Assembly: GCF_009914755.1 (NCBI RefSeq) | Contig: NC_060928.1 | Strand: one strand, 5' to 3' | DNA: 64,000 bases | DNA from: the human T2T-CHM13v2.0 reference genome, Homo sapiens | In this document: in pieces, positions 1 to 64,000 of the stretch | Layout of the letters: each line of letters opens with the position of its first letter | Numbering within the stretch: position 1 is the first letter of the stretch | Notes under the pieces: generated by a model | The model's database searches: none | What the model was told of the DNA's origin: nothing | What the model saw: the letters and a program-made list of their open reading frames with translations, nothing else | Translations under genes and position numbers: made by a program

Positions 1-200
1 CATTCTAATGGTTGTTAAATGGTATTCCATTATAGTTGTAATTTGCAGATCCTGATAAATAAGCATGTTAATTATTATTCATCTTCTTATTTGACATTGG
101 TACATCTCCTCCAATAAACTCTGTGTTCAATTCTGTTGCTCATGTTTTAAAAATTAAATTTTTATATTCTTATTTTTCAACTGTAAGACTGTTTTCTCAA
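1..200 (-). mobile_element. Old L1 (L1M-type) 3' fragment
   Basis: cattctaatggttgttaaatggtattccattatagttgtaatttgc resembles the antisense L1 ORF2-end/3' region (consensus-like ccattctaa..gtgagatggtatctcattgtggttttaatttgc). Confidence 0.6.
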
Positions 201-214
201 TAGAAGTAATTTTA

Positions 215-485
215 TATGTAAGATCAAAGCACCAGCAGATTCTGTGTCTGGTGAAGACCCATATTCTGGTTCATGGATGACTCCTTCACTCTATTTTCAC
301 ATAGTGGAAGGGGCAAGGCAGTCCTCTGAGGCCTCTTTTATAAATGCAGTAATCTTACCATGAAGGTTCCACCTACACAACCTAATCATCCATCTACCAA
401 TAGCTTCACCTTCTAATGGCATCATATTGATAATTAGGTTGCAAAATAAAACTATAGGAATGACATACACATTCAGACCTTTGTA
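215..485 (-). mobile_element. MaLR LTR fragment (MLT1A/MST-like)
   Basis: aagatcaaagcaccagcagattctgtgtctggtgaagacc...gacatacacattcagacc, typical MLT1A/MST motifs. Confidence 0.7.
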
Positions 486-654
486 CCATCCTTCGAGGTC
501 AAGTTCTAATTTCTTAATAAATGTTATTATTTGGCATTGGTTATAGATAGTTTTCTCTGCAAGGATTTTCATGCATCTTTTTTTTTTCTTTCATTAACAG
601 GAGTCCTGTGTAGACTAGGAAATGGAGGAACCGTATCTTAAAGAATTATCACTA

Positions 655-962
<308 letters not shown>

Positions 963-2205
963 GAATTATAACTCTACAACTCAATAGCAAAAAGACAAAT
1001 AACCTTTTATAAATGGGCAAATGACCTGCATAGACATTTCTCCAGAGAAGACAAAAATGGTCATCAGGCATATGAGAAGACGCTCAACCTTACTAGAAAA
1101 TGCAAATCAAAATCAGGGAAATGCAAATCAAAACTACCAGAGGCCAGGCATGGTGGCTCATGCCTGTAATCCCTGCACTTTGAGAAGCTGAGGCAGGAGG
1201 GTCGCTTGAGTACCGGAGTTCAAGACTAGCCTGGGCAACTTAAGGAGACCCCATCTCTACAAAACAATGACAACAACAACAACAACACAATATTACTGCA
1301 CACTCTTTGAGAGTCTGAGGCAGGAGTATTGCTTAAGCCCAGGAGTACAAGACCAGCAATATTGCAGGTAACATAGTGAAATCCCATCTCTACAAACAAA
1401 CAAAAAACACAATGGGATATTACCTCACACCTTTTAGGATGGCTATTATTAAAAAGGCAAGAGATAACAAATATTGAGGGTGTGGAAAAAAGGTAGCTCC
1501 CTTGTACACTGCTGGTGGAAATGATGGTTGGTGCAGTCATTGTGGAAAACAGTATGGAAGTTTCTAAAGAAAATACAAATAGAGTTATCATATGACCTAG
1601 CAATTCTTCTTCTGCATATATACACAAAGGAAATGATATTATGAACTTGTAAAGACTCTCATATTCATTGTAGCATTATTCACAATAGCCAAGATATGGA
1701 AACAACCTACATGTGCGTTAAATTTGATGATATTGATAGATACATAGATAATTATGCAGCCTTAAAAGAGGAGAGCTTGCCATTTGTAACAACATAGGTA
1801 AAACTAGAAGACACTATGCTAAGAGAAATAAGTTTGACAGAAAAAGACTGACTGATCTCACTTGTATGTGGAATAAAAAAATGGATATATAGAAAGAGTA
1901 GAAAGGTAGTTACCAAGGAAGATGTATGCAGCAAAATGTACAAAGTTGCAATTCTGTCAGGTGAATAAGCCTGGAGATCTACTAGAGAGTATGAGGAATA
2001 TAGTTAATAATACTGCCAATTTGCTAAAAGAGTAGATTATAGTTACTCTTTACACATTCACACACACACAAAAATGCACAAGAAAGTGACTATGTGAGGT
2101 GATTGATATGTTAGTTTGCTTGACTAGTCATCACTTTACTATGCATATGTATATCAAAATATCATGTCATATACCTTAAATATATGCACTACATTTAAAA
2201 AATAT
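963..2205 (+). mobile_element. L1MA/MB-type 3' end, interrupted by Alu monomers
   Basis: aaatgcaaatcaaaactac, tacactgctggtggaaat, cacaatagccaagatatggaaacaacct and the terminal atatcaaaatatcatg..taccttaaatata are L1 3' hallmarks. Confidence 0.85.
1142..1407 (+). mobile_element. Two tandem Alu left-monomer/FLAM-like units
   Basis: ggccaggcatggtggctcatgcc...ccatctctacaaaa + (caa)n, then a second 5'-truncated unit ending ccatctctacaaacaaac. Confidence 0.8.
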
Positions 2206-2252
2206 ACATATAACTCTCACCATATGACTAGCAAAACCTCTGAGGACTAGGC

Positions 2253-2952
2253 TCTGAAATTTTTATCTTGCCCAAATTCCTACCTAAGGGGTCTGGGGAG
2301 TCATACCCTACAAACTATAAATTCTCATCAGACTGGTTTAATGGAACTCTGTGTATCATGACTTGCTTTCCAATCTGACTCTGGCATAACAAAGAAGAAA
2401 GTCAAAATATCTTACCATAAAACATATTTCTTTGCCATATTTTGAAATGGCCCTGTAAAACTGTCCTTTTTGGGGGAAATTTTGCATCTGTAAAGCACCT
2501 CTATTAACATAGCTAGATCTTTTTCTTCCAGGCCCTCCCAATCCTGAAGAGAATAACTAAGAGTCTAGCACCTTTTAAATGTCTCAATAGGAAACATTTG
2601 TCATCTATTCTCTATTCTAAGGGCAGCCACTATAAGACTTCAAAAGAAACTTGGCCTTGGCAATCTTTTATCTTAACCTGAAGGTTTCCTTTCTACGGAC
2701 ACCCCCACCCCGCAACAACCCGCTTTCCCACTTTGAGTTGTCCCGCCTTTCTGGACCAATCATATTTCTTAAACATATTCGATTGCTGTCTCATGCCTCC
2801 CTAAAATACATATAAAACTAAGCTGTGCCCTGACCACCTTGGGCACATGTTCTCAGGACCTCCTGAGGGCTGTGTCATGGGCCATGGTCACTCATATTTG
2901 GCTCAGAATAAATGTCAAAATATTCTACAGAGTCTGACTCTTTTTGTCAACA
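2253..2952 (+). mobile_element. ERV1 LTR, MER4-like, partial
   Basis: cccaaattcctacctaaggggtctggggagtca; ctgaccaccttgggcacatgttctcaggacctcctgagggctgtg; AATAAA; terminal ctctttttgtcaaca. Confidence 0.8.
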
Positions 2953-3269
2953 CCTCGCATATAAAATTTAAAAAATGAACCTTTATAAGATAATGGTAAC
3001 CAAAGTCACAAAAGCTAACAGCAGGCATTTTTCTAAATTACTCTTTCAATTATGTCACTCGGGTACTTTTACTCTGTGCATTTTACATGAGAACACTGAA
3101 TGTTAAAGAACCTGTCCAGGTTCATAATTCTAATAGTGGTGGTGTTGGGAATAAGCTTAGGTGAACTGATTTCAGAATACTTTAGAACAATTAGACTGTA
3201 TGACTTCTTATTATAGATAATGATAATGTAAAATTTCTTTTAAATTTAGGTAAAAAGCGCTATTACATC

Positions 3270-3717
3270 TTTCACTGGCGTCTGTGTGAAGAGAGCACCA
3301 AACAGGCTTTGTGTGAGCAATAAAGCTTTTTAATCACCTGGGTGCAGGCAGGCTGAGTCCGAAAAGAGAGTCAGTGAAGGGAGACAGGGGTGGGGCCATT
3401 TTATAGATGTGGGTAGATAGTGGAAAATTACAGTCAGAGGGGGTTGTTCTCTGGCGGGCAGGGGCGGGGTCACAAGGTGCTCATTGGGGGAGCTTTTGAG
3501 CCAGGATGAGCCAGGAGAAGGAATTTCACAAGGTGATGTCATCAGTTAAGGCAAGGACCAGCCATTTTCAGTTCTTTTGTGGTGGAATGTCATCAGTTAA
3601 GGCAGGAATGGCCATTTTCACTTCTTTTGTGATTCTTCACTTGCTTTGGGTTATCTGGACGTATATGTGCAGGTCACAGGGTATACGATGGCTTAGCTTG
3701 GGCTCAGAGGCCTGACA
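3270..3717 (-). mobile_element. HERV-H LTR7 solo LTR #1 (448 bp)
   Basis: Reverse strand begins TGTCAGGCCTCTGAGCCCAAGCTAAGCC and ends ...GTGAAA; TATAAAA (3399-3405, minus) and ATTAAA present; TSD acatc/aaatc (1 mismatch). Confidence 0.95.
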
Positions 3718-4045
3718 AAATCTGTTTTTGTTTGAATATATATAGTCTATGTTCCAGCCTTTCTAATGTCAGACAAAATTGAAATCTCCTTAAATTGATT
3801 ATAACAAAAGCAACAAAACCTCTGATTAATAAAGTTTTCCTTATAAATTATTTTATATCAGGATAAAACAAAGCGCCATTGAAATTTTTATGGGCCAAAG
3901 CTGGGATCTCAATCATTACATCTCCGGTTGCTAAGAAAATAATGAAAATGTATTTGAATAACTTTAAGGGATTAATAAAATATTTCTGGCTTTAGTGCTG
4001 ATATATATGATTTAGTAATGGCAATATATGAATATATGTGCTGAC

Positions 4046-4385
4046 TGTCAGGCCTCTGAGCCCAAGCTAAGCCATCATATCCCCTGTGACCTGCACATAC
4101 ACATCCAGATGGCCGGTTCCTGTCTTAACTGATGACATTCCACCACAAAAGAAGTGAAAATGGCCTGTTCCTGCCTTAACTGATGACATTGTCTTGTGAA
4201 ATTCCTTCTCTTGGCTCTTCCTGGCTCAAAAGCTCCCCTACTGAGCACCTTGTGACCCCCACTCTGCCCGCCAGAGATTCGCTGACTCTCTTTTCGGAGT
4301 CAGCCCGCCTGCACCCAGGTGATTAAAAGCTTTATTGCTCACACAAAGCCTGTTTGGTGGTCTCTTCACATGGACGCGCAAGAAA
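4046..4385 (+). mobile_element. HERV-H LTR7 solo LTR #2 (340 bp, ~60 bp internal deletion)
   Basis: tgtcaggcctctgagcccaagctaagcc...ggacgcgcaagaaa; perfect TSD ctgac (4041-4045 / 4386-4390). Confidence 0.95.
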
Positions 4386-4716
4386 CTGACTATTTAAAAA
4401 TTAATAGTGTACACAATGGTCTTTTTTTGGCTTTTTTTCCAGAAACTTCTGCATCTAAATTCAAATACTCTTCCTGCTCTCCAGTGGAAGTCAGTGAGCT
4501 GCTCTTGCTTCTGCCTGGGGCCAGTTCTTCTAACTTGTACCCAGGATCACTTCCCCTGTTCCCTCAAAAGAACATCTCTCCAGGCATTTCTCCTCTGTCT
4601 TTCACATCATCTTTTTTCCACTTCTGGGAATGATTCGCCTCCTCTTAGCAAATGGTGATTTTTCTTCTTTCTATTTCTACCCGATCTCTACTCAAATGCT
4701 ACCAAAGGTCCCACCC

Positions 4717-5535
4717 ATATTAGTTTCCTATGGCTGATGTAACAAATTACCACAAAGTTGATGGTTTAAAATAAACAAACAAAAAACCCTACAGTTTTAG
4801 TCTCTTGGATTTGTGGGTTAGAAATCCAAAGTGAGTTTCAAGATGTTAGCCGAATTGGGCTCTCTCTAGCAGTTCTAAGTGAATATCCCTTTCCTTGCCT
4901 TTTTCAGTTTCTAGAGCTGCATTCCTTGCATCCCTTGGCTTGTGGACTTTTCTTACCCAATCAAAATGAGCATCATGGCATTATATTTTAATTATCACAT
5001 TGCTTTCTTTTGGATGCCAAAATTCCCCTTGTTCCCCTAAGTGTCCTTGTGATTATACTTAATGTCAGGCCTCTGAGCCCAAGCCAAGCCATCATATCCC
5101 CGTGACCTGCATGTACACATCCAGATCTCCGGTTCCTGCCTTAACTGATGACATTCCACCACAAAAGAAGTGAAAATGGCCTGTTCCTGCCTTAACTGAT
5201 GACATTGTCTTGTGAAATTCCTTCTCCTGGCTCATCTTGGCTCAAAAGCTCCCCAACTGAGTACCTTGTGACCCCCACTCCTGCCTGCCAGAGAACAACC
5301 CCCCTTTCTCCTTTACCTACCCAAATCCTATAAAATGGCCCCACCCCTATCTCCCTTCGCCGACTCTCTTTTGGGACTCAGCCCGCCTGCACCCAAGTGA
5401 TTAAAAGCTTTATTGTTCACACAAAGCCTGTTTGGTGGTCTCTTCACAGGACGCGCATGAAACTTAATACCTATTTGGGTAATCTCGAATAATCTCCTCA
5501 TCTCAAGATCCTTAATTTAATGACATGTGCAATGC
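4717..5535 (-). mobile_element. MLT1 (C/D/E-like) MaLR LTR, split by LTR7 #3
   Basis: tattagtttcctatggctgatgtaacaaattaccacaaa at the start; resumes after the LTR7 with taatctcctcatctcaagatccttaatttaat. Confidence 0.75.
5063..5462 (+). mobile_element. HERV-H LTR7 solo LTR #3 (400 bp)
   Basis: tgtcaggcctctgagcccaagccaagcc...ggacgcgcatgaaa; TATAAAA at 5329-5335; perfect TSD cttaa (5058-5062 / 5463-5467). Confidence 0.95.
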
Positions 5536-5559
5536 TTTCTGAGTGTGCCAGCTCCCTGG

Positions 5560-6200
5560 ATGCTCTCTTGCACACCAACCTCAGCTTTTGCATCTATTAC
5601 TTCCTTTAACCTGAATGCTCTCTTCTAGAAAACCACTAGGCTCACTCATTCACTTTCCTTTTATCTCTTCCACAATGTTGCATTATTAGAGAGTTCCCAT
5701 AGCAAATAACAGAATATGATAACACCTCCCCCATTTCCTTTATTTTCCTGACCTAGCTTTGTCTTTCCTCTGTAGCATGATAATCCCCCAACATGTAATT
5801 TTTTTTTTTTTTTTTGAGACAGTCTCACTCTGTCGCCCAGGCTGGAGTGCAGTGGCATGATCTCAGCTCACTGCAACCTCCGCTCCCAGGTTCAAGTGAT
5901 TCTCGTGCCTCAGCTTCCCGAGTAGCTGGGATTACAGGCACCCACCTCCATACCTGGCTAATTTTTTGTATTTTTAGTAGAGACGGAGTTTCACCATGTC
6001 AGCCAGGATGGTCTTGATCTCCTGACCTCATGATCTTCCTGCCTCAGCCTCCCAAAGTGTTGGGATTACAGGCATGAGTCACCGTGCTCGGCTAACATGT
6101 AAATATTTTTTGTCTTTCTCCACTATACTATGAGCTCCATGAAGACAAATAGAGTACTGGACAAATTTTATGTCCAGAAAAGAGCTCAGCATTTGAGTAA
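5560..6200 (+). mobile_element. L2 fragment interrupted by Alu
   Basis: cctgaatgctctcttct...ggctcactcattcactt and ctatgagctccatgaagaca resemble the L2 3' region. Confidence 0.5.
5799..6093 (-). mobile_element. Alu (AluS)
   Basis: Antisense dimer with T tail; TSD aacatgtaa. Confidence 0.95.
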
Positions 6201-7373
6201 ATAATTTCCAGTCCATAACTCCTGGAATAGCAATTTACCTTTCTAATTCAACAAGAAAATATATGGATGTTATGAATAAATGTAGTTAAAATAACAGATA
6301 GTGACTTATTTTCAAAGGAAAGTCCAAAAAAAAAATGACAAGATGGATAATTCACTCACATCTTTCACAAATCGCACCAAATGGATGCGTATTTATCTCT
6401 AGGATGAGTATGAAAAGCATTGAGAAAACATTTTGTTTCTGCCACTAGTTTCCCTCAAACATTAACTCATAAAAATTTTCAGGAAAAGTACACTCGAAGA
6501 CTGAATAGCTTTTGTTGCAATCACTTTTTTACTCCAGTAAGACAACATAGATGATGTTAAAGTCTGGCTTAATATTAATGCAAACTTTAAAAAGAAAAAT
6601 AAATTTAGGAAAAAATGGCATAGTATTTGGATACAGTTAACATAATTTTGGATAAATCTGTCACCTATTTACTATTTGACATTTTCTGAAAGTACTTTAA
6701 GAAAGTCTCTTTAAGCTGTTAACCCATTTTCTCATCTGAAAAAATAATGAAACACGTATTGGCCATTAGATACAAGTTAAATCTGTGTCATTGATTTGGA
6801 AACTGTAAATCTCAACACTATTATTTTTATTAAAGCAATAATATTCATCTCTGCTTTTAATATTTCTCTTTCTTCAAAAAGTAATTTTGCTCAAAGACTA
6901 AACTTCATAAACTTGTAGATAAGAGAAAGATGAAATAATACAGAAAAAGTGCATTTGAAAAATCTTTCAAACTGAGCCAGAAAAGGGGGTAATTAAAATT
7001 ATTTGAATATCCAGATGTTCTGAATATTGTGATACAGTTTTGCATATGCTATTTTTTAATCCCCAGGTTAGCCAAATTTATACAAAATTTGAAATTTACA
7101 GTATTAATTTTTTCAAAGACACAAGAAGAATTATATATATTCCTTTGAGGTTAAGCAAATCAAGTTGTTTAATCTCACAACTTGTCTTTTTACCCCAGTT
7201 ATTACTTGGATTTTTTGATGAAGCGATATTGGTGGTCCAACTATTTCCATATAACTGAAAAACTTATAAATACTACTTTCCTTTTATAGCACTCAAATAT
7301 AACCTTTAATATTAAGTTATTCAAAGATTATGGTCTGCCTACATTTTCTACAATATCCATTTTTGACTGATAT

Positions 7374-8345
7374 TCTTATGGGATCTTTTGAGTGTCAATT
7401 TTCTGGCTGAAAACCTGTGGCCAGTGGCACCTTTGCCTGAGTTCTTGTCCTGCGTCCAGGAAGCACGAGGTATGCAGACAAGTGAAGGGGGAACAAGGCA
7501 AAGATGAGCTTTATTAAGTGTTAGAACAGCTCAGAGGAGACCTACAGTGGGTAGCTCCCCTCTGTAAGCAGGTCATTCCATGGAGTGTTCACCTCTCAGC
7601 AGACAGGAGGCCCTTGAGAAGGTAGCTCCTCTCTGCCTTCAGTTGCCTGATGTCTGCAGCTCTCAGCAGAGAGTAGGCACTGGAGAGAGTGGCTTCTCTC
7701 TGCTGGCAGGTCATCCCATCATCTGTGCAGCTCTCAGCAAAGAAGGTAATTCCTTTCTGCAGCTGGCTGTCCCATCACCTCCAGCTTTCAGCAGATAGGG
7801 TACATCCTCTCTGCAGCTGTTCTTCCCTTCCTCTCTGTCCTCTTCATTCTCTGCCCTGCCCTGGCTGAGCTCGGGCTTTAATGGGTCTCAGAGTGAAGAA
7901 GTGCATGCTGAATGGCTCATGGGCAGCCATGGTTGGGCCCAGAGAAAAGCACCATGAGTTCCCCCTCCAGCCCACAGGACTGGCATCTCAGCCCCCAGGC
8001 TTCAGGCCTGCCCTGGGCCTGAAGGTGAGGCTTCACTAGGGACCCGCCCCCTTCCACCTAGGAGCCTGTCTGCCTCCCAGAGTCATCCATGGCACACAGG
8101 CTGCTGGCACCAAGGGGCACCTGCAGGACAGCACCTGGCTGCCCTCAGCACCCCCCGTTAGGTTCCCCTCCTATGCTCCTTGACACCCAAAGTACAGAGA
8201 GGGCTGAGGCAGCAGAAGGCTGGCATATCAACACTGCCCCTAGTGTGTGCACACCCAGCTGGGCTGAAACAGCACCTGGGCTGAGCCTCAACCTCACTTC
8301 GATATTGGAGCAGAACCAGGAGTGGGGGCAGAGAAAAGCAAGTGG
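7374..8345 (-). mobile_element. MER52-like ERV1 LTR, truncated
   Basis: gggatcttttgagtgtc..ttttctggctgaaaacctgtggcc..gttcttgtcctgcgtccaggaa; internal cagctctcagcagagag repeats; GC-rich. Confidence 0.8.
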
Positions 8346-9222
8346 GATAAAAAAATTAGACTCATTCTTTTGCTATCTTCAAAAGATTCATTTCATGTGT
8401 AAAAACACTGACAGGCTCAAATAAAAGGTTGGAAAAAGAACTACCACACAAATGGAAAACAAAAAAGAGCAGAGGTCACTATTCTTATATTAAGTATAAT
8501 AGACTTTAAACAAACAATAGTAAAAAGGAACAAATAAGCATTAAATCATGATAAAGGAATCAATTTAATAAGATTTAACTATCTTAAATATATGTGCACC
8601 CAACATTGGAGCAATCAGATTTATGAAACAGGTACTTCTAAACCTATGAAAAGACTTAGACAGTGACACAATAATAGTGGGAGTCTACAACTCCCCACTG
8701 ATACTACCAGGCAGATCATCAAGGCAGAAAAATAACAGAAATTCTGGACTTAAATTTGATACATGACTAATTGGACCTAATAGACATCCACAATGCTTCA
8801 CCCATCAACCACAGAATATACTTTCTTTTAACCTTCACACAGAACATATTCCAAGATTGACTACATGCTCAATCATAAAGCAAGTCTCAATACATTCCAA
8901 AAATCACAATCATAGCAATAATACCCTTGGACCCCAGTGGAATACAAACAGAAACTAATACCAAGAAGATCTCTCTAAATCACATGATTACATAAAAATT
9001 AAACAACTTGCTCCTGAATAAAATTTGGGTAAACAACAAACTTAAGGCAAAAACCCAAAAATTCTTCGAAAGGAATGAAAACAGAGACACAGCATGCCAA
9101 AATCTCTGGGATGCAGCAAAAATAGTGTTAAGAGGAAAATTTATAGCAGTAAACATCTACCTCAAAAAGCTAGAAGTTTCTCAAATTAACGATCTCACAT
9201 CTCACCCAGAGGAACTAAAAAA
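8346..9222 (+). mobile_element. L1 (L1PB-like) ORF2 endonuclease-region fragment, decayed
   Basis: Translations KNTDRLK and [42 protein letters not shown] match the L1 ORF2 N-terminal region; frameshifts and stops present. Confidence 0.9.
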
Positions 9223-9809
9223 TATATAGTTTGTGTCAAACTTTGACTCTACCCTACTTACCACCATTACCAAACCCAACATATAAAATAAGAAGACATT
9301 CTCTTTTTTGTCTTTCAGTCAGTAAGTGAGGCAAAGAAAGCTTTAGGTTTTGAGGATAAAAGGCAGTAAATGTTAGAAACTAGCTTACTAATCCTCCTGA
9401 TCCTCTTCTGCAATATGAGTTTTTGGGACAGATGCTGACATGACTGACAGCAATCTACCAGGAAAGCCAGGAACTTGCTTCTGCTCACTCTCCCAACACT
9501 GAAGAGAGTTGTGATGATCCAATTAAATGAAAAATCAAAAAAGTTTTCCCCTTGAATTCCTTCTTAATCCCTATCTTAGAAATATTTATAAAACTTCACA
9601 ATCTAAAGGCCCTTGATCATAAATTGAAATTTAGGGCTAGATTCTTCAGTCTAGTGAAGTTCATCAAAAAGGCTTTCCACAATTATTCAGAAACTCATTC
9701 TAGATCTCTTTTTACTCTTTATTGTGAACTGAGTCTCTGAGACCATATTCCAATCATAATTCCAACCCTTAGCTTAATTAACTGATGTTAAATATATCCA
9801 TATGGAATT

Positions 9810-10213
9810 AAATGACTGTCTCTATGCTGCTATAACAAAATATTCGAGACTCGGTATTTATAAGTAACAGAGATTTATTTCTCACAGTCCAGAAGCTGTG
9901 AAGTCCAGATCAATTCACCAGCAGGTTCAATGTCTGATGAGGGCCCGTGCCTCATAGATGACACCAAAGACACCCTCACATGGTCAAAGGGCACAAAATA
10001 AGGATGAATGCTGTGTCCTCACTTGGTAGAAGGACAGCAAAGCACAAGGAGAGTAGCCTAGTTCCCTCCAACACTTTCATATCAAGCATAATCTATTCAA
10101 GATGGTGGAACCCTTATGATTTAATCACTTCCCCATAGACCCCACCTCATAATATCCCCACAATGGGGATTAATTTTCACCACATAAAGTTTGAGGGACA
10201 TTCATTCATAGCA
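9810..10213 (-). mobile_element. MaLR LTR (MSTC/D or MLT1A-like)
   Basis: tgctgctataacaaaata..atttatttctcacagt..ccccacctc..ttgagggacattca..atagca. Confidence 0.75.
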
Positions 10214-12416
10214 GTAGCACCCCACCAACATGTTCATATTTAATTGATTCACTTCTTTATATCTGACTTTCTCTTACCCTGTACTCAGCTTTGAGGATGT
10301 GCTCTCCTTCCACTACTCCTGCCTTCATGATATGGCCATAGAAAAATATCACAAGAACACAATAACAATTAAGTAATTTTATTATAAGCACTACTTTTAA
10401 AAGGGGTAATCAAATGTCCCATATGAATTATGTGATTTTTTTAAAACAAAAAAACAAAATACATAACGTGTTCTTAGAAGGCGTATGAAGTTACTGAAGA
10501 AACTCCTTCTCAAACATAGTAGGGGCAAGAGCAGGTTTAGAGGTAAAGCCAGAATAGTTTTCTGAAGGCATCAAGCCCTAGTGTTTCCCACACTTTATGG
10601 AACGGTTTCGCACTCTTCATGTTCAGGTGAGCTCTTCATTTGCACTCCATCACATTTACAAAAAAGAGATAGATTTTTTTAACTGAAACCCAAAAAAGAA
10701 AATTAAAAATTCCTGAGAGAGATTGTTAATTACCCATGTAATAACAATTTTTTTCAGATGCAATGATAAATTAGAGGTTTAAACCTAGTTCACATTAAGC
10801 TGTGGGATATTTAAGATTCAAAACTTCTTGAGGGACTTTCAACTTGAGATACAGAGAGGAAATATGTTTTATATTGCCTTAGAAGTAAATTTTGCCATTT
10901 TTTAGAGCATTTCTCCAACTCAACCCTTTGTCTTTAAAGAATTTTCAAACTATACATAAAAATATAAGAGATTAAATAATTTTAATAGGCAAACTAAATA
11001 TAATATTATTTTTAAAAATATGTTCAAGGTTTGAAAACCTACAGTATGGTGGCCAGAGGAACCGTATGGCCTTGTTTGACTGCTAGATTTCCAGGCTATG
11101 TCTGTGGTCTTGGCTTAGTTATTAATAATACCCTCTTTCACTCTCAAAAATGTATGATTTGGGTGATTTATCATGGCCACACTGCCTGTAACTGATAAAG
11201 CCACGTGTTGCTCGCTTTTATTTTCTCTTATTTTTATTTTGCTTTCTTCAGGAATGAATTATCTTTTCTTTAATTTTCTATTGTAATTTTTTTTTCAGAA
11301 GTATAAAAAGATACTTCTTCAAGAATTTGATATTAAAACAAATTTAGTTATTTTCTTTGCTCTTTGAATTACTGGCACGGTCTAATCATCATTATATTCC
11401 AGTTTTAGAAAAATAAATAAAAGCACAGCTAAGGATTGCAATGTAAAAATATCTAATTTCTGCCAACTTGATTTAATATGACAATTAATAAAATGTATTC
11501 ATATTTTACATTTTATATGTATGTCATGAGAAACACACAGACGGAGAGACACAGAAAAACAACTGCACATACATGTATCCTAGAGAGAGCTGAAAAGTAT
11601 TGGTGTGCGTGCTATATCTAAAAACATTTTCTTTTTTTTTTAATATTAAGAAGGCTCTTTGGCATAAACAGCTTCAAAGCACAGCTTGAAATGGACCAAT
11701 TGTAGGGAACAGAGTGACAAACTTATGCTACCACGCACAACTCTGAATAGGCTTCCAGACAGCTAAAATGTGTCATTTAGAAGGAATGTGTCTAATTTAC
11801 CCATTGTTTAGAGGGATTGAAATACGCTGCTCTCACCTAGCTCCTTGGCAAGTATTTCAATTAAGTGGGCACAAAATTTATCCTAGTGCAGTGTTCTATT
11901 ATTCTGCTCTATAGTATATAATTGCTTCTCACTTTGGACTTGTAGAAGCCTTCCATTGTCAGAAAAATAAAATAACACATCTCTTTTAAGGTAATAACCA
12001 TAACTTTTCTTGGAGGAAATTCTTGTTTGGTAAAAAGCCTGTGATGCTGGAAGTACAGGGTTATTATTTTCATCAATGTATTAGAAAATAGTGGGAAACG
12101 TGTATAGCTAGTGAAATTTGTAATATGTGAAATATTAATCTGTATAAAAAAGCAAATCACATGGAAGATGGCATCATTATAATATTTTTATCATAGAAAT
12201 GATTCTTATATGCTGGAGATGAATCCAGGAAAAGGTTACAGAATATTCACTTCTCCCACTCGCGTTGAAGTAGTAAGAATTTAAAATAAATAAAGACCTG
12301 TCTTGGTTTTATTCTGCATTGTAAAACACAAACATTTTGATACACTCTGCTATCTTAAAAGTTGTTCAAATTATGTTACAAGTTTACTTCTTCATTGGGG
12401 TTTTTCAATTTGTTAA

Positions 12417-12798
<382 letters not shown>

Positions 12799-12865
12799 TA
12801 AACTTAGAATGTTGGAGTAATATTTAGTCAAACATTTTTTTTTTACTATCTTATTTATGTTTCTT

Positions 12866-13165
12866 TTCTTTTTTTTTTTTTTTTTTTTTTTTTTTGAGAC
12901 AGAGTCTCGCTCTGTCGCCCAGGTTGGAGTGCAGCTCACTGCAAGCTCCGTCTCCCGGGTTCACGCCATTCTCCCGCCTCAGCCTCCCAAATAGCTGGGA
13001 CTACAGGCTCCCACCAACACACCCGACTAATTTTGTTTTTGTATTTTTAGTAGAGACAGGGTTTCACTGTGTTAGCCAGGATGGTCTCGATCTCCTGACC
13101 TTGTGATCCGCTCACCTCGGCCTCCCAAAGTGTTTGGATTACAGGCGTGAGCCACCGCGCCCGGT
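12866..13165 (-). mobile_element. Alu (AluY-like) with ~13 bp deletion in the right arm
   Basis: gcaagctccg, ttcacgccatt and gttagccaggatggtctcgatctc diagnostics; long perfect TSD atcttatttatgtttctt. Confidence 0.95.
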
Positions 13166-13309
13166 GATCTTATTTATGTTTCTTTAAAACACCACACAAA
13201 CACACAGACACACATGGGCAGGCACTCACAGGTAGTATATAAACACATGAAAATGAAGGCAAACTTATGCATATTTACAGGGGTTGAAAATATCATGAGG
13301 AATAGAATA

Positions 13310-13450
13310 GCAGACAGTTCTGTTCTAGAGATCAGAAATCCCAAATTCTTGTCTCAGCTTTGTCAACAGATTAGCTATGAATACTTGCCTAAATTGGCTA
13401 CTTTTCTGGATCTTTATTTTCTCCTCATTGAATAAAATTTGTTTGCTTAT
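13310..13450 (+). mobile_element. MIR fragment
   Basis: ttagctatgaatacttgcctaaattggctacttttctggatctttattttctcctcatt resembles the MIR core. Confidence 0.5.
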
Positions 13451-13876
13451 AAACATCTAAGTATTCTTCAATTCTTCCTATTCCATTCTAGGAATAATTT
13501 AAATGTAAAAAATATATATATATTTATATATAACACTAATTTCACCAGTTTCATAACTTCTTTCAGGTTTTTGTTTCTGGTATGCGCCAATTTCTTTAAA
13601 ATTTACTTTTTTTTTTTCCAGAAAATATCATGATTGGTAAAAGATTCCTCTCCTGCAAAAACCAAATCTGAGTTTCTCAATATATTTTCCATGGACTGCG
13701 TGCTAAATCTCTAACCAAATATTTTTACTTTGTCACAATTATTATTGGTAGTAAACTTGAAATTCACAGACTTTCAGTCACTATCTTATGAGGTCAAACA
13801 ACAGGCACTGTGATATGACAGGGCTGACTCAACAGAAAGTCTCTGAACCTCTTCCTCACTTGTAAAAGCAACCCTT

Positions 13877-14257
<381 letters not shown>

Positions 14258-14589
14258 TTATTTTCTAGGTTTATCTTTCTGTTTGCATCATGTAAACCAA
14301 AAAATCCTTGTCATTGATTTCTGAACTTTATGATGGTTCTTATTAATGTGTTCGTTTTCTCATGCATAGAAATTACTCTGTCACAGATTGGACTAAATAC
14401 CCATAGCTTTCTACTAGTTTAAGAAGAAGACAAAATCTTAGGAGGTTAATGAGTTAGCTAAACTGCCCATTTTCAGTGATTTCATGTGGGCTTTCAGTTA
14501 TATTGTGAGCCCAGTCTCTAGGAATCTCATTTTTTTAGTGTTTTGCTACTTTCTGTATTGGAAATTCGTTTTGGAGATATGAGACTTGT

Positions 14590-15085
14590 GCAAACTATAA
14601 AAATGCCCCCAAATCTTTATTCTTTCCTGTATCTATATGCTTTGGAAAATGAATTTAAGGCTCCCCCCATTAAAAAGCAGATTCTATTTTTTGTGCACTT
14701 CAGAGCCGGACTTGTGACTTGCTTTGACTGATGTAATTTGGAGGAGGTAATGTCATACTGTTTCCAAGGACTCACAAAGGCTTCTGTGCCTCTGCTCAGT
14801 ATCTTAGAAACCTGTTTAGTATCTTGAAACCTTGAGAAGCTGTCACGAAAACAAACTTGGACAAGCAGGCTGGAGGGTCAGAGCCCTCTTGATGCAAAAG
14901 GAATCCATCCCAGCATAAGTCAAGCTAGACCAGTCAGCACCCAGTTCACCCAACCCCACAAAGATGAAAACATACAGCGGCTACTCACACCCCAACATCA
15001 CTAAATTGCCAATCCCTAGAATGTTAGTTGTTTTAAGTCACAAGGGATCAGGATAATGTATTACATATCTAACATTAACTGGCTC
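14590..15085 (+). mobile_element. MLT1 (F/G-like) MaLR LTR
   Basis: aaaatgcccccaaat..cttgtgacttgctttgact..ttgttttaagtcac. Confidence 0.65.
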
Positions 15086-17443
15086 TGGTTCAAGAAGATA
15101 AGTCACTCCATTGGGGATTTGTGTGGGAGGGGGGAATTGCACATGTGGTTTTCTTGTTTAATACATTAGAATATCTCATTTTGACTATAATGTGCTATAG
15201 AAAGTAGTCAAATAAGATGCCAGGGTTAAAATCTCTGTGTACTGAAATACTGAAAGTAATTGAAATTGCTTCAGAAGAATTTTATCCATAACAATATTGC
15301 ATTTAATGGTAGCATTAGATAACTATAGTAGCTGTGTAGGCACTTTTTCAATGGAAAGACAAGTTATACGGAGTCAGTGAATATGCGTATATGCCTTCAG
15401 TTTACAAAACAGAAAATTTTAAAAGATGACTGGAGCAGCATTTCTGCCATTCAAGAGAATAATGGGTCAATACTCATCGATACCAGGGAGATTTTCCAGG
15501 AATTTTGAATGTTCTAAGGGGATCTTTGTAATTCTGCTATAAATCCCTACCAAACAAATCTATACTATTTTCTGCAAGACCTGTGGTAGGTTCCCACAAT
15601 ACTATTAAATGTCAGTTTGGCATTGGAAACTGCTGTTTCACAGCAGAAACTGAAAGCAACCCTCATAGTTATGTTGGGAAAAGTAATAATTTGCAATTCA
15701 GGGGAATCTTAGACTTAAAAAAATCACTGACTTTCTCATGAGGTTTTAATTCAGATATCATTATCAAGGAGAACAGAGTACACTGTGCAATAGAATTCAA
15801 CAGCTTTCTCACTGAGCACTGCTTTCAAGTTTTCTAGCAAATTGATACTGTCATTATTCTATCAAAATAAACATTCATTGACTAATTATACAGTTCAGGA
15901 CATCACCTCTAGCTACTTTGCACAGTGTAAAGTTTCTTTGAAGTGTCAAAATATATTTGCTTTGTTTCAGACCATCTGTACTTGTGTCAGAGAGCTACTA
16001 AGTTTGGCTCTGGCTAAATGTGATACATTGCTTAGATATTGTTTCATGCCTTTTGTGACATTAGAGGCATTAATGTTATTGCCATATTTCCTATGTTAGT
16101 CAGAAATTTTTGAGCCTTCAAAATGATTACCCAAAAGTGATACCCAGTGAGTATTCAGCATCCTAATTTAGTGGTTAAATATGAGACTAATCTATTTCTA
16201 ACAAAATATTTATGGATGATTACTTTTTATGATATTCTTTTCAGTAAGAATTTACTTATGTTACAATGCTGAATATTTCAGAAAAAATAGAAGTTTCCTT
16301 TAAAGATAAAATGTATTTTTATAAATAAAATTAGCTCCTGATATATCAATGGATAATTTCCAATTTTAGCCTACTTAGATACTGTAAAACTTTGCTGGAG
16401 GTGTTTAGAAACATCTATCAACGATTCTTTTTAAGAAAGAACACTGGCATTTATTTGTAAATAAATATAATTATTATGGTATAAATGTGTGAAATACATA
16501 AAAATAAACATGGAAAACACATAAACACATATTTTTCAGAGAGGTTTTGAAATAATCTTTAAGTTAGTGCCAAATATTAGTATCATACATTGCTAAAGTA
16601 AATTAATTTAGTATTTTGAGTCAAATATTGTTTATAATGATATAGGTAGAATAATCAATGTGGTACCTTACTCTTATGAAATTGGCTTCTTATACATATT
16701 TTTTTCTTGGATGATGAAATCACCTATCAATCCTCCTATATTAGCTATCAATCAAATTAAAATATACATACACACATAAGTTAAATTATTAAAGTCAATA
16801 TTCTTTAATAGTTCAATTTGCTCCACCCATCAGAGTTTGATGTATGAAGTTATCTATTCTCCCATATCTCTATTCTCTAGTTAGAATATTTTGGTTATTG
16901 AATGAACACCCAAAGACCATGGTGAATTTTTCAAAATAACGGGAAAAAGAATTTACAGATGCCAAAACAAACAAACAAACAAACAAAAAACCCAAAAATT
17001 TTAGACCAGAAATTGTGACTTCATTAACCAGAGGCTACCTTGACAAGCTTTGCAGAGGTAATTTTCAACAATGGAGATAAAGTGATTTGCTAAGAGAGCA
17101 GAAGAACAGATCAGGCACAAATAATAACAAAAGACAGAAGCACATGCAGTGCCAAAAAGATAAATAAAAAACAGGAGCCTCATTTACTTATTTTCTAGGG
17201 TCAAACTCTTCTTTCCATAAGGAACAGTTACATTCTGTTACCATTCAGTCCCCATGGAAGACCTTCAACAAACCCCAACTTATGTGAGTTTACTGAAATG
17301 AACTTCAATTTCCAGCAACCAAATGCTTTAAAGCTAGAGTAAAGAAATAAAAAATTAAAGGTGGTAGCTTTATCTTGAACCAGGACTTCCTATGGTAATC
17401 GGATCATGTTGTTGAAAAGTGATTGGTTTAAAAGAATAGAGAA

Positions 17444-17735
17444 GGGCACTGTGGTGGCTCATACCTGCAATCCCAACACATTGGGAGACTAAGACAGGAG
17501 GATCACTTAAGCCCATGAGTTCAAGACCAGAATGGGCAATATAGTGAGACCTCATCTCTACAAAAACTTAAAAAAAAAATTAATCGGGCATGGTGTACCG
17601 CACCTGTAGTCCAGCTACTTAGGAGTCTGAGGTGGGGGTACTGCTTGAGCCCAGGAGGCTGAGGCTGAAGTGAGTCAAGGTTGTGCCACTTCAATTCAGC
17701 CTAGTTGACAGAAAGAGACCCTGGTCTCAAAACAA
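17444..17735 (+). mobile_element. Alu (AluJ-like)
   Basis: Diverged dimer with ggaggatcacttaagccca and gaggctgaagtgag AluJ-type arms. Confidence 0.9.
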
Positions 17736-19689
17736 TTAAAGAATATAAATATGTGTGTATATAAATATGTGTTTATATATGTATGTATTAATATATAAAT
17801 AAATATATAAAAACATATTCACATATGTATATATATGTATTCACAAAAAGAAGCAGTTGATCTGGCAACTGTCCATATATTTGAATTATCTATAGCAATA
17901 TTCCCCTAATTTAATGTTAGTTATTGAGCATCAATTCTATTTTCAAATAATAAACAGTTTTGACAATGCTATCTATGGCAGAATGTTGAAGTGAATCAAT
18001 AATTTTCATAGAAAAAAAATCTCATTGTTAGCAAAACAAGCCTATTAAACCTAAGGTTATTTCCTATTGCTTTCAACTTTTGAAAAATGCTAACACTGCC
18101 AACTAGATCTTCTTATAAAATTGGAAACAGACTGGTTATAGATATATAAGTCAGTGATACTGTGTCAGCATTTTCTAAATCTGTATTGGTGCTTTCATTC
18201 CAAGTATAATCAAGGCCAATCCTGAACCAGCCAACACATCTCGGAAATGTACAAAAAAACTTATGGGTATATCGATAATGATTTGCCCGTCTCCTTTACA
18301 GTACAAAGAAACTCTTAGGAAGCAAAATGTACAGCTGCCTCAGTGAGGGCATACAGGATCATGCAATACAAAGTATGCCTTAAAAATGCAGTTCTAGACT
18401 GAGAATACAGATAAAAGAGAACAGTCATATAATCATATAACAATTCGTTTATTTATTTTTGTAGTCATTGATAAGAAAAGATAAAAGATACTTATCAAAT
18501 GTCTACTCTTTGTAAAGTATTTTCAAAAGCAAATACTATCACTAAAGCTTTCCAGTCTACTAGAAGAAACATTATACATACATAAATAATTATACTCCAT
18601 TTTAGAAAGTCTAAAATTACCCAAAAGTACAGTCAAATAAATAGTCATGTTAGGCTACATTTTAGTGTGCTAACAAAACTTTTAAAATCTCACTCATGTA
18701 AAACTATGAAAGCCTTTATGCTCCCTGACGGTCAGTTAGAGCCTCTACTTTTCTTATTCCAACTCCAGAACCCAGTGACAGAACAGCCACTCTTAGCACT
18801 ATTGTTTGTCATGGCAGAAGAAACAAAAAAGAGCCATGGAAATTATTGAACTGGTATTAAATAATCCAATGAGGAAGAGACACAGGTCTCTTTTGTGGAA
18901 ATTGTATACAAATAGTAAAATTGACTCTTCCACTCATAAGAAGGTTAGAAGCAGAAAGCACAGCTTGAATGTACCCAAGAGGAGAGTAGGATTCATAACT
19001 AAGGCTGAATAGGCAATAAGTTAACTACAAAGAGTTGCATTTGATCAGATCTTCAAAGATGAACATATATTTGGGCATGTCGATTTTAGAGAAAACATTT
19101 TTCCAGACCAAAGGCACATCGGAAATAAAAATACAAGTGTGGGTATGCTGTGGAGCAGTGTACAGAGAAATGTCAGAAATGTCATTCAACCAGATACATG
19201 CCTGATGTCAAAGACATACAGTGCCTGATACTTGCTAAAGGCAGCCAGACATTCCCATTCAAACCACTGCGGTATGGGAGACTGAATCTGTTGTAAAATT
19301 GCCTCAGCTCCAACTAAGACAAAAGTGACTGAAGTTTTCACAGGGAGAACAGAAAGGAAACAAAAAAAAAGAGCTATGGGGGAAATGAAACGGGAAAGAA
19401 TAGGGACTAGGAGGATATGGGAAAAGGAAGATTATAGAAGGGAGTAAATGGAGAATTACTGAAAATGGCTTCGCTATGTGGGTTCATGTAGGTCAATGTA
19501 CATTTTGCAGCTTGGTAGTATTGCATTTTTTTTAGAAAAACCTCAGTATTCGTGGCCAGGGTCACCTTTAGGGACACAGATTAGTGCAGGTGGAAGCTGG
19601 GCTTAAGTTTGGTCTGGCCTCTTAGAACAGTGTTCATACAAGTCCTTTGTGCCATAAGAAAGTTCACACTGATGAGTTTTAAAAGTCTA

Positions 19690-20085
19690 CAAAAGGTAGG
19701 AATCAGGTTCTAAAGTAATCATGCCTTGTAACTTCATCTAGTCTTTTATAAAATCTGGGTGGATAAGAGAGTGATGTGATCAGAATTGGGATTAGGAAGG
19801 TTGATATGGAGACCGCGAAATGATATGTTAGAAGAGAAATGTAGCTAGAAGAATAATGACCAATTTGGATGTTAATGAGAAAAAACTATGTAAGAGATTG
19901 TTAGTGCATGAAAGGAGTATAAACTGAGATATTATATAATTAGTATGAATATAATCTGGGGGGCAAAAGTGGTGGGAAAAGCCAAGGAGGACTCAAAGTT
20001 TTAGAGCCTGCATAACTGCTAGAAATGGTTGTGATATCATTACGAGAAATAGAGAAAACTCTAAGAAGGGCAGGAGTGGACATAC
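19690..20085 (-). mobile_element. L2 fragment
   Basis: Purine-rich gagagtgatgtgatcaga..ggactcaaagtttt..gaaatagagaaaact. Confidence 0.5.
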
Positions 20086-20099
20086 TCATTCTAAACTTA

Positions 20100-20505
20100 A
20101 CAGCTTTCCCGGATTTGTTATGATCAGAGCCACTCCATACCTTCTGTTTACTCTGTGTGGTTTCACGGGGGAGTGGACGCTTATTCAGCCAGCGAGGGCA
20201 GTATCTTCAGGTCTTCAGAACAATCTCCAGGTGTACCACCTCTGTTGCTTCAGGTCCTGTGGGGTTACAGCTTTGGATCTGGTCCTCTGTGCTCTGGTAG
20301 CACTGCTTATTGCCTTAGTCCCTCCAGCCTTGTGGTTCCAGCAGCTTCCTGTGATAGGTAGGTCATCAGCAGATTTTTTCATTGCCCCCTATTGGTTTGT
20401 CAGCTTTATTATGAACTATGTGGACAATTCACTCTATTAAATTCTTCCCTCGGTTTGAAATAATAGATTGGTTTCTGTTTTCTTGGTTGGACTGTGGCTG
20501 ATGCA
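20100..20505 (+). mobile_element. LTR33-like ERVL LTR
   Basis: 3' end attaaattcttccctcggtttgaaata..tggtttctgttttcttggttggactgtggctgatgca matches the remembered LTR33 terminus; 5' boundary uncertain. Confidence 0.6.
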
Positions 20506-20806
20506 ACTTCTTAAAATAAAACACACACATAGTAGACAAAGATTATAACAATGGTTCATGATTTATGTGTGTAGGAAAGGGGCAGCAGTTGGCAGGTGTT
20601 GAGGGTGGGGTAGAATGAACAGGTAAATAAGATCACAGACCTGTTTTGGAGTCTGAGGACAGCTATTGATCTCTCCCAAAATTCATGCTGTATATTATGG
20701 GAGAGATCTATATACATACTTAAACACAGACATATACTAACAGATACATACAATAATATTCAAAATACTTATAAGGTCTCACTGAAGCAAGATTCATGGA
20801 CCTTCA

Positions 20807-21178
<372 letters not shown>

Positions 21179-21274
21179 TTATTGCTTATATGTTGATGGC
21201 AAAATTAATATGATTTTTTGCTATATTTATATTTATTATGAAACCTGGAGGAATTTCATATTGCTATTATAAGA

Positions 21275-21450
21275 TCATAGACACACAATGTTAAAAAGTA
21301 GAAGAAAAATTAGAGCTCACCCAATCCAACTTCATTTCCCAGAAGAGAAAATGATGTCCACATTTGTGAAATGACATGACTTAACTGCTGAGTTAGTAAG
21401 TTACTGGCAGAGAAAGAGCTGGTCCTGGGTCTTCAAGTGTCTAGCACATA
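21275..21450 (-). mobile_element. MIR/MIR3 fragment
   Basis: caatccaacttcatttcccagaagagaaaatga..gttactggcagag. Confidence 0.5.
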
Positions 21451-21799
21451 TGTCCTTGTCAAAATATAGCTGCTAACGGTTCCATGTTTTAGGAATATAA
21501 TAATGCAAAATGTGCTCCATTGTCCGGACATGTTTGATGGGTACAAACAAGGACGAGGAGAGGTCCTTTACATTTTGCAGATTCTAAGGTAAAAATAACA
21601 GTGCACACCTGTAGCACAATGTCATCTAATGCTCCCCTGTATGGAAAAACACTTACTCTTCACTCTATTAAATTATCTCCTAGGAGACTGGTTTCTCTCT
21701 GGTCTGGCACGAAAAGTATAAAAGAACAACTGGTTCAGTATATCAAGATGGGTGGGTGAAGGGAGAGGAAAAAGAGGGTTTGTAGGGAATCATTCCTAC

Positions 21800-22197
21800 T
21801 GTATTTTGCTGTTCTTGCCTTCCAGTAAACGCATACCTGAGGTTAGTAATTCATAAGAAAAGAGATTTAATTGGCTGTCGGTTCTGCAGGCTGTACACGA
21901 AGCATAGTGCTGGTTTCTGCTTCTAGTGAGATCTTCAGGAAGCTTACAATCATGGCAGAAGGCGAAGGGGAAGCAGGCATGCCACATGGCCAGAGTGGGA
22001 GTAAGAGAGATGCGGGGAGGTGCCAGCACACTTTTAAACTGGATCTTGTGAGTGCTCACTTACTATCAGGAAGACAGCATCAAGCTATGAGGGGTCCACG
22101 CCCATGATCCAATCACCTCTCACCAGGCCCCACCTCCAACATTGGGGATTACGATTCAACATGATATTTCAGTGGGACACATACCCAAATTATATCA
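21800..22197 (-). mobile_element. MSTA/MSTB solo LTR
   Basis: tgtatt..ggaagcttacaatcatggcagaaggcgaaggggaagcaggc..tatatca; TSD cctac/cctat. Confidence 0.9.
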
Positions 22198-22454
22198 CCT
22201 ATGAAGACAACAGAGTTGACTATTTATACAAAAAAAAAATGATTTTGTCACGTGTCTTCTATGTACAAAAGAAGAGATCAAAATATATATAAACCTATTA
22301 GCAGTTTTGTTCAGAATGTATTCAATTCAATATCTGCACTAATTACCCACACTGTGTAAATTCATTAGGTAATTGTGACGTAGAGGGCATAGCACTGGAA
22401 GAGAAGATAAAATGTCTGTGTTGTATGTGAGATTAAGTTCTTTAATCATTCTAG

Positions 22455-22797
<343 letters not shown>

Positions 22798-23694
22798 TTG
22801 TGCTCTTCTTTACCCCGTCTTCGTGGTGGACTCTTACTCAGCGTTTAAACTACGCCTTAAATCTCACCTCCACTGAGATGAATTCTTTGACCTTTCATGC
22901 TGACTTCTGCTCCCTTGCCTCACATCCTCTTGATACGTTGCGTACACTGCTATTCATGTACTCAGGAACAGCTTTGCTGTTGCCCCTTTCTTGTCTGTTT
23001 TTCTTACCGTGATGTACGTTGTATCAGTTCAGGGCTAAGCTGTATTTATATCTGCATTCTCAACACATTACGCTGTGGTTTTTACGCAGTGAACCTCAGT
23101 AAAGATATGTGAAATGACTTAATAAATGAATAAGATAATGAAACAAGGGTTTGAGGGTAGGAACATGTGTTCTTTCCTAGCTTTTTATGATTATTGAATT
23201 CTAATCTACCATTTACTTTGACAACATATATTAGTGCTGATCCCTTTTTTTTCTCTACTATCTAGGGTTCTCCTATGTTTTCCATTATGTAGCAGGTATG
23301 TCATCGATAATTATTCCATTTCTTGGAAGACCTCAAATGTATTCCATAAATTTTACCCCAAAATCTCCCAGGAGATTTTTATATCTTCTTTGCCATTTTT
23401 CTCATTTGGATTGGTCCCAGGAAGTATCCTAATTACTGTAAAGGCTGAAATGTATAATATAGGAAGTAGCTTTACAGGAGGGAAAGAGCATTCTTCCAAA
23501 TTGATAAAATTTTTTATAACTTCAAGCACTAATTACATAACAGTTTGTTTTTGAAGATTCATTTATCATTTTCTTCTTGAACACTTCAATCTCTAATAGC
23601 AGCCCTAAATACTATACCTCTATTTCTGTACATATTCAAGCCTACCTTGCATCTACTTGTCTGCCTCTCTGCCTCTTCTGTTCTCACTAAAATT

Positions 23695-23850
23695 ATATAT
23701 CTATATCTATCTGTATATCTATAAAAATATATAATATATATAAATATATATAATATATATAAAGATATGTATATATCTTTAGCCATTATGTGTATGTCTC
23801 CTCTTCTCATCTCTCTCCAACCTCTCTCTCTCTTTTCTCTCTCTGTCTCC
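23695..23850. repeat. (TA)-rich then CT-rich low complexity
   Basis: tatatatctatatctatc...ctctctctc. Confidence 0.8.
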
Positions 23851-25877
23851 CTACTTTTATCTTTAGCTTTTTTATTTCAGGGAAAGAGACATGTGCATGT
23901 ATAAACATTGATAAAAAGGATGCAGTAAAGGAGAGGCTGACAATGTGGGAAGCAGCAGTTATATTTTTCCTGAAAAGTAGATAAGGGACTGGGCAAAATA
24001 AGACTGAGCAAGGCTAGAAATAGAACCTTGGTCAAAATCAGGAATATTTCTTCTTTGATTAAAATCAGAAGGAAGAGGAAAGAATAGATGAGGACTTATG
24101 TCAATTCACAGGTAAAATATTATAAAATTGTGGTGGACAGATACCTTTGAGGAGTTGTGTGTGTGTGTGTCCACCCCCACGAATAAAGAGAGAGATGGGA
24201 ATACAGTCTGTAGGAACCTCAGCAGTTCAACATCATGTCATACATAACCTCTACCCAGAAAACTGTTTGCATCATGCTCTGTCACCTTTCTCTTCATTCC
24301 TTTTCATGTTATCTCTGCAGGCCCAGGTTCTGGGGAGAGATGCAAAGTGCTGAGGAAATTTTTCTGCCAGTTCAATCTCCCTTTAGGAAATCATGGATAC
24401 CTGCAAAGATGCAAATTCTGGCTTAAGTATATTTTACATTAATTAATTTTATGGGATCTCTGGTTAGTGTGAATATTGTGAAATCTATAAAGTTTTGAAT
24501 TATTTATAGATCATTTACCACTGTTGAGACATTAATAGAATTGTTCTTTGCCATGGTTTCACTAAGTTAACTTGATACAAAATCATCTGGCTTTCACCTC
24601 AGGGGATAGAAGTTGGGGCATAATTAAAGATAACGAGGAACATCTATATATTACAATTTTTTTTCATAGAATGAAACAAACTTTTTTTCAGCTTTGTACT
24701 GTGAATAGAAAGGAAGCCTAATGAAACTAAGGTACTGGATTTCCCCTATGAACGTGGTTTATAGAAAATTTTGCTCAGACTTTTGGATAATACTCAGAAA
24801 TAAGAATTTATAGAAAGTGACTCTTTATCCAGGAATATCCTCAACACTTCTTATTTTCCACCTTGTCATTTAATTTTTTAGCACCCATTCAAATTTCCAA
24901 GCTACATTGTTTGTCTGGGACAAATAGATAAATGATAGTGTCATGTAACAGTTTACCCAACCCGTTAGCTCACAATTGTTTTCTGTACATTTACTGAGAT
25001 ATAATCAAGCTATTTCTCTTTACTTGGACTGACTTACTCTCTGCGTGTATATCCAGAACATCTTACAGTTGCAGTTGGGTCCGTGACATCAACATGCAGA
25101 AATCAAGAACACATTTGTTATTGAGAAAGTCATTGATTTGGCCAAGTGTAATGTGTCAGCTGTTAGTGCCATCACTGTTCTTCAGAGCAGACGAGGAGGC
25201 TCCCGAACACTTAACTTTTCATTAACTATATATTTATAAATGCCATCATTGTTTTAATCACATATTCCTGTTTAGTGTACATATGTGGTTTATCAACATT
25301 GTATAAGCCATTGCCCTAAGGACTAGAGGCATGTAAAAAAGAATGTGTTCCTTATATTAAGTGGTTAATAATTGCTTGTTAACAATTTTAACTCTAGAAT
25401 AAATTTCTCTCTCTGAAGGGCCCTGAATCTTTATGTGAATATTGCCTATTTATCACATTTGGAGCCAAGTGAACATTAAAAAATAAATAAAACTTTAAAG
25501 AAAAATTCTCATACATACAGACACATACTTTTTTTTGAAATCAAGAAACCACTTCATCACTCTCTCCCATATGTATATAATCTGGCTAAATACAGGGTAG
25601 TTACAGAGCTTTCTGAGGAATAATTTGTTTATCGAATGGATGACCACTCAAGAAATTATCATAGATGAATTTTGCTGAATAAAATTATTCATTTCATGAT
25701 ATCTTTACTGGTTTCTACCTTTGTCACCTGGCTCTAAAATCAAAGTCAAATCATGATATAAAATGCACAACCTTAATATTTCTTATGTATTTTTAAAAAG
25801 AACAAACAAATATTTACAACCTTGTAGATATTTTTAAATATAAGAACCACAAAAAAATCTGGTGTCAGATTTTTTTG

Positions 25878-26295
25878 TGTGTCTGTCTGCTATCAATCTG
25901 CAACAAAGCACCCCAAACCTAAGAGGCTTATGAGAATAAGCATTTTTGCTTACTTACTTGCTTATAGATTATTTGGGGGTATCAAACTGTCATGCCAGCT
26001 CTGCAGACCTCTGCTGTCCTTGGCTAGTTTTAGTTCCAGGCCATGGGTAAAGGTGGATGTCTGCTCTGTGCTCCTCCACTACCCCACAGGACCATCAAAC
26101 CACTCAACATGTCCTGGTAGTAGAGACAGAAGGCAGGTGAGAAAGTCCAGTGCAAAAGCACATTTCTAACCTCTGCTTACAGCACATCGGCTGATATCCC
26201 ACAGGCTAAAGCTATAAGTTCAAGCCCAAAGTTGAAGAGAGGAGAAATATACTCCTTTCATGGAAATGGGTAGAATGGCAAAGAACATTCTAACA
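25878..26295 (-). mobile_element. Old MLT1 (H/I/J-like) LTR
   Basis: aacaaagcaccccaaacct..gcacatttctaacctctgctt..ggctaaagc..aagcccaaagt. Confidence 0.6.
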
Positions 26296-26300
26296 TATAC

Positions 26301-26676
26301 TATATTAGTCCATTTTCACACTGCTCTAAAGAAATACCAGAGACTGGGTACTTTATAAAGGAAAGAGGTTTAATTGACTTACAGTTCCACATGGCTGGGG
26401 AGGCCTCAGGAAATTTACAAGCATGGTGGAAGGGGAAACAGGCACCTTCTTCACAAGGCGGCAGGAGAGAAAAGAACGGAGGAACTTTCAAACACTTAAA
26501 ACTGTCAGCGCTTGTGAGAACTCACTCAGTATCACAAGAACCACATGGGGAAATTGCTTCCATGATCCAATCACCTTCCTCCTTTGTCATGTGGGTATTA
26601 CAGGTCTCTCCCTTAACATGTGGGGACCACAGTTCGAGATGAGATTTGGGTGAGGACACAGAGCCAAACAATATCA
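26301..26676 (-). mobile_element. THE1D-like MaLR solo LTR
   Basis: tattagtccattttcacactgct..gaaagaggtttaattgacttacagttccacatggctggggaggcctcagg..gagccaaacaatatca. Confidence 0.9.
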
Positions 26677-29600
26677 CCTCTCGTAACACAAAATAATAAA
26701 CTTTTCTGAATTCTACTTAAAAAATCCCACTAAAATTTAGAGACTTAAGTGAACTATAATGGTTAGAAATAAAATAAATCAGCCTTTGACTCAAGACTGA
26801 CATGTTTGTTACTGCTCTGTGTCAGTGACTTTTGGCACTGTACCTGCTATATATTAGGCACTCTATAAATGTTTGCTGGCTGGCTGGGTGACATGGTGTA
26901 AGACACATATAGATGTCATCAATATAGTAATAGCCAACAAAAAGAATTAGTTATATTCTTTTACTAAGACATGTATTTTTAAAATCATTGAGTTCAAAAA
27001 GAAATATAAATACTGCTCAGACTCATTGAAAAACAGCAACAAAGATGAGTTCCAGTGACTCATCTTCTGTGGACTTTCTCCAATGTAGTAACGCTCTTGG
27101 AAGGAGTTACATTAACTATTAGATATAATGAATTAGATCTTCATAAATGCTATAAGCATACTATGAAAATTCACGTTGATTTGTGTCATCATTTTAGGAT
27201 CACTAGTCATCTGAGAGGTATGAATAATCATGGCAGAGGATTGAGATTTGAGAGTTTGTTTGTCTCTCTCTTTTTTTTTAATGAATCTGGTATCATTAGA
27301 TGAATATATAGTCTAAATTACACAATGTGAAATCCTATTAAGTTACCCCATATGAGTCAGTGCACAGAGGACCACTTTTGATCAGGGTAAGACAATTCAG
27401 TTTTGAGGACCTTAGGAAAGCAAATTTCAATTTTAATCAAGTTCACACAAGGATTTATCTTTACTCCATCATCATATTAAAAGGCAGGATCTGTTACCAA
27501 CTTTAAGAATGAAATGAATCTGGAAAAATAAATAAGGACTTTGGGTTTAAAAAGTTTGAAAAATACTGTAATTTTTATTCATTTTCTCAGTGTTTTCTCA
27601 ATAATTCTTAGTAAAATACTCAAAGTGAATTGGTATGTATGTTCCATTTTTTAGTATCAACTAAATTAGCTAACTTTCCTTCCAACACATATCTCTTTCC
27701 ATAACACATACATGCATGCATGAGCACACACATTGCACATACAAACACATAAACACACTGTATCCACACATCCATGTTTACAACTATGTATAACTACACA
27801 AAATCTCTTTAAGTTCAGGCCCAAAGCAATTGCTCTGATCTCTCTGTCTCTGATGAAACCACAGACAAGGTTTCTTCATTGCCTCATTTTTAGAATAGTC
27901 CTTATCAAATACTTACACACTGTATGATTATTGATTATGTCTTTCACTATCTCTAGAAGACTGTATACTCAAGTTGGAAACTATAGCTTGAGTCTTGGTC
28001 TGTCTACAGTGTCAGTCACAAGGCCTAGCTCAGATTTGTTTAAAAGTTTATTATGGAAATACAGCCATAGATTTAATTTGAATAGTGTCTTTGAAAGTTT
28101 CCTTTGATTTTTGTCTGAAATGAAATTTCAATTTCTCAGTTTGCTTTGTTATGACTAGGTTTTGCAAATATTTTCTCAAATGGATTTTGAATATACTATA
28201 ATCAACATTTGTGTAATTTTAAATCATAGAAATATTTAAATAATAGGTAAAATATGTTTTACAGTAGTTTGTCATAATTCAGCTTTGCTACAAAAAAATA
28301 ACAATAACAAAACTGGTACATGAAAAGTTCAATAAGATCTCCAGATGATTTATTCATGATCAATATAATTTACCTTATTTCAGCTGGGTAACTTCCTTTT
28401 TTTAATTAGTCATATGATAAGAGTAGAAAAGATAATGTTGAACATTCTATTCATTTCCAAGAGAAATATAGTACAACTTCAAAAGTTTATGCAGAATATC
28501 ATTTGTATGTCTTATGGTCACTTTCTGTATGTTTTTGTTCAGAAGTGAAAGTTATTGGTTTAAATGTATGTTAGTTTCGGTGTTAATTAGCTAAACTTTA
28601 AGTATGTAAATATTTAAAAGTCATGGCTATTGAAAACCAAAAGCACTAAGTTTTCCTCCAACTAATTTTATCAGAGCAAAAGCTATGTAACAGTCAAAGC
28701 CACACTTATATTTTCTTGGTGGCCCATACATTTTGTTGTTCTATGTAATAGAACTTACAAGCTATTCATCTCTTCTTCTGTATACATATACATTACCAAT
28801 ATAGAATAAATGATACATTATCTTAGAAGTCACTAGTAAAGATTTCGTTTACAGGTGCCTATTGAACTTTTTTTTTCTTTGAGAATGTATGTAGCATGTT
28901 GTGTAAACTTAAAATATTTAATTTCCCACTGTAGGACGAAGACATACAGAAATGACAAGCTAAGCACACACTGTTTTCTGAAACCTCTATTTTTAAATAG
29001 TATGAAATATTTATTTACACAAAATTATTTGCTTAGATAAATCATTTAAAATATGTTGTCACAATCATTTTGGAAACAATAATAATTTTTTTTTATTATG
29101 ATGGTTTTCAGTGTACATTCACATATTATTCCCATAACTATAACATAAGGTTTATAGAGCAATATCAAACATTTAAAAATGAAAAAATTAAAGCACAGGA
29201 GAAAAAACTGATTTGTAGCACTTTTCTGCATTGCCTCCTTGACTAAATTTAGAACTGTTACCTGGAATCTCCTACCCTATAGGGTACTTATTTAATTAAC
29301 TCAAAGGGAAATTTTTTTGAGTTTTGGAAGGTGAAAGTAAACCAGAAGTCTTTACTCTTTGAAAGTTTTGTATTAAAGGCCATGAGAAATGAATAAAAAG
29401 GTATGGGGAGATTCTAGCTTGTTCTTACTCTCCTAGGCTCCATGTCCAGCTCTTCTTCCTGAACACAAACCTTGCTGACCAAAAGCAACCCAAGGCCCAT
29501 CGCAGGTGCAGAGGTAGATTGTTCAATGATCTTCTTCACCAAGTCTCCTTGGTAGGACCACTTGGGCAGAGCAAACTGCCGGGTTTCGAAAGCGCTTGTT

Positions 29601-30094
29601 ACTGAGTTTTCTTAGGTCCTCCAATTCTCCCTCTTAGAACTTCACATCTCCAGCAATATACAGAATTTTAGAAATTGTTAATCCTATAATAAACCCTAAT
29701 TCCATAATAGTCATACTTGTTTTAGTTCCCTGATTTAGTCTGAGAGTTGACTTTGATGAGTCACAAAGCTATTAAATATCATTATGATAAATCAAATATA
29801 TTTTTAATTATTAGCCAATGTTGAAAAAAAGACTAAGATTTCTAAGTGGGCTTGCACATGTGTCTACCAAAGTCATGTTGTAGGGAAGGATTAAAAGGTT
29901 TAAGAGATGGGAGTGAGAAAATGAGAGAAAATCTAGCAGAAGAGAATGATTTACGGTTAAGCATTTTTCCTTGCTAGCCAGTGCCGTCTACCAAGTGGCA
30001 GATTATGTCAAAAAACACTGATAAAACCAATAATATGGAAAACAAACGAAGCTTCATGCCCCTAGCATGTATTAAAGAAAACAACATCTTGATT

Positions 30095-30510
30095 ATGTCA
30101 CAATAGGATAGGTTATGTTTTGGTAACATAAAATACAAAATTTTCAGTGGATTGAAAAACAAAGATTTACAATTTATTCAAGCAAAGTCTGTATTCAGAT
30201 AAGGAACATTTTTCTGTGAGCAGCAACTGAGTGATTCAGAATTGGAAAGCCCCACCATCTTGGATCATTACCATCTGAAATATTCTGTCTCCTTGGTGGG
30301 CACCTCAAAGAAAGAGGGATCTGTAAAGTCGCTACTGGGTTCTCTATGCTTTGGGGGAAAAAAATTATACCCATAAATTCTGTCATTGTATCATAAATCA
30401 CGGGCATTGGCCAGACCTAGTCACATGGCCATAATAAACTTCAGGTTGTTAAAAATGCAGCCATATTTGTACACAGAAGGAAAGAAAATAAAGTACTGGT
30501 GAGCACTAGT
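30095..30510 (-). mobile_element. Old MLT1 (K/L-like) LTR
   Basis: ggataggttatg..gtaaca..cagtgg..aaaacaaag; cattggccagacctagtcacatggcc. Confidence 0.55.
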
Positions 30511-30539
30511 AATACTTTATTTATATAGCCTAGTATTTG

Positions 30540-30930
30540 AAATGATTAGCTTTGGCAGTGGACTTTATGATGCTAGCATATTAGTTAAATTATCTGAGCC
30601 TCAATTTTCTCATTTATAAAATGGAGGGCAATAATATTCATCTTATATTCACCTCATAGAAAAATTAGGGAGTCAAATGTGTTAATTATGCAGGTAAATG
30701 ACACTCAGTAGTTTTTAACATCATCATCATCAGTATTATTCTCTATATTGCTAGCCATTGACATCACATACCACCAGGACTGATAGATTTTGACAGCCCT
30801 TACTAATATGTATTGGAACATAGAATGTTAAAGCTGGAAGAGATTTTGGTATTATATAATCCATTCTTACCGTTTCCTTTATAAGAGAACAGATACCCAA
30901 AAGGTTAAGTGACTTACACAAGCTTAAATC
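30540..30930. mobile_element. Two MIR fragments (opposite orientations)
   Basis: tctgagcctcaattttctcatttataaaatgg; ggttaagtgacttacacaag. Confidence 0.65.
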
Positions 30931-31850
30931 TCCTCCAGTTTCCTTTCTTAGGAAAATTGCAGCTTTCTATAAAGTATGGGCTAAAGAATAAAAGTAAAAC
31001 TACCCAAATAACCTTTCCATACTGTCAAGCCTGTCCCATGTTATCTCCTTTAATTTTAATTCATTCCTTAATTGACAGTTTGTAATTAGTTAAAATCTTC
31101 CAAGGTTGCATTGGTCTTAATGACTGTGTGAGTATGGCAGACTTTTTTTGATGAAGGAGACCTCTGATAGTCTAAGAAAATGTATTTTTTAGTTTCTAAG
31201 AACCAGTCCCAGAAGGAAATCTTGCTTATTGTATTAAAAATTGGAGGGTTTAATGTTTGAAGATAAGTTAGAAAAAACAAAACAGTGAAACTGTTAATAG
31301 GTAATTTTATTTACAATATTAAATATATCGCAGAAAGAAAGGTAGCATCTGACTTATAAGGATACAAGTGATTTTCTTGTTCCCTACTTCCCCAAAAACC
31401 AGCAAAAAAAGATTCTATTAGAATTATACAGGTCAAAAAATTATAGAACTCTAAGAATATAATTAATTTCTGTGCTATCATGAAATTTTTTGTGGAATAA
31501 ATTTGTGCCATGTGGATATATATAAATAGAACACCAAAGTTCAAGCAACAAAAGCAAGTTAACTTGCTTAATAAATGGATGACAAAGAATGCTAAATGCC
31601 AAAATATAAAAATTCCATTTGAAGTTCAGAAATGCTATTACAAAAGACCTTTAAAAGTATTCTAACACATTTCCTATAAAATTGAAATTTTTTCTTTTAA
31701 TGAGTTACCTATAGATAAATACAAACATGTTCAGTAGGTCTCATCCAGACTTCCACAAAAAGACATTAAAAAAGATACTCAAAAATATGTTTCATATGTC
31801 TATAGCATGTTGAAACTGTTGAAAAAGAGAGACAGAGGACTGTGCATGTA

Positions 31851-31874
31851 TGTGTGTGTGTGTGTGTGTGTGTG
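31851..31874. repeat. (TG)n microsatellite
   Basis: About 12 TG units. Confidence 0.95.
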
Positions 31875-32873
31875 TATTTTAGAAAGGATAGGAAGTAAAA
31901 TATATAAAGTAGACGGGACAAAGAGTCTTTGTATTGGGTGTTTTAAACCTATCAAGATGATGAAAATGCTAATGAAAATTGATTTAAATCTGCAACATTT
32001 CATCATCACAAAAGAACAGAAATTGAAATGCATTACTTCTTATTTAAGGTTAAAGAGATTGTGATTTAGATGCTAAAAAGCTTTAGATGTGTTGCATAAA
32101 GAAATTGGATTTTAAAACTGTTATTTTCACTAGTGTGTATTGAGAGTCACCATACACTATATTATATTTCACAAAACAGAATGGGAAGGTAGGGGTGGGA
32201 ATGTAGTATACTACCATTACAGAAAGGTTTCCAGAATAATGGAGTCATAGACCAACAATTCAGGACATGATTTATTTGTGTCTTAGCGTTGTCAGACTTC
32301 AATCCATTAATTGGAGGAGTAAAGGGCAAAAAGCAGGAAGTTATTTAACTAATGCAGTTTATCAGGAGAGGAAATAAGGTAGTTGAAATAGATAAATTTA
32401 CTCAAGAAATATTAAGGAGATATAATTTCCAAAGCTTATTTACCATTTAAATGTAGGTCATGAAGTTAAGTGAGGAATCTAAATAGACCTTCAGATTTCT
32501 TGCTTGGGTAACTGTGTCAAATGGGTTACTTACACCAAAAGAGGAAATAGAGGATAGGTAAGAAGGTAGGGAAATATAATAAACATAGTTTTAGATATGT
32601 TGGACAATTTGTACCTGGATTTTAGAAGACGTGGGTGATTTGTATATATAAATGGGTGGTAGTTGAAACTATGAGATTTTAATATTATTTACCAAATATG
32701 TGTGATACTCAAGAACAGATTATGGTAGAGGACCAGTGTTTGTGGTATTGACAAGGAATAATTTAGATTTAGATGGCAAATTTAAATTATTATGACATCT
32801 AGAAAATCATATAAATGATAAAAGAGCCTAGAGAAAATAGTGAATTTATAGAAGGAAAATAAAATTGGGAGGA

Positions 32874-33727
32874 TATATTAGTTCATCAGTCCTACTGCAG
32901 GAAATACTACAAAGTGAGGGTCTTAAGTAACAGATACTACTATTTCACTGTTCTAGAGGCTACAAGCCTGAGATCAACTTGTCAGCAGGGCTGGCTCCTT
33001 CTGAGGACTATGAGGAGAATCTGTTCTATGTGTCTCCTAGCTTCCAAGGGTTTCCTTGCAGTCATTAGCATTCCTTGATGAATAGAAGCATCACTGTGTT
33101 AGTCCATTCTCACACTGCTACCCAGAAATACATGAGATTGGGTAATTTACAAAGAAAATAGCTTTAATTGGCTCATAGTTCCACAGTTATACAGGAGTAT
33201 GGCTGGGGAGGCCTCAGGAAACTTACACTCATGGTGGAAGGTGAAGGGGAAAGCAAGCACATCTCACATGGCCAGAGCAGGAGGAAGTGGGATTGGGGAG
33301 GCGCCACACACTTTTAAACAACCAGATCTCGCGATAACTTACTCACTATCATGAGAGCAGCACCAAAGGGAAAATCCGCTCCCATGATCCAATCACCTCC
33401 CACCAGGGCCCACCTCACGTCAGGGGATGACAATTTGATGTGAGATTAGGGCAGGGACACAGACCCAAACCACATCAATCACCAAAAGTTATGCCTTCAT
33501 CTTCACATGGCCTCCTCCCTATATGCAGGTGTGTCTGTGCTCAAATTTTCCTTTTTTGTAAGAATGCCGGTCATATTAGATTAGGGTCCCACACTACTCC
33601 AGTATAACCTCATCTTAACTATTTACACAGCAGTAATTCTATTTCCAAATAAGGTTGCCTTCTGAGGTCACGTGGGGTTAGCTCTTCAAAATATATATTC
33701 TGAGGGGACACAATTTAATCCATTACA
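32874..33727 (-). mobile_element. MLT1C-like LTR, interrupted by MSTA
   Basis: ttctagaggctacaagcctgagatcaa..cagcagggctggctccttctgagg; atttccaaataagg..ggggacacaatttaatccattaca. Confidence 0.85.
33095..33477 (-). mobile_element. MSTA-like solo LTR nested in MLT1C
   Basis: tgtgttagtccattctcacactgct...acccaaaccacatca; perfect TSD atcac. Confidence 0.9.
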
Positions 33728-34026
33728 GAGGGTTTTAGAAAAGGCACCTGTCAAGTAAAAAAAAAATACCTCATAGATCTAGAGGGCAGATTTTAAAAGT
33801 CTGTTAAGAATGGCCACTAGAAAGTCATTTTTACTGACCAGTCTCAGTTGGTGGCAGTGGCAGAAGTCTGAAAAGGGTTTAAGATGGAGTGAAAAATCAT
33901 AAAATACAGAGAATGAATTTAAGCTCTTTTTTTTTTAAAGGCGCTGAATTTGAAGGTAAAGATAAATATAAAGCAACAGTTAAAAGGAAGTGTTTGGTCT
34001 CTAAATAAAGTAAAAAGACAGGCACA

Positions 34027-34348
34027 CTATGGTCTGAATGTTTATGTGCGTTCCCCACCCCACCAAAATTCCTCTGTCCAAATCCTTACCATCAAGGTGA
34101 TGGTATTAGAAAGTAGGGCCATTGGGGGTGATTAGGTCATGGTGGCAGAGCTCTCATCAGTGGGATTCGTACCCCTATAAAAGAGGCCTGATAGTTCTCT
34201 AATCCAAAGTAGGTCCTCACCAAACACTGAATCTTCCAGAGCCTTGATCTTGGGATCCCCAGCTTCCAGAATTATGAGCAATAAATTTCTGCTGTCTATA
34301 TGCCGCCTATTTTATGGTATTTTGTTATAGCAGTCCAAACAGACTCTG
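34027..34348 (+). mobile_element. MLT1A-like LTR with internal deletion
   Basis: ctatggtctgaatgtttatg..gattaggtcatg..aataaatttctg..tatggtattttgttatagcag. Confidence 0.85.
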
Positions 34349-34459
34349 AGAGTGTATTTTGGGTTTGAGTTTAATTTTGCCAACCATGAAATTTTTTCTG
34401 AGAAAGAGCCTCATGGAGGTATGCCTGACCTGCCCAGAAAAAATCAGTTTCTGGATGCA

Positions 34460-34660
34460 AAGTAGTATAGTAAAATGAACACTAGATTTAGACTCACAAG
34501 ATCTCTTATATGGTCTTAGACTTGAAATCCCTAAGTTATGTAATATTGAGGAAGTTTGTTGACTTCTCTGGATCTCATTTCTCTCATCTGTAAAATCTAA
34601 ATCTTAATATAGTTGCATCAGAATGATATGAAAATTAAATATGACTGTTTACAAAAAGTT
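34460..34660 (+). mobile_element. MIR fragment
   Basis: acttctctggatctcatttctctcatctgtaaaat core. Confidence 0.6.
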
Positions 34661-35447
34661 CTTTAGAAAAAAATTGTATGACAGACACCTTTTTTAAATA
34701 TTATCTGCTCTATAGTAATAAAAGTCTTATGTTTTCCCTGTATCAAAATGATTTGTGGTAGCTATAAAGCACTTAGGGATATTTAGCAAATGCAAAATTA
34801 GATTTCCTCAGATTGCTACAATATAGTAAGGTAAGGATTCTTAGAAACATAATCATCTATCTGAAATACTGCATCTTTTAATCTTAAAATATTAAAAGAG
34901 GGTATTGCTGTAAAAATGTTGTTTTTCAGTGGCAATGATACTGATAAATCTCAACAAATCTTTAGGGCCAGTGCAGAAGACAGACAATATACCAAACAAA
35001 GGGGGCAGCAAAAATGGAAATATTTTTGAATTGAGTAAAATAGTACAATCTCATTCTAACTTATGGATACCAGAGAACATTAATAGATACTATACTCACA
35101 TTTTTAATTCAATGAAATGTAATTTTATATCCTTTGTTAATCAGAAGACTATAATTAGAGTAATTGATTAAATTAGATACATGTGAATAATGGAAGTGAT
35201 GAAATACAATAAATGGCAAACTATCATTGTGTTTCAATCACAAAAGACTTTGGTATTTAGTTCTCAAATCTGAAAGCAGATAAACCATTTGAAGTTTAAT
35301 ATTAAATGTTTGAAATTGTACAATTTTTCATCCTAAAATGCATATTTGTCCAAATGCAGTGCATTTAAATCTATGAAATTTATATTCAGTTCACCTACAA
35401 CCCATGCCCTGGCTAACAGATTATAACAATGCATAATTCATCCAAGA

Positions 35448-35728
<281 letters not shown>

Positions 35729-36919
35729 AATAGTTTTATTTAATTAAACTGTGTGTCTAAAACCACGTATATTATGTTGTATAATAAGTAGCTTATGTTA
35801 TCTTTTTTGATACATGTTATAAGAAGATGAGTAACAAATAGCCCACCAAGTCATATCCCAAAGGATTCTGTGTCCAACCTCACCTTCAGCAACTCACTAG
35901 AAGAATTAGCACACTGCCTGGCTTTCCTTGTCAAGCATGTTGCAGGTAACACACATCATTTCAGTGTTTCACATACAAAAGGGAAAATTAAATATCCTTA
36001 AGACTTATGGCTACGCACTAATTGAAACTTATTGTTCTAGCCGTGGCACACTCTCTACTTGAGTACGCTGTGTTTTTTCCAATGAAAAACACTCATCTCC
36101 AGTTAACATCATTTTTATGTTTATACTTGAGTCATGAAAATGGTCAAGCATACTTCTGCAGGTAAGTGTACTTGTTGAAGAATACTTCAAAGAGAAAATA
36201 ACCCTCAACACTTTTATTTTAGTGGTTGAATATATTTAAATCTTGTCTCTCTCAAAACAGGTGGAGGCAGTTCTTTCTCTCTATTCCCTTTGAATGCATT
36301 TACTAAGAATTTACCTCTTGTAAAATTGAAACGATGTATTATTCTCTTTTAAAGGAATTATCAGACCTAACACAATTCTTGGAATGCATTAATTTCAATA
36401 TTTATTCAATGAATAGTATCATCCAAATGTACTTAAAATTAAGCATAGTGCCCCTAAAGGTACCAGAAATATTCATGATGACCACAAAATATTCTGAGTG
36501 CTTTTAACTTGAGCTGAAAGTTTCCATAACACACATCTCTGCTATTTCACAATACACCAGCCTTGCTTTAGGTATCTGAGGAAGATTTTGGCATGAACGG
36601 CTAACTTCTTGAGATCAAAAGATGTGGTACAGGGTAGGAAACCACAAATATTCTACTCTCTGTTTGAAAACTCAATTTTCTTATCTGCGAGACAAGAGTT
36701 GAGAGTCTTAAAATTGCTTGGTTATAGGAAGATTTACAGTGATTGTTTATCAGAGGGGATGTGAAAGAGACTCTCCATTATCTTTCACCTATTTCCATTG
36801 TCCTCCTTTTCAGCAGGAAAAATATTTACCTGGGAAGATTTTCCGACATGTTTTGTAGCTAGGCTAGGTGACCGAAGTCTGGTCAATAAAATATAAATGT
36901 AAGTGTTATCCTGATCTTT

Positions 36920-37202
36920 CAGAACAGTGGGTTTTGTAAGGGAATAAGAAGTTTAGGTTAACTTAGGTTACTTTTTGGAAAGATTAGATCAGAGGGCACC
37001 TCCTTATTATGCTGGAGTTTTCTATATTAAGTAAGAAAAAAAATGGCCTGTTTTGAGGTCAATCTGATTTTTTAAGTTTCAGTTTGATTATGTTGTCATT
37101 TAGTTTGAGTGACTTCATTTTGGTTTGTTCTGGTGTGTTCTGTAGGGGCCTAGTGCATGAGCTCAGTCAAAAATAATTGGCCTCCAGTAATTTTGTTTGA
37201 CA
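36920..37202 (-). mobile_element. MER31-like ERV1 LTR (3' LTR position, truncated)
   Basis: Reverse strand TGTCAAACAAAATTACTGGAGGCC..ACTGAGCTCATGCACTAGGCCCC..AAACCAAAATGAAGTCACTC, preceded by polypurine tract AAAAGCAGGGGGA (37203-37215). Confidence 0.75.
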
Positions 37203-37559
37203 TCCCCCTGCTTTTGGTCAATTAGTTGAGAGTGTGACCAAGGCTTGAGGTGTTAGCACTACTCTTAGTTAACATCATTTTGGCTTTCTGGTGTCAGCGT
37301 ATCATTCATACAGTTTCCTCATGATGATGCATTTCTTTAAGTTTTTGTCATTCTAGTCAAAGAGGGACCATTTGATATGCTACATGTGGCTGCATGCAAA
37401 CATTTAAACTTCTGAGAATATGCAATATACTAGGGTGACTAATGTCGTAAATATCAGGGAGATGACATCAAGAGTTTGGCATATTCTCCTTAGCCAGAGT
37501 CCCCATGAACCAAACCCAATTAAAAAAAAAATCAAAGAGATCAAAGAATGATCTACATA

Positions 37560-37860
37560 AAGAGTCTTATTTGTTTCAACCAAGTAGCCTGTTTGTTAAT
37601 CCCCTACAGCTGAATCTCTATAATACCTGATGTATTAATTCCTGTACAACAAGAAGTGTTGTCAACTGTACAGATATTTTTTCTGTAGAGCCAATAAGTA
37701 ATCTAGAGAAATTCTATTATCTAGTACCACTTTAGCAAGAGAATCATAGATGTATGTGGTGCAACTATAGTCTTTGCAGTAGAATCTGTTATAGAGTCTA
37801 TTATGAGGAATGCATTTTTAATCATTGTCTTATTTACTTTAAACCATGAAAAAGGAGACT
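37560..37860 (-). pseudogene. Retroviral env TM remnant (immunosuppressive domain + CX6CC)
   Basis: Manual translation: [21 protein letters not shown] /frameshift/ ICTVDNTSCCTGINTSGIIEIQL*GINKQATWLKQ. Confidence 0.9.
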
Positions 37861-37879
37861 GAAGAAATAATGCCCAGCC

Positions 37880-38202
37880 AGCTGGGCATGGTGGCTCATG
37901 CCTGTAATCCCAGCACTTTGGGAGGCTGAGGTGGGCGGATCACAAGGTCAAGAGATGGAGACCATCCTGGCCAACATGGTGAAACCCTGTTTCTACTAAA
38001 AATACAAAAATTAACTGGGTGTGGTGGTGTGTGCCTGTAGTCCAAGCTACTAGGGAGGCTGAGGCAGGAGAATCATTTGAACCTGGGAGGCAGAGGTTGC
38101 AGTGAGCCAAGATCAAGCCAGAGTGAGACTCCATCAAAGAAAAAAAAGGGAAAGAAAGAAAGACCGACAGAAAGAGAAAGAAAGAAAGAAAGAAAGAAAA
38201 AG

Positions 38203-38257
<55 letters not shown>

Positions 38258-38270
38258 AGAAAGAAAGAAA
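37880..38270 (+). mobile_element. Alu (AluSc-like) with (GAAA)n tail
   Basis: Dimer lacking the ctgcactccagcctggg segment, then ~130 bp of GAAA-rich repeat. Confidence 0.93.
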
Positions 38271-38274
38271 GATC

Positions 38275-38580
38275 TTTTTTTCTATTTGGATCATGTTATC
38301 TTTTTCATGAGGATTCATGTGGTATATAGCTTTCAATAATGAATGTTTTAAGGACTCAGGAAGGACTAGGCAGCTGTCCAGGCTCTTCATGAGTCTATAC
38401 TTTGAATGCATATCCTCCTGATTATCAATTTTGTTTCTCCAATTTGAGTCCATACCACTGTTTATCAGATGGCTTATCATAGGTAATTTGACTTGGACCA
38501 TGGAGTTCATCCAAATTACATATCTAGATAATTTCTGAACTGGCTGATTTAGCATGAAAATCTGACAGTGTTTTATTGGC
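38275..38580 (-). pseudogene. Retroviral pol remnant (RNase H-integrase junction)
   Basis: LVLPESLKHSLLKAIYHMNPHEKDNMIQ resembles the integrase N-terminal H-x3-H zinc-finger region. Confidence 0.6.
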
Positions 38581-41500
38581 ATTCAATTATTTCTTGTTCT
38601 GCTTGGGTTAGCAGCTTTGTAACTAGTTGGTGTCTTCAATAGAGTTCTGGAAACTTTTACCCTGTCCAAATGATATGGTCCTAAAATCATCAGAAACTTT
38701 TATAGAAGAGTGATTTTCAGGGTTATTTTATTCTTTTTATAAAATTCCTGGAAGACACCACACTTATAAGTCCATTTTCTTGTAAATAGCTTTCAGGAAA
38801 TGTATGAGAATTAAGCCATTAACTGTGGACGAGACTTAATATGGTCATGGTTAAAGATGGAATTGAAAAGAAGGTCTGGTCATTTTTGTGACCTGTAATA
38901 ATTTAACATAAGAACCATAATTATGACTGATAACATATACCACAACATATCAGAATTTAAGGAATCTCATGTAATTTGGGGATACATATTAATAATATAT
39001 CCATTAAAATGTAACTCAAAGAAAATTATACATAACTTCTTATTTGACAATGATTCCCATATAAAATAGTATATAAAAAAGCCTGATAATCACTTTTTTG
39101 ATGCTGCAGTCGTCCTTTGTAGCATCCCAAAGTTAGTTTTAGGTGAAAAAATATTTAATTTTGAATTTGAAATTTGATTTAGGGAAGCCAGTCAAATATG
39201 TTAAAGGTTTGAAACACTTGACTAAAATAGGATCACAGGTCACTATTAAATAATAGTCATTTATTTGGCCAACGTTAAATTAAATGATACATATAAATAT
39301 TTAATATAAATAATTAAAACGTTACAAAAAGCAAAAATCTTTATTCATCAATAGAGAAGAGATTCAGTTATCTAATCAAAAGACCCAATAAAGGCAGCAT
39401 GAGAAATAATGTGCTCTCCTCTCTGCACTTCTTCCTTTTTTTTTTTTTTCAGTTTACTCAAAAGGTGAACAAAATTTTTTACTATCTCATCTTAATACAA
39501 CACAAAAATCTTCTTCAAAAGAGAAAACCAAGTTTTACTTTTGAATTAGTATATTACCAGTACTAAAGCTAATTTTAATACAATCTTATAAACAAATCCA
39601 TCTTTTCTTAGTCAGCTTTTGACCACGTAAGATTTCCACCAATTTTTTATAACTGCTTACAAATGTTTTTCTCTTTTGAACTTTCTAAATTCATTTAGTT
39701 CTGTCTATATCTTTTTAATTTTTTTCAATTTGAAACAAAATTTAAGTAACTTTTAAACTAAACCAAATTAATTTTTCTAGAAAACACATTTTTATGCCTT
39801 TACAATTTTTCTCCCCCAAAACATATCTTGCTTTTCCTTATACACTCTGTATGCAAAGTTGTTTTTCTTATACTGTGCAGTTTTTATTATATGTAACTCT
39901 TAATAAGCCCAATTTCTAGTGAAAAATCTATGAAATAAGTTTGAATTGTTTTATATCAGTATTTGTAGATGTAAACAAATTCATAATTATTTTAGAAATA
40001 TATGCTTTTCCAAATTTATGCTTATTAACAGATCTAAATATATTTACATTTTCTATACTATATAAAAATAACATGCCAAATTATATAAATATGAATTTAT
40101 GTTTAATTATTATTTCAGTATTTTAACTTATTTATAAATGTTTCATACATTTTATGTTTATCTATTAACTTAACTTTAAAATTTTATATGAATGAAAATA
40201 ATTTTGAAACTATGACACAGGTACCCTCCCTAATATCTTTGCCAGTTCTTCTGAATCTCAAATAGCCATATAGCAACCAGAATGACTATGAAGGGCAGGG
40301 CCCACTTGGATTCTAAATTTAAATAGCAGGCGGAGAGCTCAGGGCAGAAAACAGCTGTGAAGACAATCCCTGGAGGATCCAACTCTTCCCAAAATGGCCC
40401 GGAGGCAAGGCTGGGACAGGAAAAATGGAGCCATATGAGCATGACCCTGCCATATAGCTGGTGCTGTAGCAACTGAGGACATGTCCCTCTTGTCCTCAGG
40501 TGATCCACCTGCCTCCGCCTCCCAAAGTGCTGGTGATTACAGGGATTGCCATCTCATGCCAATGGGAAAACCAAATCCCAAAACATAAGCTTACGGTCAA
40601 ATCAAGCAAGTATTGAAAATATTACAGAAGTAGCAGTTTTATTACCTTAAAACATATAGTAGAGACATCATAAACCTGTCTGAAAACTCAGGCAAAAAAA
40701 AGTGTGAATTAGATTTAACTGACAATTCAGAACCCATTCTTATTTTACCAACAATTTTAAAACTAGCTTTACATACCATATTTTGTTACATACACATAGC
40801 ACATATAGACATGCAGATAAACAAGCAGATCTTATAGATTTCATAAATAATTCTCATTTATTGGCTTTCAAATAGTTTTTATTTTCCCATTTAGTCTATT
40901 AGTCTTCTAATTTTCTGTTGCATTGCCCTAAGCCATTTTTAGTTAGGCAACAATTTGCCTTCTAAAGTCTTAGATGAAACATGGTAGAAAAATTATATCT
41001 CAAAAGTACAGGGTTGAGGCTTTAGGCCTAAATATTGTACCATCATTCACTCAAAGCAAGGAAAATGGTTGTACATGAAGGCCCATTTAAGATGAGATGA
41101 CCAGGAAAAGGATCTTAAACAAAGGTAAGACTCGCTATTGAAATAGCAATGGTAAGAGCTTCTGTTGAGCTTCTGTTGACCAGGTCTTCCCTCTCAGACA
41201 CCCTTACAAATGGAATTACTTTTGTAGATGTAAATTTGTTTATAAAAAGAATTCAAGATAGCAAGCTAACATGCAAAAAAAAAATGTATTTTGTGGCTGA
41301 TTTATTTCAATAGGTAGTCTTTTAATTTAGCTGCTATTTTTTAACTAAAATTACTGAGTACACTGTGGAGCCCATAAGGAATCTTTCAAAGAAAGAATTC
41401 TCTATGCCTAGATTCAGTGTGAATAGATCCAAAAAAGAAGCAAGCCTACTTTACCAGAGGGCCTAGCTTTTATAAACACTTTATCCAGGATAGCTTTCTA

Positions 41501-41733
41501 TTTTTTTTTTAAATAAAGGAACTGTGTATTAACATGTTAACAATTCATAACTGCACTTTTTATGACATTTTGAAAATCTATAGGTACAGGACAATGGGTT
41601 TTGTTAAACTGTGTCATATTTATACTTGCAGAAATTTATTTCATTGTTATTAGTAAGAATTTTATTGGTTCAATAAAATTGCCAAAACTGAACACCAATC
41701 ATTTGCTTACTTTGTTTATTTATATTGGAGTAG

Positions 41734-42172
<439 letters not shown>

Positions 42173-42344
42173 TCGTGGTGCTATTTCTCATCACGCAATA
42201 TTCCATTGGTGGAGTATTGCAATAGTGTAAGTTGTGCAAAATGTATAGTTATTGTAACCTTTTAAAATATCACTTGTGATCTCAGAAAGAGGCAAATTAG
42301 CTTTATCATTATCTCTTGTTAACCAATGCAGTAATTAGAATTAG

Positions 42345-42497
42345 AAAAGAGGCATTGCACATAGAGTTGAGGCCTGGATTCAGAAACCTATTTTTTCATA
42401 TTCTACTAGCTTTGTGACCTTGAAAGTAAATTAATCTCTACACTTTATCAGAAGTAATGCCTACCTGAGATGGTTGTTTAAGAATTAGATGAAGTGC
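42345..42497 (+). mobile_element. MIR fragment within the non-viral insert
   Basis: ggcctggattca..ctactagctttgtgaccttgaaagtaaattaatctct..taatgcctacct..ggttgtttaagaattagatga. Confidence 0.7.
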
Positions 42498-43376
42498 TTT
42501 GGGGTGTGACCATGACTAAGTCAAGATTTTAGCAGATTCCATTTCTCTTATCAATTAGTCACTTAAGTTTTTATTTGCCTTTTATAAAGAATCTTTTTAA
42601 GGAAGAGACATTAAAAATATTGAAATCTATTTAGAAGCTTTTGCAAATCAATAGATATCCCTGGATGAGCCTAATTCATTGCATTTCACTTTAAAAGTGC
42701 ACTTCTTAAAGTACAGTACTGTTCATTTGAATATTTTACTGTAATTTTAAACAACCTTTAGTAAGATTGCATCATTTCTGTAAGAATTTGCTGCTTCTGG
42801 GACCTAATGCCTACCCATGAAAAGGTAAGTATTGCCAGAAGGTGGAATACTCAGTTTTTCAGAAGTTAAGGATCCCATTTTTACATTGAATCTTGGCTTT
42901 GGCTCTCAGGTTCCCTTGATCAACTTAGTCAGTAATTTCTTTCCTACCTAAGCATGCAAGAAAAAGAAGCAAAGGGGGCAGAACACAAAAATCCCTGCAA
43001 ATTCATGAAAGTCAGAGTTCATACCTTTTGCAGTATTGCCATTTACTGCCCATTTATGCCTGCTCTAATCAGATGTCTTGAGGCCTAAAGCTGAATCCAA
43101 GCTAGTTAATTATCAGATCCGATGTGATTCTGAACCCAATCTAGTTTCTGTCATAATTTTTGAACCCAGTTCAGATTTACAAATTGCTCAAACACAATCA
43201 TATAGCTCAATACACAAATCCCTGGAGCCTTGGGATCTGAGAGAGAACTGATCCATGATCCCCACTTGCGGCAAGGGAGCGATGGGCAGAGTAACCCGGT
43301 GGGTATCTTGTTTGATCACTTGGTGCTCCTGGGAGTTGCTAGAAGCTCTAATTCAGATCACACCTCTGTAATCATC

Positions 43377-43744
43377 TGTTAAAAGAAAACTTTAGACAAA
43401 TTTAAGAGTTCAAATGAGCAAAAAATGATTATGAATTGTGCAGCCCCACTAACCAGAATAGGTTCAGAGGGAATCCAGCACTACCACAGGATGGGAGATT
43501 TATGGACAGACAAAGGGAAAGTGGCATACAGAAGTTGGAAGTGAGGAACAGAAACAACTGATAAGTTATAGCTTGGCCTTTGCCTTATTTGAAAAGTTGG
43601 CTGCCTATAATTGTTAGAAACAGTGATTGGTGTAAGTAGTTTACAGTCTGTTTACAAATCCAGTTGGTTACAGTTCACTATATATGGAGAAACATTTAGG
43701 CCAAACTTACAGGTAGTCAACTTTAAGATAAACTTAATTTAACA
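43377..43744 (-). mobile_element. MER57-like ERV1 LTR (5' LTR position)
   Basis: Reverse strand TGTTAAATTAAGTTT..AAGTTTGGCCTAAA..GTGAACTGTAACC..; tgttaa/ttaaca termini; followed by a PBS-like TGATTACAGAGGTGTGATC (cf. tRNA-Leu PBS TGGTGTCAGAAGTGGGAT). Confidence 0.8.
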
Positions 43745-44503
43745 CTATTCTAGGTGAACAGGTGCACATTACGCTAATTCTGTCTCTTTCATTTCACGTA
43801 TCATGCTATGAATGCACATCCATACTTTTCTCATTATTTTACCTGGTATTTGCCATTTTTTTAAATATCTCAACTATTCTCTTGATTTCCACCTTCGCCT
43901 CTTGCATTCACAGAATATTATCCTTGCCAGAACTTTCTTGAAATGTCAAGATCAGCAGGACACTTGCCTATTCCAAAAGGCATGGTCAGGAAGAGGTTCT
44001 ATTCCTACAGTAAGATCAGTTGTCATCTTCATGAGCACGAGAATTCAGTGTTATTACCTTCTAATTTTTCAGTTTCAGTCAATCAATAACATGTGCCTTC
44101 AATTATGAGATAGCTAGAAACTTAGTGTGAAATATTTTCTACAAACATAATGAAGCTGGTAGCCTAGCAGTCTTCAAAAATAAAACATCAGCATCCAGAA
44201 ACAATCACATCCATATGTACTTAGAGAGTGAGGATCCAATAAGATACCATAATACAGAAAAAGGACCGTGGTGGAAGCCAAAAGGTTATAGAAGTTTGTC
44301 CAATGCTTGACTAATTCTGAATCATTCCTTCTAACATTTGACCAACATAATGTAAGTGTTCTTGTACACTCAAATTTCATCTCTTTCCAAATTTTTAATA
44401 AAGCTTTCAGGATATAGCACATTTATTATTATGTACCACTCATTATGATGTGTAAGCCTGTTATTATCTTTCATTGTTTCAAAATATTGAACCTGTGTAG
44501 TAA

Positions 44504-44883
<380 letters not shown>

Positions 44884-45289
44884 CTTCTGTTATTTTTTAA
44901 ACTGTCTACTCAATAAAAATTGATCCACTCAATGCTTCACAATATTACCTTGTGCAATTTGACTTCCATACATTTTACATTAAATACTCTTTTTAAAATG
45001 TTTTCTCTCGCCTCACTTTTGTGTCAACAGTGTTCATACTTCAAAAGCCAATCAATGAATATCTCCTCCTATAAAAGAGGATCTGACTCTGTGATTATGT
45101 TATTTATTTAAAAAAAATTACAGTTTTTTTTTGCATAATTTCATTTGGAAACTATATATATATATATTTTATATATATATATATATACACACACACACCC
45201 CCCTACTTTCTATTATTTATTTGCATTACTCTGTCTCTATGCTTCTATTTTCATATCTACCAAAATATCACCTACTTTGAAAATGCTAA

Positions 45290-46035
45290 GAAAATTAACT
45301 CACATTGAAATACCACTTTGCACATACTATGAGGGCTTTAATCCTAAAGACAAGTAAAAAAAATACTGGCAAGGAGGTAGAGAAATGGAACCCTGATACA
45401 TTTCTGCTGGGAATGTAACATATTACAGCCACCTGGTAAAACAGTTAGGTAGTTCCTCAAAAGGTTAAATGTAGGGTTACTATAAGACCCATCAATTCCG
45501 CTCCTAGGCATATGCCCAATAAAATCTTTTTAAATGTCCAAAAACCTGTACAGTAATGTTCATAGCAGCATTATTCCTAATAGCCCCAAAATGGAAACAA
45601 GCCAAGGCCCACCATCTCATTAATACATAAAGAAAACGTGTGTATTCATGCAGAGAACTATCATTCAGCGTTAAAAAAGAATAAAGCATTGATTCATGCC
45701 ACAACATGGATAAACCTTAAAAACAATGTACTCAATGAAAGTAACCGTAAAAGACATAGCCATATGGTACATTAATCCATTTACACAAAAAGTCTAAGTA
45801 GGCAAGTCAATAGAGACAGAAAGTAAATTTGTGGTTGCCAGTGTCTAGGAAGAGGAAATCATGGTGAATGACTACAAATGGACACATGGTTTCTGTTGAG
45901 GTAATGAAAATGTTCTGGAATCAGGTAATGGTAGTGGAATTAAATAATTGCATAACTTTGTAAAAATACTAAAAACCACTGAATTGTACACTTAAAAGCA
46001 AATTTTATAGTATGTGAAATATATCTCAGTAAAAA
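45290..46035 (+). mobile_element. L1MB/ME-type 3' end
   Basis: gttcatagcagcattattcctaatagccccaaaatggaaacaa; accactgaattgtacacttaaaa..atatatctca. Confidence 0.85.
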
Positions 46036-47739
46036 TGAATTTGTATAATGGGAGAATATTTACTTTTTGCCTTATTAGTGATACATTCTTTGTCCATAGT
46101 GGGTTCTCAAAATATTTTCTTAGTCAACTGATGTATGGATGATTAGAGAGTTGAATGAATTAAAGTGGTGAGATAGAGAGGTTCTTCAAAACAATCCATT
46201 CCAATTTTTATCTTTTTTATTTATTATTTTTGCCAGCCTTCTATTTGACATATACTTTTTTTTAAGCAAATAACACCAACTGTAAGGGCATAGCAGTTGT
46301 GCGACTGCCAACTACAGTGCCTGCCAAAAGAAACATAAAGAATGTAAGTGAATCCACATTTTAAAAGTGCAAATTTTCAGTCTTTAATTTCAGTTTCTCA
46401 AAGACACTCCTTGCTGTTGTAGTTAGGGCCTTGGCTGTGTGGCAGCTTTGTTTTGTTTTGTTTTTTTAATTGCATGGATTCAATCAATGAATTTAATGAT
46501 GTTTAACAACAGGAACCTGTAAATACAGGAGGTTGAACTTGTCAGTTTACTGATATAATCTTGCAGGGACAAGCAGTTGAAAGTCTCCTGCAGTTACCTT
46601 GCTGAGCAATCCCTGATAGAATGGAATAATTTTTTAACTTTCCCCCCACATTTTATAGCCCAACATATGTCAAGTGCAATGCCTGTGTTTATTCCACTTT
46701 AGTTAATATGGAAAATTTGCAAATGATGACTAAGATTAATACAAAATAAACAAAAGCAAAATATGAAATCAGGATATCACAAGAGATGCTATTTTAAACA
46801 TCAAAAGATTCAACCTAATATGGGAACAATTTACCTTTTACTTCTAGACTTATTAAATTGAAACAGCTAAGCTTATTTCATATAATAACCACATTGGATT
46901 CAGATATCTTCATATCTGAATCCTTTTTAAGACTTAAATAAGCTGAATCATCTACAGGACTAAGTAATGGTATTGCCGACTGCTGCACTTCTTTCCATTA
47001 AAGACTTTTTTAATTTGCTCATGACAGGTAGCTGAAGTCTATTTTAAATTAGTGTTATTTTTTCTTTCTACCTTATTGGTAGGGATTTCATATCCTTTCA
47101 CTCATATCAACTTTTATTGAACATGCAAAAGCATTGCAGGGAAATGAGCAGACTGCATAAATGATAGTCATTTATTGAGATGGCAAAACCTCCTTAGCCA
47201 AGCACTTCCCTTTAGTATAGTGTAATTTAGTATAGTTTAATTTTGTATTGAGAAACAAACCTGACCTCATGTTTGTGTTATAGAATTTGAATTTACATGT
47301 GTGCAATTTAGTAAAACAGCATAATCCCACTTACATTTTATAATCACTGCCTTTAAAAAATAAATCTGACAAAGTAACTATTATTATTAAGAGGAGATGT
47401 TCCAGCAAGTAATGATTTTATAAATGACATGTAGAATAGACAGTGAAATAAACATTTTAGTCAACAATTATGCCCTTTATCCTATTTAATGTCTTTCTTA
47501 TTAATTTTAGCTATCATTCATTGAATTTTTATTCACAATGCTGAGTAGAAAATATCCTAAAATAAAGTAGTTTTCATAAACCTATCTGTGTGTTTGTTTT
47601 TATTTTTCCTGCTACAAACGAGGTATAAAGAAACATTATATCATGAAACTTTGCTGATGATTATAATATTTATCAGCAAAGTAGGTAAATGATCAAACTA
47701 GGTAGAGGTAAATATTTGTTAAGTCAGTTTGTGTTTAAG

Positions 47740-47965
47740 TATAGAGTGTCATCTTGGAGTAATCAAAAGTCGATGCCTTAAAATCGTGGTTCTGTCCTTT
47801 ATCATCTATTGTCCTTATTATCTATGTGTTCATAAAAATTTATATAACTTTCTTGAAACTTGGTATCCTTACCTTGAAAAAAATAAATACTAAAATTTAA
47901 TAGAACAGTGTCTGAGAATCATGGAAAAAGATAAATTGTTTGGTGCCTGATACTTAATAGTTTTT
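47740..47965 (+). mobile_element. MIR fragment
   Basis: Degenerate core and tggtgcctgatacttaatag tail. Confidence 0.45.
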
Positions 47966-47974
47966 CAGCAAATG

Positions 47975-48135
47975 CTCCCACCTCCCTCCCTTTCTTCCTC
48001 CCATATTCCTTCCCTCGCCTCCCTTGCCTTCTTTGCTTTCTCTCCCTCCCTTTTTCTTTCCTTCCTTCCTTTCTTCCTTCCTTCCTTCCCCCCTCCCTCC
48101 CTCTCTTCCTTTCTTCCTTCATTCCTTTCTTCCTG
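47975..48135. repeat. (CCTT/CCCT)n polypyrimidine tract
   Basis: cttccttcctttcttccttccttcc. Confidence 0.9.
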
Positions 48136-49879
48136 AATTTATTTAATTTGCAGACCTAAACCCCCCAAATTATGACCATCTCTTTCTACATTATAGTAAA
48201 ACGATAAGCACAAATTTAGTAGATTGTTTTATATAAAATATGTTATTGTAGGCTTGATATTAAGTTATTTGGATATTTAATTCAGGTAACCCAGCATTTC
48301 TTAAAAGCCACTGAGTATTGTTTGTAATACTTAAGGGAAAAGTGTAACCAATAGGATGTTTTCAATTGAATATTAAACTTAGCCATAAATTGCAAGGGCT
48401 TTGTAGACATTTATGCACATAAACATTGTAAGATCCTCGAGATATGTGTTTTTTTCACATGTCAGAAAACTCTGGAGCCCTTTAAAAAAAGTCTCTAATG
48501 TATTGTTGGTTAAATGGCATTGGCTACTTGATCCTTATAAAAGCATATTTAGTCTCTGTTTATGGTTGTGGTTTTACCAGAAAACCTAACAAAATGTTAT
48601 GTTGGTGTTAACAAATATTTGATAATCAGTATTATCACATAACAGAATGAATGATTGAATGCCTGAAATCCAATATTGCCACCTATTCTCTACTGAAATG
48701 TCTATATTGACAACGCCCTTCTACTTACACAATGGTTGCATTTAGTTAAATATTGTCTTGAAATTATCATTTGGAAAACTCACAGCTCTCGGAGGCTGGC
48801 ACCTTTATGCATAATCCATTTTCACAATTCATGATTCTAAGTTGCTCCAAGTCTAGGGTAGAAAATCTGTTATAAAAAGTTGGAGAGGAGGGGGCATCAC
48901 TTTTAGGAGATTTTCTTTTTCAAAAACACAGGCTTTTTGCCAACAAGATATTTTTGTTGTTTTTGTTTTAGACTTCAGATTTTACTGAATTATTTTGAAT
49001 TCGTAACCAAAATCCTTTATTCATTTTAAATGTATACTGGAAAGAGAGAGGGTCGAGACAGACAGATTTGTTAGATTGAACTCTATATTTTTATTTTACG
49101 AGTGTTTGTCCTTATACTTCTGTGTAATGATCAACAACAATACTAAAACCATTCTAGCCAACAGCAAGCAGTTCTCAAAGTTCTCAACTTAGAGTGTCTT
49201 ATTTTGCTTTTAATTTGCATTTAGGCTGCATGTTATTCTAGCTGAGAAGTAGTACTCTCACTTCAGTAAGTGAAACCACACAATTGTTTATATGCAGAAA
49301 TTGTTATATGTTAGTATTATTGTGTCTGTTAAGAATCTTGAAATAAGTAAGTTTAACAAATTGATTCAATATTGAGTCTGTTTGAATTTAAGGAAACCTA
49401 AGTTGTACAGAATAATACTTGAAGCTATAATTAGAGGCTAATTTCAGGTCACTGAATCGTTTTACTTATATCAGGGCATCACAGACAGGATGAAATGATG
49501 ATACATTGTAATGTTTTGGGTGTGATTCCTTTGCTTTTCACACTGGTTAAAAGGATTTTTTTTCCGTGATCACCAAGGACAGAGGGACCAGAGCCCAGTC
49601 TTTCAGGAAATGATACATTTGTTGTCCTCCTGCTCTGTGTGCAAAACTGTGGAATGTCTAAGTTGAAAAAGAAGAAAAGACACTTTTTTCTTGCCTGTGC
49701 AGATTAAGGGGCAAATCAGGAGAGAACATATAATGCAGACAAAGGACAAAAGCAATATGATTTGTTAATTACTACAAGAATGTAAAATAAAAGTGAAAAA
49801 GTACATCAGTGAAGGTTAACTTAAATCTTACATTGTGAAACAGGCTATAATCACATAATTAAGCTGAATTACTTAGAGA

Positions 49880-51020
49880 TCTCAAATGCTTCTTTCTTAT
49901 CTCAAATCTTTTGCCCAGAATGAACTTCCCCGTGTCCTATTAGCCTGTTACTTAATGTATTGTAAAGATTTGCAGAATAGCTCAATGGCAAATTTCTTTA
50001 AGTCTCCTCTGAAATACCCGCATGCAGAATTAAATGTTTCCTGCTTTGTGCTCCATTAGTACCGAGTACATACTTTTATCCTATAACTATTTAGATATTT
50101 ACTTATCTTTCCAACTTAACCTTGAGCCCCTAGAAGGCAAAGCTTTGTACCATTTATTCTGGATACCCATTACCTAATACATGCTCCCAGATTTTACTCT
50201 TCTACCGAAATCCAAGTGCATATATGGGAATTATCTTCTCCCCACCCTTTCTTTGGGGGAGCTAACTAGATTGTATTATTTTAATTGCAGTCTGAGACTC
50301 CTCAGGTTATACCTGCAACTTCAATTTCAGCGCTTGCTCTGAGATTTGACTTACAGTCAACTATCTACCTGACATTTATACTTGAGCACCATATGGGTGT
50401 CTCTATCTCCATAGTTTGTAAACTGTACTCATTTTCCCCATAAACGGTAATTCCTATTTACATTGCTGCTTAATCCAGCATATTTGAAGCATCCTTGATT
50501 CTTCTCTTTCTTATTCTTCACATAACATTTATCACCAATTCTGTATAATTACACTTCCAAAATCCATCTTCTCCTTGATCCTCATCATCACTGCCACCAA
50601 CTAACATCCTTTAATACTTTTCTTTTTTTTTTTTTCATTCACCAACCTTCTTTTGCCATGGCCTCTTTCACAGTCTTAACGCTTTGAAACTCACCCAACT
50701 CAGTACTTATGCATAATGCTGTTCTACCAGGAGAACTCAAATTTGAATTCCTGGGCATGGCTAGTTGCTTCCCTTCCTCCAGCTTTCAGTTTCACTCTGC
50801 TTCCCTATGGAAAATACTGAGCCACCCAATCTGTACTGGGATTCACTCTTAGCCAGGTTTTTTCTTTATTTGTTTCCTTATTCACACTTAAAATCTCATT
50901 ATTTTGCATTTATTTCCCCATTATAATTTAAGAGCAACAAAGACAGTATTCATTTCAACACTATTTAACAAGCACCTAATACAAAGGTGACTCAGTGGGA
51001 GCCCCATAAATGTTTGTTAA
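49880..51020 (+). mobile_element. L2 fragments
   Basis: tgagcccctagaaggcaaag; atccttgattcttctctttc..atcaccaattctg; cacctaatacaaag..ataaatgtttgtt. Confidence 0.6.
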
Positions 51021-52062
51021 AAAGGTGACTGCATATATCTGAAAATAAGGGAAATACTATCATCAATAAAGATAGGTAGGATAAACTAGAATAAACATGC
51101 TACAAAACATGCCCCATGAACACAACTTCATTTTGCTTTAATTACTATATCTTCTTGTTTAGGGGCATTTTGGCATGTTGTACATGCTCAGTAAAACTGT
51201 GCTGGATAAATGAATGAGTTTGAAAGGCAAATGTTTAACTTTGAATGACAGCATAAATGTTGAGACTTGCTTCCAAGCTAAATACCAATTAAATCCTTTC
51301 TCTGTTCCATATATATTATGGATAAAGATACTTTATTTTCTGCAAAAATTCTGCTAAGTATTTTCACTACCTTATAAGTCAAAGAATAAAAGAGATAAAA
51401 ACAGGTTTTTTTGTGGGTCACTGTATAAGATAATGTAATCAAGGTAATGAAGAAGCCTGAAATAACTTTAAAATCAAGGAACACAGTAATAAATTTACTA
51501 ACCATCAGAATGATTTTCATGGATGAGAAAAAAAAGGAAAACACTCATATTTTAGATTTCGATCTGCAAGTAATGAGAAGAAAAAGCAAAAAATTCAAAA
51601 AATCTAAACTATACGTTTGGTGATATTAAACTTCTATAAAGATTGATTTTCTGTCATTTTGTAAGACAGTTACTCAAATTAAAACTTTACAACAGTTTTG
51701 ACATTTATTTTTTATAAAAGTCAATACATTAGGTTAGATTGCTTTACCCCACTTGTTTCTTTCCACTGGTTCCATGAGATGATAAAAAAAGACTTCTAAG
51801 ATAACAAGTGAGCTTTGGAGAATTCACAATAGAAAAAACAAAAAGAATAAACAGTATGAGAAGCAAAATAATATTTGGTTTTGGTTTAACTTCCAAATGA
51901 TAAGTAGTTGTCAATTTGATATAATTTTAGAAAGAAGGAAATAAATACCTTTTATATAATCAAATGTCCCTCCAATTCTATAAGTTTAATAAACATAAAT
52001 CACCTTTGAAATAATAAATATGTAATCATGATTTACACTACAACTTTTCAAAAAAGGAGATA

Positions 52063-52188
52063 GGCCTGGCCTGGTGGCTCACACCTGTAATCTCAGCACT
52101 TTGAGAGACTGAGGTGGAAGGATTGCTTGAGGCCACGAGTTCGAGACCAGCCTGGGCAACACAGTGAGACCCTATCTCTACAAAAAAT
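52063..52188 (+). mobile_element. FLAM_C / free left Alu monomer
   Basis: ggcctggcctggtggctcacacctgtaatc..gaccctatctctacaaaaaa; no right arm. Confidence 0.85.
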
Positions 52189-53000
52189 TTTTTAATGAAA
52201 ATTTTAAAAAATGAACATAAAAAAGGAAATTAAGTTTAATCATGTTTAAGGTATGTTCACTGAGGATTTCATAAAATAAGAAATTTCCTCCAACTCCTCT
52301 CAAAAAGGGAAGACATTATGTTATTTTTCATATGTTCAGTGACATTTGTTGCATGGAATACTGTGAGAGACACTTAGAAAAATTCCCTTCCTAAGCCCCA
52401 AGGCCCTGAAATGATCCCATGAAATACACTATTTTTAATTTGTGTAACAGATGAGATTCATAAACAGTGATTTTGTCTATTGTTAACAAGGCGCACAACA
52501 TTTCTCTGTAAAGCTAAAATCATATAATAAAGGAGATTTTATTAAGGTATTTGGTAAATTCATTATAGTAAATTATTTTATGGAATTTTCCTTTGGGGAC
52601 CAGGCCTTATTGTTTTACCAGCTTTTGCCTAAATCATTTGAAAATTGTAGTTTGTCAATTATAAATAGAATAACATGATTTTGTTATAATGAAGTAATTT
52701 AAATTTAAAAGCAACAGTTTTGTTTCCATGTTAAGACTGTCACTGAGCTTTCTTATTGTTAACTTATTTATGTATTCTTTTAACTGACAAATAAAAATAA
52801 TAACGTATATTTTTAATGCACATGTTTTGAAATATGTATACATTGTGAAATAGCCAAGTTATACTAATTAAAATATGCATTATCTCACATACTTATAATT
52901 TTTTGTGTTGAGAACACATAAAATCCACACTCAGTGATGTTGAAAAATAAATTACTCTGCTATTAACTATAGTTACACTATTGTACAATAGATCTGTTAA

Positions 53001-53445
<445 letters not shown>

Positions 53446-54481
53446 CCAAACTTATTTCTCCTAACATTGTGTATTCTTTGACCAATATCCCGTCAACTCT
53501 TCAAATGGCCACATCCACACCAACTTCCTGGTAACCATGATTCTTCTCTGTATTTGCATAAGGTCAATTTTTTAGATTCTAAATATAAGTGTCTTTCTGT
53601 GCCTGGTTTATTTCACTTATTATAATATTCTCCAGATTCATCCATGTTGTTGTCAATGACAGAATTTCCTCTTTTTTAAGGCTGAATAGTATACCACTGT
53701 GTATATATACCACATTTTCCTTATCCACTGATGGACACATAGGTTGATTATGTATCCTGGCTAATGTGAATACTGGTGGAATACATGTGGAAATGCATGT
53801 ATCTCTTCATCATATAGTTTTTAATTTTCCTAGGGTATATAACCAGTGGTGGGATTGCCAGATTATATGGTAGCTCTGTTTTTAATTTTTCAAGGAAGCA
53901 CTGTAGAGTTCTCCATAATGGTTATATTTACTAGTTTACATTTCCACCAGCAGCATTCAAAGATTCTTTTTCCCCACATTCTCACTAATGTTTATCTTTT
54001 GTCTTTCTGACAATAGCCATTCTAACAGGTATGAGGTGATATTTCATTGTGGTTTTAATTCACATTTCCCTGATGATTACTGATGTTGAGAGTCATTTCA
54101 TATACCTTTTGACCAATTACTAGCATGTCTTCTTTTGAGAAATGTCTATCAGATCCTTTGTCTATTTTTAAATTGGGGTATTGTTTTCTTCCCTTTGTGT
54201 TATCTAAGCTCCTTATATATTTTGGACGTTAATCCCTCATTAGCAATATGGTTTACAAATATTTTCTCCCTTTCTGTGGGTTGTGCCTTCACTCTGTTGA
54301 TTGTTTCTTTTTCTGTGCAAAAGTCTCTTAGTTTGATGTAATCTCATTTGTCTATTTCTCCTTTTGTTACCTGTGCTTTTGGGGTCATATCCAAAACATC
54401 ATTGCCCAGACTAACGTAATGGAGCTTTTCTTCTAAGTTTCCTTCTAGTACTTTTACCATTTCAGGTTTTATGTTTCGCTG

Positions 54482-54750
54482 TTTTTTTAAAGTAGAGTTT
54501 CACTCTTGTTGTCCAGGCTGGAGTGCAATGTCTTGATCTCAGCTCACCACAACCTCCACTTCTCGGTTCAAGCAATTCTCCTGCCTCAGCCTCCTGAGTA
54601 GCTGGGATTACAGGCATGCACCACCACGCCTGGATAATTTTGTATTTTTAGTAGAGATGGGGTTTCTCCATATTGGTCAGATTGGTCTCAAACTCCCAAC
54701 CTCAGGTGATATGCCCACCTTGGCCTACCAAAGTGCTGGGATTGCAGGTG
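54482..54750 (-). mobile_element. Alu (AluSp/Sq-like), slightly 5'-truncated
   Basis: gagttttcactcttgttgtccaggctgg..aagtgctgggattgcaggtgt. Confidence 0.92.
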
Positions 54751-57635
54751 TCAGGTGTTTCATTTTGAGTTAATTTTTGAGTATGGTGTCAAAAATCAAT
54801 GGACCGTAAATGTGTAGGTTTCTTCCTAGGCCCTCTATTTTGTTCCATCTGTCTATTTTTATGCCAGTATCATGCTGCTTTAATAACTATAGCATTGTAT
54901 CATATTTGACATCAGGTAGTATAGTGCCTTCAGTTTTTATCTTCTTGCTCAAGATTTATTTGGCTATTTGGAGTTGTTTGTGAATGCATACAAATGTAAG
55001 GATTTTTTCTATTTCTTTGAAAAATGTAATTGACAATTTGATAGTGATTTCATTAAATCTGTAGATCACTTTGGGTAGTATGGATATTATAACAATTTTA
55101 ATTCTTCCAATTCATGAACACCAAATATCTCTCCATTTGTGTCTTCAAATTATTTCATCAGTGGTTTATAGTTTTCAGTGTACAGGTCTTTTACCTGCTT
55201 CATTAAATTTATTCCTAAATAATTCTTTTGGAGCTACTGTTAATGGAATTGTTGATTTTTTTTCAAATAGTTTGTTATTAGTGTATAGAAGCACTACTGA
55301 TTTTTGTTTGTCTGTTGTGTATCCTGCAATTCATTTATTAGTTCTAAGAATATTTTTGCCAAAGTTTTTAGGGTTATATATATATTATATTATATTTTAT
55401 ATATAATTTACATAGATAGAAAACCATGCCATCTGCAAGAAGGGACAATTTAATATCTTTCTTTCTGATTTGGATACCTTCTTCTCTTTCATTTGCTTAA
55501 TAACTTGAGCTAAAATATCCAATAATATGGTAAATAGATGTGGGAAGAGTAGGCATTCTTTTCCTATTTCTGATCTCAGAGGAAAAGTTTTCAATGTTTC
55601 ACCATTGAGTAGAATGTAAGCTGTGGGTTTTTCATATATGACTTTTACTGTGTTGTGATACATTCCTTCTACATAAAATTTCTTGAGAATTTTTATCATG
55701 AAAGGATTTGAATTTTGCCAAATGTGTTTTGGCCTCTGTTGAGATGATCTATTGGTCTTTATTCTCTTATCATTGCATATCACCTTTATAGATTTGCGTA
55801 TGTTGAACCATTCTTGAATTCCAGAGATAAATCCCAATTGATTATGGTGAATAATCATTTTACTGTAATGTTAAATTTGGTGTTCTAGTATTTTTGCATG
55901 CACGTTTGTCAGGAATACTGGTTTAAAATTTATTTTCTTTTAGTGTCCTTGTCTCACTTTGATATCAGAGTAATGACGGTGAGGTGCAATGAGTTTAGAA
56001 GTATTCCCTCTTCTTCAATTTTCTGGGAGAGTTTGAGAAGGACTGATATTCTTCTTCTTTATATATTTGGTAGAATTCACCAGTAAAGCTGTCAGGTCCT
56101 GAGCTTCTCTTTTAATGAGAAATTTATTTTTATTGAATAAATCTTCTTACATTTTTTGCCTGTCAGATTTTCTGTTTCTTCATGACTCAATCTTGACAAA
56201 TTGCATGTGTCTGGAAATTAATCCATTTCTTCTAAATTATCTATTTTTTGGTATTATATAATTGTTCATAATAATATCTTTTGAGACTTTATATTTCTGT
56301 GATATTAGTTGTAATGTCTCCTCTTTCACTTTTGATTTTTTTTATTTGTATCATCTCTCTTTTTCTCTTCACTAATATAGCTAAAATTTGTCAACTTTGC
56401 TTTTCTTTTTAGAAAACCAACTCTTACTCTCATTGATATTTTCTGTCATTTTTCTGGTCTTTATTTCATTTCTGCTCTGATCTTTATTATTTCCTGCTAA
56501 CTCTGGGCTTTCTTCTTTTTTTCCTAGTTCCTTGATGAGTAAGTAATGCTGGATTGTTTTTGAGATTTTTCTCTTTTTTTGATATAGGAGTGTACTGCTA
56601 TGAACATTTCTTGTAAAACTGCTTTTGCTGCACTCCGTAAGTTTTGATATGTTGTGTCTCCATTTTTTGTTAATCTCATGATATTTTTAATTTTTTAAAA
56701 AATTTATTCTTTGATTCATAGACTGTTGGAGACCCTGCTGTTTAATTTCTACATGTTTGTGTGTTTCTAAAATTCCTCCTATTATTGGTTTCTAGTTTCA
56801 CACCTTTATATTTAGAAATGATACTTGATAGGATTTCAGTCTTTTTAAATTTGTTAAGACTTGCTTTGTGGCCTAATATATGGGCTATCACAGAGAATGT
56901 TTATCTGTCTGTCTATTCAGGTATATCAATGATTACCTTGAATGTAAAGGAAATATACTAGCCAATTAAAAGACATAGACTGGCTAAATGAATTTTTTAA
57001 AAATAAGGCCAATTATATGTTGCCTACAAGAGGCTCACTTCAGCTTTAAGGGTACACACCCGCATTGAAGGAAGAATTATATACAGCAAATATTAATAGA
57101 TATTCAAAATTGTTATATCCTTTTGATAAATATTTGATAAATATTAACAATTATTATATCCTTTTTACATGTTGACCCTTTTTATTATATTATTAATATA
57201 TAATAAATATATATTCCTTGTTTTTAAAGTATTAGGCTTAAAGTCCATTTTATCTCATGTAAATATAGCTACTTCTTCTCTCTTTTGATTTCCATTTACA
57301 TGGTATACTTTTTTTCATCCCATCACTTTTAAAGCTGAAGTGAACCTCTTGTGGGCAACATATACTTGGCCTTATTTTTAGAATATACTGAAATTAAGTA
57401 TATATTTACTTTACCAGTGAGTTTTATACTTTTATATAATTTCAAATTACTAATTAGTATCCTTCGCTTTCACTTTGAAAAGCTCTCTTTTGAAGAAAGA
57501 AGAAAGGTCTAATGTGTGAACTATGTCAGCTTTTGTTTGTCTGGAAAAACCTTTAACCAATTTTCATTTCTGAAGGACAGCTTAGCTCGTAAAGTATTCT
57601 TGGTTGATAGTCTTTTTCTTCAGCATTTTTGAATA

Positions 57636-57973
57636 CAGTAGTATTTCCTCATCCACCATCTTCCTCTCCATAGTTTCATTTACCTGTTGTGCACAGTGTT
57701 CCAGACATATTAAATAAAATATTCTAGAACTAAACAATTCATAAGTTTGAAGTTGCATGACATTCTGAGTAACATGATGAAGTCTCGTGTCATCCTCTCC
57801 ATCCTATGCAAGATGTGAATCTTCCCTTTGTCCCATATAGCCATGAAGGACACTCTACACAAATATTACTGCATAGGAAAAGTGTCACGTATAAGATTTG
57901 GTATTATTTGCAGATTCAGGCATCCACTGGGAGTCTTGAAATATATTCCTGATGGATAATGTGGAAACTACTG
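57636..57973. mobile_element. MER44-like TcMar-Tigger MITE
   Basis: Terminal inverted repeats cagtagt../..actactg flanked by TA; aaacaattcataagttt and ttcaggcatccactgggagtcttg motifs. Confidence 0.85.
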
Positions 57974-58869
57974 TACATCATCCCATTCTCTGTTGGAATC
58001 TAAGGTTACTGCTAAAAATGTCTGCTGGTAGCCTTACTAAACTCCCTTATACGTAATATGTTTTCTTTATCTTGATGTTTTAGGATACTCTCTGTTTTTT
58101 ATATTTTCCTGTTTTATTATAACATGCCTTGGTATTGTCTTATATGGATTAAATATGATTGAACACCTTTAACTTTTCCCAGATTTGGAAAGTTTTTAGC
58201 CTTTTTTTTTAAATAAGTATTCTGCTTTTTTGTCTCTCTTTCTCCTTTAAATTCTGTCCTTTGAATATTTGCACTTGTGATGATGTTCCAAAATCTTTCT
58301 TATTTTCTTTTATTTTTCCCTCTGAGTGTACATTTTCAGATAAACTGTCTTTGCTTCATATATATTTTTTTCTGCTTCTTACTCTTTCTGCTGTCGATAG
58401 TCTCTATTGCATTTTAAATTTCCTTCTTTATAGTTTTTCAGCTCCAGAATTTCTGCTTTTTTAATATATGTTTGGCTTTCTGTTTAATTTCTCATTTTAC
58501 CCATTGTTTATTGTTTACCTAATATCACTATATAGTTTCTGTGTATTTTTCTTGAAATTTGCTGAGGTTTTTAAAAACAATTATGAATTCTTCATCAGGC
58601 AGTTTACAAATCTCTATCTTTTTTGAGTCTGTTACCGGTATTTTATTTTGTTTATTTAGTGGAAGCACGTCTTTCAGATTATTATTGATTCTTGTGGCCA
58701 CTTGCTGGTGACTGCACATTCGACAACATAGTAACTTATTTCAGTCTTTGAATACTGGTTTTGTTTGGGCAAGCCAGTCTGTTCATCTAGAGATTTGAGG
58801 TAAGTCACCTTTCCTACAACATCTACAACATTTGGGGCTGTAGAATATTGGAACCATCAAGGATCTAAG

Positions 58870-58955
58870 AGATAGGCATCATCTGACAACCAAAAATGTT
58901 TACAGATCCTACCAAATGTCTCAGTGGAGAAATAGCCACAGGTTGAGAATCGCTT
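58870..58955 (+). mobile_element. MER20-like hAT fragment
   Basis: tgacaaccaaaaatgtttacaga..ccaaatgtc..ggttgagaatcgct. Confidence 0.65.
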
Positions 58956-59845
58956 TTTAAAAGATTCCCAAGTTACCCAACTAGCCACTTAAAAGTGTGT
59001 GTTCTTGAGCTCTCTTCTTGGAAAGACTGTGGAAAAGGGGCAACCTTTTTCGCTAGTATCAGGGATGCTACCCATCCTGAAGGCCCATAGTAAAATTGCT
59101 GGCTTGTCTTAAGTGACAAAGCTGACCTAGTTCCTTCAGGAATTCACTACCTTGCAGTGACCAATCCCTTCTTCTCTATGGACGTGATGACGTGATGGGA
59201 CCCATGTTGTAAGAACTTTAATTTTATCCACACCCCTACCCACTGGAGGTAGATACACTCCTTTTCCTAACTGCTGGATCCTGTGGAGGCCGGAAGTAGC
59301 AACCACATTTCATTTATTCAATCTTTGTTTTCTGTCAACAGTTACATTACTAGAGAAATAAATCTGCTCCTATTTCAACTTTGAAGTTAAAATCTAAAAC
59401 TAATTTGCTTTCAAATAAATTGTTTGTTTATTTATAAAACATGCTTGTTTACATTTTACATCTATTCAAAAGGTGATCTTGGTGTGTCTTTCAGTGACTT
59501 AAATTTTTCTGAGAATTGTGATTGGATGTCACCACAGGTCCAAATTTCCTTTTCTGGAGAAAATAATAAGTAAAACCAGTAAAGATTTCCACCTTTGCCT
59601 GAGTCATCAGACTTGGCTAGTAGAGGCCCAGAGTCCGCAAGCAGGCTGATCCACTCTCATCCAACCTCAATGCTAAACAAGCAACCAGAGCTCTGGGACT
59701 ATCGAATTTCCAGACAAGTGAAAAACATTCACATTCAGAAAGAAGGTGTGAGTAGTGTCCTTAATATCTGAATATAGCTTTTCATTTAATTTTTTTGTCA
59801 AAAATTAACTGAAATAATTTTGACCCCTCCCGGTTTATTGGTTTT

Positions 59846-60330
59846 GCATCAGTATTTTGTGCTGTATAATAGAATCACCCAGAAACTTAAAAGACTGAAA
59901 ACACAACCCTTTATTTAGCTCAATGTTCTGGGGGATGACTGCTTGGGCTACATGGCTTCGTTCAGCTATATGGTTTCTCTGCTGGTTTCAACTGGACTCA
60001 CTCACTCACTCACATATCTGCTTGTTTGCAGGTCACCTAGCTCTGCTTCTAGGGGTTGACTTGTTGTAAATTGGACTGACAGGGGCAACTGGGCTACATG
60101 TTTCTCATTATCCAACAAGCTAGCTTATGCTTCTTTACCTGCAAGAACAGAAGCTTCAAGAGGGCTTGAATCCAAAGCTGAGAACATTCAAAACATTACT
60201 TCTATCAGATTCCTTGCTCAAACCAAGTCACAAGACAAGCCCAGATTCAAGCCGTTGAGGAATAGAGATTCTACCTCTTGATGGAAGATACTGTAAAGTA
60301 TTTCAGTCATGTTTGTAATTTATTACAGGT
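59846..60330 (-). mobile_element. MLT1 (F/G/H-like) LTR
   Basis: tttatttagctca..ctctgctgg..caagtcacaagacaagcccagattcaag..ctacctcttgatggaaga. Confidence 0.7.
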
Positions 60331-61389
60331 GTTCTGAATTTGATTTATTTTGTAATGAAAAAATAATTAAAATTGGTATCTTTCAAAAAGGAAGACATGC
60401 TTAATTTCATCAAACCTTACAACACTGGAGCTCTGCAATGTAAGACACAGGATTGTGCAATGTTTATAAATTATTCTCTTCAAAAACCAGGCACAGAGGA
60501 TTATAATTTGCAAATAGGTAGACCTTGGAAAAGGGCATTTCTTCTTGGAAAATTGACTACCAAGTTTTTCTCTGCTTTCTATTTTTTGCCTCGTTTATTC
60601 CTCCTATCCAAACACTTGATTCTTAAATATCTTCTGATTATAGAGAAGAAATCATATTTTTTCTTTTTTATCAAAATTGAATAAATATTTTACCATCTAC
60701 TCTTACGCAGTTCCTTGCAATAGTTGTCTATTGATTCATTTCCCTTTAGGAAACAAAAATCACAATTCAATTAATATGCCCAGGATCTTTTAAGAAAGTA
60801 TTTTTGATTCATATTCAGATAACAGATGCTCTAAGGCTATGTAAACTACATAACTTTCTCTCTGTAGTATGGACAATTATAAGTACTTTGCTTTTGGCTT
60901 ATTTCCATATCTTTTAAGAGACAAACATCTGAATTATATATCATGTGTGGTATTTGCATACTTGCAAATATATTACTCACACAAAGATTTCACTTATAAG
61001 CTTAAAAATGACCAAATCATTTGTAGAGAATTATAGGGGGAAGAGTTATATTAAGTTTGCAATTTTGTGCTCATATCTTATATAATTTCTCTTGAAGAGA
61101 TATGTTTACACAGATAAGATATGTTTATAGTTAAAGAAGGCCATGGACCAAAGGAGAAAGACTTATGCCATGGAGATATGTAAGACAGAAGAAAAGGTGA
61201 GGTGGAAGGGAGTGATGGAAAGAAGTATAAAAATAACAGAAAAGGTAACATATGAATTATCTTTCCCCTTCTTTCATAGTTTTATTTGCTTCTACTCTTT
61301 CCAGCATGAGCTGCACAATAAAAGAAATTCATGTTATTGAGGATTCCTGAATCCTCAAGCATCCTTTGAAAGTACTCATGGTTTAAATT

Positions 61390-61600
61390 AAGAAGACACA
61401 CATGAGTGGATTGACTTGAGTTCAGATCCAGCCCTCTCCCACATTTACCAACCGAGATGAGTTGAGTAAACCACATTGATCCCCATTTTCTTCAATAGCA
61501 AATTGAACATGTTACTAGCTACCTATCAGTGTCGATGTAAAATCTGATTATATCGAACAATTATAATGTTTACTGAAGAGTACAATAGTTCAATGAATGA
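61390..61600 (+). mobile_element. MIR fragment
   Basis: ttgagttcagatccagccctctcccacatttacc. Confidence 0.5.
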
Positions 61601-63301
61601 TTAATGTTTTATTTACTTACAATAATATATTTAATATATTTTTTGTGAATTGGAGAACCATTCTCTATTCTGTCTCCAGTATACATGAAGGATTTTTATA
61701 TTTGTTGTAAATAAAATATTTGTCCATTAAACATTAGCAAGTATTTTCATTGAGCAAATGTAGCTGCACTATTTAAAACCTTGGGGATAAGAGTAAATTT
61801 AGAGTGCATATTTCTTATATTTATATGTTTATGAGAAAATCAAGAAATTAAAAATTTATATGTAAAAGTTGATTCAACTAAAGAACATTTTTAAAAAAGG
61901 CTCATCAGTATTACTGATGGTAATGTAAACAATGTAAACTATACTTTTATGACTTAGCAATTATTTAGTAACTTCACTCATAATATGGTGAAGGAAGTAT
62001 TGCAACATACAGAACTACTAAGCATATTTCATATATATTGACACATCTCTAATTTCAATAAGATAGTATATAAACTTAGAAAACATTAAATTATAGCTTC
62101 AGTTTGGTACAGTTTTAATACCATGTTTTAAGAGTCAACTACTAACTTTAATTTTTCAGCTTTTCTGTTTTGCCAAACATGTTAAATACTTAGAGAAAGT
62201 AAATAAATATAATTGTATACTCTCTCAATTACTGAGACAGTGGTTAAGATAGGCCAAGTATCATGCTAAAGAGATAAAAGGATTAATCACTGACTTCAGG
62301 AAGTACCTGCTGTAGTGCAAGAATCATTATTGAATTTTAATAATTATAAATCTAAAAATCATTTAACAATTATATATCATTAAAATTGGTATCTCTGTGA
62401 CAAGAATCCCATACTTCAATGACTTTTTTCCTCTTGCTTGTTTGGACAACAACTACCTCCTTTTTTTAATCTCACTAAAGCTTTCAAAATTCAGTGCTCA
62501 CATTGATTCCTTTGGACATGTTTTCTGACCTCATCGAAGACCTGGTGACCTATATATGTCCCTGAACACTATATTAACCTTTTCCACAAGATGTAGGATA
62601 TTGGAGTAGTGTGTGCCTCTGCTAACACAATGCCAACAGAGAAAAGACATAGGAGAGATGTTTTTTCTGTGAAAACTATACCTACACAATACAAATGTTT
62701 GGGTGTTTGTGTGTGTGCAGAAATTGTTTTCATTTACCACATACTATCAATGTCTTGATTAAAACAATCTATTGACTACAGTAGAAAGAGATCCATACCA
62801 CGTTTCATGGCTCATTGAGCCGATATTATTTTTCCCTAGCTCCGTATAAAACCCTTTGTTGTTTTCTTCAGTCCTAACAATGTTTTTTTTTCCATCTCTT
62901 TTCCCCCGGTTGTTTGAAAATTTCAAACCACGGCCCTCTTTGGAAATTTGTACAAATGTTTTCTCAAAGTGCACAATGCTCGCATATGTTCATGCCTGAT
63001 TGTTCATTATTCACATCACAGCTTAAAATATGTCATCTTAAGAGAAGACATTCAGAGCATTTGTTCTAAAATAGCCGTCAAACCTTTTTTAGTCTCTCTC
63101 TATGCCACTGCCCCACGTTTCCATTTTTGGTAACATCTGTTCTAGGTTTTAAAATTACCTTACTCAATTTAAAAAAAAAAAAATAGAGTCTATTTGCACC
63201 AGTTAGAATGTAAGTTTTGAGAAGGCCAAGTCCCCAGTGTTTTGTTATGAAGTAAATGTTCAAGGAATATGTGCTTGTGGGTGCATGTATGTGTATGTTT
63301 A

Positions 63302-63650
<349 letters not shown>

Positions 63651-64000
63651 ATTGTGAGTGTTAGTTTGGCTTTTGAATAGTCAGACTCCCTGACTCCCTT
63701 CATTCACACTTCCTTCTTAAACAAAGAATGGGTGTTTTATCTCCCAGAACACCTCTAAGTCAATGCTACATCCCCTACTTGTGTTGAAAGAAAGTTTATT
63801 ATCACAGTGCTAAAGGGCTCACTCAGATCTCCTTTTACCCTGAAAATGTTAAGATAGCTGCTGTGCTACTCATAGAAAAAGTGATAGAGAAAACTGCCCA
63901 CTGCTTGGTTTATTGCCTTCCAAGTCAGTTATATTTTTCATTTTAAATCTGAAAGCTAATCAATACACTGGGATGTATTCCAGGTATATTTTTAAGACAG

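What the first reader, a model, noticed from the sequence alone, without database searches (positions are those of the whole stretch)
3270..5462. Three independent HERV-H LTR7 solo LTRs within 2.2 kb: candidate integration hotspot and composite pluripotency enhancer/promoter
Seen: LTR7 copies at 3270-3717 (-), 4046-4385 (+) and 5063-5462 (+). Each has its own 5-bp TSD (acatc/aaatc, ctgac/ctgac, cttaa/cttaa), unrelated flanks and no viral internal sequence between them. They differ in structure: #1 has an extra U3 block, #2 a ~60 bp deletion, and #3 lacks the gactgtaattt stretch. #3 sits inside an older MLT1. Established: solo LTRs with 5-bp TSDs arise by proviral integration followed by LTR-LTR recombination; LTR7 is a low-to-moderate copy family that acts as a promoter/enhancer in pluripotent cells. 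Inference: three separate integrations and excisions happened at one spot, which is far denser than random placement predicts. This suggests a site attractive to HERV-H in the early embryo or germline, possibly because an active LTR recruits further integrations, and a stacked LTR7 regulatory module.
Basis: partly seen in the sequence, partly recalled or inferred. Interest (0 to 1): 0.85.

Follow-up and report, generated by a model that had tools for sequence, protein, structure and literature searches.

The report
Three solo HERV-H LTRs close together
Three remnants of separate ancient retrovirus insertions sit within 2.2 kb of a human chromosome 4 gene desert; they are known, annotated elements, and their closeness looks like the extreme case of a general tendency of this virus family to land near its own earlier copies.

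Summary
Three complete solo LTR7 (HERV-H) LTRs lie at 3270-3717(-), 4046-4385(+) and 5063-5462(+). Each has its own 5-bp target-site duplication (4/5, 5/5, 5/5), unrelated single-copy flanks and no proviral DNA between them.

They are not copies of each other. Copy 1 is an older mosaic of 7o and 7u1 types. Copies 2 and 3 are separate tips of the 7d clade.

All three are already listed, in hg38, in the supplements of Carter et al. 2022. That table marks copy 1 with NANOG, H3K4me1 and H3K27ac in ESC but no RNA. None is the ESC-promoter type 7up.

Uniform placement predicts 0.006-0.009 such triples per genome. But in a complete 400-Mb sample, independent HERV-H insertions lie within 2.5 kb of each other about 11 times too often (3 against 0.26 expected) and within 8 kb about 6 times too often (5 against 0.82). 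With that clustering, about one triple per genome is expected.

So the locus is real but ordinary in kind. The hotspot idea survives as a family-wide tendency rather than a special site, and its mechanism is inferred, not shown.

The parts
3270..3717 (-). Copy 1: a solo LTR7, 448 bp. It is an older mosaic with a 7o-like sequence background plus the duplicated U3 block 2b typical of 7u1/7up. In hg38 it is chr4:30148804-30149243.
   Evidence: the best non-self genomic matches are only 91-93% identical (5 of 39), and the other 34 are 88-90%; it sits in a starred 9-row clade with an end branch of 0.067. Carter et al. place it in 7o by tree and in LTR7u1 by remasking, with NANOG, H3K4me1 and H3K27ac = 1 and RNA = 0; comparison by eye with the published subfamily alignment.
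3265..3269 (.). Left target-site duplication of copy 1 (acatc)
   Evidence: It matches aaatc at 3718-3722 in 4 of 5 bases. One mismatch is plausible given the age of the copy.
3718..3722 (.). Right target-site duplication of copy 1 (aaatc)
3612..3649 (-). Extra 38-bp U3 block of copy 1, absent from copies 2 and 3. It is part of the 2a/2b duplication. The second unit carries the 8-bp SOX2/3-associated motif with one mismatch.
   Evidence: alignment columns 69-106. (the published description of block 2b and of the 8-bp motif, compared by eye).
3723..4040 (.). Single-copy host DNA between the facing U3 ends of copies 1 and 2; no proviral sequence
   Evidence: no other genomic match. (no match to proviral flanks in the held loci).
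4046..4385 (+). Copy 2: a solo LTR7 of 7d type, 340 bp, with a private internal deletion. In hg38 it is chr4:30149572-30149905.
   Evidence: bases 1-232 are 97-98% identical to 39 other places; end branch 0.028 in the 7d-type clade; remasked both as LTR7o (361) and as LTR7d2 (232). It lies inside the RefSeq enhancer row 3911-4534 (hub annotation).
4041..4045 (.). Left TSD of copy 2 (ctgac)
   Evidence: 5 of 5 with 4386-4390
4386..4390 (.). Right TSD of copy 2 (ctgac)
4277..4278 (+). Junction of copy 2's private deletion of about 60-70 bp, which removes the U3 TATA-box region
   Evidence: all 39 other scored places match in two pieces (38 splitting at or near query base 232/233, one with only a 45-base second piece), with roughly 60-70 further bases between the pieces at the three places where I compared the coordinates..
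4391..5057 (.). Host DNA between copies 2 and 3.
   Evidence: only two short hits (57 and 34 bases) to host flanks of two unrelated loci (L005, L059)..
5063..5462 (+). Copy 3: a solo LTR7 of 7d1 type, 400 bp. In hg38 it is chr4:30150590-30150985.
   Evidence: best non-self match 96%. (end branch 0.031). (LTR7d1 solo in Carter supplementary file 2). It is absent from their regulatory table.
5058..5062 (.). Left TSD of copy 3 (cttaa)
   Evidence: 5 of 5 with 5463-5467
5463..5467 (.). Right TSD of copy 3 (cttaa)

Best explanation
Three separate germline integrations of HERV-H hit the same 2.2 kb at different times. Copy 1 came first, in the old wave of the family. Copies 2 and 3 came later, in the 7d wave. 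Each provirus then collapsed to a solo LTR by recombination between its two LTRs.

Their closeness is the extreme tail of a kb-scale clustering that the whole family shows, and no locus-specific mechanism is needed to explain it. The most likely cause of that clustering is inferred, not shown. Like other gammaretrovirus-type elements, HERV-H would have integrated preferentially into active enhancer or promoter chromatin of germline-competent cells. A resident LTR7 is itself such chromatin, so older copies raise the local odds of new hits.

Today the locus behaves at most as a weak, enhancer-marked region in ESC, not as a HERV-H promoter.
For: Independence:
- The three copies have distinct 5-bp TSDs and unrelated single-copy flanks.
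- Copies 2 and 3 are 94.7% identical over 338 columns, share 0 rare variants, and rank 23rd-24th of 30 in each other's similarity lists.
- They are separate tips of a 34-row clade, while copy 1 lies in another, starred clade.

Order of events:
- End branches are 0.067 for copy 1 against 0.028 and 0.031 for copies 2 and 3.
- Published subfamily ages are 25-40 My for 7o and mostly 14-20 My for 7d1/2.

Family membership:
- The LTR 5' end matches 3187 genomic places with at most 2 mismatches, against 0 for the control pattern.
- Many matches are same-strand pairs 5.1-6 kb apart, with primer-binding and polypurine tracts beside the LTRs.

Family-wide clustering:
- The sample is 249 exact 5' ends in the first 400 Mb, merged to 203 loci.
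- After checking structure and TSDs, 3 independent neighbour pairs lie within 2.5 kb against 0.26 expected (P = 0.0024), and 5 within 8 kb against 0.82 expected (P = 0.0016).
- A 5-Mb local-density null gives the same expectation.
- Further independent pairs exist. On chrX, two solo LTRs each have a perfect TSD. On chr21p, a 7up1 plus 7d1 pair appears in the published lists.
- The partners usually belong to different subfamilies, that is, different times.

Established knowledge: MLV-type integrases tether to BET proteins at active enhancers and promoters (abstracts of PMC4121521 and PMC6974304).
Against: - The clustering estimate rests on few events (3 and 5), with confidence intervals of 2.4-34 and 2.0-14. 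It covers 13% of the genome and only LTRs whose first 22 bases are intact.
- I merged same-strand neighbours under 9 kb as proviruses without checking each one.
- Nothing here shows that HERV-H integrase used BET or any other tether, or that copy 1 was active chromatin when copies 2 and 3 arrived.
- Of 57 other LTR7 places with 1.5-kb flanks, only 1 had an independent neighbour, against 0.17 expected. That is not significant on its own.
- One apparent pair in that flank sample (L004) and one in the 400-Mb sample (C1:34.99 Mb) proved to be single rearranged elements. Unverified pairs elsewhere may be the same.
- No ape or monkey genome was available to order the insertions directly.
Confidence: 0.55

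Rival explanations
1. Site-intrinsic spot. The 2-8 kb region was open or permissive chromatin, or simply tolerant of insertions, for reasons unrelated to LTR7. Examples are an older enhancer or the unrelated LTR just upstream. Such a region would collect or retain HERV-H hits independently of resident copies.
For: RefSeq enhancer rows at 2338-2877 and 7410-8007 (hub annotation) lie outside the LTR7 copies. An unrelated LTR-like element sits at about 2200-2960. The locus is a gene desert with no gene within 100 kb (hub annotation), so purifying selection is weak.
Against: Retention bias should act over tens of kb to Mb. Yet the 64-kb window holds only these three copies, and the 5-Mb local density does not raise the expectation in the sample. 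The excess falls from 6-11 times at 8 kb or less to about 2 times at 100 kb. The enhancer rows have no cell type or date attached here.
Confidence: 0.2
2. Coincidence. Placement is near random and this is simply the densest spot found after looking at the whole genome.
For: One such triple is a single event found post hoc. The flank sample alone (1 of 57) is compatible with uniform placement.
Against: The uniform expectation is 0.006-0.009 triples per genome, or 0.0015 if only solo LTRs are counted. The independent sample shows a significant excess of close pairs (P about 0.002).
Confidence: 0.15
3. Selected composite enhancer. The three LTRs were retained together because they jointly act as a regulatory module in pluripotent or early-embryo cells.
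For: Copy 1 carries NANOG, H3K4me1 and H3K27ac calls in ESC. RefSeq's enhancer row covers copy 2 (hub annotation). Copy 1 keeps a 7-of-8 version of the SOX2/3-associated motif.
Against: There is no RNA, KLF4, SOX2, OCT4, MED1 or H3K4me3 call on copy 1. H3K27ac marks 48% of non-7up LTR7, and NANOG marks 13-85% depending on subfamily. Copies 2 and 3 are the weak 7d type, whose consensus has low reporter activity, and copy 2 lost its TATA region. No gene lies within 100 kb. The copies have diverged at the rate of their clade mates, with no sign of constraint.
Confidence: 0.07
4. DNA-level artefact: local duplication, gene conversion, rearrangement of one provirus, or misassembly.
For: Rearranged single elements that mimic pairs do exist elsewhere: L004 and C1:34.99 Mb.
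Against: Here each LTR is complete with its own TSD, and the flanks are unrelated. Copies 2 and 3 are not each other's closest relatives and share no rare variants. The same spacing is found in hg38 and in T2T-CHM13.
Confidence: 0.02

Closest known systems
Other close pairs of independent HERV-H insertions in the same genome: chrX 32.70 Mb (T2T), chr1 212.15 Mb, chr2 64.08 Mb, chr1 221.2 Mb, and chr21p in hg38
   Same: These are separate TSD-flanked LTR7 or HERV-H elements 0.5-1.5 kb apart, usually of different subfamilies and so of different ages (chr21p).
   Different: Those loci hold two integration events, often with a provirus still present. This locus holds three, all reduced to solo LTRs. 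I found no other three-event cluster, but my lists cover only 13% of the genome completely.
Integration clusters of MLV-type gammaretroviruses at active enhancers and promoters (integrase bound to BET proteins)
   Same: Repeated independent hits within a few kb of active regulatory chromatin. HERV-H is a class I, gamma-like ERV (established knowledge). MLV targeting is taken from the abstracts of PMC4121521 and PMC6974304.
   Different: MLV clusters are seen in infected cell populations within days, whereas these are fixed germline insertions millions of years apart. MLV makes 4-bp duplications (recalled), whereas every HERV-H element checked here has 5 bp. No tether is known for HERV-H, and none was tested.
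LTR7up-driven HERV-H loci that act as promoters in human ESC (Carter et al. 2022)
   Same: The same LTR family. Copy 1 shares the duplicated block 2b and NANOG occupancy.
   Different: None of the three is 7up. There is no RNA, KLF4, SOX2 or H3K4me3 on copy 1. Copies 2 and 3 lack block 2b.

Membership tests
LTR7 / HERV-H long terminal repeat | Full-length similarity to the genomic LTR7 population | tested here: met
   Copy 3 is 92-96% identical to 39 scored places, copy 1 is 88-93%, and copy 2 is 97-98% over bases 1-232. First-look candidates numbered 2690-2981 per query. The shared 5' end occurs 3187 times, against 0 for the control.
LTR7 / HERV-H long terminal repeat | LTRs of the same clades flank proviruses of about 5-6 kb, with a primer-binding site after the 5' LTR and a polypurine tract before the 3' LTR | tested here: met
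   Of the 52 intervals between adjacent anchors shorter than 12 kb, 46 are same-strand, mostly 4.4-8.4 kb. Primer-binding-site-like and polypurine stretches lie beside LTRs in L004, L061-L066. That the primer-binding site is complementary to tRNA-His is recalled, not tested.
LTR7 / HERV-H long terminal repeat | Curated annotation as LTR7 | tested here: met
   The supplements of Carter et al. 2022 list all three in hg38: copy 1 as 7o/LTR7u1, copy 2 as LTR7o/LTR7d2, copy 3 as LTR7d1.
Solo LTR made by LTR-LTR recombination of a provirus | One complete LTR, no internal sequence, flanked by a target-site duplication of the family's length | tested here: met
   TSDs are 5/5 for copies 2 and 3 and 4/5 for copy 1. 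No proviral DNA lies between or beside them. TSDs of 5 bp were seen at 7 other HERV-H elements. The recombination step itself is inferred.
LTR7up (ESC-active promoter subfamily) | Placement in the 7up clade; block 2b with an intact 8-bp SOX2/3 motif; KLF4 and NANOG binding, H3K4me3 and RNA in ESC | tested here: not met
   Copy 1 is 7o by tree and 7u1 by remasking. Its motif matches 7 of 8 bases. KLF4, SOX2, H3K4me3 and RNA are all 0, and only NANOG, H3K4me1 and H3K27ac are 1. Copies 2 and 3 lack block 2b.
Retroviral integration hotspot (locus-specific) | More independent insertions than an appropriate null predicts for this family | tested here: inconclusive
   Against uniform placement the test is met, with 0.006-0.009 triples expected. 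Against the family's own short-range clustering (6-11 times), about 0.2-1.8 triples are expected, so the locus is not clearly exceptional.
Retroviral integration hotspot (locus-specific) | Empty-site and occupied states in related species that show repeated hits over time | not testable with these tools
   No primate genomes are held. The order of events was inferred only from branch lengths and published subfamily ages.

The most novel reading that the evidence does not exclude
HERV-H insertions attract later HERV-H insertions. A resident LTR7 that is active chromatin in germline-competent cells would raise the local integration rate of later waves of the same family by about ten times within a few kb. 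That would give the family-wide excess of close, different-aged neighbours seen in the 400-Mb sample. This chr4 locus, with three events and the oldest first, would be its most extreme product. It would be a self-reinforcing targeting rule for an endogenous retrovirus, readable from fossil insertions.
Probability: 0.3. Interest if true: 0.55.

Novelty: new member of a known kind. Interest (0 to 1): 0.3.

Why it matters
As a locus it matters little: three known, already annotated solo LTRs in a gene desert, with ordinary enhancer-type marks on one of them. The wider lead is more useful. If the 6-11-fold excess of close, independently integrated HERV-H neighbours holds genome-wide, fossil insertions would record the integration preference of an extinct human retrovirus. 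They would also suggest that its own LTRs shaped where later copies landed. That bears on how HERV-H regulatory elements came to be distributed near each other in the early-embryo genome.

Tried and rejected
- A degenerate upstream-base pattern got no answer from the machine. I ran the single-base patterns instead.
- Searching the genome with the whole 2.2-kb cluster to pull out other multi-LTR places only returned the best single-LTR matches.
- Reading all 24 parts of Carter supplementary file 2, which holds 3354 loci, would have given the full nearest-neighbour test.
- Two literature searches for reports of LTR7 or HERV-H spatial clustering or integration hotspots showed nothing relevant among the 15 and 12 papers listed (of 240 and 103 that held the terms), judged from their titles and the starts of their abstracts. 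Passages of PMC9483895 and PMC4921805 held nothing on it either.
- Local duplication and gene conversion between copies 2 and 3 were considered and rejected.
- A remnant of one provirus was considered and rejected.
- Two apparent pairs elsewhere were rejected as independent events because each is a single rearranged element.
Full report
**What is there.** The window is human chr4 (T2T) 30,132,001-30,196,000, as given by the hub. Reading 2700-6200 shows three elements. Each begins with the same roughly 70 bases and ends with the same roughly 110 bases.
- Copy 1: 3270-3717 on the minus strand, 448 bp.
- Copy 2: 4046-4385 on the plus strand, 340 bp.
- Copy 3: 5063-5462 on the plus strand, 400 bp.

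Each is bracketed by a 5-bp direct repeat: acatc/aaatc (4 of 5), ctgac/ctgac and cttaa/cttaa. The chance of a 5/5 match is 0.001 and of at least 4/5 is 0.016. The 22-base 5' end and a 29-base 3' motif each occur three times in the 64-kb window and in none of 100 shuffles. Copies 1 and 2 face each other, U3 to U3, 328 bp apart. Copy 3 follows copy 2 after 677 bp.

**Family.** The 5' 22-mer occurs 3187 times in the genome with up to two mismatches, and the reversed control pattern occurs 0 times. Each copy used as a query finds 2690-2981 first-look candidates, of which 40 were scored. Many matches are same-strand pairs 5.1-6.0 kb apart. In the loci I fetched, LTRs of the same clades are followed by a primer-binding-site-like stretch or preceded by a polypurine tract. 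These are therefore LTRs of a provirus of about 5.5 kb, as expected for HERV-H. That the primer-binding site pairs with tRNA-His is my recollection and was not tested.

The supplements of Carter et al. 2022 (eLife, PMC8912925) list the locus in hg38, at a constant offset of +13,527 from T2T. From the main text I read sections 5-9, 11, 30 and 39. From supplementary file 1 I read part 1; from file 2, parts 1 and 8; and file 7 in full. I also searched passages across all the supplements. Their entries for this locus are:
- Copy 1 is chr4:30148804-30149243. It is '7o' in their tree and 'LTR7u1' after remasking.
- Copy 2 is chr4:30149572-30149905, called LTR7o. Its first 232 bp are also called LTR7d2.
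- Copy 3 is chr4:30150590-30150985, called LTR7d1 solo.

The alignment row printed for copy 1 reads the same as my copy 1 over the stretch shown (by eye). The identical spacing in two assemblies argues against misassembly.

**Anatomy of the three copies.** I compared them by eye with the published subfamily alignment.
- Copy 1 has the point differences of the old 7o/7bc types. It also has the duplicated U3 block ('2b') and the short duplication shared by 7u1/7up, which explains why the tree and the remasking disagree. Its version of the 8-bp motif that Carter et al. tie to SOX2/3 binding has one mismatch.
- Copies 2 and 3 have the 7d architecture.
- Copy 2's deletion of about 60-70 bp is private. 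All 39 other scored places match it in two pieces, 38 of them splitting at or near query base 232/233 and one with only a 45-base second piece; at the three places where I compared the coordinates, 60-70 further bases lie between the pieces. The deletion removes the TATA region.
- Copy 3's missing 9 bp is also missing in the relatives L004 and L010.

**Independence.** The DNA between and beside the copies has no other match in the genome, apart from a 57-base piece of an older repeat. It does not match the proviral internal DNA next to LTRs in my 64 non-self loci, and the four flanks do not match each other.

I built a maximum-likelihood tree of 67 natural copies: the three window copies, the central LTR of each of 58 loci, and six further LTRs from L004, L061 and L062.
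- Copies 2 and 3 are separate tips of an unresolved 34-row clade (support 92/98), with end branches of 0.028 and 0.031.
- Copy 1 lies in a different, starred 9-row clade (97/94), with an end branch of 0.067.
- One long branch (L061b, a different LTR7 type) was left in. The bootstrap had not fully settled, so the support values are rough.

Copies 2 and 3 are 94.7% identical over 338 columns, share no rare variant, and rank 23rd and 24th of 30 in each other's similarity lists. Local duplication and gene conversion are therefore rejected.

Copy 1's best genomic relatives are only 91-93% identical (5 of 39), and the other 34 are 88-90%. Published ages are 25-40 My for 7o and mostly 14-20 My for 7d1/2. 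Together these indicate that copy 1 arrived first and that copies 2 and 3 arrived many millions of years later, 328 bp and 1345 bp from it. This order is inferred, because no primate genome was available.

**Is it more than chance?** Uniform placement predicts 0.006-0.009 triples spanning 2193 bp or less per genome, using 2861-3354 loci or 3187 LTR ends. Counting solo LTRs only, it predicts 0.0015. To see whether uniform placement is the right null, I listed every exact match of the 5' 22-mer, split by the preceding base. The counts were A 805, C 456, G 354 and T 318, 1933 in all. Only the first 100 of each list are printed, so the lists are complete for contig 1 and for contig 2 up to 151.77 Mb. 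That is 400 Mb holding 249 ends.

I merged same-strand neighbours under 9 kb as proviruses, which gave 203 loci. This step is conservative, but I did not check each merge. Six neighbour pairs of different loci then lay within 8 kb, against 0.82 expected. A null using the local density in 5-Mb windows gave 0.83. I fetched all six.
- Five are two independent integrations:
  - C1:212.15 Mb holds a solo LTR with TSD gtagg inside an Alu, 1283 bp from a 2.75-kb provirus with TSD accat.
  - C2:64.08 Mb holds a solo LTR with TSD aggag, nested in an older provirus 537 bp from its LTR.
  - C1:221.2 Mb holds two proviruses tail to tail, 1443 bp apart.
  - C1:228.33 Mb and C2:34.80 Mb hold pairs with gaps of 4.3 and 4.9 kb.
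- The sixth, at C1:34.99 Mb, is a single rearranged element whose flanks are reverse complements of each other.

So 3 independent pairs lie within 2.5 kb against 0.26 expected (P = 0.0024; ratio 11.5, 95% CI 2.4-34). Five lie within 8 kb against 0.82 expected (P = 0.0016; ratio 6.1, CI 2.0-14). The raw excess was about 5 times at 20 kb and 2 times at 100 kb.

Separately, of 57 other LTR7 places held with 1.5-kb flanks, one has an independent second solo LTR. This is the chrX pair at 32.70 Mb, where both LTRs have perfect TSDs. One more (L004) is a palindromic rearrangement of a single element. Uniform placement predicts 0.17 such neighbours. The published lists also show a 7up1 solo and a 7d1 solo about 600 bp apart on chr21p, present in five segmental-duplication copies.

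If the uniform expectation is multiplied by the square to the cube of a 6-fold clustering factor, about 0.2-1.8 triples per genome are expected. The chr4 triple is then about what the family's own behaviour predicts. It is the densest case I saw, but it is not an outlier that needs its own explanation. These numbers rest on few events, on 13% of the genome, and on LTRs with an intact 5' end.

**Mechanism.** Shown: three independent insertions of different ages, and a family-wide, kb-scale excess of independent neighbours, often of different subfamilies, that Mb-scale density does not explain.

Inferred: the excess reflects where the virus integrated rather than where copies survived, because retention bias should act over much longer distances. 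The best-known model is the MLV-type integrase, which binds BET proteins and so lands at active enhancers and promoters (abstracts of PMC4121521 and PMC6974304, seen in the listing). HERV-H LTRs are active chromatin in early-embryo cells (Carter et al., abstract and section 7), and germline insertions must arise in such cells. Resident copies could therefore raise the local hit rate.

I cannot separate this self-attraction from a site that was open chromatin for its own reasons. RefSeq enhancer rows at 2338-2877 and 7410-8007 (hub annotation) and an unrelated LTR-like element at about 2200-2960 lie next to the cluster.

**Regulatory claim.** In the ESC table of Carter et al., copy 1 has NANOG, H3K4me1 and H3K27ac = 1. 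It has 0 for RNA, GRO-seq, chimeric transcript, KAP1, OCT4, MED1, KLF4, FOXA1, FOXP1, SMAD1, SOX2, TCF4, H3K4me3 and H3K9me3. Such marks are common. H3K27ac is found on 48% of non-7up LTR7, and NANOG on 13% of 7o, 85% of 7u1, 32% of 7d1 and 45% of 7d2. High RNA is largely confined to 7up. The 7d consensus was a weak promoter in their reporter assay.

Copies 2 and 3 are not in that table. The only evidence for copy 2 is that the RefSeq enhancer row 3911-4534 contains it, and I could not see what assay or cell type that row rests on. A weak enhancer-like state is plausible. A stacked pluripotency promoter is not supported.

**Novelty.** The elements and their subfamilies are in print. I found no description of this cluster, or of short-range clustering of HERV-H, among the 15 and 12 papers listed by two full-text searches (of 240 and 103 that held the terms), judged from their titles and the starts of their abstracts, or in the passages of two papers I opened. 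Per-locus primate ages and the unread parts of the supplements might bear on this. The locus is a new, extreme member of a known kind: repeated retroviral hits at one spot. The family-wide excess is the part worth following up.

Noticed in passing
window 2200-2960: An LTR-like element unrelated to LTR7, with CCAAT, TATAAA and AATAAA motifs and ending ...tttgtcaaca. It lies just upstream of copy 1 and overlaps the RefSeq enhancer row 2338-2877. Its family was not identified because no repeat library was available.
   Followed up: no
window 5790-6117: An Alu element with a long poly-T head (minus orientation), flanked by aacatgtaa(t/a) direct repeats. It is inserted about 330 bp after copy 3.
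   Followed up: no
L004:988-1902 (G000 C12:29147088-29148002): A palindromic HERV-H remnant. A 5' LTR plus primer-binding site and about 70 bp of leader is joined head-on to an inverted primer-binding site and LTR. The whole is flanked by one 5-bp repeat (ggtat) and sits inside an L1-like sequence. The published table splits it into a 'truncated 7d2' and a 'solo 7d1'.
   Followed up: partly
L063 (G000 C1:34994400-35001200): A minus-strand provirus whose far end is a 44-bp inverted LTR start. The two host flanks (gtaac and gttac) are reverse complements of each other, which suggests an inversion within a single insertion.
   Followed up: partly
G000 C2:185248313(+) and 185248878(-): Two exact LTR7 5' ends face each other only 587 bp apart from outer edge to outer edge. 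Two full LTRs would overlap, so this is probably another inverted partial duplication. It lies outside the complete sample and was not fetched.
   Followed up: no
hg38 chr21:5.60, 6.22, 7.10, 7.48 and 7.66 Mb (Carter supplementary files 1 and 2): A 7up1 solo LTR and a 7d1 solo LTR about 600 bp apart recur five times on chr21p, evidently carried by a segmental duplication. All five 7up1 copies have no regulatory calls.
   Followed up: no
genome-wide: The base before exact LTR7 5' ends is A in 805 of 1933 cases (C 456, G 354, T 318). This fits 3' LTRs, which are preceded by the last A of the polypurine tract. The preceding base is therefore a rough marker of proviral 3' LTRs against 5' or solo LTRs.
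   Followed up: partly
window 3270-3717 (copy 1): Copy 1 and its 8 clade mates combine 7o-type point differences with the 2b duplication of 7u1/7up. The published tree and the remasking therefore give different names. They may represent an intermediate or a recombinant between the old and young lineages.
   Followed up: partly
G000 C3:46260661-46573131: Four exact LTR7 5' ends of one upstream-base class lie within 312 kb on contig 3, a regionally dense patch.
   Followed up: no
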